A stretch of 64,000 nt of DNA. Source: an uncultured Bacteroidota bacterium (GTDB lineage: Bacteria; Bacteroidota; Bacteroidia; Chitinophagales; Chitinophagaceae). Of this stretch, positions 1-64,000 are shown in pieces. The stretch covers positions 9,586 to 73,585 of the forward strand of contig CAIMDZ010000051.1 of the NCBI GenBank assembly GCA_903839875.1, read 5' to 3'. Numbering within the stretch: position 1 is the stretch's first letter; the number at the start of each line of letters is the position of its first letter. The notes under the pieces were generated by a model. It saw only the letters and a program-made list of their open reading frames with translations. It did no database searches and was not told the DNA's origin. The position numbers and the translations under genes were made by a program.

Positions 1-141
1 TCCGGCTGGGTGATAGTGACTGATATCAAAAACGTAAAGCCGATTACCGAAATGACCGCAAGTGAAGCAATGAAATTCGCGGTAAGCGGTGGTATCACAA
101 CTCTAGAAGACGGAGACGATGCACAGAAAGATAAACTTTAA
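1..141 (+). CDS. 3' end of a DUF502-family (COG2928) membrane protein, partial
   Basis: Frame 1 reads SGWVIVTDIKNVKPITEMTASEAMKFAVSGGITT...KL*. The EAMKFxVSGG ending is typical of DUF502. Overlaps the serC start. Confidence 0.7.
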   Translation, partial: SGWVIVTDIKNVKPITEMTASEAMKFAVSGGITTLEDGDDAQKDKL

Positions 142-1189
142 TGCCGGTCCCGCCGCGTTGCCGGCCGAAGTCTTGCAGCAGGCAGCTGATGCGGTCCGTG
201 AATATAACAATACCGGCCTTTCCATACTTGAGTTGCCGCACAGGGGTAGGGAGTTTGCCGCGATTGTCAGGGAAAGTAATGCCCTGGTACTGGAGTTATG
301 CGGCCTCGACGACCGTTACGAGGTGCTATGGCTACAGGGCGGAGGCAGAATGCAGTTCTGCATGGTACCCATGAATTTCCTCCCTGAAAATGGATCTGCT
401 GGATATATTGACAGTGGCCGCTGGGCGGAAGAAGCCCTTGAATACGCAACACACTATGGCGATGTGCAGGTTTTGGCTACTTCAAAGGAATCGAATTACA
501 GCCGCTTGCCTCAATGGCCAACCACAATTCCGGATCAGCTTTCCTATGTTCATTTCACCACCAACAATACCATCTTTGGTACCCAATGGCATACCGTACC
601 CCGCATTAATGTACCGATGGTAGCAGACATGAGCAGCGACATTTTTTCGCGTGTTCATGACTATTCAAAGTATGCCCTGTTTTATGCCGCCGTTCAGAAG
701 AACCTCGGCACTCCCGGCACTGCATTAGTGGTTATCCGTAAAGACATGCCGGGCAGGATTGTGCGGGAATTGCCGTCAATGCTCAGCTACAAAGCCCATG
801 CTGATGAGCATTCTATATTGAATACCGCCAATGTTTTCGGTGTTTATGTATCCCTGCTCATGCTCCGCTGGACTAAGGAAAAGGGCATAGCTGCCATAGA
901 TAAAGAGAACCGGCAAAAAGCGAAAATACTCTACGATGCTCTCGATCACAGTACCAAATTCGTTCCGCACGTACAGGAAAAGTCGCACAGAAGCATGATG
1001 AACGTTTGCTTTACAGCAATTTCACCGGATGTGGAAAAGTCCTTTCTCATTCTTTGTGAAAAAAACAATATTACCGGTATCAAAGGCCACCGCTTTGTTG
1101 GCGGGTTCAGGGTGTCGCTCTATAATGCTGTTACAGTAAGCGATGTGGAGCGGCTTGTGGAATTAATGAAAGATTTTGAAACAAATTGA
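119..1189 (+). CDS. serC: Phosphoserine aminotransferase
   Basis: NFNAGPAALP N-terminus, LQGGG-x-x-QF, VADMSSDIFSR, PLP-lysine motif YAAVQKNLG, GHRFVGGFRVSLYNA. Confidence 0.93.
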   Translation: MHRKINFNAGPAALPAEVLQQAADAVREYNNTGLSILELPHRGREFAAIVRESNALVLELCGLDDRYEVLWLQGGGRMQFCMVPMNFLPENGSAGYIDSGRWAEEALEYATHYGDVQVLATSKESNYSRLPQWPTTIPDQLSYVHFTTNNTIFGTQWHTVPRINVPMVADMSSDIFSRVHDYSKYALFYAAVQKNLGTPGTALVVIRKDMPGRIVRELPSMLSYKAHADEHSILNTANVFGVYVSLLMLRWTKEKGIAAIDKENRQKAKILYDALDHSTKFVPHVQEKSHRSMMNVCFTAISPDVEKSFLILCEKNNITGIKGHRFVGGFRVSLYNAVTVSDVERLVELMKDFETN

Positions 1190-1250
1190 TACTTTAGCAC
1201 CTGAAATAATTTAATTAAAATAAATCCCCAATTGGGCAGGAATATATTAT

Positions 1251-2492
1251 ATGGCAAAAATCACACCTTTCAGGGGCCTCAGGCCTACAAAAGAATTAGC
1301 TGCGGAAGTAGCCACATTACCCTACGATGTGGTAAGTGTGGCAGAGGCCCGCGAATTCAAAAAGTACCCCAATAATTTCTATCACGTTACCCGCTCAGAG
1401 ATAGACCTGCCGGACAATGCAGATGTACATAGCCAGCAGGTGTATGAAAGGGCGAAGGAAAACCTGGATGCAATGATGAAGGACAAAGTATTAATCCAGG
1501 ATTCTGAACCTTGCTACTATATCTATGAACTGGTGATGGAAGGCCGTTCGCAGACAGGCCTTGTTTGCGGTTCGTCCGTAGACGATTACAACAGTGGCAT
1601 TATTAAGAAACATGAGTTCACCCGTCCTGAAAAGGAACAGGACCGTATCAATCACATCACGGCTACAGGCGCGCAAACCGGCGTTGTTTTTCTTGCCTAC
1701 AATGATTGTCCCAGTGTACAGCAGATCATTGATGACTGGAAACTGGTGCATAAACCTGTATATGATTTTATGGCTGCAGACGGTGTGCGTCATACTTTAT
1801 GGGTTATTGACAACTATCCGAAAGTTGCATCTATTACCCGCCATTTCGAGCAGGACGTACCCTGCACTTATATTGCCGACGGCCACCACCGTGCAGCTTC
1901 CGCTGCCAGGGTTTGCAAAGAGATGAGGGAGAATGGCTATTCAGTGGATGGCGGAGAAGCTTTCAACTATTTTGTCACGTGCATATTCCCCGCCAGCCAG
2001 TTGCAGATCATGGATTACAACCGGGTTGTAAAAGACTTGTCTGGTAAGTTACCGGATGAATTCTTGCAGTTGCTTGAAAAAGATTTTGAAATTTCAGAAC
2101 CCGGCAGCAATGCATTCAAGCCTGCACACCCGCATGAGTTTGGTATGTATCTTGCCGGTTCATGGTATAAATTGATAGCAAAGCCCGGCACTTATACTGA
2201 AGACCCTATTGGTGTACTCGATGTTACCATACTGCAGAATAATGTGCTCGATCCTATACTCGGTATCAAAGACCAAAGGACGGATAAACGTATAGACTTT
2301 GTCGGCGGTATCCGGGGCATGGATGCCCTGCAGAAGAGGGTGGACAGCAAAGAAATGGCAGTGGCGTTTTCTTTATATCCTGTTACTATCAAGCAGTTGT
2401 TCGACATAGCAGACAGTGGCAACGTAATGCCGCCCAAAAGCACCTGGTTCGAACCAAAACTCCGGGACGGACTGGTGGTGTATATGATTTAG
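1251..2492 (+). CDS. DUF1015 family protein
   Basis: MAKITPFRG, LPYDVVS, IKKHEFTRPEKE-DR, YIADGHHR, MPPKSTWFEPKLRDGL. Confidence 0.9.
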   Translation: MAKITPFRGLRPTKELAAEVATLPYDVVSVAEAREFKKYPNNFYHVTRSEIDLPDNADVHSQQVYERAKENLDAMMKDKVLIQDSEPCYYIYELVMEGRSQTGLVCGSSVDDYNSGIIKKHEFTRPEKEQDRINHITATGAQTGVVFLAYNDCPSVQQIIDDWKLVHKPVYDFMAADGVRHTLWVIDNYPKVASITRHFEQDVPCTYIADGHHRAASAARVCKEMRENGYSVDGGEAFNYFVTCIFPASQLQIMDYNRVVKDLSGKLPDEFLQLLEKDFEISEPGSNAFKPAHPHEFGMYLAGSWYKLIAKPGTYTEDPIGVLDVTILQNNVLDPILGIKDQRTDKRIDFVGGIRGMDALQKRVDSKEMAVAFSLYPVTIKQLFDIADSGNVMPPKSTWFEPKLRDGLVVYMI

Positions 2493-2615
2493 GTAATGAG
2501 GTAATAAGTTAAAAGGTTAGTTGGTAAGCGAGAATCAAATAGCGATTATCAAAAAGTGTAGTTCGCAAATCCTATGATCTTCAAATCCAATAAATCTTAG
2601 TTCAGACAAATTTTT

Positions 2616-3593
2616 ATGGAGTATCGCAGATTAGGCAAAACAGGTTTACAGCTAAGTGTGCTATCCTACGGTTCATGGGTCACCTTTTCCAAACAGGTGG
2701 ATGACAGCGCGTCCGATATTCTTATGGGCCTGGCTTACGACAACGGCATCAACTTCTTTGATAATGCTGAGGCATACGAAGGCGGCCGCTCTGAAGAGAT
2801 GATGGGGCGTGTGCTCAGGCAAAAGAACTGGGACCGCACCTCCTATTGTATTTCCAGCAAGGCTTTCTTCGGGCTGCATGGCAAGAACAACAAACCCAAC
2901 CAGCACGGCCTCAGCCGCAAGCACCTCACCGAAGCCTGCCATGCAGCACTCAAGCGCCTGCAGGTTGACTACCTCGATCTCTTTTACTGCCACCGCGCCG
3001 ACCCAGATACTACCATCGAAGAAGTGGTGCGTACCATGAACATCCTTATTCAGCAGGGCAAGATACTCTACTGGGGCACCAGCGAATGGAGCGTTGCCGA
3101 AATAATAGAAGCGCATAGTGTGGCCAAAGAGCTTGGCTTCATTGCTCCTGTCATGGAGCAGCCGCAATACAACCTCTTTGAGCGGTATAAAATGGAGAAA
3201 GAATACCTCCCCATTTTCAAAGACACAGGCATGGGCACCACTATCTGGAGCCCCCTTGCATCCGGGCTGCTCTCCGGGAAATACAATAACGGCATACCCG
3301 CAGACTCCCGCCTGGCCATAGAAAATTACAACTGGCTTAAAGACCGCCTGATTCAGGAAGACAAACTGAACAAAGTGCGCAAGCTGGAAAAAGTAGCCAA
3401 CGAACTCAGCACCACGCTCGCTACATTATCCATAGCCTGGTGTATACACAACCCCAGCGTTACTACCGCAATCCTCGGCGCCACCAAAGAAAAACAACTC
3501 AACGAAAACCTCAAAGCGCTCGAAATCTACCCAAAACTCACCCCCGAAATAATGAAGCAAATTGATGACATTATGGGAACGAAGCCGGTGTAA
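2616..3593 (+). CDS. Aldo/keto reductase, Kv-beta-like subfamily
   Basis: MEYRRLGKTGLQLS, FFDNAEAY (catalytic D/Y), SK, FYCHR, ILYWGTSEWS, EQPQYNLF, WSPLASGLLSGKY. Confidence 0.92.
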   Translation: MEYRRLGKTGLQLSVLSYGSWVTFSKQVDDSASDILMGLAYDNGINFFDNAEAYEGGRSEEMMGRVLRQKNWDRTSYCISSKAFFGLHGKNNKPNQHGLSRKHLTEACHAALKRLQVDYLDLFYCHRADPDTTIEEVVRTMNILIQQGKILYWGTSEWSVAEIIEAHSVAKELGFIAPVMEQPQYNLFERYKMEKEYLPIFKDTGMGTTIWSPLASGLLSGKYNNGIPADSRLAIENYNWLKDRLIQEDKLNKVRKLEKVANELSTTLATLSIAWCIHNPSVTTAILGATKEKQLNENLKALEIYPKLTPEIMKQIDDIMGTKPV

Positions 3594-3713
3594 AAGTCCT
3601 GCCTGATTTTTTATTGTTGGTTCCCGGCTCAATGAGTACTATTTTGCTTTTATTTTCAGATTGATTATAGCCCTAAACTCACATATATCATTTGTTGACG
3701 TTAAATTTACAAG

Positions 3714-4118
3714 ATGAACAACCTGCTTGTAATGCTGCTTCTTCTCAGTTGCTTTCCATCCTTTGGCAAAGACCAGGATGGACATTTGAAATGTAAACAA
3801 TTCAGGACGGGGAAGTACTATGTTGACGATACCCTGGCGGGAAGGACATATATCGTACGGAACGATTCGGTCCAGATCGAAACAGGTGCGGATGACGATG
3901 TTAAAGCCGAATTCCGTGTGAGCTGGGTAAATGAATGTACCTATGTGCTCACATTTTCGAGGATACTGGAAGACCCTAAGGGAAATGCGAAAGACTGGCC
4001 TAAAGTTATCATAGTAACGGTTTCGATCACCAGTGTGGCTGCTGATTCTTACATGCAAACCTCTACTTCAAATTTATCAATGCAGGTATTTACCAACAGA
4101 GTGGTGAGAAGAAAATGA
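3714..4118 (+). CDS. Hypothetical secreted protein
   Basis: Signal-peptide-like N-terminus. CKQFRTGKY and VSWVNECTY motifs resemble a common small Bacteroidota family. Confidence 0.7.
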   Translation: MNNLLVMLLLLSCFPSFGKDQDGHLKCKQFRTGKYYVDDTLAGRTYIVRNDSVQIETGADDDVKAEFRVSWVNECTYVLTFSRILEDPKGNAKDWPKVIIVTVSITSVAADSYMQTSTSNLSMQVFTNRVVRRK

Positions 4119-4124
4119 CAACGC

Positions 4125-4173
4125 ATCCCCCTGCCCCCTTCGCCAACACACAGCCCTTACGCTAAAGGGGGAT
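4125..4173. repeat. REP-like imperfect palindrome
   Basis: Arms ATCCCCCT (4125-4132) and AGGGGGAT (4166-4173) are complementary. Lies just after the 4118 stop. Confidence 0.5.
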
Positions 4174-4765
4174 TACGTCCGAATAAGACATTTAACTTTA
4201 TATCATTTCTCAATTATAAAGAAATCATTGCCTCCCTGAAATATACGGGATTGCCCCATTTTCTCATTTTTTCAGACATAACATATTGATAATCAATAGT
4301 GGTATTGCCCTCCCGACAGTTGTCGGGATGACCCCATAGATTTTGGCTATGGGGTGCAGGGAAAGTTTTAGTGAAAAATTAATTTGCCTAAATAAACGTG
4401 AATGTTTCAATTCTCCTGTAAAAATGAAAACATTGCAATGTGATATTTTCATTTTTTTATTTGTCGAAATTATTGTGAATGTTTCAATTCTCCTGGAAGA
4501 AAAACTAAGTATAAGTAAAATATAAATTATATGTGCGTATTTAGTTCATTGATACCGCAAATGTAAGTAAGATATTTTAAATTACCAAATATAAAATCTA
4601 TGATAGTGCGGTTTTGGGTCTATGATAGAAAGTTGTTTTTGATGATAAGTGGTTGAGGAGTATTTGTTTAAGTATTATAAAGTAGCGGAAAAGCTGAAGT
4701 ATGAACTAAGACCATACCTATCGGCAGGCAGGATGGAATATTATAGGATGCGCGAGTATCCTGCA

Positions 4766-4797
4766 CGCCGTTGTTGGTGGTGACACCAACGACGGCG
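4766..4797. repeat. REP-like hairpin
   Basis: CGCCGTTGTTGGTG-GTGA-CACCAACGACGGCG, one G.T mismatch. Confidence 0.65.
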
Positions 4798-4901
4798 GGA
4801 AACCCTTTCAGGGTTCGTCCTTGTTGTTCATTTACCACGGGTTTCACCTGCGGCTATTCACGGTAAAGCCCTCCTGGCTTGCTTAAGTCAATGACATTGC
4901 C
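4796..4901 (+). repeat. Three-hairpin REP/MITE-like element, copy 1
   Basis: 102/106 identical to 7053-7158. Ends in CTTAAGTCAATGACATTGCC. Confidence 0.85.
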
Positions 4902-5049
4902 TGTGGCGCCCTGATATAGTAAATCACTTTGAGGTAGGCTTCGCCCTTCGTTCCTTAGCGCAATTAACTGCTGAAAAATTTTCCTTTGCTATATCTCGGT
5001 TTTTTATTTACTTTTATTTATTCATTCATTCACCTTTAAATCTATATAA

Positions 5050-6366
5050 ATGAAAAAGACATTTTTTACATTACTCGTATTCCTTCCTTTTATACTACAG
5101 GCACAGATGATAACTACCCTGGCAGGCAACGGTACCGCGGGATATGCCGGAGATGGCGGCCCATGCACAGCTGCTGTGTTAAACCGTCCGTACTTCATTG
5201 CTATGGATAATGCAGGTAGTATTTATTTTGCTGATGACGAGAACCAGCGGATCAGGAAAATAAATCCGTCGGGCATAATAACTACAATTGCAGGTACCGG
5301 AACCTCCGGTTATTCAGGTGATGGTATGCAGGCAACCGCTGCAATGATCAGTTATCCCTATGGTGTTGCTGTCCACCATTCAGGAACTGTGTATATAGCG
5401 GATTATGTCAATAATGTGATCAGGAAAGTAGACCCGTCAGGGATCATCAGCACCTATGCCGGTAACGGCACTATGGGATTCAGCGGAGACGGAGGCCCTG
5501 CGACATTGGCACAATTGCATAACCCCAGTGGAATAGATGTGGACACCGCCGGAAATTTATATATAGGCGATTGGGTTAACAACAGGATCAGAAAGGTAAC
5601 AGCAGGAGGTATCATCAGTACTATTGCAGGCAACGGTACCGCCGGTTACAGCGGCGATGGCGCGCAGGCAACTGACGCAATGATAAATGAAGCCCAGGAC
5701 GTAAAGGTGAACCGCGCCGGTACTATGGTTTATATAAGCGATAATCTCAACAACCGCATCAGGCTTGTAAACTCATCCGGAATTATCAGCACCATTGCCG
5801 GAACCGGGGCCGCGGGGTTTGGTGGAGATGGCGGCCCTGCAACCGCTGCAATATTAAAAAACCCGAATGGCCTTGCGGTTGATACGTTTGGCAACATTTT
5901 TATTGCTGATTTTTCCAACATGAGAGTCAGAAAAATAGATGCCTCTGGTACGATTGCCACCTTTGCGGGTAACGGCATTGCAGGCTACAGCGGCGATGGC
6001 GGTCCAGCGACTGCCGCTGAACTGACTGACCCCTTTGCAGCAGTAACCGATGGTGCGGGAAATGTTTATTTCACTGAAATGCTCAACCATACTATAAGGA
6101 AGGTACACGTTGCCGGTACCACCTGGTCAGGTATGGTAAATAACAGTGGGAGCATCACCATTTTCCCCAACCCCGCCCATAATGTATTGACCATTACTGC
6201 TACCCAAAAAATAACCAGTATAACCATTACTAACCTTTTAGGCCAGGTGATTTACAGCGCGGAAAAGAACAACGAAAAATCAGAGGTGGATGTTGCCGGA
6301 TTTCCTGCAGGCATGTACCTGGTTAAGATCAATAATCAGGAGGTAAGGAGGTTTGTAAAGGAATGA
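5050..6366 (+). CDS. NHL-repeat beta-propeller protein with T9SS type A C-terminal sorting domain
   Basis: Six repeats of AGNGTAGYSGDGGPAT-x-A-x-L-x-x-P...GNxYIAD-x-x-N-x-x-IRK. Signal peptide. C-terminal IFPNPA...GMYLVKI...FVKE. Confidence 0.9.
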   Translation: MKKTFFTLLVFLPFILQAQMITTLAGNGTAGYAGDGGPCTAAVLNRPYFIAMDNAGSIYFADDENQRIRKINPSGIITTIAGTGTSGYSGDGMQATAAMISYPYGVAVHHSGTVYIADYVNNVIRKVDPSGIISTYAGNGTMGFSGDGGPATLAQLHNPSGIDVDTAGNLYIGDWVNNRIRKVTAGGIISTIAGNGTAGYSGDGAQATDAMINEAQDVKVNRAGTMVYISDNLNNRIRLVNSSGIISTIAGTGAAGFGGDGGPATAAILKNPNGLAVDTFGNIFIADFSNMRVRKIDASGTIATFAGNGIAGYSGDGGPATAAELTDPFAAVTDGAGNVYFTEMLNHTIRKVHVAGTTWSGMVNNSGSITIFPNPAHNVLTITATQKITSITITNLLGQVIYSAEKNNEKSEVDVAGFPAGMYLVKINNQEVRRFVKE

Positions 6367-6399
6367 TGAGGATCAACCGTTTTAAGGCCGGAGATGAAA

Positions 6400-6903
6400 T
6401 CAGTTTATATTTTTACCCAAAAAATTAGTTATATAAGTATCCGGACAGTGCCACCGGGTGCCGGTAAATAAAAGACTGTCATTTCTCAGGGTAAAAGTAT
6501 AGGTAATGTTCCTGGTCTTATAGGCAAATCCTGCAGTGTCATAGTAATAACGATTTGAACTGCTTACCGCGAAAGTGCCCACAAACGGACCATTAAACTG
6601 GTACTGATCATCGCTGTTGTAAGTGGATGAAAAACTAACCAGCCCGGTTGAGGTATACTGAGCATAAACAAAGGAATAGCCGGCAATACCTCCCGGGAAA
6701 GTATAATAATCCTGTGTAACATATACCCCACCATAAAAAGTGTCCGTATGTGCTAAGTAAGTTGCCTGAACTGTTCTTCCGGTATCTGTTGTGCTGGTTT
6801 TCGAGGTAGAATCCGGTGGATTATTGGCAGGGGTTACGCTTTTATGTTTACTGCATGCGGCACAAAAAGTTAGGGAAACTAATAAGATTAAGACTACCCG
6901 CAT
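6400..6903 (-). CDS. Hypothetical lipoprotein
   Basis: Lipobox-like CAAC after a hydrophobic stretch, followed by an S/T-rich linker. Confidence 0.7.
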   Translation of the reverse strand: MRVVLILLVSLTFCAACSKHKSVTPANNPPDSTSKTSTTDTGRTVQATYLAHTDTFYGGVYVTQDYYTFPGGIAGYSFVYAQYTSTGLVSFSSTYNSDDQYQFNGPFVGTFAVSSSNRYYYDTAGFAYKTRNITYTFTLRNDSLLFTGTRWHCPDTYITNFLGKNIN

Positions 6904-7007
6904 AAAACAATTTTGATAAAGATAACGCTATTTTAATAATTTTATTATGTGTTTCAATTATATATTTTGTCATCGTTCCTAAAGCCGCGAGAAAACCCCG
7001 ACCCTAA

Positions 7008-7160
7008 AGGGCAATGTCATTGACTTAAGCTTTCTCCACACATCCGATACTACGGGAAACCCTTTCAGGGTTCGTCCTTGTTGTTAATTTACCACGGGTT
7101 TCACCCGCGGCTATTCACGGTAAAGCCTTCCGGGCTTGCTTAAGTCAATGACATTGCCCT
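7008..7160. mobile_element. 153-bp MITE-like element with 23-bp perfect terminal inverted repeats (copy 2 of the three-hairpin family)
   Basis: AGGGCAATGTCATTGACTTAAGC at 7008-7030 and its exact reverse complement at 7138-7160. No ORF inside. Confidence 0.7.
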
Positions 7161-7330
7161 AAGGGAGGTGCTACGTAATTCGCGAATTATCAGGGATATT
7201 TCAATGTGCGAGTAATTCTTCAGAATAGGTCAACGGATCAGGAGTTCCTAAAGCAAGCTAACTTTGCATTTATATTAATCATATTCCAAAACGCTGACAT
7301 AAATCATATTTTTCATCCTTCTTTCCTGCG

Positions 7331-7338
7331 TACCTTTG
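7331..7338 (+). promoter_or_regulatory. Bacteroidota housekeeping promoter -7 box
   Basis: TACCTTTG matches TAnnTTTG, 25 bp upstream of the AraC gene start. Confidence 0.55.
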
Positions 7339-7362
7339 CCCGACTACTAAATACTATTCAAA

Positions 7363-8220
7363 GTGCAAACACTAATACCAACCAAGAAGAAGTTATCCCC
7401 GCTCCAGCGGTTCCTGGGTGAGGAGGCTCGTATACTGAGCAATGAATGCGTGTCGGTAAACAACTTTATACAGGCGGAATGGATTGAAGTATGCCTTGCC
7501 GAAAACAGCATACCGGAAGATCAGGGCATGCTCTACCTGTTTCCTATAGACGATAATAAATTTTGCCTGCAGTTGTGCTACATGCAGTATGAAGAGAACA
7601 GGTCTGTGAATGCCACAGTTTGTTCGCTCCGTTTTCTGCCTGCCTTTTTCGACCAGTACCCGCCTGAAACACTGATGGAGAACCAGCCGTTCCGGTTCGA
7701 TGAGACCACCGAACAGCAGTTCCCTGTTTGTGCCAGGACGCGGATGCTGCTGGGTCAGTTGCAGCAGGGTGCGCTGCTTACATCATTTATACGTTCCTTG
7801 CAGCAGAGCGAGGCGGCTATGAGCCTTCTACGTGGCGCCCTGGAGTGTATTACAATTCCATTCACCGTATGCCAGGTGCCGGCTTGCCGTTTCCTCGCTT
7901 TCGAAACAGAGCGTGAAAAGATAATGGAAGCGCGGATTATCCTGGACCAGCAGATTGACCAGCCGCTTACCATACGCGAACTGGCCCGAAAAGTGGCGAT
8001 CAATGAATGCTACCTGAAGAAAGGTTTCAAAGCCCTGATTGGTAAAACAGTGCATGATTACCAGCAGGACCAGCGTATTAATAAGGCAAAAGATTTGTTG
8101 CAAAACCAACGACTTTCAGTGACAGAAGTTGCGAACACACTTGGGTATAGCAGTATCTCGCATTTCAGTACCGCTTTCAAGCGGGTTACAGGCATGAAGC
8201 CATGTGAGTTATTGGCATAA
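7363..8220 (+). CDS. AraC family transcriptional regulator
   Basis: C-terminal double HTH: LTIRELARKVAINECYLKKGFK...LSVTEVANTLGYSSISHFSTAFKR. GTG start. Confidence 0.92.
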   Translation: MQTLIPTKKKLSPLQRFLGEEARILSNECVSVNNFIQAEWIEVCLAENSIPEDQGMLYLFPIDDNKFCLQLCYMQYEENRSVNATVCSLRFLPAFFDQYPPETLMENQPFRFDETTEQQFPVCARTRMLLGQLQQGALLTSFIRSLQQSEAAMSLLRGALECITIPFTVCQVPACRFLAFETEREKIMEARIILDQQIDQPLTIRELARKVAINECYLKKGFKALIGKTVHDYQQDQRINKAKDLLQNQRLSVTEVANTLGYSSISHFSTAFKRVTGMKPCELLA

Positions 8221-8410
8221 TATATCGGTATTGATTAATATTTTTGATTGTACTTAATAATAATTGATTTATTTTCCGGGTAATTTTCAGATTAGAAAGT
8301 TTCAAATAACAGGTGTCGTATTGTACATTTTAATAAATTCATGAGGATTGTGCTGCAAAAAGGAACGGAATGTACTTATTTTTTGAAATTTTTAACCAAA
8401 AACTAAAATT

Positions 8411-8519
8411 TGGCTTGATTTTTGCTGCTGTATATCATACTTCTCCCTATCAGTGAAGGCCCTACCAATATTATTTTTTAGTATTGGGTTAAGAAATTGA
8501 ATTTTGGCTTGATTTTTGC
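8411..8519 (+). promoter_or_regulatory. Two identical sigma54-type -24/-12 promoter-like sites
   Basis: TTGGCTTGATTTTTGC at 8411-8426 and 8504-8519, with TGGC-N7-TTGC spacing. Confidence 0.5.
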
Positions 8520-8559
8520 CATATATTTACAGAGACTAAACGTTATGTGTGCTATTGAA

Positions 8560-8970
8560 ATGAAGAATTACTTAAAAAGATTACTGCTATTAGTTAGTTG
8601 TACACTTGTTTTATTTACGGTTAATGCGCAATCACAAAGTGGTCGTACGCCCATAGAAGATATGGTAAACGCCATGAAGAATAACCGCGTGGCCGATATG
8701 GCGAAGTATTTTGACACCTTCGTGCCTATCACTATAAATAACAACCAGACAGTATACAGCCATAACCAGGCAGAAATTGTACTCAGGGATTTCTTTGATA
8801 AGAATAACCCTGCGAATTTTGAAGCTATGGACAACGGTTCCCCTGACAATAGTTCCAAGTTCGTTATCGGCGCTTTTACTACACCTGCAGGTACCAAGTT
8901 CAGCGTGTATATCCTTATGAAGCTTAAAGGAAACTTCATACTACAGGAGATGAGGATAAATAAGGAGTAA
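8560..8970 (+). CDS. DUF4783 domain secreted protein
   Basis: Signal peptide from ATG 8560 (the track starts at TTG 8497). YSHNQAEIVLRDFF-x-KN motif. Confidence 0.8.
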   Translation: MKNYLKRLLLLVSCTLVLFTVNAQSQSGRTPIEDMVNAMKNNRVADMAKYFDTFVPITINNNQTVYSHNQAEIVLRDFFDKNNPANFEAMDNGSPDNSSKFVIGAFTTPAGTKFSVYILMKLKGNFILQEMRINKE

Positions 8971-8974
8971 GAAG

Positions 8975-9023
8975 CCTCTCCCCGAGCTACGCTCCTTCAC
9001 TTGCGTTCACTCCAAAGGAGAGG
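8975..9023. repeat. REP-like palindrome CCTCTCC...GGAGAGG
   Basis: Complementary arms at 8975-8981 and 9017-9023, immediately after a stop codon. Confidence 0.45.
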
Positions 9024-9090
9024 TGAAGTAGAATGAGCAACGTGACCTTCGTTATTTTCCAAACATTATTGTAATTGCATAAAGGCATTT

Positions 9091-9130
9091 AAAGAATCAG
9101 CCGATAAAATTGTTTAGCGGCTGATTCTTT
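9091..9130. terminator. Bidirectional intrinsic terminator
   Basis: AAAGAATCAGCCG...CGGCTGATTCTTT between convergent genes. Confidence 0.75.
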
Positions 9131-9149
9131 ATATCAATCTATGTTTTTG

Positions 9150-10808
9150 TTACCGCGGCAGTTGCACTGTTTTTCCTTTGGGATATTTTACGGTGAAACC
9201 GAATTGCTCTTTTTTGGTTTCGTTGCTGTTAAGGGTTAGTGTCCATTTCAGCATGCCGGTTGTTTCTTCGCTCTCTGCATTTTCTTTTTCCACATCTTCT
9301 ATCACTATGTCTTTGTCATTGCTTACAGGCAACTGGTCCTGGATGATGAGGTTGATGGGTTCTTTGCGGGTGTTGCGCACTGATATAGTGTAGGCAAAGG
9401 TTTCGCGAACATTGGTACCTATGGTTTTTACGCTTCTGCGCTTTGTATCGCGCTCACGTTTTACCACTATCTTTTTGTCGCGGCCCAGCGAGAGTGTCAT
9501 GGTGTCTTTTACATTGCGCACGTCTATTGTTCCCTGGCCTACGTAGGTGCCCTCGTAAAAGATATTGGATGTGCCGGGCAGCAGGTTCAGGTCTTCCCAG
9601 TTGGTGACCTGCGCCTGCAGAAAGGCGTCCTTATCCAGTTTGGGTACTGCGAAGTAGCGGTAGGTTGCAGGCAGTTCAAATCGTTTGATAGCTACGAGGT
9701 GCTGCTGGCCATCGCTGGGTATGGTATAGGGCAGATCAATATCGAATGAAGTGTTGATGCCGGAATTGTCAACAGTGACATAGTTGTTGATACCTGTTTG
9801 ATAATCAGCTACGCTGTCGCCATTATCTATGAGGTATTTAGTTCCACCTGATCGCCCGCCGCCAAAACTTAAAGCACCTCCCTTGTTGCTCTGGTAAACG
9901 GCGGCAGGTGCCTGGGCCATGTTATTATTGTAGTTCTGAATGGGCACATAAAATGCGAGGAACCATGGGTTGAGTGTGGGTGCCTGTGCACCTTCATTGG
10001 GGTTGCCGGTAGAAAGGCTGAGGCGCACATTGTTCCACTTCACACCGCTGTTCTGAAAGATGTTTGCTTTGTAGTAAAGCTTAATCGGTCCGCTGGCGCC
10101 ATCGGCCCATACATCGTAAGTAGGCGTCCAGCCTGCGTGGGGCACTACATAGTCTATGGTTACAGCAGTAGTTGTGGCCTCAGGGCTATAGAACTTGACA
10201 AGCAATTGTCCGCCGGGCTGGAAGCCTTTTTTCTGTTCTTCATCCAGTTGCTTGTTCAGTTTTGCCTGGCGTTCATTCAGTTTGCTCAGTACGGCTTCTT
10301 CTTTATTTTTCTGGTTCAGTATGTTTTCCATCCTGGTGCCGATTAGATCAAGCATCTTTGTCAGTTCTGCTACTGAGAGGCCGGTATTTTCACCGCTCAC
10401 TTTCCTGTTTCCCTGCAGAATGGCTATCTGTTCTGCAAGCGTGGCTATCTTGTTATTGACCTGGGCCTTGGTGGCTACAATAAGCTCTATGCTATCCTTT
10501 ATTTCCTTCACCTTTGGCGAGAAGACTTCGGTAGCAAGGTAATTGTTCTGGAAAGTGGCAGATTCTACCACTACTCCGTTTGTGCAGCTTACACTCAGGC
10601 TCTGGCTGTTTACATCACCGGCAACATTGGTGAATATCAGTTCATTCTCTCCTTTAGAGAGATTGACTTTAGCACTGCTGATCAGTTCAGCCCCACTCAG
10701 GAATATGGTAGCGGCGTCAATGTTCAGTTTTTGCGGTGTTTGCGCCTGCAGCGAATTCACAAACAGGATAGAAATGCAGGAGATGGAAGTAAGACGTGAG
10801 TATCTCAT
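9150..10808 (-). CDS. DUF4140/DUF4139 mucoidy inhibitor MuiA-family protein
   Basis: IDAATIFLSGAEL (DUF4140), YVVPHAGWTPTYD, QNSGVKWNNVRLSLSTG, YFAVPKLDKDAFL. Likely start 10808 (track 10853). Confidence 0.9.
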   Translation of the reverse strand: MRYSRLTSISCISILFVNSLQAQTPQKLNIDAATIFLSGAELISSAKVNLSKGENELIFTNVAGDVNSQSLSVSCTNGVVVESATFQNNYLATEVFSPKVKEIKDSIELIVATKAQVNNKIATLAEQIAILQGNRKVSGENTGLSVAELTKMLDLIGTRMENILNQKNKEEAVLSKLNERQAKLNKQLDEEQKKGFQPGGQLLVKFYSPEATTTAVTIDYVVPHAGWTPTYDVWADGASGPIKLYYKANIFQNSGVKWNNVRLSLSTGNPNEGAQAPTLNPWFLAFYVPIQNYNNNMAQAPAAVYQSNKGGALSFGGGRSGGTKYLIDNGDSVADYQTGINNYVTVDNSGINTSFDIDLPYTIPSDGQQHLVAIKRFELPATYRYFAVPKLDKDAFLQAQVTNWEDLNLLPGTSNIFYEGTYVGQGTIDVRNVKDTMTLSLGRDKKIVVKRERDTKRRSVKTIGTNVRETFAYTISVRNTRKEPINLIIQDQLPVSNDKDIVIEDVEKENAESEETTGMLKWTLTLNSNETKKEQFGFTVKYPKGKTVQLPR

Positions 10809-11036
10809 ATAGTGGTGTTTTAGAGAAAAGACATTTGAAGGTAGATATTCCATAACCTGTAACTAAGCAATTTTGCATCCTTAACAATACTTTACATTTA
10901 AATAATGTGCCGGTGATTAAAGACAGAAAGGTTTTTATCTTCTTTAACAAAAGCAATTTATGGATTATCATTGGTATTGTTTCTTTTAAATGAAATTGTG
11001 CAACAACTTCATAAATTTGCATCACAAAAAGGAATA

Positions 11037-11285
11037 ATGATTGACAGGGAAGACATAAAAGAAAACAGAGCCAACACATTCCGGACAAGTCTGGATATCG
11101 GTATGGGTATTTTTTATACAGCAATCGGGATAATATTATTATACAGGCACTCTTTCGGGAATATGGAAATACCTGCATGGATAGCGTATATTTTAGGCGC
11201 TATGATGGCTATTGGCGGAGCATTCCGGTTTTACCGGGGTATAAAGGTGATTTTGCCGAAAAAGAAAGATCCGGAACGTCCCTGA
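11037..11285 (+). CDS. Small two-TM membrane protein
   Basis: Two hydrophobic helices, GMGIFY and FRFYRG. TAAATTTG promoter box at 11012-11019 favours ATG 11037 over 10971. Confidence 0.75.
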   Translation: MIDREDIKENRANTFRTSLDIGMGIFYTAIGIILLYRHSFGNMEIPAWIAYILGAMMAIGGAFRFYRGIKVILPKKKDPERP

Positions 11286-11449
11286 AGTTGAAAAATGTAT
11301 TGTTAATTTATCATTCCGCGTATGGTTCACTTATGTATCAGCGTTCAATAAAGGTATAGCTTTGAAAAAGTGGTTCCTGATCCGGCATATGAGTAAAACC
11401 TGTTAAATTATTGTTACAACAGATATAAGCATGTTCATTCTTTAAATTA

Positions 11450-12376
11450 ATGAGTAAAATTGCGCTTTTTATGAGGTCTTCCGCCTATTTGTTTTCCGTA
11501 TTATTCCTGAGCGTTTTCATATTATCATGTGATGACAGGCCTAAACATCCCGATACATTGGGCACCGGAGTAATTGATATTTCGGCAGATGAAACCTACC
11601 AGCCAATCATTGAAGAGCAGAAAAAGGTCTTTGACAGCAGTTATCCCGACGCAAAAGTAACCATTCATTATAAGCCGGAATCTGAGTGTTTTAAAGATTA
11701 TTTCGATAATAAGGCGCGCATCATCCTGGTAACAAGAGAACTTACGAAGGCTGAGAAAGACCTTTGTCTTCAGAAGCAGATATATGCCACTTCACTATCG
11801 CTTGCAAGAGATGCGGTGGCGGTGATAGTAAACAATGAAGCTGCGGATAGTATTCTGGATATGGCTACGCTGAAAGGTATATTGATGGGTGTGTATAAAA
11901 CAAGGTATACTGTAGTGTTCGACAACCAGGGATCAAGTACCTTAAGGTATATTACCGAGTCTGTTTTAAAGGGAGATACCCTGGGAAAAAATGTGTTTGC
12001 GGCCAAAGGAAATAAGGAAGTTGTGGACTACGTTATAAAAAACCCTGCCGCTATTGGTTTTGTCGGACTCAGTTATGTGAGTGATTCAACAGACCCGGCA
12101 AATACAGGCGCATTTATAAAAAGTGTTAAAGTTGTAGCCATAAAGAATGACAGTACCAGGGAGTTCTTACAGCCTTACCAGGCTTACATTGCGCTGAAAA
12201 CCTACCCCCTCACCCGAACCATTTATTACATAAACAGCGAAAGCTATCCGGGATTGGGCACGGGATTTGCTAATTTCTTAGCAGGGCAGAGAGGACAACT
12301 CGTTTTTTTCCATGCACATCTTTTCCCTACAAGGTCGGAGATGATAATAAGACAGGCTGAAATAAATAACAAGTGA
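11450..12376 (+). CDS. PstS-like periplasmic binding lipoprotein (PBP_like_2)
   Basis: Lipobox ILSC, ISADET, ARDAVAVIVN, FDNQGSST, YPLTR. Confidence 0.85.
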   Translation: MSKIALFMRSSAYLFSVLFLSVFILSCDDRPKHPDTLGTGVIDISADETYQPIIEEQKKVFDSSYPDAKVTIHYKPESECFKDYFDNKARIILVTRELTKAEKDLCLQKQIYATSLSLARDAVAVIVNNEAADSILDMATLKGILMGVYKTRYTVVFDNQGSSTLRYITESVLKGDTLGKNVFAAKGNKEVVDYVIKNPAAIGFVGLSYVSDSTDPANTGAFIKSVKVVAIKNDSTREFLQPYQAYIALKTYPLTRTIYYINSESYPGLGTGFANFLAGQRGQLVFFHAHLFPTRSEMIIRQAEINNK

Positions 12377-12407
12377 TTAATTAACAACAAACATTACAAC
12401 AAGTATT

Positions 12408-14030
12408 ATGAGGTTGCGTATGAACAGAATATTGATAATGGTTATGGCGGCAGGCTTTACCGTCCATGCAAGTGCCCAGTCGGTAGAAAGTGGTATTAAG
12501 ATGTATAACTATAAAAAATACCATGGTGCAGAACAAGTGCTTACCCCCCTTGCAGCCAGTGACCCAAAGGCTAATTATTATTTAGGCCTAACATTGATTG
12601 AAGAAGGAAATGCAGCAAAGGCGGCAGAGGTTTTTGCAAAATTTCCGGAAGATCCGGCCAACATATCCGGAACGGCGCGTATAGCCTATATCAACAAAGA
12701 TATAGCTAAAGGCAACCAGATTACCAGCGGACTTGCATCCAAATCGAAGAAAAAGGAATGGATACAGGAAAAATATGCAGCAGACGCTATTACATATACC
12801 ACCGGCGGAGATCCCCACCAGGCTGTTGCATGGTATAAGGACGCCCTGACAAAATCGGATGATATAGAAACGCATCTCGGACTTGGCGATGTGTACCGGA
12901 AGATACCCGGAGGCGGCGGTGATGCAATGACTAATTATGAAACCATTACGGAGAAAGACCCTAAAAATTCCCTGGCGCTTTCCCGCATTGGCGATCTTTG
13001 GTATGAGGCGAAAAACTGGGATGCAGTTATAGAAAATTACAACAAAGCCAAAAATACAGACCCTACAAATCCGCTTCCTTACAAAGCAATGTCTGAAGTT
13101 TACTCACGCGCTCATCAATACAAGCTGGCGCTGGAAAATATCAAAAAATACTATGAGCTTTCTGAAAAAACCCTCAGCGACAAAATTGATTACCTTCGGA
13201 ATATGTACTTTGCACAAAGCAATTGTGAAGCGGCCAAATTTGCCCAAGACCTGATGAACTCCGAAAAGTTATCTAATGACCAGTTAACAGAGGTAACAGG
13301 CGTACTGGGATTCGCACAGGCAGATTGCGGAGATTCTGTACAGGCGCTTAAAAACCTGCGCACTTATTTCCGGATACAGAACCCTTCGAGAATTACAACT
13401 GATGCCTACATCCAATACGGTAAGTTATTCCTGAAACTGGATATGCTTGATTCGGCTGGCTATTATTATACCAAGGGTATAGCAGGCGATACAGCCCGCA
13501 ACAAATCGGATATTTACCGTACAATAGCCGAAGCATTTAAGGCCAAAAAAGATTATCCCAAGTCGGCAGAATGGTATGATAACCTTATCAAATCAAACCC
13601 GGATACCCAGCCGCTTGATTATTTCTGGAGAGGGTGTATGCTTTATTACAGCAAGCTGTATGAGCAATCGGTAAAAGCCTTTGAGGCATTTGAGATCAAA
13701 TATCCCGATGCAGCGCCGGCTACCTATTGGCATGGACGCGCACTGGCGGCAATAGATTCAGAAGCTACCACCTGCAACGCATCGCCGTACTTTATAAAGT
13801 GGCTGGACAAGATAGGCGCCGCCGTTGATAAAAAGAACGATATGAAGATCGCCTATGAATACCTGCTGCTGTGTGCCTACAATAAAAAAGACAAGGAACT
13901 GATGAAAGCATATATGGAGAAGATACGTGCTATTGATCCGCAGGATTCATTGCTGAAACAGATAGAAGAAGCTGAAAAACCTGCAACCGCACCAAGGAAA
14001 ACGGCGCCGCCCAAGGGGGGAAAGAAATAA
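12408..14030 (+). CDS. Tetratricopeptide repeat protein, secreted
   Basis: Signal peptide and multiple TPR-like helices (ANYYLGLTLI, ALSRIGDLWY, YFWRG, ATYWHGRALA). Confidence 0.85.
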   Translation: MRLRMNRILIMVMAAGFTVHASAQSVESGIKMYNYKKYHGAEQVLTPLAASDPKANYYLGLTLIEEGNAAKAAEVFAKFPEDPANISGTARIAYINKDIAKGNQITSGLASKSKKKEWIQEKYAADAITYTTGGDPHQAVAWYKDALTKSDDIETHLGLGDVYRKIPGGGGDAMTNYETITEKDPKNSLALSRIGDLWYEAKNWDAVIENYNKAKNTDPTNPLPYKAMSEVYSRAHQYKLALENIKKYYELSEKTLSDKIDYLRNMYFAQSNCEAAKFAQDLMNSEKLSNDQLTEVTGVLGFAQADCGDSVQALKNLRTYFRIQNPSRITTDAYIQYGKLFLKLDMLDSAGYYYTKGIAGDTARNKSDIYRTIAEAFKAKKDYPKSAEWYDNLIKSNPDTQPLDYFWRGCMLYYSKLYEQSVKAFEAFEIKYPDAAPATYWHGRALAAIDSEATTCNASPYFIKWLDKIGAAVDKKNDMKIAYEYLLLCAYNKKDKELMKAYMEKIRAIDPQDSLLKQIEEAEKPATAPRKTAPPKGGKK

Positions 14031-14043
14031 AATACTATATTTG

Positions 14044-14072
14044 AAAGCTGCCGGAAATGGCAGCTTTTTTTA
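14044..14072 (+). terminator. Intrinsic terminator
   Basis: AAAGCTGCC-GGAAAT-GGCAGCTTT followed by a T tract. Confidence 0.8.
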
Positions 14073-14102
14073 GCTATACTATTGTAATCGAAATAAATTT
14101 CT

Positions 14103-14645
14103 ATGGAAGACCAGCTTGAAGAACTTAAGTATCCCATAGGCCGTTACCTGAAACCTGAAGCCCATACTCCGGAGCTTCGGAAGGAATGGATAACGGTGTT
14201 GCAGGCGTTACCGTCGTGGATGGATGCATGTATCGAGAATCTTGATGAACACCAGTTGCTGACACCCTACAGGGAGGGCGGCTGGAATATTCAGCAGGTG
14301 GTGCACCATGTGGCAGACAGCCATATGAATGCCTATATCAGGCTGAAACTGGCGCTTACGGAAGATAATCCTACTATTAAACCTTATGCGGAAGCAGCCT
14401 GGGCCGAACTGGTGGATTCAAAAGTAGTTCCGGTAAACGTTTCGGTAACCCTGATACATGCCCTGCACAGGCGCATAGTGGCGTTATTGCAGAATATGGA
14501 TACCGCTGCGTGGGAGCGTTCGTACTTCCACCCGGAACATCAACGCGATTTCCCGTTATGGGAAGTGGTAGCCATGTATGCATGGCACAGCAGGCACCAT
14601 ACTGAGCATATCAGAAAGTTGCGTGAAAGAATGAATTGGACATGA
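14103..14645 (+). CDS. bstA: YfiT/BstA-family bacillithiol transferase (DinB superfamily)
   Basis: LKYPIG, TPYREGGW, VVHHVADSH, EDNPTIKPY-x-E, YAWHSRHH metal ligands. Confidence 0.85.
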   Translation: MEDQLEELKYPIGRYLKPEAHTPELRKEWITVLQALPSWMDACIENLDEHQLLTPYREGGWNIQQVVHHVADSHMNAYIRLKLALTEDNPTIKPYAEAAWAELVDSKVVPVNVSVTLIHALHRRIVALLQNMDTAAWERSYFHPEHQRDFPLWEVVAMYAWHSRHHTEHIRKLRERMNWT

Positions 14646-14743
14646 ACAAATGTTTGCCGCGAATGAAATGTGAATAAATAAGTATGCTGACAAATTATTT
14701 TTTTAGAAAAATAAAACTATCTTTATAAATTAAAATATAATAT

Positions 14744-15217
14744 ATGGCCTCCAATCCTTATTTGCTTTTTATTCATAGTTTATTCAGGTATTTTATTCTC
14801 ATTTTTGCAGTGATCGTTGTTGTGCAAAGCCTGGTGGGCATGATGGGTAAAAAGAAGTTTCAGAAAAGCAACCGCATGATGGCCCTGGTGCTGCTTATTT
14901 TCTGTGACCTCCAGCTTGTATTGGGCCTGATCCTGTATTATTATAAATTAATAGAAACCGGTGCACTGAAACTCCCGGGACTGATGAAAGATACCACCAG
15001 ACGCTTTTATGGGGTTGAACACAGCCTTAGCATGATCATTGCCTTAATATTGGTACATATTGGCTATAGTATTGCCAAGAAAAGTATTGATGACGACCGC
15101 AAGTTCAAAAGGTTATTCTGGTGTTCATTTATTGCCTTAGCCATCTTTATGGCAATGAGCCCATGGGAAGCCAAACAGGTGGTAGGCCGTCCTAACATCC
15201 CTGTCTGGCCTTCATAA
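14744..15217 (+). CDS. Four-TM membrane protein (Bacteroidota cytochrome-b-like hypothetical)
   Basis: Four hydrophobic segments with conserved-looking His (HS-x-x-R, EH-x-x-x-M, VHIG). Confidence 0.7.
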   Translation: MASNPYLLFIHSLFRYFILIFAVIVVVQSLVGMMGKKKFQKSNRMMALVLLIFCDLQLVLGLILYYYKLIETGALKLPGLMKDTTRRFYGVEHSLSMIIALILVHIGYSIAKKSIDDDRKFKRLFWCSFIALAIFMAMSPWEAKQVVGRPNIPVWPS

Positions 15218-15238
15218 GTAAGACAGTCTAAGAGCGTT

Positions 15239-16003
15239 ATGTTCAGAAAATTATTGCAGCCATTTTATACTACCTGGGTAGCCAGTACTTTTTTTGTAAG
15301 TATCCTTGCCCTGTTTCCCATTTTTATGGTTGTAAGTATAGGCGATAATCACCGTTCCCGCAAAGGGATCTATACGATGATCAGGTATTGGTCGAAGGGG
15401 TGGCTGTGGATGATAGGTATGCGGGTTACGCTCAAGGGCACCCCACCGCCTGCCGGCAGGTATGTGGTGGTGGCCAATCATATCTCATATCTCGATACCC
15501 TGGTTATTTTCCCTGCCATACCCGGTTATTTCAGGCCATTGGGTAAGAAGGAAGTATCCAAAATACCCGTAGTGGGGTTTATTTACAAACAGATAGTAAT
15601 AATGGTGGACCGGAGCAATGTACACAGCCGGTCCAGGAGCATGCGGTTGCTGTGGCGTGTTTTGCATAAGGAAGGGCACATTATTATTTTCCCGGAGGGC
15701 ACTTTTAATGAAACACCTGATGTGCTTAAATCATTTTATGACGGCGCCTTCAGGCTGGCGATAAATACGCAAACAAAAATACTTCCCATGGTAATGCCGG
15801 ATACAGTGGACCGCTGGCATTACAGCGCATGGTGGAAATTCTGGCCTGGCATAAACAGGGTGCAATACCTGGAGCCTGTAGATGCCGCCGGTCTCACACT
15901 GGACGATCTTCCCGCGTTAAAAGAAAAGGTTTTCAAGGCGATGGAGGCGGAGTTGAAGAAATACCCCAGAAACCCCCTGTCCCTGAAGGTGAGTGCGTCG
16001 TGA
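15239..16003 (+). CDS. plsC: 1-acyl-sn-glycerol-3-phosphate acyltransferase
   Basis: NHISYLD (HX4D) and IFPEGT motifs. Confidence 0.85.
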   Translation: MFRKLLQPFYTTWVASTFFVSILALFPIFMVVSIGDNHRSRKGIYTMIRYWSKGWLWMIGMRVTLKGTPPPAGRYVVVANHISYLDTLVIFPAIPGYFRPLGKKEVSKIPVVGFIYKQIVIMVDRSNVHSRSRSMRLLWRVLHKEGHIIIFPEGTFNETPDVLKSFYDGAFRLAINTQTKILPMVMPDTVDRWHYSAWWKFWPGINRVQYLEPVDAAGLTLDDLPALKEKVFKAMEAELKKYPRNPLSLKVSAS

Positions 16004-16074
16004 TCTTAATTTCGACCTAAAGTTCGCTGGGCAACTTTTCTCTCCTCTTATGCCAGAAGCACTATTCAATTATT

Positions 16075-16173
16075 TTAGTGGAGTATTTTATAACTCAGAT
16101 AAATGATCCCTGAAAGGGAAAGCGCCAGCACCGCAACAATGAAAACTATATAACCTAACCTGCCTTCACGCAT
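16075..16173 (-). CDS. Putative 32-aa single-pass membrane peptide
   Basis: MREGRLGYIVFIVAVLALSLSGIIYLSYKILH, with AT-rich sequence before the ATG. Confidence 0.4.
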   Translation of the reverse strand: MREGRLGYIVFIVAVLALSLSGIIYLSYKILH

Positions 16174-16546
16174 TTTTAAACCTATGGAACGATGACAAAA
16201 TAACTTCCACAACCTGACTTGTTCTTTTCCATTTTTTCTACGTTGAAAAATCTTTAAATATTGCTCATATTCGCAGTTTTTTCGCCTTAAAAAAAAGAAA
16301 AATAACTGCGCCAACTTGCGGAACTTATTTTGTCAACGTTCCTATACTTATTTTGAATTCTTACTGCTTGTACGTAATTTGGAACAAAATTACCGATACC
16401 GGAGCCGTGAATAGCCTTAAAAAGACCTAAATTTTAATTAATGTTGCAAAAATTGGGATTTAATTATAAAAAATTCCCTGAAAGTCATATTTTTATCGCT
16501 TGACAACCCATTTTCTTAAATTTGTAAACTGAATAACAAGGTATAT

Positions 16547-17263
16547 ATGCAAAAAGGAATTTTAAAAAGAACTTCGAAACTGTTGATAGTGTTGTTGGTT
16601 GTTGGCGGTTTTAATTCTTACGGGCAAGACATTGTAAAAGTAAGAAACCAGAATTTCACCTCTTATTTTTCGAAATCACAGCATATTCCTGTATTGGTAG
16701 TTTATTCACTGACTCCCGACCTGTTTAATTGTATCAAGATGAAAGGTGAACATGGTATTGTGCTGACTACTGATCCTCAGCTTCCCGATGCTACCAACCT
16801 GAAAGACGATTATAACAACTCGCTGTTTGATAACTCACAGCTCATGTCGCCTGATGAGAACACCTGCGACAGGGACGCGTATACAGAAAGCTTCTACTTT
16901 ACCAATGTAATGCCTATGCCAAAGAACCTGCATAAGCCAATGTGGGAAGATCTGCAGGCTAAAGAAATTGTGAAAGCCAAGAAGTATAAAAAGGTAAAGG
17001 TTTTCGCAGGTACAGTTGGCCGCAACTGGGTAATAGGAAAAGACAATAACATAACTGTTCCGGAATGGTGCTGGAAGGTGATCTACATTCCAAGCACTGA
17101 TGAATACCTGTGCTATGAGTTCCACAACATAGAACCATTTAATCCTAAAGACAAATTACTCAATCATAAAGTAGACCTGAACAGGATAGAATCATTGGCC
17201 GGTGTTCATTTTGTGAACGGTGTGATCTCTGCTTCTTATGTTACGGCTACACCGAATCAGTAA
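16547..17263 (+). CDS. DNA/RNA non-specific endonuclease (NucA/EndoG) homolog, catalytic residues replaced
   Basis: Family features (FTSYFS-x-x-x-HIP-x-x-V-x-Y, DPQLP, DDY, ESFYFTNVMP, VPEWCWKVIY, IESLAG) but DNSQ where DRGH is expected. Confidence 0.8.
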   Translation: MQKGILKRTSKLLIVLLVVGGFNSYGQDIVKVRNQNFTSYFSKSQHIPVLVVYSLTPDLFNCIKMKGEHGIVLTTDPQLPDATNLKDDYNNSLFDNSQLMSPDENTCDRDAYTESFYFTNVMPMPKNLHKPMWEDLQAKEIVKAKKYKKVKVFAGTVGRNWVIGKDNNITVPEWCWKVIYIPSTDEYLCYEFHNIEPFNPKDKLLNHKVDLNRIESLAGVHFVNGVISASYVTATPNQ

Positions 17264-17285
17264 CCCAGACCAAAAATATTTAGTT

Positions 17286-17323
17286 AAGACAGTAACTCCG
17301 TAAGGTTATACTGTCTTTTTTTT
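17286..17323 (+). terminator. Intrinsic terminator
   Basis: AAGACAGTA...TACTGTCTT followed by a T run. Confidence 0.75.
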
Positions 17324-17559
17324 GCTCCGAACAGCAGGTTATTTTCAGGAGAACAAGAAAGTGCAGCAGATAAAGGAACGTAGCTTATCCAATTATTCCA
17401 ACTGATTAATAACAGGATCTGTTAAGACCAGAAGTCATATCTTGTTCTCCTAAAGGCGATTACTATCTGTTTGGCAGGGTTTGTGAAAACCGGGCAAATA
17501 ATTCTTTCCTTTTCCGGTAAATTATTATAATTGTTCCTGAATATAAAAAGGAGGAAACT

Positions 17560-18228
17560 ATGTGTTTTTCAGCAACAGCAAGTTTTGGCGCAAGTGCACT
17601 GCTTTCAATTATCGGTGTTGCAACACTAAAGCAATCAAAAACTACTCCCCAGAAGTTCCTGGCATGTATTCCGTTAATTTTTGCTGTACAGCAATTTGCA
17701 GAGGGCTTTGTGTGGCTGTCGCTTACGAACCCTGAATACAAATACCTTCACCACATAGCCATGTACGCCTTCCTGGTCTTTGCCGAAGTGGTCTGGCCTG
17801 TTTATGTGCCGCTTGCCGTATTGATCAATGAAAAAAAGAAGGGGCGAAAAAAAATTCTTGCTGCATTCCTCATGGTAGGTATGCTCACCGGCGGTTACCT
17901 TTTTTTCTGCCTCTTCTATTATCCTTCTGAGGCAATTGCACTAAAGGATCACATCAGGTATCAGCAAGGTTTCCCCTGGGCGGATGTGAGGTGGGGGGGG
18001 ATATTTTATTTTATTCCTACAGTGATTTCCTCATTTGTTGTCAGTATTAAACAAATGAGATTGTTTGGTATAATAATGACGGTATCCTGTATTTTTACCC
18101 GTATATTTTACAGCGATTATATTGTATCAATCTGGTGTTTTTTTGCCGCTATTCTCAGTGTGGTACTTTTATCCATTATTATCGGGATGAATAAAGATGA
18201 GGAAGCTATTCCCATTGCAGTCGGGTAA
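17560..18228 (+). CDS. DUF6629-family membrane protein
   Basis: MCFSATASF start, PLIFAVQQFAEG, SIWCFFAAILS, about 7 TM segments. Confidence 0.8.
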   Translation: MCFSATASFGASALLSIIGVATLKQSKTTPQKFLACIPLIFAVQQFAEGFVWLSLTNPEYKYLHHIAMYAFLVFAEVVWPVYVPLAVLINEKKKGRKKILAAFLMVGMLTGGYLFFCLFYYPSEAIALKDHIRYQQGFPWADVRWGGIFYFIPTVISSFVVSIKQMRLFGIIMTVSCIFTRIFYSDYIVSIWCFFAAILSVVLLSIIIGMNKDEEAIPIAVG

Positions 18229-18401
18229 ACTTATGTTGTTTCCAAGGCTAAAAATTTCCGGAGCTCCGGTTGGTTTGTATCTTCCCGGGGAGCAAAAGAA
18301 AGAATAAGAAAATAATACTCATTATCTTCGTAACCAGTTTATTTTTATTGCGTCTTTGTATGAACCAGGGTTGGAGTTATTCAAATCAGTAAAAAATAAT
18401 T

Positions 18402-19808
18402 ATGAAAAAAATATTTTCACAGCTTTTCCTGCTTTTTACTTCTGTCAACCTATCTGCACAATCCGTAGAGGGGGAATGGTATGGCGCCCTGGAGATTCAA
18501 AAAACGAAGCTGCATATTGTTTTCCATATTAAAAAGACCGGGACAGGATTTTCTGGTACTATGGACAGTCCGGACCAGGGTGTAAACGGCATAGGCATGG
18601 ATTCTACATCATTTGAACATAACAGGCTCGTTATTGAAGCTAAAAAACTGGGTATGAGGTATGCTGCCGCTTATGATACGGGAGCCCACGAATTAAATGG
18701 CGTATTCCGGCAAAGCAAAATGGAGTTCCCGCTTGTTTTAAAAAGGACTAAGGAAGAAGTAAAAGTAGTGCGCCGTGCGCAGGACCCTGTTGATTTTCCT
18801 TACAACCAGGAGGAAGTAGCTATTGACAACAGGAAGGATAGCCTGACCCTTGCCGGGACCTTAACAATGCCAAAAGATCACAAGGCTGATAAAATAGTAA
18901 TCCTCATAACAGGCTCAGGCCCGCAAAACCGGAATGAGGAAATAGTATCCATCAATCACAGGCCCTTCCTGGTATGGAGCGACTGGCTGACAAGGCATGG
19001 CATTGCCGTGCTGCGGTATGACGACAGGGGTATTGGTAGTTCCACAGGCAAGTTCAATAAAGCAACTTCTGCCGGTTTTGCCAATGATGTAACTGCGGCT
19101 ATTGATTTCATAAAATCGAGGAAGGATCTGGAGGGTTTGAAAATTGGTTTGATCGGGCATAGCGAAGGCGGGATGATTGCGCCCATGGTAGCAGCAAGGG
19201 ATAAGCGGGTGGCATTTATTGTTCTTTTGGCCGGACCTGGGGAGCCTATTGACGAACTGATGGTACAGCAAATAGCATTTAGCCAATCCGGTGCTGATGC
19301 GCCGAAAAATATTGCTGACGTAAATATAGAGACGTCAAAACTGGCATACAGTTTTCTGAAGAAAAATGCTGGCAAGACCAACAAAGAGATAGAGCCGGAA
19401 TTAAGAAAGATACTCCATGAACAGTTAGCGAAATATCCGCCTGATGCATTTGATAAAACTAAGGGAGATGAAATACTGGACAATGAGATCAAAAGCTATC
19501 TTGGCGTTTGGTTCAGGTATTTTATAGCTTTTATACCTGCTGATTATCTAGGCAAGGTTAAATGCCCTGTACTGGCGCTGAACGGCACACTCGATAAACA
19601 GGTAAGTTGTAAAGAAAACCTGGATGGTATAGACGCTGCTCTTAAAAAAGGAAAGAACAAAAATTTTGAGATCGTTCCTTTACAGGGGTTGAATCATTTA
19701 TTCCAGAAAGCAGAAACAGGCGATCCCGGTGAATATGGAAATATTGAAGAAACGGTGAACCCTGTGGCATTGAATAAAGTAACGGAATGGTTAGGGAAGC
19801 TGAAGTAA
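18402..19808 (+). CDS. Secreted alpha/beta-hydrolase (S9/S33-like)
   Basis: GSGPQNRNE, LRYDDRG, nucleophile GHSEGG, NGTLDKQV, GLNHLFQ. Confidence 0.9.
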   Translation: MKKIFSQLFLLFTSVNLSAQSVEGEWYGALEIQKTKLHIVFHIKKTGTGFSGTMDSPDQGVNGIGMDSTSFEHNRLVIEAKKLGMRYAAAYDTGAHELNGVFRQSKMEFPLVLKRTKEEVKVVRRAQDPVDFPYNQEEVAIDNRKDSLTLAGTLTMPKDHKADKIVILITGSGPQNRNEEIVSINHRPFLVWSDWLTRHGIAVLRYDDRGIGSSTGKFNKATSAGFANDVTAAIDFIKSRKDLEGLKIGLIGHSEGGMIAPMVAARDKRVAFIVLLAGPGEPIDELMVQQIAFSQSGADAPKNIADVNIETSKLAYSFLKKNAGKTNKEIEPELRKILHEQLAKYPPDAFDKTKGDEILDNEIKSYLGVWFRYFIAFIPADYLGKVKCPVLALNGTLDKQVSCKENLDGIDAALKKGKNKNFEIVPLQGLNHLFQKAETGDPGEYGNIEETVNPVALNKVTEWLGKLK

Positions 19809-19864
19809 ACATAATATAACCATCGAAGCACTATGTCCGAATTACGTTTCGGTTTATAGTATCT

Positions 19865-20374
19865 TTGATGAAATCTAATATAAAACCTATGCCAAACAGG
19901 CTCTCCCTTGCTTTCATTATTGTAGTATGCTGCTGTATGATCACAGCAGCGTGCAAAAAGACCAAAATCCCCGACAAGGTTTTCATGAAAGCCAAAGTGG
20001 GTAATACGCTATACAACTTCAACATGTGCGGTGCCGATTGGCGTGGCAATTTTGTAACTGTCTTTGGCTACTCCTATACTACGTCTGCGTCACAAAGATT
20101 GTACCCGATGATCGAACTCCGCCTATGGAAGTTCAGCGACAGCAATTATGTTTTCAATTTCGGCAGTCCGACGGATTCATCTTCTGCTTTCCTTTACCGT
20201 ACCGCTACAGACACCGCACAGGCCATAAGCGGAACTGCGAACATAACCTGGATAGGGTCCATGTACGCCTTTGCAGACTATGGCTTCCAGGGAAACTTCT
20301 ATTTCACCCTCCCCGACAGCACCAAATTCACCAATGGGTCATTTTATACGGGAGGCGGGTACTATACTCTTTAA
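19865..20374 (+). CDS. Hypothetical lipoprotein
   Basis: Lipobox TAAC followed by KK, beta-rich mature part. Start codon uncertain. Confidence 0.7.
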   Translation: MMKSNIKPMPNRLSLAFIIVVCCCMITAACKKTKIPDKVFMKAKVGNTLYNFNMCGADWRGNFVTVFGYSYTTSASQRLYPMIELRLWKFSDSNYVFNFGSPTDSSSAFLYRTATDTAQAISGTANITWIGSMYAFADYGFQGNFYFTLPDSTKFTNGSFYTGGGYYTL

Positions 20375-20522
20375 GTTGTTAAAGAGAACCACCAATATAT
20401 TTTATCATTTCTTTATTATATTCTATCCTACCTTTGCACACTTTTTAATCGGACTGATCTGCTAAGCGTTAGCGCAGCAGGGTCATTTCCACATTTTCAC
20501 ATTAGTACATTTTCACATTAAC

Positions 20523-21623
20523 ATGGCATTACAGGCAGGCATAGTAGGATTACCCAACGTAGGAAAATCAACTTTATTCAACGCAGTGAGCAACAGCGCC
20601 AAGGCGCAGGCATCCAATTACCGGTTTTGTACCATTGAGCCCAATATCGGCCAGGTGGATGTGCCGGATGACCGCCTTGCAAAGCTGGCCGAACTGGTGC
20701 AACCGCAGCGCATACTGCCCACTACTATTGAATTTGTGGACATAGCCGGACTGGTAAAAGGCGCCAGCAAGGGAGAAGGGCTGGGTAATAAGTTCCTGGC
20801 CAATATCCGTGAGGTGGATGCTATTGTGCATGTGATCCGCTGCTTTGAAGATGAAAATATACTGCGTGATGAAGGGGACATAAACCCTATCAGCGATAAG
20901 GAGATTATTGATACCGAGCTGCAACTGAAGGACTTGGACAGTGTGGAGAAGAAGATTCAGCGGCTGGAGAAAATGATAAAAACTGGCGACCCAAAAATAA
21001 AACACGGACTTGAAGTGCTCCAACTTTGCCTGAAACATCTTTCGGAAGGGAAGAATATTCGTGGCCTGAAGCTGGAAGGGGAAGACAGGGAAGCCATAGC
21101 AGATATTTTCCTGCTTACCGGTAAGCCGGTGCTGTATGTAGCAAACGTGGATGAAGCGGCCCTGCTGACAGGCAATAAATACTCCGATGCTTTGGTGAAA
21201 GCTGCGCAGGAAGAAGGATCGCAGGTGATAGTGATGAATAACTCTATCGAGGCCCAGATATCTGAGCTCGAAAGCCAGGAGGATAAAGAACTGTTCTTTG
21301 CCGAATATGGTCTTACAGAGCCTGGCCTGGACCGTCTTATCCGCTCGGCATATACGCTGCTTAACCTGGCTACCTACTTCACTGCCGGTGTGCAGGAGGT
21401 GCGTGCATGGACCATACACAAAGGCTGGAAGGCGCCACAGGCAGCAAGTGTCATCCATACCGATTTCGAGAAAGGGTTCATTAAAGCGGAAGTAATAGCA
21501 TACGAAGATTATATAAAATACAAAAACGAAGCCGCCTGCCGCGAAAACGGAAGGCTGCGCATAGAAGGCAAAGAATACATAGTGCAGGATGGCGACGTAA
21601 TGCATTTCCGTTTCAACGTCTGA
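20523..21623 (+). CDS. ychF: Redox-regulated ATPase YchF
   Basis: GIVGLPNVGKSTLFN, DIAGLVKGASKGEGLGNKFL, TGS domain ending DGDVMHFRFNV. TACCTTTG box at 20429-20436. Confidence 0.97.
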   Translation: MALQAGIVGLPNVGKSTLFNAVSNSAKAQASNYRFCTIEPNIGQVDVPDDRLAKLAELVQPQRILPTTIEFVDIAGLVKGASKGEGLGNKFLANIREVDAIVHVIRCFEDENILRDEGDINPISDKEIIDTELQLKDLDSVEKKIQRLEKMIKTGDPKIKHGLEVLQLCLKHLSEGKNIRGLKLEGEDREAIADIFLLTGKPVLYVANVDEAALLTGNKYSDALVKAAQEEGSQVIVMNNSIEAQISELESQEDKELFFAEYGLTEPGLDRLIRSAYTLLNLATYFTAGVQEVRAWTIHKGWKAPQAASVIHTDFEKGFIKAEVIAYEDYIKYKNEAACRENGRLRIEGKEYIVQDGDVMHFRFNV

Positions 21624-21627
21624 AAGT

Positions 21628-21686
21628 AGTCGTAAGTCCTGAGTCATAAGTCGTAAGTCTGCGAGTAATAGTCGAAGGTCGTAAGT
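21628..21686 (+). repeat. Degenerate heptamer (AGTCNNN) tandem repeat
   Basis: AGTCGTA AGTCCTG AGTCATA AGTCGTA AGTCTGC...AGTCGAA GGTCGTA, directly after the ychF stop. Confidence 0.7.
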
Positions 21687-21693
21687 AAATAGG

Positions 21694-22380
21694 GTGAAAA
21701 AAATAACATGGGTTGTGTTGGGCGTAAGTGCGCTTGTAGTGTTATCGGGTTTCCTGGTAAGGGGTTATTTTGATCATACTGAAACCCGTTCCAAAAGCGC
21801 CTTTACTATTGATTCGGTTGAATACCGTAAAGCATGCGTTTATAATAAAGGGAAAGTAGATTCCGCTGTTTCTTTATTGCAAACAGGGAATGTGGTATTG
21901 CGCATGGGCCTTGGCGCCGATAGCAAACTCCTGTCTGACCTGAACACAAAAGACAAATCCTTTTCCCATTGCGGCATAGTAATGATCGAGCATGGGTACC
22001 CTTTTGTGTATCACAGCATTGGTGGCGAGGATAACCCCGATGAACGCCTTAGAAGGGATTCGGCCGGCTTTTTCTTCTCACCATTCAATAATTCCGCTAT
22101 CGCTATTGTTCATTTTGCATTTAAAGCCGGCGATATCATCGCATTACAGCGCGTGGTAACGGACTATTATAAAGCCCGTCCAAGGTTCGATATGAAGTTC
22201 GACCTGGCCACCGATGATGAGCTTTATTGCTCCGAGTTTGTTTGCAAGGCCTTAAATAAAGCCATGAACGATACCTCCTATATAGCAGCTACAACGTTGC
22301 TGGGCCGCAGGTTTGTGGGTATTGACGATATTTTTATGAACGGTCACGCAAATATCGTTTGGCAAATAAGATATAAATAA
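21694..22380 (+). CDS. YiiX/YebB-like permuted NlpC/P60 (papain-like) amidase
   Basis: GNVVLR, FSHCGIV (His) preceding FDLATDDELYCSEFV (Cys), the permuted order. Confidence 0.85.
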   Translation: MKKITWVVLGVSALVVLSGFLVRGYFDHTETRSKSAFTIDSVEYRKACVYNKGKVDSAVSLLQTGNVVLRMGLGADSKLLSDLNTKDKSFSHCGIVMIEHGYPFVYHSIGGEDNPDERLRRDSAGFFFSPFNNSAIAIVHFAFKAGDIIALQRVVTDYYKARPRFDMKFDLATDDELYCSEFVCKALNKAMNDTSYIAATTLLGRRFVGIDDIFMNGHANIVWQIRYK

Positions 22381-22407
22381 TACCTTTGCGCCCTAAACAA
22401 TAATTAT

Positions 22408-22905
22408 ATGAAAAAAATACTGCTGTCATTTTCTACTTTGTTTTTGGCTTCCATGATGCTGGTTAGCTGCAGCAAGAATTCTCCTAAAGATGTTGCTAAT
22501 TCATGGCTGACAAGTTTCTACCACATGGATTATGAGGCAGCAAAGAAAGTATCTACCGAAGATACTAAAGCTCTTCTTACACAGTTGGGGGCTTTAAGCA
22601 GTATGATGCCAGACTCTTTAAAGAAAGAGGCGAAAAATATTGCTATTACTATCAGCGACGTAAAGGAAGATGGAGATAAAGCAACCGTTACCTACAAAAA
22701 AAGCGATAAGGGCAAAGATGCTACTCCTTCCGAGGCTTCCACATTAAAGCTGGTAAAGAAAGATGGCAAATGGCTGGTTCAGTTCACTAAGAATGACCAG
22801 ATGGGTTCAGGAAGTGATGCTGCTCCTTCCAGCCCGGACCAGGGAACCACACCTCCGGCTGACGCTGGTAACCCCGCCGGCAGCACAGATACCACACAAC
22901 ATTAA
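22408..22905 (+). CDS. DUF4878/NTF2-like lipoprotein
   Basis: Lipobox LVSC, PKDVA-x-x-WL, EDGDKATVTY, LKLVKKDGKWLV. TACCTTTG box at 22381-22388. Confidence 0.8.
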   Translation: MKKILLSFSTLFLASMMLVSCSKNSPKDVANSWLTSFYHMDYEAAKKVSTEDTKALLTQLGALSSMMPDSLKKEAKNIAITISDVKEDGDKATVTYKKSDKGKDATPSEASTLKLVKKDGKWLVQFTKNDQMGSGSDAAPSSPDQGTTPPADAGNPAGSTDTTQH

Positions 22906-22944
22906 ACCTATTGCTTTAAGAAGCATAATCACATAATTCAGGAT

Positions 22945-22969
22945 AAAAGGCTGCTTCGGCGGCCTTTTT
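22945..22969 (+). terminator. Intrinsic terminator
   Basis: AAAAGGCTGC-TTCG-GCGGCCTTTTT. Confidence 0.75.
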
Positions 22970-23044
22970 CTATGACCATGATAATCACCTGCTAATACTT
23001 TGGTAAATTAATTTTAAACAATACTTTTGAACAAATATCTTCAA

Positions 23045-23521
23045 ATGAAAAAAGCCATTCTTTCGTTATCGGTCATAGCTATTATGGCAACTATACTGGT
23101 AAGTTTTGATAAAACTCATCCTAAAGATGTGGCTGAAACCTGGCTGACAAGTTTTTATCACATGGATTTTGAGGCGGCTAAAAAAATATCTACTACCGAT
23201 ACCAAAGCCCTTTTGACCCAATTGACAGAGTTTAGCAGTCTGATACCTGACTCCGTAAAAGATGAAGCAAAAAATATTGTCATCAATATCAACGATGTAG
23301 CAGAAGATGGCGACAAAGCAACGGTTACGTACAAGGCATTATCCGGCAAGAAAGGCGACCCTGGTGAGGGCGGAACCCTGAAACTTGTTAAGCAAAGCGG
23401 CCAATGGCTGGTACTGTTCACTAAAGACGACGTCAATGCCAGTTCAGGCAAGGATGCAGGTACGCCCACCCTCGATGATAGAACCAACCCTCCTGCCGCA
23501 GATACGGCGCGCCGTAGGTAA
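23045..23521 (+). CDS. DUF4878/NTF2-like protein, tandem paralog lacking the lipobox Cys
   Basis: Shares WLTSFYHMD-x-EAAKK-x-ST-x-DTKALLTQL with 22408-22905. LVSF replaces LVSC. Confidence 0.8.
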   Translation: MKKAILSLSVIAIMATILVSFDKTHPKDVAETWLTSFYHMDFEAAKKISTTDTKALLTQLTEFSSLIPDSVKDEAKNIVININDVAEDGDKATVTYKALSGKKGDPGEGGTLKLVKQSGQWLVLFTKDDVNASSGKDAGTPTLDDRTNPPAADTARRR

Positions 23522-23593
23522 TGGAGGCAGGCAGGTTTGCACCTTTGCGCGGGATTATCTATCTTTCCGTACTCCAACACCTAAATTTGTTTA

Positions 23594-25033
23594 ATGGTAC
23601 TCAGCAGGTTCTGGTTAATCATCATTCTTTCATCCATTGCTTATGTGCTGGTGTTGCTGGGCACCGGCTCGGTATACTCGATTGACTACCTTGTAAACGG
23701 TAAACGCGATGAGCCGCTGCTGGTAAAGGAAGTCTATCTCGACAAATTGCCCCCTGCCACACAGGCGCTCTTAATTAACTCAAAAGACTCCACGATTACG
23801 CTCAGGGGTGTACCACCCCTCAAAGATTCAGTGCTTGCCCTGAGCAAGAACGTAGTCAAGATCACTTCAGGCAAGCAGGCCGCCGATGGCATCCTGCCCA
23901 CCGCCAAAAACACGATTTTCGATCTGCTGCTTCCGCTCATTGCCTATCTGTCCTTCTTTTGCGGCATACTGCAGTTGCTCATAGACTCCGGCGCTTCCGA
24001 GAAAATGGCAAGGCTGCTCAGTCCCGTCTTCATCAAGATCTTCCCCGAAGTGCCGGCCAATCATCCCTCAATTTCCTACATGACCCTCAACTTCGCCGCC
24101 AACTTCCTCGGCCTCGACTCCGCCGCCACCCCCTTCGGTCTCAAAGCCATGGAGAGCCTGCAGGAGCTCAACAAAGACAAGGAAAGGGCCAGCAATCCGC
24201 AGATCATGTTTCTTTGCCTGCATGCCGCCGGGCTCACCCTCATACCCACTACCATCATAGGCTACCGGGCCGCACAAAACAGCCACAACCCTGCCGATGT
24301 GATGCTGCCCTGCATTATCACCTCGTTTATTGGCACGCTCGCTGCCATGATAATAGTAGGTATCCGTCAGCGAATCAATTTCAGGAGCGCTACGCTGCTC
24401 CTCGCCATAGGAGCTATAGTAGGCCTGCTCACCGGGCTCATGTTCTACATTGTGCACCTCGACCTCATCGCCAAAAACCACTTTACCAACAATATATCCA
24501 ATGTCATCCTCCTGTCTATCATCCTCCTGATTCTGGTATATGCTTTCTGGCATGAAAAAGTATTTGTCGCTAATGGCAAGGACATCTTCACCTCCTTTGT
24601 AGAGGGGGCAGGTGGCGGCCTTAAAACAGGCGTCACCATATTCCCCTACATCCTGGGTATGCTGGTAGCCATCTCCCTGTTCCGAAACAGCGGGGTCTTC
24701 GAGATTCTCTCCAACCTCGTCGCCAGATTCTTCCTGATGCTGCATGTAAACCGCGACATAGTAAATGCCATCCCCGTGGCCCTGCTGCGCCCCTTCAGTT
24801 CCAGCGGCTCCCGCGGCTTTATGATAGATTCCATGCAGACCTACGGTGTAGACTCCCTCACCGGCCGCCTCTCCAGCGTCTTCCAGTGCAGCGCCGAAAC
24901 CACCTTCTACGTCATAGCCGTCTACTTCGGCAGTGTAAAAATCAAGAACACCCGCTACACCCTCAGCACCATGCTGCTGGTAGATCTGATCTGTGTTATT
25001 ACTGCGGTGCTGGTTTGTTTGCTGTTTTTTTAG
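23594..25033 (+). CDS. Nucleoside-recognition (Gate) domain membrane protein, SpmA-SpmB fusion type
   Basis: NFAANFLGLDSAATPFGLKAMESLQELN, LLRPFSSSG, SAETTFYVIAVYFGSV. Confidence 0.9.
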   Translation: MVLSRFWLIIILSSIAYVLVLLGTGSVYSIDYLVNGKRDEPLLVKEVYLDKLPPATQALLINSKDSTITLRGVPPLKDSVLALSKNVVKITSGKQAADGILPTAKNTIFDLLLPLIAYLSFFCGILQLLIDSGASEKMARLLSPVFIKIFPEVPANHPSISYMTLNFAANFLGLDSAATPFGLKAMESLQELNKDKERASNPQIMFLCLHAAGLTLIPTTIIGYRAAQNSHNPADVMLPCIITSFIGTLAAMIIVGIRQRINFRSATLLLAIGAIVGLLTGLMFYIVHLDLIAKNHFTNNISNVILLSIILLILVYAFWHEKVFVANGKDIFTSFVEGAGGGLKTGVTIFPYILGMLVAISLFRNSGVFEILSNLVARFFLMLHVNRDIVNAIPVALLRPFSSSGSRGFMIDSMQTYGVDSLTGRLSSVFQCSAETTFYVIAVYFGSVKIKNTRYTLSTMLLVDLICVITAVLVCLLFF

Positions 25034-25037
25034 AGTT

Positions 25038-25072
25038 AGTCTAAAGTCGTGAGTAGAAAGTCTAAAGTTCGC
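25038..25072 (+). repeat. Degenerate heptamer tandem repeat
   Basis: AGTCTAA AGTCGTG AGTAGAA AGTCTAA AGTTCGC after the stop codon. Confidence 0.65.
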
Positions 25073-25307
25073 GCGACTGTCCCGGTGAATACGCGTGTTT
25101 GGCAAATGCAGGCATTCTATTTCAGCAATAGTACTCTGAAGGCACCGGGTTCCGCCTACACACAAGCCAGGCATAGGAGTACAGGCGGGGACGGAAGGCA
25201 AACGTATCTCTGATGAAAAACAGCTATATGGCTAATGTACGTCATTGCGGTTCGGGTATTCTGTGGCGAATTTGCATGCTGAATCCAGGTTTCAGGATTT
25301 ATCATAA

Positions 25308-25943
25308 ATGAAAAAAGTCTTGCTGATCTGTGGCATTCTCTCTTCGCTGCTCTATGTTGCATTGAATATTTTTGTTCCGATGCAATGGCCGGCTTACGAT
25401 ATAGCCTCTCAAACGGTCAGTGAGCTTTCCGCTATCGGCGCCCCGACGAGGTCGCTGTGGGTCTGGTTGTGTGCTCCTTACACTTTACTTATGATTGCCT
25501 TCGCCTGGGGTGTATGGAAGTCGGCCACTGGCAATCGCCCGCTACGTGTGGCCGGGGGACTGATGATTGCCTATGGAGCTCTCGGCATCATCTGGCCGTT
25601 TGCCCCGATGCACCTTTGTGTGATACTGGCTGCGGGTGGCTCAACATTTTCCGATACCATGCACATCACCCTTGGGGCCGTTACCGAGGTGCTCTATCTG
25701 TTCGCGCTGGGTTTTGCGGCAGCGGCATTAGGCAGGCAGTTCCGCATGTATTCCATCGCAACATTCTTGGTCCTTCTTTTCTTCGGCGTTCTGACCTTTT
25801 TGGATGCGCCGGATGTTTCTAAAAATCAGCCCACTCCGCTAATCGGGGTATGGGAGCGCATCAATATCGGCGTTTTCCTGCTATGGGTCGTGGTGCTGGC
25901 CATTGTCCTGTTGCGAAAGGAGAAGAAGTCAGAATTAGTATAG
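25308..25943 (+). CDS. DUF998 membrane protein
   Basis: QTVSELSAIGAP, DTMH, GVWERI, multi-TM. Confidence 0.82.
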   Translation: MKKVLLICGILSSLLYVALNIFVPMQWPAYDIASQTVSELSAIGAPTRSLWVWLCAPYTLLMIAFAWGVWKSATGNRPLRVAGGLMIAYGALGIIWPFAPMHLCVILAAGGSTFSDTMHITLGAVTEVLYLFALGFAAAALGRQFRMYSIATFLVLLFFGVLTFLDAPDVSKNQPTPLIGVWERINIGVFLLWVVVLAIVLLRKEKKSELV

Positions 25944-25954
25944 ACAATTAAAAA

Positions 25955-26518
25955 ATGGTAACAATGAAAATATTAGTTATTTCGTATTCGCTAACCGGTA
26001 ACAACGAAGCTTTAGCCACCGGTATATCTGCTGCATATGAGGCGAAGCATATCAAAGTAAGAGAAGCCACCCCCCGGGCTATGGGTACGATTTTCTTTGA
26101 TATACTATTTAACAGGACACCACAGGTGACGATACCGGATAATGCGGAGTATTATGACTGGGTCATCTTTGTGGGGCCCGTTTGGATGGGACATGTCGCG
26201 ACACCATTTCGCGCCTATTTTAAGCGCATGAAAGGCATGCCCGGCAAATATGCTTACGTCTCGATAAGCGGGGGAGCCGATGGCGCGAATCCTAAACTTG
26301 CCGGTGAATTGAACAAAAGAATGGGGAAAGAACCTGCTGCGCTCATTGATCTGCATATTGCAGATATCCTGCCCGCTGAACCGAAACCTGAACGGAAAGA
26401 TACTATGGCTTACCGCCTGAATGAAAGTGATGTAAAAAGATTAACTGATAAAATAGTGAAGACCTTACGGGAAACTGTGGCAAATGCTTATTCAAGCCCG
26501 GTTTTACAATCTTATTAA
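25955..26518 (+). CDS. Flavodoxin-like protein
   Basis: ISYSLTGNN FMN-binding loop, YDWVIFVGPVW. Confidence 0.75.
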   Translation: MVTMKILVISYSLTGNNEALATGISAAYEAKHIKVREATPRAMGTIFFDILFNRTPQVTIPDNAEYYDWVIFVGPVWMGHVATPFRAYFKRMKGMPGKYAYVSISGGADGANPKLAGELNKRMGKEPAALIDLHIADILPAEPKPERKDTMAYRLNESDVKRLTDKIVKTLRETVANAYSSPVLQSY

Positions 26519-26627
26519 GCGGCCTCATTTCTATATAACTTGCCGTTTTAAATCGGTGATACAGGTTCTTGAAGTCCCTGGAAGATAGCTTGCCGGACGT
26601 GTTCCATTTTGACAGTTATCGAACCGC

Positions 26628-29600
26628 TCACCTCACCAGCGTCACGTCGCCTTTCTTTTCAATGGCCTTGCCATCGCAGTCATATTTGACGTAGTAATAG
26701 TACACGTCCATATCCTGTGGTATGCCGTTGTACCTGCCATCCCATGCCGCATCCTGGCTGTTGGCCGACTCGAAGACTGTTTGTCCCCAGCGGTTGACTA
26801 TGTGGAAAATATGGAACAGGTGGTGGCCCGAAGAATAAGGTCTGAATACATTATTTTCTGCAGGCCCGGCGCCATTTGGCGTAAACGCATTCGGGAATAA
26901 CACCGTGCAGCACGATGCAGGATCAATTGCCATATTGCTTGTGGCATAGCAGCCAAAGGGATCGGTAACGCGCAGCGTTATGACACTCTTATCCTGCCTT
27001 AACCTGCCCCAGATTACCGGCTTGTTTTCATTGTTGAAGAAGTCGGATGGCGACCATTCGTAGGCATAGCTGTAATTGGCAGTATGAGCCGATAATTGTA
27101 TGCTGTCTTCCAGGCACAGCGTATTGGCGCCAACAGTGGATGAAATATAGAAGGTAGCATCCGGCACAGTGTGTACCTCCACGGAATCGAATGTCGGTTC
27201 GGATTTGCAACCTTCAATGGTGCTGGTGTATACTTTGATAATATGCAAACCGCTGTCCACCCAGGTGATCATAAATGGTCCGGCGGTACCGGCAGTGTTG
27301 TTTGTAATTATGCCGAGTGCATGCGAGTCGTAGATGGTAGTAGCGTCCACATACCACTCGAATGAATATGCGCCAATGGATCTTGTTGCAAGCGCGAGCT
27401 GCACCGTATCGCCAAGACAGACATCCGGTTTGGAGTAGGCAACGGCATTAGGTTGCGGTATCACAGAGATGTGGATAAACGTATCGGAATAACAGAATCC
27501 GCTATCGTTGAAGGCGCGTAGTTTCACAATGTTGTCCTGGTTGGCCGAATCGAATTTAACAGTGATTATGGAGTCTCCGATGTTGGTGCCTGAGGCTGCA
27601 AAGGCTCCCCTTGGTAAAGTCCAGTAATAGAAAGGTTCAAAGAGCGATGGTCCGCAGCAGTAAGCCAGTTGAATGGAGTCATACTGGCACACCCATGGTT
27701 TGCTGGCGTGTATGCCAAAAACGGGTTTAGGGACGATGGTGACGTAGATAGCAGCGCTGTCGCTTTCACAGCCATCGGGTGTGGCAGGTACTGTCTGGCT
27801 AACCCACCATACTTTTGTACCGGGTCCTGCATTGGTAGGAGGTACAGGTATTGGCGGAACAGGGCCTGCATGATAATACCAGTTGAGGCGCGAATTGTAC
27901 TCACTGTCCACCGCCTCATTCAGCGGCCTGGCGCCGGGGTAATTCTCGCAGTACTGTACATTCCTTGTAAGCGGTGGCTGAGGCTTTAACTTTATGATCA
28001 CCTTGTCTGTTGCGCTGTCGCTAACGCATCCGAATGGGGTGGATGTTTCGGTAACATAGTAAAGTATGGTATCGGGGGCTATGTATGTATTTGGCGTAGG
28101 CGCAATAGTTGTACCGGCGGTAACACCGGGGCCGTACCATGTGAGTATGCCTCCGGTGGTGCCAGGAACATTAGCCACCTGAACGGGCGTTCTGAACTGG
28201 CAATAGGATGCTGTAGATGGCGCCGGCGGATTGGGCTTGGGGTGAATGGTTACGGTAACGGGTATCCTTGCGCTTTCGCATGGCCCGCTCGAAGAAGTGA
28301 CATAATAAGTAGTAGTACCCGCTGTCAGCGTAGATGGTGTGGGCGCCATAGGATTGCCGGTGCCGCCGGTTGCAGCAGTGTACCACTTCAGTCCTGTACC
28401 TGTTGCGGTAAGCGGAACTGCATGTGCAAACTGGCAATAAGATACCGGAGTTACTATAGGGTAGGTAAGAGGAACGATGCTAACGTGGATGGTGTCTGTT
28501 TTTGAGCAAACTGCATTCGTAACCTTGACCCAGTAGGTGCCGCCAGTGGTGACGGTTATTGTGGGAGTGGTTGATGTATTGCTCCACAAAAAAGTATCAC
28601 TCGCATAAACGGCGTCCAGGTCCTGGAGGATTAAGGATGCAGCGCCGCATACCAGCGTATCATTCCCCAGGTTAACATCGGGATAGGGATGCACTGCAAT
28701 ACTGATGGTGCCGCTATCGGTGCAGCCGGGGGTATGAACGATGACTTTATAAGTGCCGGAGTCAGGAGAAACAGATCCGGGTATAAAGGGATTTTCAAGT
28801 GTACTGATAAATCCTCCGGGGCCTGACCATAAATAGGTGGCAAGGCCGAAAGAATCGGCGTACAATTTGAGTGAATCACCGTCACATATATTTGTTGTGC
28901 CGTTTGGATTTGGATTAATGCCGCCATAGTTGCTGAAATATCCGAAATCCGCGCCGCTGTTAGGCGGGCCGCTGCTCAGGTAGCCCATCTGAAATAAATT
29001 TCCGGCATTAGCAATATTAAGCACCGACCCAATCGGATAGGAGGCCACAGGCATCGTGACCTGGGCGCTGCTCCATATGCCACCTGTTGCGGGCACTATT
29101 GTGAACATGCCTGATGTAATAACGCCTGCAGCTCCATTAACCAAAAAGCTGCCGGTGCCAACGGTTTTAACGAGCAGGTTCAGTTTAAAGTCTATGGTTG
29201 AGGATTGCTGAATGGAAACTGTATTACTTCCGGTGCAGTTGATCTGCGGCAAGAGTGCGCTGCCCACCTCGCTGTGTATACCGCTTAGCTGGTAAACATA
29301 AACAGGGTTATTGGTTTGTACATATCCGGAGGGTGAAGGGCAAAACATCATATAGGTGGCACCGGCGCCAATGGTTGTAACATACGTTCCGTTTAGTGAA
29401 ATGGTAGTTCCGGGCTGGGTAGCGGTAATGAATAACCTGTCGCCGGGTGCGGTAAGTCCTCCATACATGGGTATATATTGGGTGCCAAGGACATTTGTAG
29501 GTACTATCTGATCGCCGATAAGGTCGGCACCGTAGACACCCAGTGAGGTGTAGCCGAGCAGGTCATCCTTTTCGGTTATGGCAATCGGTTTATCGGATGT

Positions 29601-30263
29601 TACCCTTGAGCCTGCCAGGTGATTTGCAGCGAGTGTGCTTGCGGCTTCGGCACAGTAGGTCTGCCCGGCATTCAGTACCACCGTAAATGTTGCACCTGCG
29701 GCATGGCCTGCAATGGCCTGGGCGGGAGTAATTGTTACAGTTGTGGCGTTTTGAGTGGCAACAATGTCGAAAGCATTATGAGGTGTGGGTGTATAACCGG
29801 GATCATTATTCAATACATTCTGTCCGGGTATCCAGAAATCAACACCAACCGCATTGCTGCCTTTTAAAACGAAATCTTCGGGGTTGCAAAGACAGGCACC
29901 ACTCACAACATGGTAGTAGGCTGAAATTGGTGTAGTTGCAACTATGTGCAGACCAAAATTCAATACTGTATTCGGGGGTTTGTTTTCAAGAACATTGATC
30001 CATGGAGTGAGGTCAAAAGATACGGTGCTGTTAGCAGGTATCGCCACCACTGTGGTCGGGAAGCCGCCACCGGCAGGTTGTGATATGGTTACGCTGGCTG
30101 CCGATGCAAAAGCCGTCATTCTAAGGAATATGGGCCTGTCCAGATTTAATCCGCCGGTCTGGGAAACTTCCGGGCATACAAACCAGAATTCGGTATCCTG
30201 CTGTGCCGGGGAATAACAAAAACTTAGAGAAAACAGTAACGAAAGAAACAGAGGCTTCATCAT
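26628..30263 (-). CDS. Large secreted adhesin-like protein: IgGFc-binding N-terminal domain, Ig-like repeats, T9SS type B (gliding-motility-associated/CHU_C) C-terminal domain
   Basis: Signal peptide, DTEFWF and LGTQYI, repeats of YCQF...L-x-WY...APTP-x-T...TYYV, C-terminal FPNAFTPNG...WDG-x-YNG...KGDVTLVR. Confidence 0.9.
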   Translation of the reverse strand: MMKPLFLSLLFSLSFCYSPAQQDTEFWFVCPEVSQTGGLNLDRPIFLRMTAFASAASVTISQPAGGGFPTTVVAIPANSTVSFDLTPWINVLENKPPNTVLNFGLHIVATTPISAYYHVVSGACLCNPEDFVLKGSNAVGVDFWIPGQNVLNNDPGYTPTPHNAFDIVATQNATTVTITPAQAIAGHAAGATFTVVLNAGQTYCAEAASTLAANHLAGSRVTSDKPIAITEKDDLLGYTSLGVYGADLIGDQIVPTNVLGTQYIPMYGGLTAPGDRLFITATQPGTTISLNGTYVTTIGAGATYMMFCPSPSGYVQTNNPVYVYQLSGIHSEVGSALLPQINCTGSNTVSIQQSSTIDFKLNLLVKTVGTGSFLVNGAAGVITSGMFTIVPATGGIWSSAQVTMPVASYPIGSVLNIANAGNLFQMGYLSSGPPNSGADFGYFSNYGGINPNPNGTTNICDGDSLKLYADSFGLATYLWSGPGGFISTLENPFIPGSVSPDSGTYKVIVHTPGCTDSGTISIAVHPYPDVNLGNDTLVCGAASLILQDLDAVYASDTFLWSNTSTTPTITVTTGGTYWVKVTNAVCSKTDTIHVSIVPLTYPIVTPVSYCQFAHAVPLTATGTGLKWYTAATGGTGNPMAPTPSTLTAGTTTYYVTSSSGPCESARIPVTVTIHPKPNPPAPSTASYCQFRTPVQVANVPGTTGGILTWYGPGVTAGTTIAPTPNTYIAPDTILYYVTETSTPFGCVSDSATDKVIIKLKPQPPLTRNVQYCENYPGARPLNEAVDSEYNSRLNWYYHAGPVPPIPVPPTNAGPGTKVWWVSQTVPATPDGCESDSAAIYVTIVPKPVFGIHASKPWVCQYDSIQLAYCCGPSLFEPFYYWTLPRGAFAASGTNIGDSIITVKFDSANQDNIVKLRAFNDSGFCYSDTFIHISVIPQPNAVAYSKPDVCLGDTVQLALATRSIGAYSFEWYVDATTIYDSHALGIITNNTAGTAGPFMITWVDSGLHIIKVYTSTIEGCKSEPTFDSVEVHTVPDATFYISSTVGANTLCLEDSIQLSAHTANYSYAYEWSPSDFFNNENKPVIWGRLRQDKSVITLRVTDPFGCYATSNMAIDPASCCTVLFPNAFTPNGAGPAENNVFRPYSSGHHLFHIFHIVNRWGQTVFESANSQDAAWDGRYNGIPQDMDVYYYYVKYDCDGKAIEKKGDVTLVR

Positions 30264-30351
30264 GGTTTTTAGTTTCGTTTATAGTAAACAATAAGTAACC
30301 GGTCAAAATTAAAGAATGACATCAGTATCCCTATGAATATTAGTTACCGGA

Positions 30352-30453
30352 TACTCAATATAAATTAGTCTGACCTCATTTACCTATAAAGCCCGGCCCA
30401 AAAGGGAGGGGCTATTAGCAACCCTTATTTTTTTGGACTAATTTTTAGGTATT
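30352..30453. other. Conserved structured non-coding element, copy 1 (candidate cis-regulatory RNA/DNA element)
   Basis: Two blocks 34/37 and 34/34 identical to 49271-49386, flanking a variable hairpin. Closing stem AAATTAGTC/GACTAATTT. Confidence 0.7.
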
Positions 30454-30594
30454 TGTATTGCCAGTTATCTTCCTTAAAGACATGTGAATTAGTGTCTTTA
30501 GTTGGGGGAAATCTCCCCTATTATTGGAGGGGAAAGCTAATTGCCTGGATTACAGGCAATTAGGAGGTTGACGAATTTCAAATTACGGCAATTA

Positions 30595-31398
30595 TCAGTT
30601 CCGATTATTATCCTTCCAGTTCGACCAGTTTATTTCACCGGTGATCCTGATGTCCCCGCCGGTGTATTGGCCGATAAGCGCCGAACCGAACCTGCCATCT
30701 TTTTTCTGTTCGAAATAGCCTGATGAGTTAAGTATCCAGGGTGTAAGTGAAATAAGCATAGACTCGCCATAGGGATATTGCAGATCGGTACCAATATACC
30801 CAGGTACAAGGATGCCCAGCCGGCCATTGCCATCCACATCGCCGGCATAACAATGGCAATACGGGGCTAATTCCGGCTCAACGAAAAGATGGATGCAGTG
30901 ATTGCTGAAGTCGGCAAGCAATTCGTAGATGATCATACAGCCGGTGCCGTTACAGTCGCGGTAGTGCGCCCTGATCCAGGCGTATTTATGTTTATTGAAG
31001 GAGAACGAGAACGCGGAGTCAAATTCAAAGAAACGCCCGGCCGATTCATCCACCACGCTTTCGTTATGGTTGACAGTGACGAACTTGCTCAGCAGGAATT
31101 TTTCCTTGCCTATATGCATCGAGCGGGGCTCTGACAGCATGGGGCCTTCTTCTTTATCGAAATAGCCGTCGTCGCTCACCTCCAATTTGCTGGTGTCGCA
31201 TACCATGTCTTTTTTAGACACCATGCTGTCCATAAACAGACCGAAATCAACGAAAAGCGGCATTCCGCCCGGTTCAGTATAGGGTGCAGGGGTGATTGTC
31301 TTTGGGGAGTCAACTGGGGTGGCAGGTGTTTTTTTGGCGGTGTTCTGCCTGCAGGACATAATGAACAGGCAGGATACAAGTAGGAGTGTACGGAACAT
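30595..31398 (-). CDS. Hypothetical lipoprotein (CNGTGC + DVDGxGR motif family), paralog 1
   Basis: Lipobox IMSC. Colinear similarity to 31517-32344. Confidence 0.8.
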   Translation of the reverse strand: MFRTLLLVSCLFIMSCRQNTAKKTPATPVDSPKTITPAPYTEPGGMPLFVDFGLFMDSMVSKKDMVCDTSKLEVSDDGYFDKEEGPMLSEPRSMHIGKEKFLLSKFVTVNHNESVVDESAGRFFEFDSAFSFSFNKHKYAWIRAHYRDCNGTGCMIIYELLADFSNHCIHLFVEPELAPYCHCYAGDVDGNGRLGILVPGYIGTDLQYPYGESMLISLTPWILNSSGYFEQKKDGRFGSALIGQYTGGDIRITGEINWSNWKDNNRN

Positions 31399-31516
31399 AA
31401 ACTTGCAGAGGGGGCCGGTGCTTTAGACCGGCAGACAGCTGTAAAGTTAACGCAGGGGAGTGAATATTATTTTAAGACTATGGAAATAAACAGTCCTTTG
31501 CTGCTTTATGCCAGCG

Positions 31517-32344
31517 CTACTGCCGGTATTTATCCCAGTCAGGCCAGTTCATTTCAGCCACTATTTTGAAATTGCGGGGAGAAAGACCATTGTAAAACTG
31601 GCCAACCAGGACAGAATATGATTTGCCATTCTTTTTTTGTTCAAAATAGCCCCGATCGTTGAGTGTATAGGGCGTCAGGGAAATCAGGTTAGTATCGCAG
31701 TAAACCCATCCGCAATTATTGATGCTGATTATTTCGGGCAACAGGAAATCGAGCCTTCCGTCGCCATCCACATCACCGAAATACCTGCTTTCAAACGGCA
31801 GGGCAAATGCACTAAAAAGGTGCAGCCGGTGATGCTGAAAGTCAGCGATCATCTGAAATTCTGCAAGGCAGCCGGTGCCATTGCAGTTGTAAATGTGGGC
31901 GGTAACCCAGGCGTACTTTTTGTTTTTGAAGCTAAACATCACAGCCGAATCCACCTCGAACGTACGCCCATCCTCACTGCCTTCAAAAAAGTCGTCATCT
32001 CCGTTAACACAGATTATTTTACTCGTTAAAAAGTGCTCTTTGCCAACAAAGAAATTGCGGGGTTTTACGGGAGTTGGTCCCCATTCTTTGTCGAAGAACC
32101 AGTCTTCGCCAGCCTCGGTTTTTTTGGTTGAGAATACGATATCTTTTTTCGAGATAAAGCTGTCCATGAACCTGTCATAGCTGCTATCGTCGGGAAGGTC
32201 TTGTTGGGTGATTTTAGGTGTTTGTTTTGAGGTGTCTTTTACTATTGTAGCAGTCACATTATGCCCGCTATCCTTGCAGGATGCAAAGGATAGGGTAATG
32301 AACAATAAGAAGAAATGCCGCAAAGGCATTAATAAATGCTTCAT
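31517..32344 (-). CDS. Hypothetical lipoprotein (CNGTGC + DVDGDGRLD motif family), paralog 2
   Basis: Lipobox FASC from ATG 32344 (track 32365). Shared motifs with paralog 1. Confidence 0.8.
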   Translation of the reverse strand: MKHLLMPLRHFFLLFITLSFASCKDSGHNVTATIVKDTSKQTPKITQQDLPDDSSYDRFMDSFISKKDIVFSTKKTEAGEDWFFDKEWGPTPVKPRNFFVGKEHFLTSKIICVNGDDDFFEGSEDGRTFEVDSAVMFSFKNKKYAWVTAHIYNCNGTGCLAEFQMIADFQHHRLHLFSAFALPFESRYFGDVDGDGRLDFLLPEIISINNCGWVYCDTNLISLTPYTLNDRGYFEQKKNGKSYSVLVGQFYNGLSPRNFKIVAEMNWPDWDKYRQ

Positions 32345-32854
32345 AGTATTCGAATCTGGCAGCAAGGTAAAGGAATTTTGGAGTAGGGGAAGGGGGCTTG
32401 TGGAATTTATTGCGCAGATGCGATTGATGAATTACCGTTGATATGCTCTGCCTAAAGATATTGGGTATAGGCAAAGCATTCATTCATATCTGTCTGATGT
32501 TGACAGCTTTTGGAATTGAATATATATCGATTATGCTCATCCGCCGTTTGTTGCAATGAGTTGGCATTGTTCTTATAGATGGTAAGTGGAATAAATTTTT
32601 CACTATAAAACCGTTAAGTTATGTATAGTAAAATACGAATAGCAATCCTGGCATTGGGTATACTTTTCCCTGTATTGTCTGATGCGCAAACAAACAGGAT
32701 TGCCCCTGCAACTCCTTATTTCTTTTACAGCACAGAAAATGATTTGCAGTATTGGCTCAATACTACCGCTCTTAATACATTTATCTGCCTCATTTTTGAA
32801 AGCATCAAAATTAAATGTCGGGTTTATTTTATCGGGAATTTGCTCTTCCATTGC

Positions 32855-33196
32855 TTATCCCATTTTATTTTTATGAAGATAATTGGATGCCTCTCCGGCT
32901 ATTTCATCCTTTGTCTTTCTTTTCCCGCTCCTTAACCATTGGGTTAATTCTTCACGGTCAAAATATACCTTACCTTCCTTTTTCATGTTAGGAATTATTT
33001 CAGCAGCGATGTATCCTTTTAGAGTGCGCGGTGCTACGTCTAAAAATTCGCATGCCTTATCGAATCCCATGAATGGGTTAACGTCTGTAAGTTCTTTTGT
33101 TGGTTGCTGATTGTCGCTGATTGCGGACTTTACTGACTTGCTGATTAGTATCTCTAATTCAGTCAAGGGGATTGGGGAAAGAATTATGTCGTTCAT
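32855..33196 (-). CDS. Helix-turn-helix (HTH_17/MerR-like) excisionase-type DNA-binding protein
   Basis: MGFDKACEFLDVAPRTLKGYI...IP-x-x-K-x-x-GKVYFDREELTQWL. Confidence 0.85.
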   Translation of the reverse strand: MNDIILSPIPLTELEILISKSVKSAISDNQQPTKELTDVNPFMGFDKACEFLDVAPRTLKGYIAAEIIPNMKKEGKVYFDREELTQWLRSGKRKTKDEIAGEASNYLHKNKMG

Positions 33197-33286
33197 TTGA
33201 AGCTGCTTTGATGCAGTGCAAATGTGGGCAATGATTTACCGCTGATACTACAGTAAATACAAAACGTATTTGCTGTATTTACTGTA

Positions 33287-34099
33287 TCACGGTGCAGTTT
33301 GTTTCTTGGCTGGAATGAATTTAAATTCTTCTATAAATGGTTGTTTCGGGTATCTACTTAGGGAATCTTTCTTAGCTGGAATATTGAAGGTGTTTTTCAG
33401 AATAGAAAGTTTTTGTGCAGGGCTTAATTTATCTCCGGTTATATATCCCATCTTGCAAAGGTGCTCTAACAATCCATGTCCTTTAGATATACATCCTTTG
33501 CTCCTATCCAACCATACTACTATCTCGCTTTGTTTATCTAAATAGTTATCGCCTTTTAATAGCTTTATTATTTTATCATAATCGGTGTATGTCTTAAACA
33601 CGTCCTTCAATGTTAATCCTGCTGCTGGCTGCTTTGAATTAATTTTCTTAGATTCTTCCTTTCGCTGATTATCTTGAATTTGTTTAGGGAATAATTTATA
33701 AAAAAGGTCTTCAATTTTTTGTCTAAGTTCGGTAACATCTGTGTATATATCTGCCTTATGCAGTTGAATCTGCAATTGCGAAAGCTTCGATAGTTCCTTC
33801 AAATAACTGTGTATTTCTCGATAGGCATCCTTTGTGTCAAGGTCGTTATCATCAGGATTGAAAATTATCCATTTATCACTTTTATTTGAACCGGTGTCGC
33901 TCCAACTTTTAACGTTCAGTCGTGGGTTTGATTTAATAACGTCCTGGACTGTGTTTCCATTAATTGGGTGTACTTTGAAAAAATCCCATTTCTTATCAAC
34001 TAATGTGTCAATTTGGTAAGCAGTAATAACCTCAACAGGTGAGGTTATATTACTGATATCGTAGAGACCTTCATACCAAATTTCTTCTGGCGACTTCAT
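33287..34099 (-). CDS. Hypothetical protein of integrative element
   Basis: 270-aa ORF co-oriented between the integrase and the HTH gene. C-terminal LSILKNTF-type ending. Confidence 0.7.
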   Translation of the reverse strand: MKSPEEIWYEGLYDISNITSPVEVITAYQIDTLVDKKWDFFKVHPINGNTVQDVIKSNPRLNVKSWSDTGSNKSDKWIIFNPDDNDLDTKDAYREIHSYLKELSKLSQLQIQLHKADIYTDVTELRQKIEDLFYKLFPKQIQDNQRKEESKKINSKQPAAGLTLKDVFKTYTDYDKIIKLLKGDNYLDKQSEIVVWLDRSKGCISKGHGLLEHLCKMGYITGDKLSPAQKLSILKNTFNIPAKKDSLSRYPKQPFIEEFKFIPAKKQTAP

Positions 34100-34108
34100 C
34101 CCGATTTT

Positions 34109-35317
34109 TTATAGGTTTATCATAACTTTGTTTGCAGCCTCTTTTTTCTTGCCGTCTATAATCTTAGCATAAATCTGTGTCGTTGAAATATTTTGATGCC
34201 CGAGCATCTTACTTACCGTATAAAGGTCTGTCCCCAAAGTTATCTGCAAAGTAGCGTATGTATGTCTGAAACAATGAAAAGTGATATGCTTATTTATTCC
34301 GGCAGACCTTATCCACCTATCAATTAATGTATTTTGAAATGCACTATATTTGATAGTCGGGAATACTCTTTCGTTACTTGTTTTCCTCTGGCCGACAAAA
34401 CTGTAAGCCTGTGCTGATATTGGGAGTGTTTCGGCTCGGTCTGTCTTTTGAGTAATAAAGCGGATGTAATAATTCCCGTTGTCGTCAAATACTTCGCTCC
34501 ACGTTAATTTTTCTACGTCTCCCCAACGAAGACCAGTTAGTGCGCTGAACATGCAAGCATTTTTTAACTCCGGTAATTCGCAGGAAATTTTTACCAGCTT
34601 TTGAAGTTCCTCCTGTATCAAAAATTCCCTTTGCTTATTTTCTACTCGCTTAATACGCTTAACGTCCTTAATGGCGTCCTCCGTCAATAGCTTGTCTTTA
34701 ATTGCGCTCCTTAATACGTTCAAAAAATTAGCGTAATAAACAGATAGGGTATTATTAGAAAGGTTGGCTCTGCCACCTGCGAAGGCTTTGATCGATAAAA
34801 GGTACTCTTTGAAGTCCTCGCAAAATGCCGGAGTAATTATGCTCGCCGGACAATTACTATTAGTAAACTTATCCAAATATGTGTAAGTAGAAAGGTAATT
34901 ATTATCCTTATTCAGTTCTTTTTGTTTATCGGCTTTCTCCTTAAAGTAAGCAAGAAAATCGGCGTGTCGATCTATCATTAAAAAACCGTAATCCTTTGCC
35001 TGTATTTGTATTTGTCTTTGTGCCTTTATTGTCTCGGCTAATTCATAAGTCTCTTTATTATGCTGTCTTTGTAGTTGGGTAAGCCTTATTTTCTTAGGCT
35101 CTTTCTTAGCATCCAATACAGGGACTATCCGTATTAGTTCCTTATCACTACTCATGTATTTTTCCTCAATCATTTCGACGTCTGAAAATACATACAAGCT
35201 TAAAAATTCGCGTCTTGTCGCCTTACCTGTAAGCGGGTTAGTTATGGCAGGGTAAAAATCTAAATAAAGCCTTAACTTGTTGTCCTGTATTGGTTTTGTC
35301 CTTAGTGTTACTTTCAT
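34109..35317 (-). CDS. Tyrosine recombinase/integrase (Arm-DNA-binding + SAM-like + catalytic)
   Basis: MKVTLR...LYLDFYP, TGLRWGD (R), QKT (K), FHCFRH (HxxR), LGH...TTQIY (H, Y), all intact. Start 35317 preferred over 35365. Confidence 0.93.
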   Translation of the reverse strand: MKVTLRTKPIQDNKLRLYLDFYPAITNPLTGKATRREFLSLYVFSDVEMIEEKYMSSDKELIRIVPVLDAKKEPKKIRLTQLQRQHNKETYELAETIKAQRQIQIQAKDYGFLMIDRHADFLAYFKEKADKQKELNKDNNYLSTYTYLDKFTNSNCPASIITPAFCEDFKEYLLSIKAFAGGRANLSNNTLSVYYANFLNVLRSAIKDKLLTEDAIKDVKRIKRVENKQREFLIQEELQKLVKISCELPELKNACMFSALTGLRWGDVEKLTWSEVFDDNGNYYIRFITQKTDRAETLPISAQAYSFVGQRKTSNERVFPTIKYSAFQNTLIDRWIRSAGINKHITFHCFRHTYATLQITLGTDLYTVSKMLGHQNISTTQIYAKIIDGKKKEAANKVMINL

Positions 35318-35505
35318 GTTTGTAGTTTGTACCTGTGAACTGATATCGTTTATCCAAAGGTACAAAATAGGTACAAGAAAAGAAAATAATTCGCACTTTT
35401 TTTCTCAGTTTATTTATTATATTTTTAAGTAAGATAGTCTATAATAAAGGCTTTCATGTGTTTTTCGGTGCAATGTCGTGCAAATTGGTGCACTCTCTAA
35501 AATAT

Positions 35506-35581
35506 GATTTGACAACTTTGGGAAAGTTGTCAAATCTTAACCCACGTAGATGTGCCACACCTATGAGGTGTGGCACATCTA
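35506..35581. repeat. Two adjacent perfect palindromes (REP-like)
   Basis: GATTTGACAACTTT-GGG-AAAGTTGTCAAATC (35506-35536) and TAGATGTGCCACACCT-ATG-AGGTGTGGCACATCTA (35547-35581). Confidence 0.8.
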
Positions 35582-35629
35582 ATGTTTACACCATAATATT
35601 TACCTTTACCCCGTTTTAAACACCATTTT

Positions 35630-36052
35630 ATGAAATTAAGATATGCTCTTTTGTCGGCTTGTATGTTTGTTGCCGTTGCTGTTCAGGCTCAGGACAGAGC
35701 AAAACCTGCGCCTCCACCTCCACCCGCACATGGCTCCCCTCCACCGGGTATTTATACCTATGTGGAACAAATGCCTTCCGCCGGGTATGACTATCAGCAA
35801 TTCCTCAATAATCATCTTCATTACCCGGATTCAGCCAGAGTGCATGATATAGAGGGTAGGGTAATCGTAAAATTTGTTGTCAATGAGGACGGCAGTATTT
35901 CAGATTGCTCGATTGCGAAAGGCGTGAACAGCTACCTTGATGCCGAAGCGCTAAGGGTAGTGAGGAAGTTCCCACCCTGGAAGCCTGGCCACAACAACGG
36001 GAAACCGGTAAAGGTGTATTTTACACTGCCGATAGTTTTTAAGTTGCAGTAG
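35630..36052 (+). CDS. TonB C-terminal domain protein
   Basis: Pro-rich stretch, then VEQMP...L-x-YP...IEGRVIVKFVVNEDG...WKPG...V-x-FTLPIVF. N-terminus resembles a cleavable signal peptide. Confidence 0.88.
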   Translation: MKLRYALLSACMFVAVAVQAQDRAKPAPPPPPAHGSPPPGIYTYVEQMPSAGYDYQQFLNNHLHYPDSARVHDIEGRVIVKFVVNEDGSISDCSIAKGVNSYLDAEALRVVRKFPPWKPGHNNGKPVKVYFTLPIVFKLQ

Positions 36053-36130
36053 GCTTTCAAATTGTGGTGAATACATCTGCGGATACACTCAGCCTTTGAC
36101 GTCTGCCACATCTGCTATACATTTGACCCC

Positions 36131-36919
36131 ATGTTATCACTTGACTTATCAGGTAAGACCGCTCTTATAGGTGGCAGCACACAGGGTATAGGCCTGGCTT
36201 CAGCGCAGGCGCTGGCATCGCTGGGTGCACGATGTGTACTGATTTCCCGGAATGAAGAAAAACTAAAAGAAGCAGTAAAGACGCTGTATACTAAAGCAGG
36301 GCAGCAGCACACCTACCTTATTGCTGATTATGCCAATACAGACCAGGTACGGGAAGTTGTTGAAGGATTTGTTGCAACTAATACTATCCATATACTCATT
36401 AACAACAGTGGCGGGCCTGCAGGCGGACCAATAACAAAGGCCAGGCCTGAAGAATTTATCAATGCATTTCAGCAGCACCTTATTTGTAACCATATCATTA
36501 CCATGCTTGTGACCGAGGGGATGAAGCAGGCAGGTTATGGCCGGGTAATCAATATTATTTCTACTTCCGTGAAGATACCGCTGAAAGACCTTGGTGTTTC
36601 CAATACTATACGCGGAGCGGTGGCTTCGTGGGCTAAGACGATGGCCAATGAACTGGGGCAGTTTGGTATTACAGTAAATAATGTATTACCGGGAGCAACT
36701 TCAACGGAACGGTTATCGGCAATTATTAATAATAAGTCTGCAAAAACCGGTAAGACCAAAGAAGAAACCGAGCAGGAAATGATGGCAGAGGTGCCTGCCC
36801 GCCGTTTCGGCAAGCCGGAAGAGATAGCAGCAATGGTTGCTTTCCTGGCCAGCCCGGCTGCAGCTTATGTCAACGGCGCTTCAATTCCGGTGGATGGGGG
36901 GCGGACAGGGAGTATTTAG
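36131..36919 (+). CDS. SDR family oxidoreductase (BKR-like atypical subgroup)
   Basis: GSTQGIG, INNSGGP, ITVNNVLPG, NGASIPVDGG. SNTIR in place of YxxxK. Confidence 0.88.
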   Translation: MLSLDLSGKTALIGGSTQGIGLASAQALASLGARCVLISRNEEKLKEAVKTLYTKAGQQHTYLIADYANTDQVREVVEGFVATNTIHILINNSGGPAGGPITKARPEEFINAFQQHLICNHIITMLVTEGMKQAGYGRVINIISTSVKIPLKDLGVSNTIRGAVASWAKTMANELGQFGITVNNVLPGATSTERLSAIINNKSAKTGKTKEETEQEMMAEVPARRFGKPEEIAAMVAFLASPAAAYVNGASIPVDGGRTGSI

Positions 36920-37100
36920 GCTAATAAGATAAAAAAGCCCTTTTATCCTGGTTCTAATTTTTTTAAAAATAATAATAATTATTTTTCTTTGACATACTAA
37001 TGACATTACAAATAAAATAATAACAAAAACCACGCTCAAACCCGCGCCAATACTGAAAAACATTTTTCAAAAAATGTGTGCTATTTTTCGGAATTGTTTG

Positions 37101-37108
37101 TAGTTTTG
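37101..37108 (+). promoter_or_regulatory. Promoter -7 box for the ACIII operon
   Basis: TAGTTTTG (TAnnTTTG). Implies the true actA start is downstream, probably GTG 37156. Confidence 0.55.
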
Positions 37109-37155
37109 CGCACCCATTTTTATATAACGGAAAGTTAATTTTCAAATTTATTACT

Positions 37156-38430
37156 GTGTCAGGATCAACTAGACCACTTTATAGAATTTGCTGTCGCGGC
37201 ATTTTCCTGTTGTTTTCAGTTTTGCTTTTAGGCAATAATTCCGCCTTCGCCGGCCCCAATGGCGAGGCGTTATTTAAATCCAATTGTGCGGCCTGCCACA
37301 ATCCTGTCAAGGATGTAACCGGTCCGGCACTGAAGGGGTTGAGGGCCACCTTTCCGAGCAAGGAATGGGGATACGAATGGATGAAAAATCCTGCTGCCGT
37401 GCTGGCAAGAGGTGATAAAGCGCCCAACGATTTTAAAGCCAAGTTTGGTGGTACCATTGTAATGACCTCCTTTCCACAGCTATCGCATGAAGAAATTGAC
37501 GCTATTTTCGATTATGTAGATAAATATGAACCACCTGTAGTAAAAACGGAAGATAAAGGAGCGAAGGGTGAAGAGACCGAAACTAACGGATGGGTTTATA
37601 CAGTAATAACCTTGTCATTGCTTGTTTTAGCAATAATTCTGTGGCGTGCCAATCAGGGCCTGCGCCGCGCTGCAAATGATAAAGAAGGTTTACAGAGTGA
37701 AAAGGAAATACCTTTATACAGGAGCAAACTTGTTATTGCCATTGTTGCAATATTAATATTCATAATGGCCGGCTACTGGCTGACTAATGGCGCAGTAAAT
37801 GAAGGCCGCCAGCAGAATTATCAGCCAATACAACCGATATTTTATTCACACAAGGTGCATGCAGGCGTTAACCAGATCAACTGCCTGTATTGCCATGCAG
37901 GCGCTGAAAAGAGCCGCCAGGCAATGATTCCTTCTTCTAATGTATGTATGAACTGCCATAAGCAGATCAACACTTATACCGGCGATCCTTTGCGTACCGC
38001 TGAAGGAAAAGATGTGGATGCAAATGCCCAGATACAATTGCTGTACCAATATGCCGGATGGGACCCAGCGAAGAAGGACTACAAGCGTGATGCCGAAGGC
38101 AACATACTTGCCACTCCTATACAATGGGTTAAGGTTCATAACCTGCCCGACCATGTGTATTTCAACCACGCACAGCACGTGAAAATTGGCCAGGTACAGT
38201 GCCAGCAGTGCCACGGCCCTATACATGATATGGATGAAGTTTACCAATTCTCTGCATTATCAATGGGCTGGTGTATCAATTGCCACCGCTCTACGGATGT
38301 GCAGTTTGAAGCAAACAAATATTATAATAACGTTTACAAAACCTATCATGAGGAACTTAAGGCTGGCAAACGTAAGGGTGTAACAGAAGCGGAGATGGGC
38401 GGAACAGAGTGTCAGAAGTGCCACTATTAA
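37156..38430 (+). CDS. actA: Alternative complex III multiheme cytochrome c subunit ActA (monoheme + pentaheme)
   Basis: Six CxxCH motifs (CAACH, CLYCH, CMNCH, CQQCH, CINCH, CQKCH), two TM helices, QPIFYSHKVH. Track start 37078. Confidence 0.92.
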   Translation: MSGSTRPLYRICCRGIFLLFSVLLLGNNSAFAGPNGEALFKSNCAACHNPVKDVTGPALKGLRATFPSKEWGYEWMKNPAAVLARGDKAPNDFKAKFGGTIVMTSFPQLSHEEIDAIFDYVDKYEPPVVKTEDKGAKGEETETNGWVYTVITLSLLVLAIILWRANQGLRRAANDKEGLQSEKEIPLYRSKLVIAIVAILIFIMAGYWLTNGAVNEGRQQNYQPIQPIFYSHKVHAGVNQINCLYCHAGAEKSRQAMIPSSNVCMNCHKQINTYTGDPLRTAEGKDVDANAQIQLLYQYAGWDPAKKDYKRDAEGNILATPIQWVKVHNLPDHVYFNHAQHVKIGQVQCQQCHGPIHDMDEVYQFSALSMGWCINCHRSTDVQFEANKYYNNVYKTYHEELKAGKRKGVTEAEMGGTECQKCHY

Positions 38431-38440
38431 TGGAATTTGG

Positions 38441-38458
38441 TCCCGATAGCTATCGGGA
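38441..38458. repeat. Palindromic REP-like repeat TCCCGATAGCTATCGGGA
   Basis: Perfect 18-bp palindrome, also at 43352, 44069 and 63198. Confidence 0.9.
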
Positions 38459-38570
38459 GGATTGAAAGAGAGTGAAAATATTAAAGAATAAGACTGGAGA
38501 AGGTGCTCAACAGCTTTCTACTTTCTACTAAGGACTAAAGACTTTTTAATAAGAATTTTGAATTTGCAAT

Positions 38571-41500
38571 ATGAGTCAAAAACAATATTGGTCGGACCTG
38601 GAAGATCTTAATAAGCTCAACAACCCTACGGAAGCAGTGGCGCAGGATGAGTTTAAAGAGGAGTTGCCGTTTGAATTAAGCACCGGCTTATTCAACGCCA
38701 CAACGCCCCGCCGCGACTTTTTAAAGTTCATAGGTTTCAGTACGCTGGCCGCAACGCTTGTTGCCAGTTGCGAGATGCCGGTGCGCAAGGCGATACCATA
38801 CGCCATCAAACCGGAGGATATTGTTCCCGGAATTCCTAATTATTATGCATCAACATTTGCTGACGGAGGTGATTATTGTGCTATAGTGATCAAGACACGT
38901 GATGGCCGTCCGATAAAAATTGAAGGAAATGAGTTGTCTTCAGTTACAAAAGGCGGTACATCGGCAAGGGTGCAGGCTTCGGTTCTTAATTTATATGATA
39001 AAACGCGTCTTCGTTTCCCATTAGCCAACGGAGCCGAAGAAACATTCGCGGCAATTGACGGATTAGTTAAAGAGGGTATCGGTTCAAAACCCGGTTACCT
39101 GGTCACTTCTACCATAATCAGCCCAACCTCAAAAGAGGTTATTGCACAGTTCCTGGCGAAATATCCGGCCATTAAGCACATAACTTATGACGCTTACTCT
39201 TATTCCGGGATGTTGCTTGCCAATGAAGCCTGCTACGGAAAACGCACCTTACCGACTTACCATTTTGAAAAAGCACAAACTATTGTAAGCCTGGGCGCTG
39301 ATTTCCTTGGCACCTGGGTATCTCCTATAGAATTTTCAAAAGGATATTCCAAAAAGCGAAAAATAACTGCTAAGAATCCAACCATTTCACGTCATTACCA
39401 GGTAGAAGCTATGCACACCATTACCGGTGCTGCTGCCGATCACCGCGCAACCTGCAAACCTTCTGAATTGGGTGGTGTAGCAGTGGCTCTTTATGAAGCA
39501 GTTGCAAACGGTAAACAATCATCCGGCCTCAGTAAAAACCTGAACGAACTGGTGAACAAAGCAGCTGCCGACCTGAATCAAACCAGGGGTGCAGGACTTG
39601 TGGTGGGCAGCAGCAATGATGTGAACATTCAGACTGTCATTAATGCCATTAATGACAAAATAGGCGCTAATGGAAGCACTATAAACTGGACAACTACCAG
39701 CAATTGCAAACAGGGTATTGACAAGGATATGGTAGACATGGTAGCCGCAATGGAAGCGGGTACTGTTGGTTCTGTATTCTTCCATAATACTAACCCGGCT
39801 TACGATTACTACGATAGTAAGAAATTTGTAGCAGCGCTTGCAAAAGTGCCGGTAACAGTTTCTTTCGCCGACAGGCAGGATGAAACCGCCCAAAAATGTA
39901 AATTCGTAATTCCCGATCATAATTTCCTGGAAAGCTGGGGAGATGCTGAGCCAAAACCAAATTATTTCAGCCTGCAACAACCGGGTATTGCACCATTGTT
40001 CAAGACCCGTGCATTTCAGGAATCATTAATGATATGGACGGGTTCAACGCAGTCTTACCACGACTTCTGGAAAGATTACTGGATGAAGAAATCAGGCAGC
40101 CAGGAAAATTTCGACAAAGCATTGCAGGATGGTATTGTGGAGCCGGCCGGCGATATGCCTAACGGCGCAGCTCCTTTTGCAGGAAATGTAACTGATGCGA
40201 TTGCTAAAGTTCAGGCAAAACAACCTCATAAAGGGATAGAACTGGTAGTATACCAGAAGATAGGCATTGGCCATGGCGGTGTATGGAGCAATAATCCTTG
40301 GCTGCAGGAGATGCCGGATCCGATAACCAGGACTGTGTGGGATAATTACCTGTGCGTTTCTCCAAAATTTGCTGCCAGCAAAGAAATTAATTCGCCGCTT
40401 ACCGGTTTCAGTGAAGTAGATACAAAGAAGATGGTTGTATCAATCAAGACTGCGAACGGGGTTACCATGAAGCTGCCCATTATTGTAGTTCCGGGTATGC
40501 ACAACGATGTGGTAGCTGTGGCAGTAGGGTATGGCCGTGATAAAAAAGTGGGTCTTGCCGCTGCCAGCGATGAAGTAAAAGGCGAAGGAGGCAGGAATGC
40601 TTATCCCTTTGTAGTGTTCAATGGCCTGACCATGGAACATCATTCTGATGTGACAGAGATTACACCTACGAAGGATGAGTATCATGTTGCTGTTATCCAG
40701 ACGCACAACAGCTATGAAGCCCGTCCTGTAGTGCATGAATATACCCTGGAAGAATTCAAAAAGGATCCTGAGGCGTTGCTTAAAGAACGCGGCGTGGAAA
40801 TTGCGGAATTCGCAACCGTACCATGGGAAGAAGGCAAGCAGGGGAAGGAAGAAAAAATGGATAGCACCAAGGAAGAAGGCTATCGTGAAAATGGTACCCT
40901 CTATCCCAATTATCCTTATGAAGGAATTAAGTGGGGTATGTCAATAGACCTGAACAGTTGTACAGGTTGCGGTGCGTGTGTGGTAGGCTGTATGGCGGAA
41001 AACAACGTTTCGGTTGTAGGTAAGAACCATGCACTCATTGCACATGAAATGCACTGGATACGAATAGACCGTTATTTCAGCGGCATGGCTGATGAACCGG
41101 ATTCTATACAAACTGTATTCCAGCCAATGCTTTGCCAGCACTGTGATAACGCGCCTTGTGAGAATGTGTGCCCAGTATCAGCTACCAACCATAGTTCGGA
41201 AGGGATTAACCAAATGGCTTATAACCGTTGTATCGGTACTAAATATTGTGCAAATAACTGCCCTTATAAAGTTCGTCACTTTAACTGGATGGACTGGAAT
41301 GGCGCAGATTGCTTCGCAGACAACCAGTATGAAGATGGCCGCCGCGATGATCTGAATGACGACCTTACCCGCATGGTGCTGAACCCTGATGTTACAGTAC
41401 GCAGCCGTGGTGTGACGGAAAAATGTACTTTCTGTGTGCAGCGTCTGCAGGAAGCGAAGCTGATATCGAAGAAAGAGGGACATCCGTTAAAAGACGGTGC

Positions 41501-41738
41501 AGCAAAAACAGCATGCCAGCAGGCTTGTCCTACCGATGCTATTGTTTTTGGTAACGTGAAAGACAAGGAAAGCAATATATTTAAACTGCGCAGGCAGGAA
41601 CAGGTAGAGCGTACTTTCTATGTGCTGGAGCACATACATACCCTGCCTAACATAAATTATCTTTCTAAGATCAGGAATACGGAAGAAATTAATGCACTGG
41701 AAGAGAAAAAGAATGATTTCCTGAAGTACCATATTTAG
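38571..41738 (+). CDS. actB: ACIII subunit ActB (molybdopterin-oxidoreductase-like + Fe-S domains, TAT signal)
   Basis: RRDFLK TAT motif and Fe-S motifs CTGCGACVVGC, CQHCDNAPCENVCP, CIGTKYCANNCP, CTFC...CQQACP. Confidence 0.93.
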   Translation: MSQKQYWSDLEDLNKLNNPTEAVAQDEFKEELPFELSTGLFNATTPRRDFLKFIGFSTLAATLVASCEMPVRKAIPYAIKPEDIVPGIPNYYASTFADGGDYCAIVIKTRDGRPIKIEGNELSSVTKGGTSARVQASVLNLYDKTRLRFPLANGAEETFAAIDGLVKEGIGSKPGYLVTSTIISPTSKEVIAQFLAKYPAIKHITYDAYSYSGMLLANEACYGKRTLPTYHFEKAQTIVSLGADFLGTWVSPIEFSKGYSKKRKITAKNPTISRHYQVEAMHTITGAAADHRATCKPSELGGVAVALYEAVANGKQSSGLSKNLNELVNKAAADLNQTRGAGLVVGSSNDVNIQTVINAINDKIGANGSTINWTTTSNCKQGIDKDMVDMVAAMEAGTVGSVFFHNTNPAYDYYDSKKFVAALAKVPVTVSFADRQDETAQKCKFVIPDHNFLESWGDAEPKPNYFSLQQPGIAPLFKTRAFQESLMIWTGSTQSYHDFWKDYWMKKSGSQENFDKALQDGIVEPAGDMPNGAAPFAGNVTDAIAKVQAKQPHKGIELVVYQKIGIGHGGVWSNNPWLQEMPDPITRTVWDNYLCVSPKFAASKEINSPLTGFSEVDTKKMVVSIKTANGVTMKLPIIVVPGMHNDVVAVAVGYGRDKKVGLAAASDEVKGEGGRNAYPFVVFNGLTMEHHSDVTEITPTKDEYHVAVIQTHNSYEARPVVHEYTLEEFKKDPEALLKERGVEIAEFATVPWEEGKQGKEEKMDSTKEEGYRENGTLYPNYPYEGIKWGMSIDLNSCTGCGACVVGCMAENNVSVVGKNHALIAHEMHWIRIDRYFSGMADEPDSIQTVFQPMLCQHCDNAPCENVCPVSATNHSSEGINQMAYNRCIGTKYCANNCPYKVRHFNWMDWNGADCFADNQYEDGRRDDLNDDLTRMVLNPDVTVRSRGVTEKCTFCVQRLQEAKLISKKEGHPLKDGAAKTACQQACPTDAIVFGNVKDKESNIFKLRRQEQVERTFYVLEHIHTLPNINYLSKIRNTEEINALEEKKNDFLKYHI

Positions 41739-41877
41739 TTGATAAGTTGATTGTTTGAATAGTTGATAAGTTAATAAGAAAAAGATAGAGTCCGGTCAGA
41801 TTAAGAGTAAACATAAGTGCGCTTTTTGGTTTTGACTTTTGGCTTTTGACTTTATAAAAAAATACTAATTACGTGCT

Positions 41878-43341
41878 ATGCATTTAAAGTACGAATCGTT
41901 TGTTAGAGAACCGCTTGTAGATGGTAATAAGACTTTTCACGACGTGTCGGAAGACATTGTTAGCCCTATTGAGCGGAAACCGGGGCGCATGTGGTACGTG
42001 GGATTTTTCTTTTCAGTGATATTACTTTGTTACGGAATATTTTCCGTTAGCTGGTCGGTATACTGGGGACTTGGTACATGGGGGGTAAACCGTACTGTGG
42101 GCTGGGGCTGGGATATTACCAACTTCGTTTGGTGGATCGGTATCGGTCACGCCGGAACGCTGATCTCTGCGATCCTTTTACTATTTCGCCAGGGATGGCG
42201 TACAGGGGTGAACCGTGCTGCGGAAGCAATGACCATATTTGCGGTAATGTGTGCGGGCCAGTTTCCGATATGGCACATGGGCCGTGTGTGGGATGGTTTC
42301 TGGGTTTTACCTTTACCAAACAGCCGTGGACCATTATGGCCCAACTTCGATTCTCCATTGCTTTGGGACGTGTTCGCGATCTCGACTTACTTCACAGTAT
42401 CCTTATTATTCTGGTATTCCGGTCTTATCCCTGATTTTTCGCTCATCCGCGACAGGGCAAAAACCAAGTTCCGTAAAATGGCGTATGGTATTGCATCGTT
42501 CGGCTGGACCGGTACTGCCAAGAACTGGCAGCGTATGGAAGCCCTGGCGCTTGTGCTTGCCGGCCTTTCTACTCCCCTGGTACTTTCAGTGCATACCATA
42601 GTATCCTTCGACTTCGCCACTTCAGTTATTCCCGGATGGCATACTACCATCTTCCCCCCATACTTCGTGGCAGGTGCTGTATTCTCAGGTTTCGCAATGG
42701 TGAATACACTGCTGGTAATCACCCGCCGTATACTTCACCTGGAGGAATATATTACTATTGGCCACCTGGAGGCTATGAATAAGATCATTGTATTAACAGG
42801 TTCCATAGTGGGTGTTGCTTACCTTACCGAGCTCTTCATCTCCTGGTACAGTCAGTCATGGGGCGAAATGGCCGCTTTCCAGTGGCGTATCATGGGTCCA
42901 TACTGGTGGAGCTATTGGGCTATGATGACCTGCAACGTGGTATCACCGCAGTTATTCTGGGTAAAGAAATTGCGTCGCAATATCCCCTTCACCTTTGTTA
43001 TGTCCATAGTAGTGAACATTGGTATGTGGTTCGAGCGTTTTGTGATCATCGTTACCTCCACCTATCGCGACTGGGTACCGGCGAGCTGGTCATACTACAG
43101 CCCTCAATGGCCTGAGGTTGGTTTCTACCTCGGCACGTTCGGATTGTTCTTTACCTGCTACTTCCTGTTCGCTAAATATTGTCCCGTGATAGCTATTGCC
43201 GAAATTAAATTCGTATTGAAGACATCAGGCGATAATTATAAGAGGGATATGGAGAAAATAGATGCAATGGAAGGTGAGGAATTTGTTCACCTGGTGCAAA
43301 CGCATCACGAGGAAGAAGGGCATGAGGTGCTGGCACACTAG
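41878..43341 (+). CDS. actC: ACIII subunit ActC (NrfD/PsrC-family quinol-binding membrane subunit)
   Basis: WGWDITNFVWWIGIGHAGTLISA, LLWDVFAISTYF, LSVHTIVSFDF, GMWFERF. Confidence 0.95.
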   Translation: MHLKYESFVREPLVDGNKTFHDVSEDIVSPIERKPGRMWYVGFFFSVILLCYGIFSVSWSVYWGLGTWGVNRTVGWGWDITNFVWWIGIGHAGTLISAILLLFRQGWRTGVNRAAEAMTIFAVMCAGQFPIWHMGRVWDGFWVLPLPNSRGPLWPNFDSPLLWDVFAISTYFTVSLLFWYSGLIPDFSLIRDRAKTKFRKMAYGIASFGWTGTAKNWQRMEALALVLAGLSTPLVLSVHTIVSFDFATSVIPGWHTTIFPPYFVAGAVFSGFAMVNTLLVITRRILHLEEYITIGHLEAMNKIIVLTGSIVGVAYLTELFISWYSQSWGEMAAFQWRIMGPYWWSYWAMMTCNVVSPQLFWVKKLRRNIPFTFVMSIVVNIGMWFERFVIIVTSTYRDWVPASWSYYSPQWPEVGFYLGTFGLFFTCYFLFAKYCPVIAIAEIKFVLKTSGDNYKRDMEKIDAMEGEEFVHLVQTHHEEEGHEVLAH

Positions 43342-43351
43342 TGGAATTAGG

Positions 43352-43369
43352 TCCCGATAGCTATCGGGA
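43352..43369. repeat. Palindromic REP-like repeat TCCCGATAGCTATCGGGA
   Basis: Exact copy after the actC stop. Confidence 0.9.
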
Positions 43370-43475
43370 TGTAGTTTGGAATTTGGATTGGAGATTAAGT
43401 AATTAAATTAAAAACGTAGATTTTAGATAACAGTTTTCTACTTTCTACTAATGACTTTAGACTAATTTTTTTGAG

Positions 43476-44060
43476 ATGGCTATAAAAAAGTTTGCGGTTG
43501 CGGCTTACGATGACGAGAATGTGTTATTCCCGGCAGTTGCTAAAGTTCGCCGTAGCGGTTACAAGATACACGACGTTTATACACCATTTGCGGTGCATGG
43601 ATTGGATGAAGCCCTGGGTTATAAATCCACCGATCTTCACATTGCCGGGTTTATTTATGGTTTGTGCGGTACATCAACGGCAGTAGGGTTTATTTCATGG
43701 ATTTATTGCTCCGACTGGCCTATTAATTATGGCGGTAAACCTCACTTTGCATTACCGGCATGGATACCTATTACTTTTGAGCTCACCGTATTATTTGCTG
43801 CAGTAGGCATGACACTTACTATGTGTTACCTGAACCAGATAATGCCGGGTGTAAAAAAACACGTGTTCCATCCGCGCCAGAGTGATGATATGTTTGTAAT
43901 GGCCATTGAATTGAATAACCATACATCGGAGGAAGCAGCATTGGCGTTTCTTAAAACTACCGGCGCTAAGGAAACATCCATTCAGACTGCAGAAGCAGGC
44001 TGGTGGTATGGCAGATGGGATAAGAAAGAACCTTATGAGGCGCTGAATGCAGGGGTTTAG
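43476..44060 (+). CDS. actD: ACIII subunit ActD (DUF3341)
   Basis: VYTPFAVHGLD, DWPINYGGKP, PITFELTVLF. Confidence 0.93.
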   Translation: MAIKKFAVAAYDDENVLFPAVAKVRRSGYKIHDVYTPFAVHGLDEALGYKSTDLHIAGFIYGLCGTSTAVGFISWIYCSDWPINYGGKPHFALPAWIPITFELTVLFAAVGMTLTMCYLNQIMPGVKKHVFHPRQSDDMFVMAIELNNHTSEEAALAFLKTTGAKETSIQTAEAGWWYGRWDKKEPYEALNAGV

Positions 44061-44068
44061 GAATTGGG

Positions 44069-44086
44069 TCCCGATAGCTATCGGGA
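44069..44086. repeat. Palindromic REP-like repeat TCCCGATAGCTATCGGGA
   Basis: Exact copy after the actD stop. Confidence 0.9.
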
Positions 44087-44204
44087 GTAATTAGGACTTT
44101 GGATTGTGGATTTGGGTCGTGGTTAAAGAATAGGAAATATTGATTAAGGGAAGCACATAATAGCTTTCGACTTTCGACTAAGGACTTTAGACTTTTTAAG
44201 AAAT

Positions 44205-44885
44205 ATGAACAAGATTAAAAGCATAGTAGTAGCAAGCATGGGGATCGCACTCGGCCTCGCGTCATGCGACTCGGGAAATATGCGGCGTACCCCTGGGCAC
44301 ATTTATGCACCCGATATGACCTATTCGCGTGCTTACGATGCTTATACTTCCAATCCAAAGCTGGGGAAAGACAGCCTCATAAGCCATTTGCCGGTAGATG
44401 GTACTATTGCACGCGGCCATCTTTACGATCACCTTAAGGAAGGTGATACCAATGCATATAAGACTTACACCACTGCTATGCGTTTCAATGCAGATGAAAT
44501 GAAAGAAGGCGGGCGTTTATTCAATATTTATTGCGGGATTTGTCATGGAACAAATCTTGACGGTAATGGTCCGTTGTATAACGGAGGCAATGGTAAATTT
44601 GCAGCTGCTCCGGCTAATTTTAAGGATGCCAAATATTTACACATGCCTGTGGGACAGATGTATGCGGCTATTAAATACGGAAAGAACATGATGGGCACTT
44701 ATGCCAGCCAGCTGGATGTGAAACAGCGCTGGATGGTATTGGCATATATCAAAAAATTTCAGTCAGCAAATGGTGGTGATCCCTTTATTTTCGGTGAAGG
44801 CGGGCCTGAAATAAAAGCAGACTCTGCAAAAACTGTGACTGCAACTGCGGCAAATACAAACGCTGCCAACAACAATAAAAAATAA
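44205..44885 (+). CDS. actE: ACIII subunit ActE (monoheme cytochrome c lipoprotein)
   Basis: Lipobox LASC, YAPDM, CGICHG, GKNMMG. Confidence 0.93.
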   Translation: MNKIKSIVVASMGIALGLASCDSGNMRRTPGHIYAPDMTYSRAYDAYTSNPKLGKDSLISHLPVDGTIARGHLYDHLKEGDTNAYKTYTTAMRFNADEMKEGGRLFNIYCGICHGTNLDGNGPLYNGGNGKFAAAPANFKDAKYLHMPVGQMYAAIKYGKNMMGTYASQLDVKQRWMVLAYIKKFQSANGGDPFIFGEGGPEIKADSAKTVTATAANTNAANNNKK

Positions 44886-44924
44886 ATAAAGAATTTTAAA
44901 ACGTTTTTTAATAAAAGTAGAACA

Positions 44925-46151
44925 ATGAATGACCGTTTTGAGATACCCGGACGCTTAAGAAACACAAGCCTCTTCCTGATAGCGATCGGCGTGATAACGC
45001 TGATCGCAGGAGTAGTTTGTTTGCTGATGGGCCACGATGATATTGAACGTGCACGCTTCTGGCTGGTGCTGTTGCATGACAGCATATTTTTTACACTGAT
45101 AACTACCGTCAGCATATTTATTATGGCTGCCAGCACACTTGCACATGGTGCATGGATCGTGGCCTACAGGCGTGTTACGGAAGCTATTGGCGCTAATGTG
45201 TGGTTGTTTGCTACTATTGCAGGCGCCGTATTGTTGCTGATCGTGTTTACTTTCAGGGATGCTCATGGCGTCAATACTATTTATCAATGGGTGACAGAGG
45301 CTGAACCGGGAAAAGATAAAATACTTTTGGGCAAGAAGGCATTCCTTAATAAAGGTATGTTCGTAGGATTTACACTTATTACTTTTGGCCTTTGGTCTTA
45401 TTTTGGCCGTTATTTCAGGGCTATGTCTATAGCACAGGAAAGCGCTCCTAAGAATGATACCAGGCTTTATTGGAAGGTGTTCCGTATGGCCGGCCTTTTT
45501 CTGCTGGTATACGCACTGTCACAAATGAGCACAGGCCCATGGTTATGGATCATGAGTATACAGGCACACTGGTATTCTACCTTGTTTAGCTGGTACACTT
45601 TTGCCAGCTCTTTTGTAAGTGGCATGTCGCTGATATTGCTGTGGGTAGTGTACCTGAAGAACCAGGGTAACCTGGAACTGGTAACCAAAGAACACATGCA
45701 TGACCTCGGTAAGTTCATGTTTGCCTTCAGTATTTTCTGGACCTATCTCTGGTTCTCGCAATACATGCTGCAATGGTATGCCAACATACCGGATGAAACT
45801 GTGTTCATTAAGCTTCGCCAGCAAGGCCCTTACAGTGTAATATTCTATGCCAACTTTATTATCAATTTTTGCATGCCGATTCTGATAATAATGTCTCGCC
45901 CAAGCAAGCGTAATTATTTCACGCTTACTTTTATGGCCATGTTTATCATTTTCGGTCACTGGCTTGATTTCTACCAGATGATCATGCCACGTCCTCTGGG
46001 AGAACATTGGCATATCAACTGGTATGAAATAGGCATCTTCATGGGTTTTGCCGGTATACTTATTTTTAGTGTATCACGCACACTTACAAAATCATCATTG
46101 GTGCCAAATAATAACCTGTTGCTTAAAGAAACAATTGTGCATATTAGCTAG
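44925..46151 (+). CDS. actF: ACIII subunit ActF
   Basis: About 10 TM segments, WIMSIQAHWYSTLFSWY, HDLGKFMFAFSIFWTYLWFSQY-x-L-x-WYANIP. Confidence 0.93.
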   Translation: MNDRFEIPGRLRNTSLFLIAIGVITLIAGVVCLLMGHDDIERARFWLVLLHDSIFFTLITTVSIFIMAASTLAHGAWIVAYRRVTEAIGANVWLFATIAGAVLLLIVFTFRDAHGVNTIYQWVTEAEPGKDKILLGKKAFLNKGMFVGFTLITFGLWSYFGRYFRAMSIAQESAPKNDTRLYWKVFRMAGLFLLVYALSQMSTGPWLWIMSIQAHWYSTLFSWYTFASSFVSGMSLILLWVVYLKNQGNLELVTKEHMHDLGKFMFAFSIFWTYLWFSQYMLQWYANIPDETVFIKLRQQGPYSVIFYANFIINFCMPILIIMSRPSKRNYFTLTFMAMFIIFGHWLDFYQMIMPRPLGEHWHINWYEIGIFMGFAGILIFSVSRTLTKSSLVPNNNLLLKETIVHIS

Positions 46152-46242
46152 TGTGAAAATCTGACAATGTGCAGATATGCAAATATGAAAAGGAAATTTA
46201 TTAGTAAATAAAATAATTAACAAGTACATAAGCTGAACGACC

Positions 46243-47286
46243 ATGTCGGTATTTATTATTATAACATTGATAGTCCTTGTATTCGTCATTATCTACCAGA
46301 TAGGTAAAGCGAGCGAATATGCCGTAGTGCTGCGCGGAGAAGAAAAAGTAAAAACGCAGACAAACCGAACAATAGCGTTTTTGCTTTTAGTCATGTTCGT
46401 ACTGGGTGTGTGGGGCATTTGGGAATGTAATGAAATGTTTAAAGACCGCATGTTGCCGGTAGCAGCCTGTAAAACAGGTGAGAACTATGACCTGATGTTC
46501 AAATATACCATCATTGTAACAGGCATAGTTTTTTTCCTTACTCAAGGCATTCTTTTCTGGTTTTGTTTCAAATTCCAGGCAACCGGAAAACGTACCGCAT
46601 TCTACTTCGCGCATAATAATAAGCTGGAACTCATCTGGACTACTATTCCTGCAATTGCAATGGCTATACTTGTTGCCATAGGGTTGCGCAACTGGTTTGA
46701 AGTTACTTCGGTGGCGCCTGCTAATGCTACGGTTGTCGAGGTGGTAGGAAAACAGTTCAACTGGATGATACGTTATCCCGGCGCCGATAACCAGCTTGGT
46801 AAAAGGGATTTCCACAAAATAAACGATGCCAATAATATCCTTGGTCTTGACTGGAGTGATCCGCATAATATGGACGATATTATTTCACAGAGTGGTGAAT
46901 TGCATGTGGTGGTTGACAAGCCTGTGAAATTGCTGATCGGTTCCCGCGATGTGATACATGATGTTGGTCTGCCGCATTTCCGTATGAAAATGGATGCTGT
47001 TCCCGGTATCACCACTACCTTATGGTTCACACCTACTATCACTACCGCAAAGATGAAGGAGCTGACTCATAACCCTGATTTTGTGTACGAGATAGCCTGC
47101 GACCAGCTTTGCGGAAAAGGCCATTATTCTATGAGGGGTACCATTATAGTGGAAACTCAGGCAGAATATGATGCCTGGCTGCTGATGCAACCATCGTACT
47201 ATTCTCAGAACAATCCTTCGGCGGCTCCGGCAGCAATGCCTGCAGCGCCCAAAACTGATAGTGTAAAAGCAATAACGAAGAAATAA
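46243..47286 (+). CDS. coxB: Cytochrome c oxidase subunit II
   Basis: LELIWT, GKQFNW, CuA ligands DVIH...CDQLCGKGHYSM. Confidence 0.95.
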   Translation: MSVFIIITLIVLVFVIIYQIGKASEYAVVLRGEEKVKTQTNRTIAFLLLVMFVLGVWGIWECNEMFKDRMLPVAACKTGENYDLMFKYTIIVTGIVFFLTQGILFWFCFKFQATGKRTAFYFAHNNKLELIWTTIPAIAMAILVAIGLRNWFEVTSVAPANATVVEVVGKQFNWMIRYPGADNQLGKRDFHKINDANNILGLDWSDPHNMDDIISQSGELHVVVDKPVKLLIGSRDVIHDVGLPHFRMKMDAVPGITTTLWFTPTITTAKMKELTHNPDFVYEIACDQLCGKGHYSMRGTIIVETQAEYDAWLLMQPSYYSQNNPSAAPAAMPAAPKTDSVKAITKK

Positions 47287-47322
47287 TCCGCTATTAATTA
47301 AATAGCTACAAAAGAGCAGAAA

Positions 47323-49143
47323 ATGAATAACGCAGAAATTATAATTGACGGGCCAAATTTAGCTCATGGCCACGAAGCAGGCGATCATCATGGCCACGAA
47401 CACCATGAGCAGCACTTTATCTGGAAGTACATATTCTGCCAGGATCATAAAATCATTGGCAAGCAGTTCCTGATCACAGGTATCATCTGGGCTATCATCG
47501 GTGCGTTGATGTCGGTGTTTTTCCGCCTGCAGCTTGGTTTCCCTGATACTACTTTCCCTATCATGGAGAAATTCTTAGGTGAGTGGGCCAAAGGGGGTAA
47601 ATTATCTCCTGAATTTTATTACGCACTGGTTACCATGCATGGTACCATACTGGTGTTCTTCGTACTTACCGCGGGATTGAGCGGAACGTTTGCCAACCTG
47701 CTCATACCTCTGCAGGTAGGCGCGCGTGATATGGCATCGCCTTTCATGAACATGCTTTCTTACTGGTTCTTCTTCCTTGCCAGTGTGCTGATGATGATTT
47801 CCTTATTCGTTGAAACCGGCCCGGCATCAGGCGGGTGGACCACTTACCCGCCATTAAGCGCATTAAAAGAAGCGTCAATGGGCTCGGGTGTGGGTATGGA
47901 TCTGTGGTTGTTAAGTATGGCTACCTTCGTTATTTCTGCGTTGCTTGGTGGTCTTAACTATATCACTACTATTTTGAACATGCGTACAAAGGGCATGACC
48001 ATGACGCGTATGCCGCTTACCGTATGGGCGCTGTTCTTTACCGCTGTTCTTGGCGTACTTTCTTTCCCTGTGTTGTTCTCAGGGTTCGTGCTCCTGATAT
48101 TCGATCGTAATTTTGGCACCAGCTTCTACCTCTCCGAAATATTCATTGGCGGTAAGGCGCTCCCACATATCGGCGGGTCGGCTATCCTTTACCAGCACTT
48201 GTTCTGGTTCCTGGGCCACCCCGAGGTGTACATCATTATGCTGCCGGGAATGGGTATGGCTTCCGAGATACTGGCAACCCACAGCCGCAAGCCTATTTTC
48301 GGTTATTTTGCCATGATCATTTCACTGGTAGGTATTACCGTACTGGCCTTTGTTGTTTGGGCGCACCATATGTTTGTTACAGGTATGAGTCCTTTCCTTG
48401 GATCTATCTTCGTACTGCTTACACTGCTGATCGCTGTACCATCTGCGGTGAAGGTGTTTAACTGGTTAACGACCATCTGGCGCGGTAACATCAGGTTTAA
48501 CCCTGCAATGCTATTTGCACTTGGTTTCGTTTCCCTGTTCATTTCGGGTGGTCTTACAGGTATCTTCCTGGGTAACTCCGCCCTCGATATTCACCTGCAT
48601 GATACCTACTTCGTTGTGGCGCACTTCCATATTGTAATGGGTGTGTCGGCCTTCTTCGGCATGTTTGCCGGCATTTACCATTGGTTCCCTAAAATGTTCG
48701 GGAGGTTTATGAACAACAGCCTTGGGTACATCCACTTCTTTATCACATTTGCCGGCGCTTACCTTATCTTCTGGCCTATGCATTATGAAGGTATCGCTGG
48801 TATGCCACGCCGTTACTACGATTATTCGGCATGGGAATCTTTCAAACACTTCCAGGGTGTGAATGCATTCATCAGCATTGTTGCAATGATTGTATTCTTT
48901 ACACAGCTTTTATTTGTACTTAACTTCTTCGTAAGCATTTTTCGCGGCCGCAAAATGACCACCCTGAACCCATGGGGTTCTACCACGCTTGAGTGGACAA
49001 CCCCTATCAATCCCGGCCATGGCAACTGGATAGGCGAAATTCCTGAAGTTCACCGCTGGCCCTACGATTACAAAGACGATGGCCACGGCAACGACTTCAT
49101 CCCACAGACAATGCCGCTAAGGCCGGGAGAGGAATCGCATTAG
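47323..49143 (+). CDS. ctaD: Cytochrome c oxidase subunit I (A1-type heme-copper oxidase)
   Basis: DHK-x-IG, TMHG, GGWTTYPPL, GHPEVY, WAHH, HDTYFVVAHFH, MPRRY. Confidence 0.97.
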   Translation: MNNAEIIIDGPNLAHGHEAGDHHGHEHHEQHFIWKYIFCQDHKIIGKQFLITGIIWAIIGALMSVFFRLQLGFPDTTFPIMEKFLGEWAKGGKLSPEFYYALVTMHGTILVFFVLTAGLSGTFANLLIPLQVGARDMASPFMNMLSYWFFFLASVLMMISLFVETGPASGGWTTYPPLSALKEASMGSGVGMDLWLLSMATFVISALLGGLNYITTILNMRTKGMTMTRMPLTVWALFFTAVLGVLSFPVLFSGFVLLIFDRNFGTSFYLSEIFIGGKALPHIGGSAILYQHLFWFLGHPEVYIIMLPGMGMASEILATHSRKPIFGYFAMIISLVGITVLAFVVWAHHMFVTGMSPFLGSIFVLLTLLIAVPSAVKVFNWLTTIWRGNIRFNPAMLFALGFVSLFISGGLTGIFLGNSALDIHLHDTYFVVAHFHIVMGVSAFFGMFAGIYHWFPKMFGRFMNNSLGYIHFFITFAGAYLIFWPMHYEGIAGMPRRYYDYSAWESFKHFQGVNAFISIVAMIVFFTQLLFVLNFFVSIFRGRKMTTLNPWGSTTLEWTTPINPGHGNWIGEIPEVHRWPYDYKDDGHGNDFIPQTMPLRPGEESH

Positions 49144-49147
49144 GCTT

Positions 49148-49175
49148 AGTTGTAAGTCTAAAGTCTAAAGTTCGC
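49148..49175 (+). repeat. Degenerate heptamer tandem repeat
   Basis: AGTTGTA AGTCTAA AGTCTAA AGTTCGC after the ctaD stop. Confidence 0.65.
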
Positions 49176-49201
49176 GGGATAATCTATTTCACACACCATA
49201 C

Positions 49202-49229
49202 AAGCCGCTCCAGTTCTGGGGCGGTTTTT
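49202..49229 (+). terminator. Intrinsic terminator ending the ACIII-oxidase operon
   Basis: AAGCCGCTCC-AGTTCT-GGGGCGGTTTTT. Confidence 0.75.
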
Positions 49230-49270
49230 GTGTGTCAGCCACTGATATAAGCTATAGGGTATAATACCAT

Positions 49271-49398
49271 TACTTAATATAAAATAGTCTGACATCATTT
49301 ACCTATACCCCCCGTCCTCCTGATAGAAGATCAGTACGTTGTTACGGGAGGTGCTATTAGCAACCCTTATTTTTTTGGACTAATTTAACTTAGGTATT
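49271..49398. other. Conserved structured non-coding element, copy 2
   Basis: Same flanking blocks as 30352-30453, with a longer inner hairpin ACCCCCCGT...ACGGGAGGT. Confidence 0.7.
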
Positions 49399-49533
49399 GT
49401 TATTAATTCATTATCTTGCCATCAATCAAGAATTTCCGTTGGTTTTTCAAGTTATTCCAAAGTGCTCTGCTATCCTAACAGAAATGGGGGTACCTAAGTT
49501 TATTTTGAAACATCACATAATAACAGGTATAAT

Positions 49534-51102
49534 ATGAGTTTGCTAATAAGGATTGCGACAATCGGAATTCTGCCAGGTGATGAAGCGTTGATATCGTTTC
49601 AGAAAAAATTCCTTGTTTACCAGGGAACCGCCATGAGTATGGGCGGCATTCTTTGGGGCACGCTGCTTGTGGGTGCAGGTGTAGCTCCCCCATCCGTGAT
49701 CCCTTATGGATACGTTTTACTGACGGCGCTTAATTTCTGGTTTTTTTACAAGACGAAGCGGTTTGCAATAGTGCGTCATGTGCAGACTTTTATCAGCCTG
49801 CTGCTGCCGTTTACACTGCAGTGGTGGCTGGGAGGTTTTGAGCAATCGGGTGCAGTGATGCTATGGTCTATACTCGCGCTGGCATCATCGGCTACATACC
49901 TTGATGCCAGATCCAGTATTTTCTGGCTGGCTGCATTTATCCTGTTCACTTTAATTTCGTTTTATTCCGACTATTATTTCAGGGCGGTCTGCAGTAATAA
50001 CTGGCCAGCGAATGTCACGCGCATTTTCCTGCTATTGAATATTCTGTGCAACGGGACTGTGATATTTATGCTCTTTCTATACTATGTGGAAGCACAAAAA
50101 AGTATTACTACGGAGCTGATGAAAACATACGCAAAGTTGCTAAGTTCAGAAAAGATGGCAGCGCTTGGGCAGGTGTCTGCCGGTGTTGCGCACGAGGTAA
50201 ATACACCCCTCGGTGCCATTAAGTCTTCAGCAGAGGAGTCGTCTATTGCCTTTCATGAGATCATTACCAGGCTTCCGGTTATTCTTGACGCAATGAACAA
50301 AGAGGAGAAAGATTGTTTCATTGAATTTATTACGACAACAGTGCCCAATACCGAAGCGCTCACTACTGTTGAAGAAAGGGAGATAAAGAAAAGTTTAAAA
50401 ACAGAACTCGATGGAATGGGTGTAGAAAATGCCCGGTTTATTGCAGACCGGCTGGTACAGGTAGGTATCTATCAGATGACCCCATCATTAAGGCGACTGG
50501 CAGCAGTAAAAGGATTTGAAGACATTGTGATGGTTACCTATAATCTGTTGAATCAGCAAAAGAATAATAAGACCATTATGTTGGCAGTTGATAAGGCATC
50601 AAGGGTGGTAAAAGCATTAAAAACATATCTTCATACTACAAACAGTGAGAAGCCTGAATTAATGAATCTTCGTGAAAATATTGAGACGGTACTCACCATA
50701 TACCATAACAGGCTGAAGCAGGGTATAACTGTGATCAAACAATATGAGGACGTCCCCAATGTAAATATTTTTCCTGACCAGATGAACCAGGTCTGGACAA
50801 ACCTGATCGTTAACGCTGTACAGGCAATGGATAATAAGGGAATACTTACGGTTGGTATCAAAAGGGACGACAATTATGTTGTGGTAAGTATCAGGGACAC
50901 AGGAAAAGGAATACCCAAAGAGATCCAGGCTAAAATATTCGAGCCGTTTTTTACCACCAAGGTATCGGGTGAGGGCAGTGGTCTCGGTTTGGATATTATC
51001 AAGAAGATACTGGATTCGCACAAAGGACAAATTTCCTTTGTTTCAGAGGAAGGTGCCGGCACCACGTTTTATGTAAAGATTCCCTTAAATAACGAGCAAT
51101 GA
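49534..51102 (+). CDS. Membrane sensor histidine kinase 1 (multi-TM cyclase-type sensor + extended DHp + HATPase_c)
   Basis: H-box GVAHEVNTPLGAI, N-box QVWTNLIVNAVQAM, DTGKGIP, IFEPFFTTK, GSGLGLDII. About 6 TM segments at the N-terminus. Confidence 0.93.
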   Translation: MSLLIRIATIGILPGDEALISFQKKFLVYQGTAMSMGGILWGTLLVGAGVAPPSVIPYGYVLLTALNFWFFYKTKRFAIVRHVQTFISLLLPFTLQWWLGGFEQSGAVMLWSILALASSATYLDARSSIFWLAAFILFTLISFYSDYYFRAVCSNNWPANVTRIFLLLNILCNGTVIFMLFLYYVEAQKSITTELMKTYAKLLSSEKMAALGQVSAGVAHEVNTPLGAIKSSAEESSIAFHEIITRLPVILDAMNKEEKDCFIEFITTTVPNTEALTTVEEREIKKSLKTELDGMGVENARFIADRLVQVGIYQMTPSLRRLAAVKGFEDIVMVTYNLLNQQKNNKTIMLAVDKASRVVKALKTYLHTTNSEKPELMNLRENIETVLTIYHNRLKQGITVIKQYEDVPNVNIFPDQMNQVWTNLIVNAVQAMDNKGILTVGIKRDDNYVVVSIRDTGKGIPKEIQAKIFEPFFTTKVSGEGSGLGLDIIKKILDSHKGQISFVSEEGAGTTFYVKIPLNNEQ

Positions 51103-51488
51103 AGAGGATAATGAACATCGTATGTGTAGATGACGAGAAGATAGTTCTTGATAGTCTCAATTCACAACTCACGCGAAATTTTGGTAATAGCTTTAATTAC
51201 GAGTTTGCGGAATCTGCGGAGGAGGCTTTGGAGATTATTGAGGAACTGAAAAATGAAGATGATGAGGTTATTTATGTTGTAATCTCAGATTGGCTGATGC
51301 CCGGAATGAAAGGCGATGAATTGCTGGAGCGTGTTAGGTCTAAAGTGAAAAACGTAAAAACCATCCTGCTCACAGGCCATGTGGATAGTGTTGTAATAAG
51401 GGCAATAGAGCAAAAAAATGACGGTGGTATCAGATGCATTTACAAACCATGGAACGAAAAGGAACTGATAAGCCTGATAAATGAATAA
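51099..51488 (+). CDS. Single-domain response regulator (receiver only) 1
   Basis: VCVDDE, VISDWLMPG (phospho-Asp), LLTG, YKPW. ATGA overlap with the kinase. Confidence 0.93.
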   Translation: MKRIMNIVCVDDEKIVLDSLNSQLTRNFGNSFNYEFAESAEEALEIIEELKNEDDEVIYVVISDWLMPGMKGDELLERVRSKVKNVKTILLTGHVDSVVIRAIEQKNDGGIRCIYKPWNEKELISLINE

Positions 51489-51977
51489 TGGATGGGAAAT
51501 GGTTTAGTTCTTTGATGCATGATATGAAGCACGATGCCAGCAACACAGGACACTTGCCGGTGTTTTTGTTTACAGCTAACCAATTATCGGGGTTGTGTAT
51601 CAGTTGATGTAAGTTATTTGTGTTATAATTCCAGGCATACCAGAAAAAGTGATTTAATGAACTTAAAAACAAATAATACAAGCTTATGGAATTACAATAT
51701 TTCCACCTTAGTGGCTATTTTTGTTGAGTTGATAGTCATCGAGGAACTCTGGATTTGATACAAGGAAAAGGAAAGCCAGATATATAAGGAATTAAGGAGC
51801 CAGCTATGATTCCAAAGAATAAGCGAAACCAACAAAGGAACCTATATTGAACGAGCAGAAAAGCTTTAATATTCTTATAAAAATTGAAAAGTAACCGTCC
51901 GTCAGCCGTCAAAGATTTTTTTCCGGACCAGCGATAAATGAATGATTGATTACTAATACTATACATTGATGTAAAAT

Positions 51978-53576
51978 ATGAGTTTACTAAAGCGTATTGC
52001 AACAATAGGAAGTGTTTCAGGCGATGATGAAAGTGTAGCCATGCGAAAACAATTCATGATCTACCAGGGTATGGGTATGAGCATGGGTGGGGTATTATGG
52101 GGCAGTTTGCTCGTTTTTTTCTCATACCCTTATCCGGCCATTATTCCTTACGGATATGTGGTACTGACAGCTATCAATTTATATATATTTGACCGGCTGA
52201 AAAATTTTGTAGTTGCGCGGAATTTTCAAACAATCATCAGTATGTTTCTGCCATTCATGCTGCAGTGGTACCTTGGCGGATTTGCGGTTTCAGGGGGTGT
52301 TATGCTCTGGTCCATCATGGCAATGGTGCTGTCGGTATCTTATCAGAATATAAAGGCTAGCATTTTCTGGCTGGTTATTTATCTGGGGCTTACTGCATTT
52401 TCTTTTTGGTTCGACTCCTATTTCGCCAATGAATTCAATATGGGCGTTTCGGCCAATGTTTCTAAAATATTCCAGATATCCAATATAACAGCAGTATCCA
52501 TAATCCTCCTGCTGTTCTTTATATATTTCGTGAAAGTAAATGATAACAACATTATAATAGTAAAACAGACTTATGGAAAACTAATCAATACAGAAGAGAC
52601 TTTTGGTAGACGAATCAATTCGGAGAAATTAGCCGCCTTAGGGCAGATATCGGCGGGTGTGGCGCATGAGGTAAATACTCCGCTAGGAGCGATCAAATCT
52701 TCTGCAGAGGAGTCAACTATTGCATTTCATGAGATTATCACCAAGCTGCCATTTATTCTCGATGCTATGAGTAAAGAGGAAAAGGACTGCTTTATCGAAT
52801 TTATCACCACAATTGTGCCAACCAAAGAGTCGCTCACTACCTCAGAAGAACGGGAAAGGAAGAAAAATTTAAAAACAGAACTCGATGGAATGGGTGTAGA
52901 AAATACCAGATTTATTTCAGACAGGCTGGTACAAGTGGGTATCTACCAGATCACCCCGAATTTAAGAAAGCTGGCGGCAACCAAAGGATTTGAGGACATT
53001 GTGATGGTTACTTATAACCTGCTGAATCAGCAAAAGAATAATAAGACTATTATAATGGCAGTTGATAAGGCGTCGAGGGTGGTAAAAGCCTTGAAAACGT
53101 ATCTGCACACTGCAAACAATGAGAAACCCGAATCAACTAGCATTCGTGAAAATATAGAAACTGTACTTACCATTTACCACAACCGGCTGAAACAGGGAAT
53201 TACCGTTATCAAGCAATATGAAGACGTCCCCAATGTGGAAATTTTTCCTGACCAGATGAACCAGGTATGGACAAACCTGATCGTTAACGCCGTGCAGGCG
53301 ATGGACAATAAGGGGACACTAACAATCGGGATCAAAAGGAATAACAATTATGTCGTGGTAAGTATCCAGGACACCGGAATAGGCATACCAAAGGACATAC
53401 AATCGAAAATATTTGAACCTTTTTTTACCACTAAGGTATCAGGTGAAGGCAGCGGCCTGGGCCTGGATATTATTAAGAAAATACTGGACACACATAAAGG
53501 ACAAATATCTTTCGAGTCGGAGGAAGGTATTGGTACTATTTTTTATGTAAAAATTCCGATAATTGCTGAAAAATGA
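51978..53576 (+). CDS. Membrane sensor histidine kinase 2 (paralog of kinase 1)
   Basis: Same H/N/G1/F/G2 boxes, with long identical stretches to kinase 1 in the transmitter. Confidence 0.93.
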   Translation: MSLLKRIATIGSVSGDDESVAMRKQFMIYQGMGMSMGGVLWGSLLVFFSYPYPAIIPYGYVVLTAINLYIFDRLKNFVVARNFQTIISMFLPFMLQWYLGGFAVSGGVMLWSIMAMVLSVSYQNIKASIFWLVIYLGLTAFSFWFDSYFANEFNMGVSANVSKIFQISNITAVSIILLLFFIYFVKVNDNNIIIVKQTYGKLINTEETFGRRINSEKLAALGQISAGVAHEVNTPLGAIKSSAEESTIAFHEIITKLPFILDAMSKEEKDCFIEFITTIVPTKESLTTSEERERKKNLKTELDGMGVENTRFISDRLVQVGIYQITPNLRKLAATKGFEDIVMVTYNLLNQQKNNKTIIMAVDKASRVVKALKTYLHTANNEKPESTSIRENIETVLTIYHNRLKQGITVIKQYEDVPNVEIFPDQMNQVWTNLIVNAVQAMDNKGTLTIGIKRNNNYVVVSIQDTGIGIPKDIQSKIFEPFFTTKVSGEGSGLGLDIIKKILDTHKGQISFESEEGIGTIFYVKIPIIAEK

Positions 53577-53962
53577 AAAAGATTTTGAACATCGTTTGTG
53601 TTGATGACGAGAAGATAGTGCTTGACAGTCTTAATTCCCAACTGACAAGGAATTTTGGCAATAGTTTTAATTACGAGTTTGCAGAATCTGCTGAAGAGGC
53701 GTTGGAGATAATCAATGAACTAAGAAATGAAGATGAAGAAGTTATTTACGTTGTTATTTCAGACTGGCTGATGCCGGGGATGAAAGGTGATGAATTGCTG
53801 GAGCAGGTTCGTGCAAAAGTGAAGAACGTCAAAACCATACTGCTTACCGGCCATGTAGACAGTGCCGTGATAAAAGCCATTGAGCAAAAGAAAGATGGTG
53901 GAATACATTGTATTTACAAGCCCTGGAATGAGCAGGAGTTGATAGCTTTGATAAACGATTAA
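53573..53962 (+). CDS. Single-domain response regulator 2 (paralog of regulator 1)
   Basis: Near-identical to 51099-51488. ATGA overlap. Confidence 0.93.
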   Translation: MKKILNIVCVDDEKIVLDSLNSQLTRNFGNSFNYEFAESAEEALEIINELRNEDEEVIYVVISDWLMPGMKGDELLEQVRAKVKNVKTILLTGHVDSAVIKAIEQKKDGGIHCIYKPWNEQELIALIND

Positions 53963-55102
53963 TTGATGGACAACGGTATTATTATTTGCATAGATGATGA
54001 GCGGGTTGTATTGAACGGGCTTCAATCACAATTAGGCCGTGATTTTGGGAACAACTACGCCATCGAAATAGCGGAGAGCGGAGAGGAAGCGGTTGCCCTG
54101 GTAAAAGAAATACTGGAAGCAGGAAACGATATTCCGGTTGTGATCTCTGACCAGCTCATGCCGGGAATGAAAGGGCATGAACTGTTGAAATTGATTCACA
54201 AATTGACGCCAAAAACCTACTCAATACTACTCACAGGTCAGTCTGATCTGGAAGCAGTGATAGAAGCTGTGAACCAGGCAAACCTATATCGGTACATGTC
54301 TAAGCCCTGGGAAAGCCAGGACCTTATACTTACAGTAAAGGAAGCGATAAAAGGATTCTACCAGGACAGGCAACTGGAACATCAGAATATTTTGCTGGAA
54401 AGGCACAACAAAGAACTGGAGCAACTGGTGGAAGAGCGGACAAGTGAACTGCAGAAAGAAAAGCAGAAAAGCGACGAGCTTTTGCGAAACATTCTGCCGG
54501 AAAAGGTAGCTATCGAACTGATTACTCATGGTGTTGCTACGCCCAGGCACTATGACAGCGTGTCGGTACTTTTTACCGACTTCCAGGGATTCACAAAATT
54601 AGCATCCGAGATAACGCCGCAGGAGCTGGTGCATACATTGAATGAATGCTACTCTGCATTCGATGATATTATTGGCAGGCACAAACTGGAAAAAATAAAG
54701 ACAATAGGCGATGCATATATGTGTGCTGGTGGCCTTCCCACCGAGAATACAACCAATGCAACTGACGCTGTTGCTGCGGCACGTGAAATACAAGAGTGGA
54801 TCGCAAAATGGAACATGGAACGGGAAGGCAAAGGGATGAAAAAATGGGACCTCCGGATTGGCATCCATACTGGCAAACTGATAGCGGGCGTTATCGGCAA
54901 AAAGAAATTTGCGTATGATGTCTGGGGCGATGCTGTGAATATAGCCTCAAGGATGGAATCGGGTGGCGAAATAAACAAGGTCAATATTTCGAATGCAACT
55001 TATGAACTGGTAAAGGATCAGTTCAATTGTACGTTTCGTGGCAGAATTGAGGTAAAAGGCAAGGGAGAGATTGAAATGTATTTTGTGGAAGGAAGTAAAT
55101 AA
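53963..55102 (+). CDS. Receiver domain - class III adenylate cyclase fusion 1
   Basis: REC (CIDDE, ISDQLMPG, SKPW), coiled coil, LLRNILP, FTDFQGFT, EKIKTIGDAYM, AYDVWGDAVNIASRME. ATG at 53966. Confidence 0.93.
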   Translation: MMDNGIIICIDDERVVLNGLQSQLGRDFGNNYAIEIAESGEEAVALVKEILEAGNDIPVVISDQLMPGMKGHELLKLIHKLTPKTYSILLTGQSDLEAVIEAVNQANLYRYMSKPWESQDLILTVKEAIKGFYQDRQLEHQNILLERHNKELEQLVEERTSELQKEKQKSDELLRNILPEKVAIELITHGVATPRHYDSVSVLFTDFQGFTKLASEITPQELVHTLNECYSAFDDIIGRHKLEKIKTIGDAYMCAGGLPTENTTNATDAVAAAREIQEWIAKWNMEREGKGMKKWDLRIGIHTGKLIAGVIGKKKFAYDVWGDAVNIASRMESGGEINKVNISNATYELVKDQFNCTFRGRIEVKGKGEIEMYFVEGSK

Positions 55103-55175
55103 TGGAACCGTTTGTATTGATATTTTAACTTTAGCGGATTTACAATTATTAATGAGTCAACAGACAGTTTAGCCA

Positions 55176-58094
55176 ATGAGGTGGCTGGTATTTTTTATTG
55201 CTTTTATTTACGGGGCGCAGGCTGATGCACAATCTTTAGCGCCTCAACCGAATCCTCATGACGAAAAATACTTTTTTCTACAAATGCATTTTGGCAGTTC
55301 CCGGCTGGAAAGTATACGGGATACCCTTGAAAGAATTCGGCAAAGTGCCGAGACGAAAGGTGATGCCGAATTTGCTTTAAGTATCAAATTATTTTTGTTT
55401 GTAAAAGAGGATCACGAGCATGTTGTAAAAAACGACACCACAGAGTATCGCCTGTTAGAGCTGGCATCGGAGGCGAACACTAAAAAATTATCACGTCTCG
55501 AAGCGGATGTCCGGCAGGCACTTGGTGATTTTTACTACGGCAGTTACAGACAGCAACTCAGCGCAGCCATTGAACAGTATACTGCAGCCTACTCAATTTA
55601 TAAAACTTTTAGTCCTTCTGAATACCCTGACCTGCAGAAGAACTTGTACTCAATAGGCCTTGTGCTTTACAAGTACCAGGAATATGGGCAATCGATTGAG
55701 TACCTGCGCAAAGCGATCAATGTACCGCAGGCGGACAAGTACAAGTACTTTTTCCCAATAGCGAATGCAATCGGGCTGTCTTACAGGAGTTTGAAGCAGT
55801 ATGACAGCGCTATTCACTATTTCCAGGTTATTTGCGATACAGCTACACAGCGGAACGATGAAGGATGGATCGGTATTTCGAAAGGCAACATAGGTATAAC
55901 TTTTTTTCTCCAGAAAAAATATACGGAGGCTGAACCTTTACTCGAAAAGGACATTGAATTGAGCATTGCGAATTCAAGTATAAAAAATGCTGTTAGTTCT
56001 ATGGCCGTCCTGGCAAAAATATACCATGAGCAGCACAAGGATGATGAAGCACAGCAACTATTGTCAGAAGCATTAAGGAAGTGTTATGCAAAGTCATTTT
56101 TTGGTGATTATTCCCTTGCTGAACAATTGTATGAACAACTACATAAAGTATATGAAATTAAGGGACAGTACCGGCTGGCTGCATTATATGCCGATTCTGC
56201 CCTTATTGCAAAAGACTCAGCCACAAGCAGGTATAATGCTCTGGCACTATCCAGGTCTTACGAACGTCAGAATTTTATTAAGAGGAAGCTCGCCGAAGAG
56301 AAAGTTCAAAACCAGGCCGCGCTGGATCGGGCAGAACATGCAAAAACCGAATTGCATCAGCAACAATTGTTTTATAAATTCGCAATAGCATTCCTTGTTG
56401 TGGTATTACTGGTCGCCGGCGTCATTAACCGGTTTCGTGCCAACCTCAGACGGATATTTACCAACCTTAGCGATGCGCCTGATATCGTGGTACAAAAAAT
56501 GTCGGTGGTTATCATTTCGATTGCTACCTGTGCTGCCGCTGCTGTTTGGGCAGTTTTATACTATTCGTACTATGGGCCCCGCCCGGTAACCTTTGGCCCA
56601 ATAATATACCTGGTTGTCGTTGGCTCGTTGCTGTTCAATTATTTCCTGACTAAAAAGCAGCAATTGCTCATCAATCTTCAACTGGTTAGCATTTTTATTA
56701 TGCCGGTTGCGGTGGAACTGGCTGGTGGAGGTTTCCAGTCGGGTATTGTTATAGTCTGGTCATTCCTTGCACCAGTGGGTGCCCTGTTATATAAGGGAAT
56801 AAGACATGCTGCTTTCTGGATGATTTTGTTTGTGATTGCTGTTCTGTGCACGGTTATTTTTAAAAACAGTTTTTCATCATTCTATTTCCCAATTTCCGAA
56901 GCGGCAATGGCTATGTTTAACAGCATGAATATAGTAGGCACTGCAGTCATCATCTATTTCAGCATGCAGTATTTTGTGAAATCGATAATCCGCAATGAGC
57001 GCCTGCTGCAGGAAAAAAATCTTGTGTTGTCTGACACTATGGATGAACTGAACCTCGAAAAGCAAAAAGCTGAAAAAGCCTATTTTGTGCTTAAAGAAAC
57101 ACACGTAAAACTCGTGCAATCAGAGAAGATGGCCGCACTTGGACAATTGGCAGCGGGAATTGCGCATGAGGTAAATACGCCACTCGGGGCTATTCGTTCA
57201 TCTTCGGAGGTGGCAGCTCACTCGTTTAATGATATTATGGCTGATTTTGTGTGGTTTGCAAATACACTGGGTGAAAAAGACAAAGAACTTTTTGTACAGT
57301 TGGTAGCTGCTGCAAATCCAAATGATGAAACCTTATCGACAAAAGAGGAACGGGAATTGAAGAAAAAAATGCGGGCTCGGTTTTCTGAACTGGGAATAGT
57401 AAATACACACTTTATATCCGACAGGCTGGTGCAGGTGGGTATTTTTGAAGTTACTCCGGAATTGGAACAACTTGCGAACCACGAGCATTTTGGCAAAATG
57501 GTTCATTTCATTATCAATATCCTTAGCCAGAAGCGCAGTAACAAAACGATACAAATTGCAGTAGACAAAGCTTCGAGGATAGTCGGTGCGCTGAAAACAT
57601 ATGTTCACGCGACAAACGATGGATTAATGGAGCGGATAAGCGTGCGTGATAATATAGAAACAGTACTTACGATTTATCAAAACCGACTGAAGCAAGGTAT
57701 TAAAGTAATTAAAAACTATGAAGAAGTACCGGAAATTTCCGGTTACGCTGATCAGCTAAATCAGGTATGGACAAATCTGATAGTTAACGCAGTTCACGCG
57801 ATGGACGGAAAAGGAATTTTAACGATTGGTATAAACCAGAAAGGCGAAAGTGTTGTGGTAAGTATAAAAGACACAGGGATGGGCATTCCTGCATCTATAC
57901 GAGAAAAAATATTTGAACCATTCTTTACAACAAAAAGTACAGGAGAGGGAAGCGGGTTGGGACTTGATATCATCAGTCGGATACTGAAGGAACACTCGGC
58001 ACAAATTACTTTTGAAACTGCTGAAGGGGAAGGGACAACATTTTTTGTAGAACTGCCGATCACCTCACAAGATCAAAAAAATGAAGTAACATAA
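55176..58094 (+). CDS. TPR-domain + multi-TM sensor histidine kinase 3
   Basis: Signal peptide, TPR-like helices, a TM, then a TM bundle homologous to kinases 1/2 (GGFQSG-x-x-x-x-WS-x-LA), H-box GIAHEVNTPLGAI, HATPase boxes. Confidence 0.9.
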   Translation: MRWLVFFIAFIYGAQADAQSLAPQPNPHDEKYFFLQMHFGSSRLESIRDTLERIRQSAETKGDAEFALSIKLFLFVKEDHEHVVKNDTTEYRLLELASEANTKKLSRLEADVRQALGDFYYGSYRQQLSAAIEQYTAAYSIYKTFSPSEYPDLQKNLYSIGLVLYKYQEYGQSIEYLRKAINVPQADKYKYFFPIANAIGLSYRSLKQYDSAIHYFQVICDTATQRNDEGWIGISKGNIGITFFLQKKYTEAEPLLEKDIELSIANSSIKNAVSSMAVLAKIYHEQHKDDEAQQLLSEALRKCYAKSFFGDYSLAEQLYEQLHKVYEIKGQYRLAALYADSALIAKDSATSRYNALALSRSYERQNFIKRKLAEEKVQNQAALDRAEHAKTELHQQQLFYKFAIAFLVVVLLVAGVINRFRANLRRIFTNLSDAPDIVVQKMSVVIISIATCAAAAVWAVLYYSYYGPRPVTFGPIIYLVVVGSLLFNYFLTKKQQLLINLQLVSIFIMPVAVELAGGGFQSGIVIVWSFLAPVGALLYKGIRHAAFWMILFVIAVLCTVIFKNSFSSFYFPISEAAMAMFNSMNIVGTAVIIYFSMQYFVKSIIRNERLLQEKNLVLSDTMDELNLEKQKAEKAYFVLKETHVKLVQSEKMAALGQLAAGIAHEVNTPLGAIRSSSEVAAHSFNDIMADFVWFANTLGEKDKELFVQLVAAANPNDETLSTKEERELKKKMRARFSELGIVNTHFISDRLVQVGIFEVTPELEQLANHEHFGKMVHFIINILSQKRSNKTIQIAVDKASRIVGALKTYVHATNDGLMERISVRDNIETVLTIYQNRLKQGIKVIKNYEEVPEISGYADQLNQVWTNLIVNAVHAMDGKGILTIGINQKGESVVVSIKDTGMGIPASIREKIFEPFFTTKSTGEGSGLGLDIISRILKEHSAQITFETAEGEGTTFFVELPITSQDQKNEVT

Positions 58095-58099
58095 CTTTG
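58092..58099 (+). promoter_or_regulatory. Promoter -7 box upstream of cyclase 2
   Basis: TAACTTTG overlapping the kinase-3 stop codon, about 90 bp before ATG 58190. Confidence 0.45.
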
Positions 58100-58189
58100 C
58101 TGCCTACTGAATTTCGTATTGAAGAAGGGAATGTTGAGTGAACAGCAAAACGTATAAAAATATCGAAAAAATAATGTAATTATGTTGGC

Positions 58190-59317
58190 ATGAAAAACGG
58201 AGTTATTCTTTGCGTAGATGATGAGCGGGTTGTACTTACAGGGCTACAGGCACAGTTAGATCGTGACTTTGGCTCGAGCTATGTAATTGAATTGGCAGAG
58301 AGCGGAGAGGAAGCGCTTGAGCTGGTTGACGAATTACTGGAATCAGGCAATGACCTGCTGATGGTCATATCAGATCAAATGATGCCGGGCATCAAGGGCC
58401 ATGAAGTGCTCAGGCGTATCCATCTGGCTTCCCCCGGCACTTATACTGTTCTTCTTACCGGCCAGTCTGACCTCGAAGCGGTGATTGATGCTGTGAACGA
58501 AGCCAATCTCTACAGGTATATTTCTAAGCCGTGGCAAAGCCAGGATCTTGTACTTACCGTAAAAGAAGCCATAAAGGGATTTTACCAGGAGCGGCAACTG
58601 GCACAACAAAACCTGCTGCTGGAACGGCATAATAAAGAGTTGGAACAAACGGTGTCAGAACGAACGAAGGAGCTCAAGGAACAAATGACGAAGAGCGCAC
58701 AGCTGTTACTCAATATTCTGCCGGAAAAGGTAGCCGCGGAACTGAAAGACCGGGGCGAGGCGACCGCTAAACATTATGACAATGTGTCTGTACTCTTTAC
58801 GGACTTCCAGGGATTTACAAAGCTTGCATCCGAGATAACCCCGCAGGAACTGGTGCAAACCCTCAACGAGTGTTATACTGCATTTGATGATATAGCGGAC
58901 GCTCACAATCTTGAGAAAATCAAGACTATTGGCGACGCCTACATGTGTGCGGGTGGATTGCCCCTGGAAAATACATCAAACGCATTGGATGCCGTAGCCG
59001 CTGCCTGTGAAATACAACAATGGGTGGCCAATTGGAATGCTAAACGGGTAGCGGGCGGAATGATTAGCTGGGACCTGCGCATCGGGATACACACCGGTAA
59101 GCTGATTGCGGGGGTGATAGGCAAAACGAAGTTTGCGTACGACGTTTGGGGAGATGCTGTGAATATAGCATCGAGGATGGAGTCAAACGGAGCGCCAGGC
59201 AAAGTGAATATTTCTAAGGACACCTATGAGCTTGTGATGGAACAATTCAAGTGCACGTATCGCGGTAAGATAGAAGTGAAAGGCAAAGGGGAGATTGAGA
59301 TGTATTTTGTTGGATAG
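58190..59317 (+). CDS. Receiver domain - class III adenylate cyclase fusion 2
   Basis: Same architecture and catalytic motifs as 53963-55102. Confidence 0.93.
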   Translation: MKNGVILCVDDERVVLTGLQAQLDRDFGSSYVIELAESGEEALELVDELLESGNDLLMVISDQMMPGIKGHEVLRRIHLASPGTYTVLLTGQSDLEAVIDAVNEANLYRYISKPWQSQDLVLTVKEAIKGFYQERQLAQQNLLLERHNKELEQTVSERTKELKEQMTKSAQLLLNILPEKVAAELKDRGEATAKHYDNVSVLFTDFQGFTKLASEITPQELVQTLNECYTAFDDIADAHNLEKIKTIGDAYMCAGGLPLENTSNALDAVAAACEIQQWVANWNAKRVAGGMISWDLRIGIHTGKLIAGVIGKTKFAYDVWGDAVNIASRMESNGAPGKVNISKDTYELVMEQFKCTYRGKIEVKGKGEIEMYFVG

Positions 59318-59778
59318 GCACGACTGTGAGCATGGTGAATAGTCAAAATACGGAGTTATATCAGAGTAAAAGTTTAATTATATTTAATTATATAATGCAT
59401 TCGTGTCCTCGGCTGCTCTTACATTGCCTTGTATGTAATGGATACCTACCGATACTTGTCCTGCTGTGACTGATCAAGGCACTGATGCCGAAGTCATATC
59501 CCGCTTTCTTTATTCGCTCAGGTAATCCGGTCACCCGAAGCACTTCTGCATTTTTCATACTTCATAATATACAAATAAATGATCATAAACAGCTTGCCAC
59601 CAAAGAAACTTTTTATAATAGCCCAAAAACTGCACTATCATGGATTTTATATTTTGTAATTTAAAATGTCTTGTTTACATTAATATAGATTGTCGTTATC
59701 AAATATGATACATATTTGTAGAAACAGGCTATTACTACTTTCGAGATAATCCGGTTTTATTTAGTTGGATGTCGATCC

Positions 59779-59809
59779 GATTTGTCAACTTTTAAAAAGT
59801 TGACAAATC
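59779..59809. repeat. Perfect palindrome, same family as 35506-35536
   Basis: GATTTGTCAACTTTT-A-AAAAGTTGACAAATC. Confidence 0.8.
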
Positions 59810-59823
59810 TTGCCCGGCATTAC

Positions 59824-60075
59824 CTACTCCTCCATATCAATCTCAAACCCCTCGAAAAAATCTTTAGGCTGTATATGCAGCGCACGAGCTATTGAAAAGA
59901 AAAGATTTATTGTGAGTGCCTGGGTGCCTGCTTCTATTTGTTGTATTGTCCGTCTCCCTATACCTGCCTCGAATGCAAGCGCAGCCTGCGTGAGCCCTGC
60001 ATCTTTGCGCATATGCTTCAACAGCTTGCCAAACCTTTCTACTTCTTTTTGGTTTGTTTTCACCCGCCAACACAA
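59824..60075 (-). CDS. XRE-family HTH transcriptional regulator (paralog B)
   Basis: FGKLLKHMRKDAGLTQAALAFEAGIGRRTIQQIEAG. Start may be GTG 60063. Confidence 0.88.
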   Translation of the reverse strand: MCWRVKTNQKEVERFGKLLKHMRKDAGLTQAALAFEAGIGRRTIQQIEAGTQALTINLFFSIARALHIQPKDFFEGFEIDMEE

Positions 60076-60095
60076 TTGACATTATTAAATATACT

Positions 60096-60335
60096 CTACT
60101 CCTCCATTTCAATCTGAAACCCTTTAAAAAAAACTCCAGGCTGCACTTCCAGGGCGCGTAAAATAGAAAAGAAAAGGTCCATTGATACATTCATGTCACC
60201 GGCTTCTATTCGCTGAATAGTCCTGGTACTTATACCGGCTCCAAATGCAAGCGCTGCCTGTGTTAGCCCGGCTTCAATGCGGAGTTGTTTTAACCGCTCG
60301 TTAAATTTCCCTATTTCATCTGGATTTTTCACCAT
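60096..60335 (-). CDS. XRE-family HTH transcriptional regulator (paralog A)
   Basis: RLKQLRIEAGLTQAALAFGAGISTRTIQRIEAG. Confidence 0.88.
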   Translation of the reverse strand: MVKNPDEIGKFNERLKQLRIEAGLTQAALAFGAGISTRTIQRIEAGDMNVSMDLFFSILRALEVQPGVFFKGFQIEMEE

Positions 60336-60361
60336 TCAAAACTGGCAATATTTTAAAAAAT

Positions 60362-60385
60362 AAACACGACATAAATGTCATGTTT
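60362..60385. promoter_or_regulatory. Putative XRE operator palindrome
   Basis: AAACA-C-GACAT-AA-ATGTC-A-TGTTT in the divergent intergenic gap. Confidence 0.55.
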
Positions 60386-60426
60386 TGAAAAATATTTCTT
60401 TTCTTTGCACCTACATCCCCAACATC

Positions 60427-60657
60427 ATGAAAAACAAATCCACTCTCCCGAAGGAACTACAAAAAGAAACGGAGCGTTTTTTTGAGTCTGCGCAGCCGGT
60501 GCGGCTGAGCCGTAATCTGCGCACGCTGCTGCTCAATTATTTTGCTGTGCAACAGGATGGACATGGCTTTAAAGTGGAAGACCTGTTTTATGATCTTATC
60601 TGGTTGTTTGAATGGCTGGATGTGGCGGCGGACGAATTGCCGGCGGGCGGAAAGTGA
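60427..60657 (+). CDS. Small hypothetical helical protein divergent from the XRE pair
   Basis: 76 aa from ATG 60427 (track 60385): RLSRNLR-x-LLL-x-Y...DL-x-WLFEWLD. Confidence 0.65.
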   Translation: MKNKSTLPKELQKETERFFESAQPVRLSRNLRTLLLNYFAVQQDGHGFKVEDLFYDLIWLFEWLDVAADELPAGGK

Positions 60658-60701
60658 AGCTATTTCACAAATCTAAAAACTGTAATTTCCAACACCACAT
60701 T

Positions 60702-60804
60702 CAACCCGCTTTGGGGTTGGCGGCCACTATTCCTGTTCCGCCGGTTGCACCGGCGGCTATTCACATTCAAGTCCTCCGGACTTTCTTAAGTTAATGACAT
60801 TGCC
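60702..60804 (+). repeat. Three-hairpin REP/MITE-like element, copy 3 (diverged)
   Basis: CAACCC..GGGTTG, CCGCCGG-TTGCA-CCGGCGG-CTATTCAC, AGTCCTCCGGACT, CTTAAGTTAATGACATTGCC. Confidence 0.75.
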
Positions 60805-60812
60805 AGGCTATC

Positions 60813-61187
60813 CTAAATAACGACATTGCTCATACTGACCACATGCTTTGGACTGAGAACTAATTGTTCCTTTGCAATAATTAGATCCATATCCTGTCTC
60901 GGTATATTTCCCAACACGACTTCATCACCAAATACCAAGGCACCTGTAAAACAACTTCTGTTTTGGAAAGATACTTTTAGCGGGCCTGCATATGGCACCT
61001 TTATCGCTGAACCATTTGAGCTTATTACTTTGCGCTCCTCTACCTGTTTTAACTGAAGTCGCCTCGCTAAATTTTCCGGTATGCACAGATTCATGACGCT
61101 GGAATCAACTAATGCAGCTGCCCTGTACGCCTGCATTTCAGGCATCAATGCATTTGAAAGTTCTATTTCGCCACGGACAATCATCAA
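60813..61187 (-). CDS. Clan AA (retropepsin-like) aspartic protease homolog
   Basis: ALVDSS-x-x-x-LCIPE-x-LA...VPYAGP-x-x-V-x-F-x-NR-x-CFTGALV-x-GDEV-x-LG-x-IP-x-x-DMDL. Confidence 0.78.
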   Translation of the reverse strand: MMIVRGEIELSNALMPEMQAYRAAALVDSSVMNLCIPENLARRLQLKQVEERKVISSNGSAIKVPYAGPLKVSFQNRSCFTGALVFGDEVVLGNIPRQDMDLIIAKEQLVLSPKHVVSMSNVVI

Positions 61188-61194
61188 CCCGAAT

Positions 61195-63171
61195 TTACAA
61201 CTTCACCAACTTATAAGTAGCCACCGTCCCATCGCTATTTGTAACAGTTAGCATGTACAACCCTTTTGCAAGATTTTCTGCCGGAATCAGTGAACTGATT
61301 TTCGGGTTGTTGCCTGTCCACAATACCCTGCCTGCAACATCGGTAAGTGTAAGCGTACTGTTTGCTGGTACTCCTTCCACTGTCCAGTTTTCGTTTGTGG
61401 GGTTGGGATATATCTTTACAGGGAGCGGAAGCAGTTCTTTAACGCCGGATGTTATCGTTGTGTCGTACGTTACTAAATTCAGTTTGTAGAGTAACCAGTG
61501 ATCAGGATCTAACCGGGCGGAGTTCATGGTTTTTGACCAGCTAAAATGGTATAGCTGCCCCGGCATGTTATTCATTACCCGTATCACGGTATCACCCCCG
61601 GCAGAATGCAGCAGGATATCTATAGGTGTGGTAAAAAACGGCACTGATACAGGCACCGGTGTTGTCTGGTCCAGGCGTAAGGCGATATCGCTGCCTGTCT
61701 GGTTCCAGTGAATGGAATAGACCGGGAAACCCTGCCCGTAGGCCCACTGACTAAAAAATGTATCAAGGCTCATGCCATTTACTATTGATCCGGCAATGCT
61801 TTTTGCCGAACTTTTAAAATCATTGATGGTGGCCGTGCTGTTCCTGAAACTCTGCTGGAAGGTCTGGTAAATATGGAAGAACATACTGTCGTTGCTGATC
61901 ACATAGCGCATCATATGCAGCATGCATGCGCCTTTATGATAGGATAGCCGGCTGTCGAATATCCTGTTTTCGCTGGTAGTATCATCGCAAAAAACGCTAC
62001 CAGTGTCCACGGATAATACGTCGGTCTGCTTTGAAACCATATCATCAATAAAAAGGGCGTGGCTGCGGAAATGGTCTATAAAAATATCTTCGGTATAGCT
62101 TGCCAGACCTTCGTTCATAAAAATATCGGCCCATGTGCCGCAGGTAACATTATCGCCAAACCACTGGTGGCCCAGTTCGTGGGCTACAACGGAGCCTTCA
62201 AAATATCCCAGGGTGGTCATGGTCTGGTGTTCCATACCACCGCCAAGCGGCGCCATGCAATGGCCATATTTTTCCTGCCAGAACGGATACCTGCCATACA
62301 GGATGGAGAGGTAATCTACCATCATGCCGGTGCTGTCTATCACACTTTTAAAATAAGGCAGTGTCAGCGGATTAGGATAAACATAATTCTGCACCAGCAT
62401 AGAGTCGGTGCTGCCCGTGAAATGCATGTAATAAGAATAATCAATGTAAGGTGCAATTGCCAGCGAGATGAGGTAATAATCAATCGGGAAACGTTCTTTC
62501 CACTCATACCTCAGGTGTGTGGAATCCGTCCGGGTCACCGCACTCAGCACGCCATTACTTCCTGCTTTCATAGAGTCGGGAACGGTGATCCACATATCTA
62601 CAGAGTCTATTTTGTCGTGCAGTGATTGTTTGCACGGCCACCATTCCAGGGCATGGTATGATTCACTTAGTGTAAAGGTTGCTTTCGTGCCCCATGATGG
62701 TGATACGAGATTATTTATACCGCTGGCGCCGGTAAAGATAGTGCCGGTTAAGGAGGGTGTGCCATGATACTTAACCTGCACTGTGAACATGGTATTTACC
62801 GGCAATGGCGCAGCCAGAGAGACAGTATGCAAATTGCCTGTTGAAACAACGGGACGCATAACACCATTTACTAAAACAGTATCTATGACCAATGCTGAAT
62901 CCAATTCAAAAACATAGATGCCGAAGGATGGTATCACTGTTTCAGCAGTTGTGGTTACGTCACCTTTGATGTAAACAGACTGGTTGGTAAGCGCCATGTT
63001 AAACTTCAGGTATTTGACATCATAATTCTCTTCAGCGGGGTCGGCAACGGTAACTTTAGCCGAAGATCTGGTTTTAGCCGAAGCGCATTGAAATTTTTGG
63101 GTAACTTCCTGTGCATTAGATAAAAGACTGATTGTGAGCAAAATAGCAACACCCGCAACGGTAAATTTCAT
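61195..63171 (-). CDS. M1 family metalloaminopeptidase with T9SS type A sorting domain
   Basis: GGMEHQT, HELGHQWFG...NEG (HExxH-18x-E), C-terminal IYPNP...KGLYML...YKLVKL. The signal peptide implies start 63171 (track 63291). Confidence 0.93.
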   Translation of the reverse strand: MKFTVAGVAILLTISLLSNAQEVTQKFQCASAKTRSSAKVTVADPAEENYDVKYLKFNMALTNQSVYIKGDVTTTAETVIPSFGIYVFELDSALVIDTVLVNGVMRPVVSTGNLHTVSLAAPLPVNTMFTVQVKYHGTPSLTGTIFTGASGINNLVSPSWGTKATFTLSESYHALEWWPCKQSLHDKIDSVDMWITVPDSMKAGSNGVLSAVTRTDSTHLRYEWKERFPIDYYLISLAIAPYIDYSYYMHFTGSTDSMLVQNYVYPNPLTLPYFKSVIDSTGMMVDYLSILYGRYPFWQEKYGHCMAPLGGGMEHQTMTTLGYFEGSVVAHELGHQWFGDNVTCGTWADIFMNEGLASYTEDIFIDHFRSHALFIDDMVSKQTDVLSVDTGSVFCDDTTSENRIFDSRLSYHKGACMLHMMRYVISNDSMFFHIYQTFQQSFRNSTATINDFKSSAKSIAGSIVNGMSLDTFFSQWAYGQGFPVYSIHWNQTGSDIALRLDQTTPVPVSVPFFTTPIDILLHSAGGDTVIRVMNNMPGQLYHFSWSKTMNSARLDPDHWLLYKLNLVTYDTTITSGVKELLPLPVKIYPNPTNENWTVEGVPANSTLTLTDVAGRVLWTGNNPKISSLIPAENLAKGLYMLTVTNSDGTVATYKLVKL

Positions 63172-63197
63172 CCGAGAATATTTGTCTTTCCAATTGC

Positions 63198-63215
63198 TCC
63201 CGATAGCTATCGGGA
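63198..63215. repeat. Palindromic REP-like repeat TCCCGATAGCTATCGGGA
   Basis: Fourth copy, in the 5' region of the aminopeptidase gene. Confidence 0.9.
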
Positions 63216-63386
63216 GAACTCCCGTCAACATCATTAACTTTTCAACAGCGGGATTTTCATTCATCTGTGTGCAAATTTTCAGATTTAGCATGGTCGTTTC
63301 ATGTTATTTTATTTATTGGGTAAAGCTAAGATTTTTTTGAGCGTTCGACGGGTATATGCTAATTTTACATCAATTTACAAACGCAC

Positions 63387-63650
63387 ATGAAACCAGGAAT
63401 ACAGAAACGGTTTGCATTTATTGGTAAATCATTGTTATGGTCCATCCTGCTTTACGCGGTGTTTATGCTTGTTATTAACTGGGATGAGGTGAACAATACC
63501 GTGCATGGCAGAACCACGACCACTATCATAAATGTTTCACCTACGGGAGAAAAGCAGATTACGGATACTCATTCCAATACTCACGGGAATGGTGGCGTGA
63601 TGAAAAATATTGTTTCGGTATTGCGGACAATCAGTGGATTTGCCAGGTAG
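63387..63650 (+). CDS. Small hypothetical membrane protein
   Basis: One TM helix (LLWSILLYAVFMLVINW). ATG preceded by an AT-rich region. Confidence 0.65.
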   Translation: MKPGIQKRFAFIGKSLLWSILLYAVFMLVINWDEVNNTVHGRTTTTIINVSPTGEKQITDTHSNTHGNGGVMKNIVSVLRTISGFAR

Positions 63651-63670
63651 GTATCCGGCAGTGTAAATGG

Positions 63671-64000
63671 TTAATCTAAGGTGCGCCAAGCCATACGCAA
63701 AGAGGTTTTCCCGAACTTTTTGTATTGTACTAATGAGGCGTAAACACCACGCTGCTCATCGTATGCGGCACCCTCTATAAATCCGGTAACATATTCACCT
63801 TTACCAGGCTCACCAAACAAATAATTCTTAGTCACTTGTTTTTGCTGGTCAACCTTGTAATAAAATGAGTTGGTGTTGTCGAAGGTATATACGGTATCGC
63901 TGCCCCGCTTCAGGTTACTGTTGAAGTTTTTATTGTAGTCGTTATAAATTACGTAATAACACCTGTTGTTTGTGTAAGTATTAAATGACAGGAACTGCCT
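63671..64000 (-). CDS. 3' end of a hypothetical protein, partial (runs off the window)
   Basis: Open frame for 109 codons from 64000 to a TAA at 63671-63673: RQFLSFNTY...YVIYNDYNKN...SLRMAWRTLD*. Confidence 0.7.
   Translation of the reverse strand, partial: RQFLSFNTYTNNRCYYVIYNDYNKNFNSNLKRGSDTVYTFDNTNSFYYKVDQQKQVTKNYLFGEPGKGEYVTGFIEGAAYDEQRGVYASLVQYKKFGKTSLRMAWRTLD

Follow-up and report, generated by a model that had tools for sequence, protein, structure and literature searches.

How does a signal perceived at the membrane reach a cyclase that is encoded as a separate protein? The question is raised by positions 49534-59317 of the window (the whole stretch of DNA analysed, 64,000 nt), where seven intact, co-oriented ORFs lie on the + strand in the order HK1-REC1, HK2-REC2-RC1, HK3, RC2, RC denoting a class III adenylate cyclase with a fused receiver. 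We regard it as fairly probable that this island is an expanded, branched two-component system with cAMP output, in which, judging from the sequence, two enzymes that make cAMP are most likely under phosphorylation control by three membrane sensor kinases. The features of the locus are as follows:

49202-49227, + strand: intrinsic-terminator-like hairpin, closing the upstream ACIII/cytochrome oxidase operon
49271-49398: copy of a dispersed intergenic repeat, upstream of HK1 and outside the signalling system
49534-51102, + strand: HK1, 6TM sensor histidine kinase, 522 aa
51099-51488, + strand: REC1, stand-alone receiver, 129 aa, 4-nt overlap with HK1
51489-51977: 489-bp intergenic gap between the HK1-REC1 and HK2-REC2-RC1 units
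51978-53576, + strand: HK2, 6TM sensor histidine kinase, 532 aa, opens the canonical triad
53573-53962, + strand: REC2, stand-alone receiver, 129 aa, 4-nt overlap with HK2, abuts RC1
53963-55102, + strand: RC1, response regulator-adenylate cyclase, 379 aa, abuts REC2
55176-58094, + strand: HK3, chimeric sensor kinase, 972 aa
58190-59317, + strand: RC2, response regulator-adenylate cyclase, 375 aa, RC1 paralogue

The ORFs and their Pfam domains agree with the architecture proposed by the first-pass annotation, coordinates included. Pfam assigned HATPase_c and a partial HisKA to the three kinases, with TPR repeats in HK3, Response_reg alone to REC1 and REC2, and Response_reg, an HNOBA-like coiled coil and Guanylate_cyc (E about 8e-59) to RC1 and RC2. 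As had been claimed, Pfam found no DNA-binding domain in any of the seven genes, and the phospho-His, phospho-Asp and cyclase motifs were all found intact in the translations of the kinases, the four receivers and the cyclases. The duplicates are all under purifying selection (dN/dS 0.02-0.12, dS saturated), HK1 and HK2 sharing 69% identity (dN/dS 0.12), REC1 and REC2 89% (0.018), and RC1 and RC2 76% (0.05). Upstream of HK1, the ACIII and cytochrome oxidase genes are indeed set apart by the terminator hairpin, an 11-bp stem (6 GC pairs) followed by a T run, 59 nt past the coxI stop. A respiratory link, called speculative at first, found no backing in a neighbourhood survey, in which the ACIII/oxidase neighbours were not conserved beside related loci. 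The repeat next to the hairpin has at least 25 copies genome-wide. The putative operon structure of the island was read from gene spacing, and the 489-bp gap is presumably a promoter region; it holds no remnant of an island gene (tblastn E > 0.2) and has no repeat copies elsewhere in the genome. A sigma-70 promoter scan, using a model ill-suited to Bacteroidota promoters, performed no better than on shuffled sequence.

The first-pass annotation had read this layout as a multi-input integrator. It is no one-off, but represents the expansion of a conserved three-gene cassette, composed of a kinase core with an insert in its DHp hairpin, a 129-aa stand-alone receiver and a REC-cyclase, which occurs in the same gene order in nine further loci or contigs (the P0007 contig, L081, L083, G207, G313, G353, L127, a Microcoleus cyanobacterium and an uncultured MAG). 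Because the gene order recurs in these nine places, the arrangement is not a product of chance. The sensor ends of the cassette vary (6TM, TPR, TPR+6TM, Reg_prop/Y_Y_Y and dCache-HAMP-PAS), all triads examined have both the stand-alone receiver and the DHp insert, and two loci (L033 and L060) carry two-gene kinase/REC-cyclase versions that lack the stand-alone receiver. Across cassettes, divergence runs in step in the kinase core, the stand-alone receiver and the cyclase receiver. The island would comprise three copies of the cassette, HK1-REC1 having no cyclase gene and HK3-RC2 no stand-alone receiver. In keeping with the earlier claim, our literature search found no characterised equivalent. 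REC-cyclases as such are common across the phylum, and control of cyclases by phospho-receivers is already known (CyaC); what is new here is the recurrence of the cassette, the stand-alone receiver clade, the HK3/RC2 split, the identity of the 6TM family and the lack of conservation of the ACIII/oxidase neighbours.

With what do these kinases sense? An HMM of the 6TM domain, built from 85 diverse homologs, matched all three of them (E 4e-66 for HK1, 5e-64 and 4e-17 for the others), and the residues that had been listed for a shared input domain turned out to be invariant columns of the family (W42, P58, Y61, N68, Q85, P93, G101-G102-F103, S106-G107, W112 and N170). Its signature is LPFxxQWxLGGFxxSGxVMLW, together with the intramembrane polar residues N68, Q85 and N170. 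HK1 and HK2 would sense through this domain, and HK3 through a periplasmic TPR region stacked on a related 6TM domain. The family comprises 1,122 clusters, has no Pfam model and is mostly kinase-fused: the outputs of the 85 diverse members included 55 kinases, 11 PP2C phosphatases and only 4 cyclases, contradicting the expectation that the HK1/HK2-type domain is usually fused to cyclases. The proposed likeness to MASE7 (PF20967; gathering score 26.2 bits) did not hold either, this model having no match in the genome at E <= 10, nor in the isolated membrane domains. MASE6 (PF20966) was likewise rejected, since HK3 alone matched it (12.6-13.5 bits, E 0.14-0.17, against a cut-off of 27.4), and it is absent from the families matched by at least two of the 85 diverse members at E <= 1. 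Like the MASE domains, the 6TM domain is a polytopic N-terminal membrane module that precedes varied signalling outputs, but it has its own invariant motif and no significant match to the MASE6 or MASE7 model. The island is the one place in this genome where the 6TM domain, the DHp insert and the receiver subfamily described below occur, which makes the four island receivers the obvious candidate partners of the three kinases.

In HK1, the path from membrane to catalytic core runs as follows:

HK1 aa 1-~200, + strand: 6TM domain
HK1 aa 159-253, + strand: single helix from TM6 into the DHp, through His220 (AF2 model)
50191-50193, + strand: His220 of HK1 (H-box)
HK1 aa ~254-327 (50293-50514), + strand: DHp-hairpin insert
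HK1 aa 415-519, + strand: CA domain

The H-box AHEVNTPL carries the phospho-acceptor His (His220 in HK1, His230 in HK2 and His664 in HK3) and contains the H-E/D-x-x-T/N phosphatase motif. In HisKA kinases the H-E-x-x-T motif is associated with phosphatase activity, which suggests such an activity in HK1, HK2 and HK3 too. The N box NLIVNA, read from the translations, and the GHKL boxes D-x-G-x-G, FxPFF (FEPFFTTK) and G-x-G-x-GL (GEGSGL) are present in all three kinases, and HATPase_c matched them with E values of 2e-23 to 3e-27. HisKA scored 18-26 bits against a cut-off of 26.9, with helix 1 alone aligning (model positions 2-25/28); a full-length match above the cut-off, the mark of a compact two-helix DHp hairpin, was thus seen in none of them. 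These proteins carry a variant DHp and are not non-kinases. The kinase core has an insert of about 75 residues at the DHp hairpin, which in the AF2 model of HK1 (pLDDT 79) forms four short helices (aa 256-323) between DHp helices 1 and 2. A structure search found no counterpart of the insert among solved kinase structures, and it has no conserved His. Because TM6 continues as one helix into the DHp, a membrane signal could reach His220, His230 and His664 directly. The three kinases may converge on the two cyclases; several residues following the His in DHp helix 1 of HK3 are not those of HK1/2, so that the three units need not cross-talk.

In the mechanism that we infer, with its phosphotransfer partners, sign of regulation, role for the stand-alone receivers and input signals, the phosphoryl group would pass to two kinds of receiver of one subfamily, those of RC1/RC2 and the stand-alone REC1/REC2. 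All four keep the DD/Asp/Thr/Lys set (Asp64, Thr92 and Lys116 in REC1; phospho-acceptor Asp64 in REC2). They differ at the aromatic switch position, which is Tyr in 11/11 output receivers and Cys or Val in 11/11 stand-alone ones (Cys113 in REC1). In the tree, all nine stand-alone receivers, REC1 among them, group as a single clade (support 97/93). Having kept phospho-acceptor chemistry and lost the aromatic switch, REC1 and REC2 would most likely be phosphoryl competitors (sinks or threshold-setters) or provide feedback to the kinase; the change from Tyr to Cys/Val points to sink behaviour, and the earlier view of them as sinks or cross-links is plausible on this ground. Gene adjacency and a common receiver subfamily are both present here, and one kinase may serve both receivers, as it would in a sink motif or a DivK-PleD-type branched pathway. 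Where a single kinase is paired with two response regulators, sink and threshold behaviour results (PMC4214558), as in the Sinorhizobium CheA-CheY1-CheY2 system, where two receivers compete for one kinase and one is mainly a drain, providing fast termination and a sigmoidal response (PMC4214558); that system, however, belongs to chemotaxis, its kinase being a CheA and its output binding the motor. Because HK3-RC2 and the two-gene loci L033 and L060 appear to work with no adjacent stand-alone receiver, its role would be accessory.

The stand-alone receiver is always encoded between kinase and REC-cyclase, with translational coupling to the kinase. This position could also be read as that of a relay intermediate, the phosphoryl group passing from kinase to stand-alone receiver, to an Hpt/Spo0B-like protein encoded elsewhere and then to the REC-cyclase, as in KinA-Spo0F-Spo0B-Spo0A. 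The aromatic switch is also missing in some receiver-only intermediaries (preprint 10.1101/2022.06.03.494635), and the stand-alone receiver is the most conserved component of the cassette (74-82% identity across genera). We nevertheless consider such a four-step phosphorelay quite unlikely. Neither the seven island genes nor the conserved neighbourhoods encode an Hpt, apart from a faint match inside an unrelated hybrid kinase on one contig, the DHp insert offers no conserved His in its place, and HK3-RC2, L033 and L060 have no stand-alone receiver at all. Moreover, the stand-alone and cyclase receivers share 42-46% identity and similar alpha-1 helices, as suits one kinase recognising both.

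The conservation of the stand-alone receiver, with the dN/dS of 0.018 between REC1 and REC2, is more than a passive sink seems to need, raising the possibility that it is the real output or a second one, CheY/DivK-like, its phosphorylated form binding a protein target. This could be the kinase's own DHp insert, with a switch of kinase and phosphatase activity, or an unrelated effector such as the gliding or T9SS machinery, and the unit would then have two outputs in place of a sink. Its constant company with the DHp insert would fit this, as would the precedent of divK, which forms one operon with pleD, the gene of a cyclase response regulator, both products being phosphorylated by DivJ/PleC (PMC7003649), a precedent for the branched reading as well. 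In Caulobacter and Agrobacterium, the DivJ/PleC-DivK-PleD system resembles the island in having several kinases, a stand-alone receiver and a receiver-fused nucleotide cyclase, with adjacent, co-transcribed regulator genes (PMC7003649). It differs in that the PleD product is c-di-GMP, made by a GGDEF domain, and not the cAMP of a class III enzyme, in that DivK has known targets and an output face that still functions, and in that the kinases are not encoded beside divK-pleD; the two share no sequence relationship beyond the receiver fold. Since the lost aromatic switch argues against a classical phosphorylation-dependent alpha4-beta5-alpha5 change, and the neighbourhood survey found no conserved candidate target gene beside the cassette, an output role is unlikely. 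A more specific version is doubtful but conceivable: the phosphorylated stand-alone receiver, its own output switch lost, would dock on the four-helix DHp insert and flip the kinase between kinase and phosphatase modes, DivK-like, as a built-in feedback device. DivK is said (by Paul et al., in 2008) to stimulate its kinases allosterically. If this were true, a graded membrane signal would become a sharp cAMP pulse, and the cassette would be a portable and self-contained signal-to-cAMP switch, placed behind at least five sensor types and used to turn one-component cyclases into two-component ones.

How would phosphorylation act on the cyclases? RC1 is organised as follows, and RC2 has equivalent receiver residues (Asp62):

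RC1 aa 7-125, + strand: REC (Asp63, switch Tyr111)
RC1 aa ~131-190, + strand: coiled coil and cyclase transducer element (LLRNILPEKVA)
RC1 aa 195-377, + strand: class III cyclase (Guanylate_cyc 7.9e-59)

The receiver set of RC1 is D11/D12, D63, T91, Y111 and K114. Residue roles in class III enzymes are known from mammalian and mycobacterial cyclases, a Lys/Asp pair specifying ATP and an Asn and an Arg acting in the transition state. RC1 has the metal-binding Asp206 and Asp250, the ATP-specifying Lys246 and Asp319, Asn326 and Arg330, and RC2 has each one position lower (D205, K245, D249, D318, N325, R329); the Lys/Asp pair indicates that both are probably ATP-specific. Phosphorylation of the RC receiver would be transmitted through the coiled coil and the cyclase transducer element and so set how active the enzyme is, a class III cyclase that would be homodimeric and ATP-specific. 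Precedent exists in cyanobacterial CyaC. As PMC3009899 relates with reference to Kasahara & Ohmori 1999 and Okamoto et al. 2004, the Spirulina enzyme is activated to make cAMP once the kinase phosphorylates the receiver next to the cyclase, and in Anabaena the N-terminal receiver of CyaC can be supplied by AphC, a separate kinase. Compared by domain description, CyaC of Spirulina platensis and Anabaena (REC-GAF-HK-REC-class III cyclase) matches the cassette in its four domain types (kinase, two receivers and class III cyclase). However, CyaC is one polypeptide with GAF inputs, whereas the cassette consists of three separate genes, a membrane sensor and a DHp insert are part of its kinase, and its extra receiver is free, 129 aa long and devoid of the aromatic switch. 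In Dictyostelium ACR, by contrast, the receivers barely matter: the cyclase needs neither histidine kinase activity nor phosphorylated receivers in order to work (PMC3009899). By analogy, the RC1/RC2 receivers could be mere dimerisation scaffolds, with the cyclases constitutive or otherwise regulated and the kinases signalling elsewhere. This is highly improbable, because Asp, Thr, Tyr and Lys are all retained in RC1 and RC2 but the ACR receivers have lost their switch residues, the synteny of kinase, REC and REC-cyclase is tight across phyla, and the kinases would find no further receivers of this subfamily in the genome.

The origin of this control can be followed in HK3, a chimera with the following parts:

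HK3 aa 1-19, + strand: signal peptide
HK3 aa ~20-395, + strand: periplasmic TPR region
HK3 aa 399-417, + strand: extra TM
HK3 aa ~420-614, + strand: 6TM domain
HK3 near aa 633 (about 57072), + strand: swap junction, from alignment to one-component cyclases
57165-57167, + strand: His664 of HK3 (H-box)
HK3 aa ~699-769, + strand: DHp insert
HK3 aa 858-963, + strand: CA domain

One-component TPR-6TM-cyclases align with about 97% of the TPR+6TM sensor of HK3 at 51-59% identity, and 21 of the sensor's 24 close full-length relatives are proteins of about 830 aa in which the sensor is fused directly to a cyclase. The membrane domain of HK3 shows 62% identity to these enzymes versus 24-26% to HK1/2, and its kinase core is 56% identical to that of HK1/2. 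The coiled coil, transducer element and cyclase of the one-component enzymes are in turn 48-53% identical to RC1/RC2 ~135-376, and one of them, P0204, corresponds to HK3 1-633 plus RC2 135-375, joined in the signalling helix. The claim that a cyclase-type sensor had been separated from its cyclase by a phosphorelay is therefore strong for HK3, and that HK3 and RC2 form a natural split of a one-component enzyme is strongly supported by these alignments. The pair would derive from a one-component TPR-6TM-cyclase into which a kinase core and a receiver were inserted at the signalling helix. The Bacteroidota one-component enzymes (P0204-P0227, uncharacterised) are collinear with HK3/RC2 up to the cyclase transducer element/signalling helix, but have neither kinase core nor receiver, their own sensor driving the cyclase directly. 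On the P0007 contig, one such gene lies beside a triad.

Finally, a genome search identified ten cNMP-binding proteins. Seven of these were scanned with Pfam: a Crp-type HTH accompanies the cNMP domain in five, a REC-cNMP-HTH hybrid among them, and a further one is an ion channel. The cAMP made by RC1 and RC2 would be read by these CRP-type regulators, REC-cNMP-HTH hybrids and the cNMP-gated channel. The REC-cNMP-HTH hybrid has a paralogue on contig C11, outside the seven proteins scanned.

The seven open reading frames of the island (49534-59317) are co-oriented, and are listed here with their flanks.

Genes and flanks of the signalling island
Upstream, genes for alternative complex III (ACIII) and cytochrome oxidase subunits II and I
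49202-49227, strong terminator-like hairpin ending the upstream ACIII/oxidase genes
49534-51102, + strand, HK1, membrane sensor histidine kinase, 522 aa
51099-51488, + strand, REC1, stand-alone receiver, 129 aa, 4-nt overlap with HK1
51489-51977, gap between REC1 and HK2, 489 bp
51978-53576, + strand, HK2, membrane sensor histidine kinase, 532 aa
53573-53962, + strand, REC2, stand-alone receiver, 129 aa, 4-nt overlap with HK2
53963-55102, + strand, RC1, receiver with class III adenylate cyclase (REC-cyclase), 379 aa, abuts REC2
55176-58094, + strand, HK3, membrane sensor histidine kinase, 972 aa
58190-59317, + strand, RC2, REC-cyclase, 375 aa
Downstream, gene for an M1 peptidase with a T9SS sorting domain

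Pfam searches assigned HATPase_c and a partial HisKA match to the three kinases, with TPR repeats in addition in HK3; Response_reg and nothing else to REC1 and REC2; and Response_reg, an HNOBA-like coiled coil and Guanylate_cyc (E about 8e-59) to RC1 and RC2. None of the seven proteins has a Pfam DNA-binding domain. The H-box histidine lies within the motif AHEVNTPL (His220, His230 and His664 in HK1, HK2 and HK3), and the N box, read straight from the translations, is kept together with the G1, F and G2 boxes. All four receivers retain the acidic pair, Asp, Thr and Lys, and the cyclase domain of RC1 carries the metal-binding Asp206 and Asp250, the transition-state Asn326 and Arg330, and a Lys246/Asp319 pair that, from established knowledge of class III cyclases, we take to specify ATP. 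The arrangement of the genes, the intact catalytic motifs and the lack of a DNA-binding output are thus as the first-pass annotation had described them. The downstream peptidase, with its T9SS domain, and the names of the sources of homologs together assign the genome to Bacteroidota.

The partial HisKA match is explained by an insert in the DHp hairpin. In an AF2 model of HK1 (pLDDT 79), six membrane helices precede the kinase core; TM6 runs unbroken (residues 159-253) through His220, and four short helices (residues 256-323) occupy the hairpin ahead of DHp helix 2 (residues 328-370). Foldseek comparison of this model with the PDB returned only ordinary DHp-CA cores; neither the membrane domain nor the insert was matched.

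Identity is 69% between HK1 and HK2, 89% between REC1 and REC2, and 76% between RC1 and RC2; HK3 shares 43% identity with HK1 and HK2, and stand-alone and cyclase-attached receivers share 42-46%. The dN/dS values were 0.12 for HK1/HK2, 0.018 for REC1/REC2 and 0.05 for RC1/RC2, with dS above 1.7. These are old duplications, with purifying selection acting on all copies. The 489-bp gap after REC1 holds no trace of a degraded cyclase gene, nor does the HK3-RC2 interval hold one of a lost receiver gene.

Three other assemblies have close homologs of HK1, and after each come a 129-aa receiver and then a REC-cyclase of ~375 aa. Among 401 sampled Bacteroidota genomes, full-length matches to RC1 came from only three others (G207, G313 and G353), and in 3/3 a kinase with the same type of core and a stand-alone receiver come before the REC-cyclase. 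The same triad is headed by an HK3 orthologue at L127, and is also present in a Microcoleus cyanobacterium (L003) and in an uncultured MAG (L001); the cassette spans at least two phyla. The DHp insert was detectable in every triad kinase examined, and the kinase core diverges in parallel with both the stand-alone and the cyclase receiver. Across cassettes the transmitter side is constant and the sensor side variable: the sensor end is the six-helix membrane domain (6TM) in HK1, HK2, L081 and L083, TPR plus 6TM in HK3 and L127, TPR alone in G207, Reg_prop/Y_Y_Y in G313 and G353, and dCache-HAMP-PAS in the Microcoleus triad. The triad-type REC-cyclase subfamily is rare (4/401 sampled genomes). 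Rarity of REC-cyclases as such in the phylum (about 1%) was rejected, as the phmmer probe missed those with divergent receivers; cyclases of ~430-457 aa, which are common in one large Bacteroidota family, are of this divergent-receiver kind.

The Microcoleus triad surfaced in a contig scan seeded on generic kinase motifs, which returned mostly distant kinases. Some of these (L004-L025; for example L005:9280-10959, L006:11033-12715, L011:7754-9553 and L019:7848-9569), from Actinomycetota, Chloroflexota, and Cytophagales and Chitinophagales MAGs, have a similarly extended catalytic core and adjoin receivers fused to a pyridine-nucleotide-disulphide (FAD) oxidoreductase, an unusual output domain.

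Given the conserved triad elsewhere, the island can be read as three cassettes, two of them incomplete: HK1-REC1 would be a cassette without its cyclase gene, HK2-REC2-RC1 the canonical form, and HK3-RC2 a cassette without its stand-alone receiver. Within its own genome the 6TM domain, the DHp insert and the island receiver subfamily are confined to the island, which makes the four island receivers the obvious candidate phosphotransfer partners of HK1-HK3.

A maximum-likelihood tree of receiver domains separates the nine stand-alone receivers, the cyanobacterial one included, from the cyclase-attached ones, as a single clade with support 97/93. The stand-alone receiver is a distinct and ancient component of the cassette. 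The aromatic switch residue, equivalent to CheY Tyr106, lies three residues ahead of the conserved Lys. In an alignment of 22 receivers it is Tyr in 11/11 output-bearing receivers (motif LYRYxxKPW), and either Cys (8) or Val (3) in 11/11 stand-alone ones; Asp, Thr and Lys are conserved in both groups alike. Because these three residues are kept and the switch aromatic is replaced, the stand-alone receiver is presumably phosphorylatable but devoid of the usual alpha4-beta5-alpha5 coupling. Some receiver-only intermediaries likewise lack aromatic switch coupling (preprint 10.1101/2022.06.03.494635). Cys is also found at this position in a 133-aa stand-alone receiver of a Leptospiraceae MAG (L039:1-2247), where the order is kinase, receiver and a REC-PP2C (SpoIIE) phosphatase as output; that kinase is known only from its C-terminal 153 aa, its DHp region lying off the contig.

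As no Hpt protein is present in the island or in any conserved cassette neighbourhood, the stand-alone receiver is most economically read as a competing acceptor, acting as a sink or threshold-setter, in line with the motif of one kinase and two response regulators analysed in PMC4214558. It may instead exert a DivK-like feedback on the kinase, a role for which its extreme conservation (the dN/dS of 0.018) and its strict association with the DHp insert leave scope. The genes divK and pleD, too, form a single operon and have common kinases (PMC7003649). A cassette marked by a diagnostic kinase insert and a switch-less receiver would be a tractable system in which to ask why a sink-like receiver is kept beside a response regulator that produces a second messenger.

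A central idea of the first-pass annotation was that sensors of the cyclase type are here split from their cyclases by a phosphorelay, and for HK3 this was borne out. Using HK3 residues 20-640 as query, we found 24 close full-length relatives of its sensor (51-59% identity, about 97% coverage), of which 21 are ~830-aa proteins with an HK3-type sensor fused straight to a class III cyclase and only 3 are HK3-type kinases. One such one-component protein (P0204, uncharacterised, 867 aa) is collinear first with HK3 and then with the cyclase: its residues 32-665 are 57% identical to HK3 1-633, and its residues 634-867 are 49% identical to RC2 135-375 and 51% identical to RC1. Collinearity with HK3 ends at ...ELNLEKQKAE in HK3 and ...ELKLEKQKSD in P0204, after which P0204 enters the cyclase transducer element DLLLNILPEEVAEEL (RC2 counterpart QLLLNILPEKVAAEL) and HK3 enters the DHp. 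The membrane domain of HK3 is 62% identical to those of the one-component cyclases and only 24-26% to those of HK1 and HK2, with which its kinase core shares 56% identity. By these comparisons HK3 is a chimera, and HK3/RC2 a natural split of a one-component cyclase, with the sensor swap point mapping to within a few residues of the signalling helix. HK3 has a signal peptide, the TPR region, one extra membrane helix and the 6TM domain, in that order, which supports a periplasmic location for the TPR domain; both ends of the 6TM domain are cytoplasmic in HK1.

A second pair of one- and two-component forms, parallel to the HK3/RC2 case, is found among Reg_prop/Y_Y_Y sensors, which are typical of Bacteroidota hybrid two-component systems. 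At L123:620-3865 a Reg_prop beta-propeller/Y_Y_Y sensor is fused straight to a class III cyclase (1,082 aa), a type common in one large family of Bacteroidota, and at L115:4402-8322 such a sensor is fused to a triad kinase (1,307 aa). The TPR plus 6TM sensor apparently drives a cyclase directly in the ~830-aa proteins, and by way of a kinase and a receiver in HK3/RC2. Comparing these two forms would test directly what a phosphorelay contributes (gain, threshold, integration), and the mapped swap point offers a template for engineering chimeric sensors.

The 6TM domain is covered by no Pfam or NCBIfam model. The proposed MASE7-like identity failed, PF20967 having zero matches across the whole genome at E <= 10; MASE6 was rejected as well, as it gave merely 13.5 bits on HK3 and did not recur across 85 diverse family members. 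An exhaustive search recovered 1,122 clusters at 50% identity, with the domain always N-terminal. Of the 85 members scanned, 55 have a histidine kinase as the fused output, 11 a PP2C phosphatase, 4 a cyclase, 2 an MCP and 1 a Ser/Thr kinase, and an Hpt domain is additionally present in 7. Since kinases dominate, the HK1/HK2 type does not fit the claim of a usual fusion to cyclases. It is a large sensor family, lacking a Pfam model, that feeds all these outputs. Its invariant positions gather at the TM3-TM4 junction (LPFxxQWxLGGFxxSGxVMLW) and include the polar intramembrane residues N68, Q85 and N170, which suggests a putative intramembrane binding or gating site.

To our knowledge, there has been hardly any study of cAMP signalling in Bacteroidota, and cyclase-output response regulators are known to us mainly from genome censuses and the fused cyanobacterial CyaC. 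Already known are the control of class III cyclases by receiver phosphorylation, as in CyaC, and the abundance in Bacteroidota of REC-cyclases with other receiver types. The former is established both for cyanobacterial CyaC and for the AphC-to-CyaC pathway (PMC3009899). A cyclase under receiver phosphorylation is likewise proposed for RC1 and RC2, but CyaC is a fused protein, whereas in the island the parts are separate genes. The literature searched, with many subscription papers outside its coverage, contained no description of the cassette or of a Bacteroidota equivalent. What appears to be new is a conserved modular cassette of kinase, switch-less receiver and REC-cyclase, here amplified to three inputs and two predicted cAMP outputs; we infer its phosphotransfer partners, the sign of regulation, the role of the stand-alone receiver and the input signals. 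The core of the first-pass interpretation was right; its tentative MASE7-like assignment and, for the HK1/HK2 type, the usual cyclase fusion needed correcting, and the respiratory link that it called speculative is not a conserved feature. Current understanding is extended and nothing in it overturned.

A complete cAMP pathway is plausible in this genome, since it encodes both cyclases (6 class III domains) and cNMP-binding proteins (10, including CRP-type regulators, two REC-cNMP-HTH hybrids and a cNMP-gated channel). The two hybrids (C98:9442-10602 and C11:13649-14734) are paralogous proteins with an N-terminal receiver, a cNMP-binding domain and a Crp-type HTH; Pfam assigned these domains on the C98 copy, and sequence shows the C11 copy to be closely paralogous. 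They are predicted to act as CRP-family regulators that can combine a phosphorylation signal with a cyclic nucleotide. The channel lies at C217:24795-26117. Further cyclases are encoded at C89:3016-4110 (signal peptide-TPR-1TM-cyclase), C190:47991-48773 (1TM-cyclase) and C72:26426-27541 (divergent polytopic membrane cyclase). A ~1,710-aa protein with Ser/Thr kinase, AAA_16 ATPase, GAF and class III cyclase domains (C201:17697-22820) is conserved in several Bacteroidota genomes; its domains were assigned by Pfam on another copy (L124:986-6133), which the C201 copy matches in sequence and size.

A functional link with the ACIII/oxidase operon as a conserved feature was rejected: the terminator at 49202-49227 intervenes, and respiratory genes lie beside the cassette in no other locus with readable flanks. 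In that operon a 408-aa ORF (44925-46151) separates the gene for the cytochrome c subunit from coxII; it has no Pfam match at E <= 1e-4 and may be an ActF-like membrane subunit. A sigma-70 promoter scan was uninformative (26 sites against 27 expected), and an Rfam scan of the whole window gave zero matches.

Segments 49271-49398 and 30352-30453 are copies of a dispersed intergenic repeat, REP- or MITE-like in look, with conserved ends and a variable GC-rich central hairpin. At least 25 full or partial copies occur on many contigs of the genome, which excluded 49271-49398 as an island-specific regulatory element. The 1.9 kb after RC2 (59318-61194) is repeat-rich and holds no convincing gene. 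For each of two segments in it (about 59538-59681 and about 60681-60804) there are matches on dozens of contigs, at 75-88% identity. It also contains a multi-copy palindrome of 31 nt (about 59779-59809) and an internal direct repeat of 203 nt (59824-60026 and 60096-60298, 70% identity).
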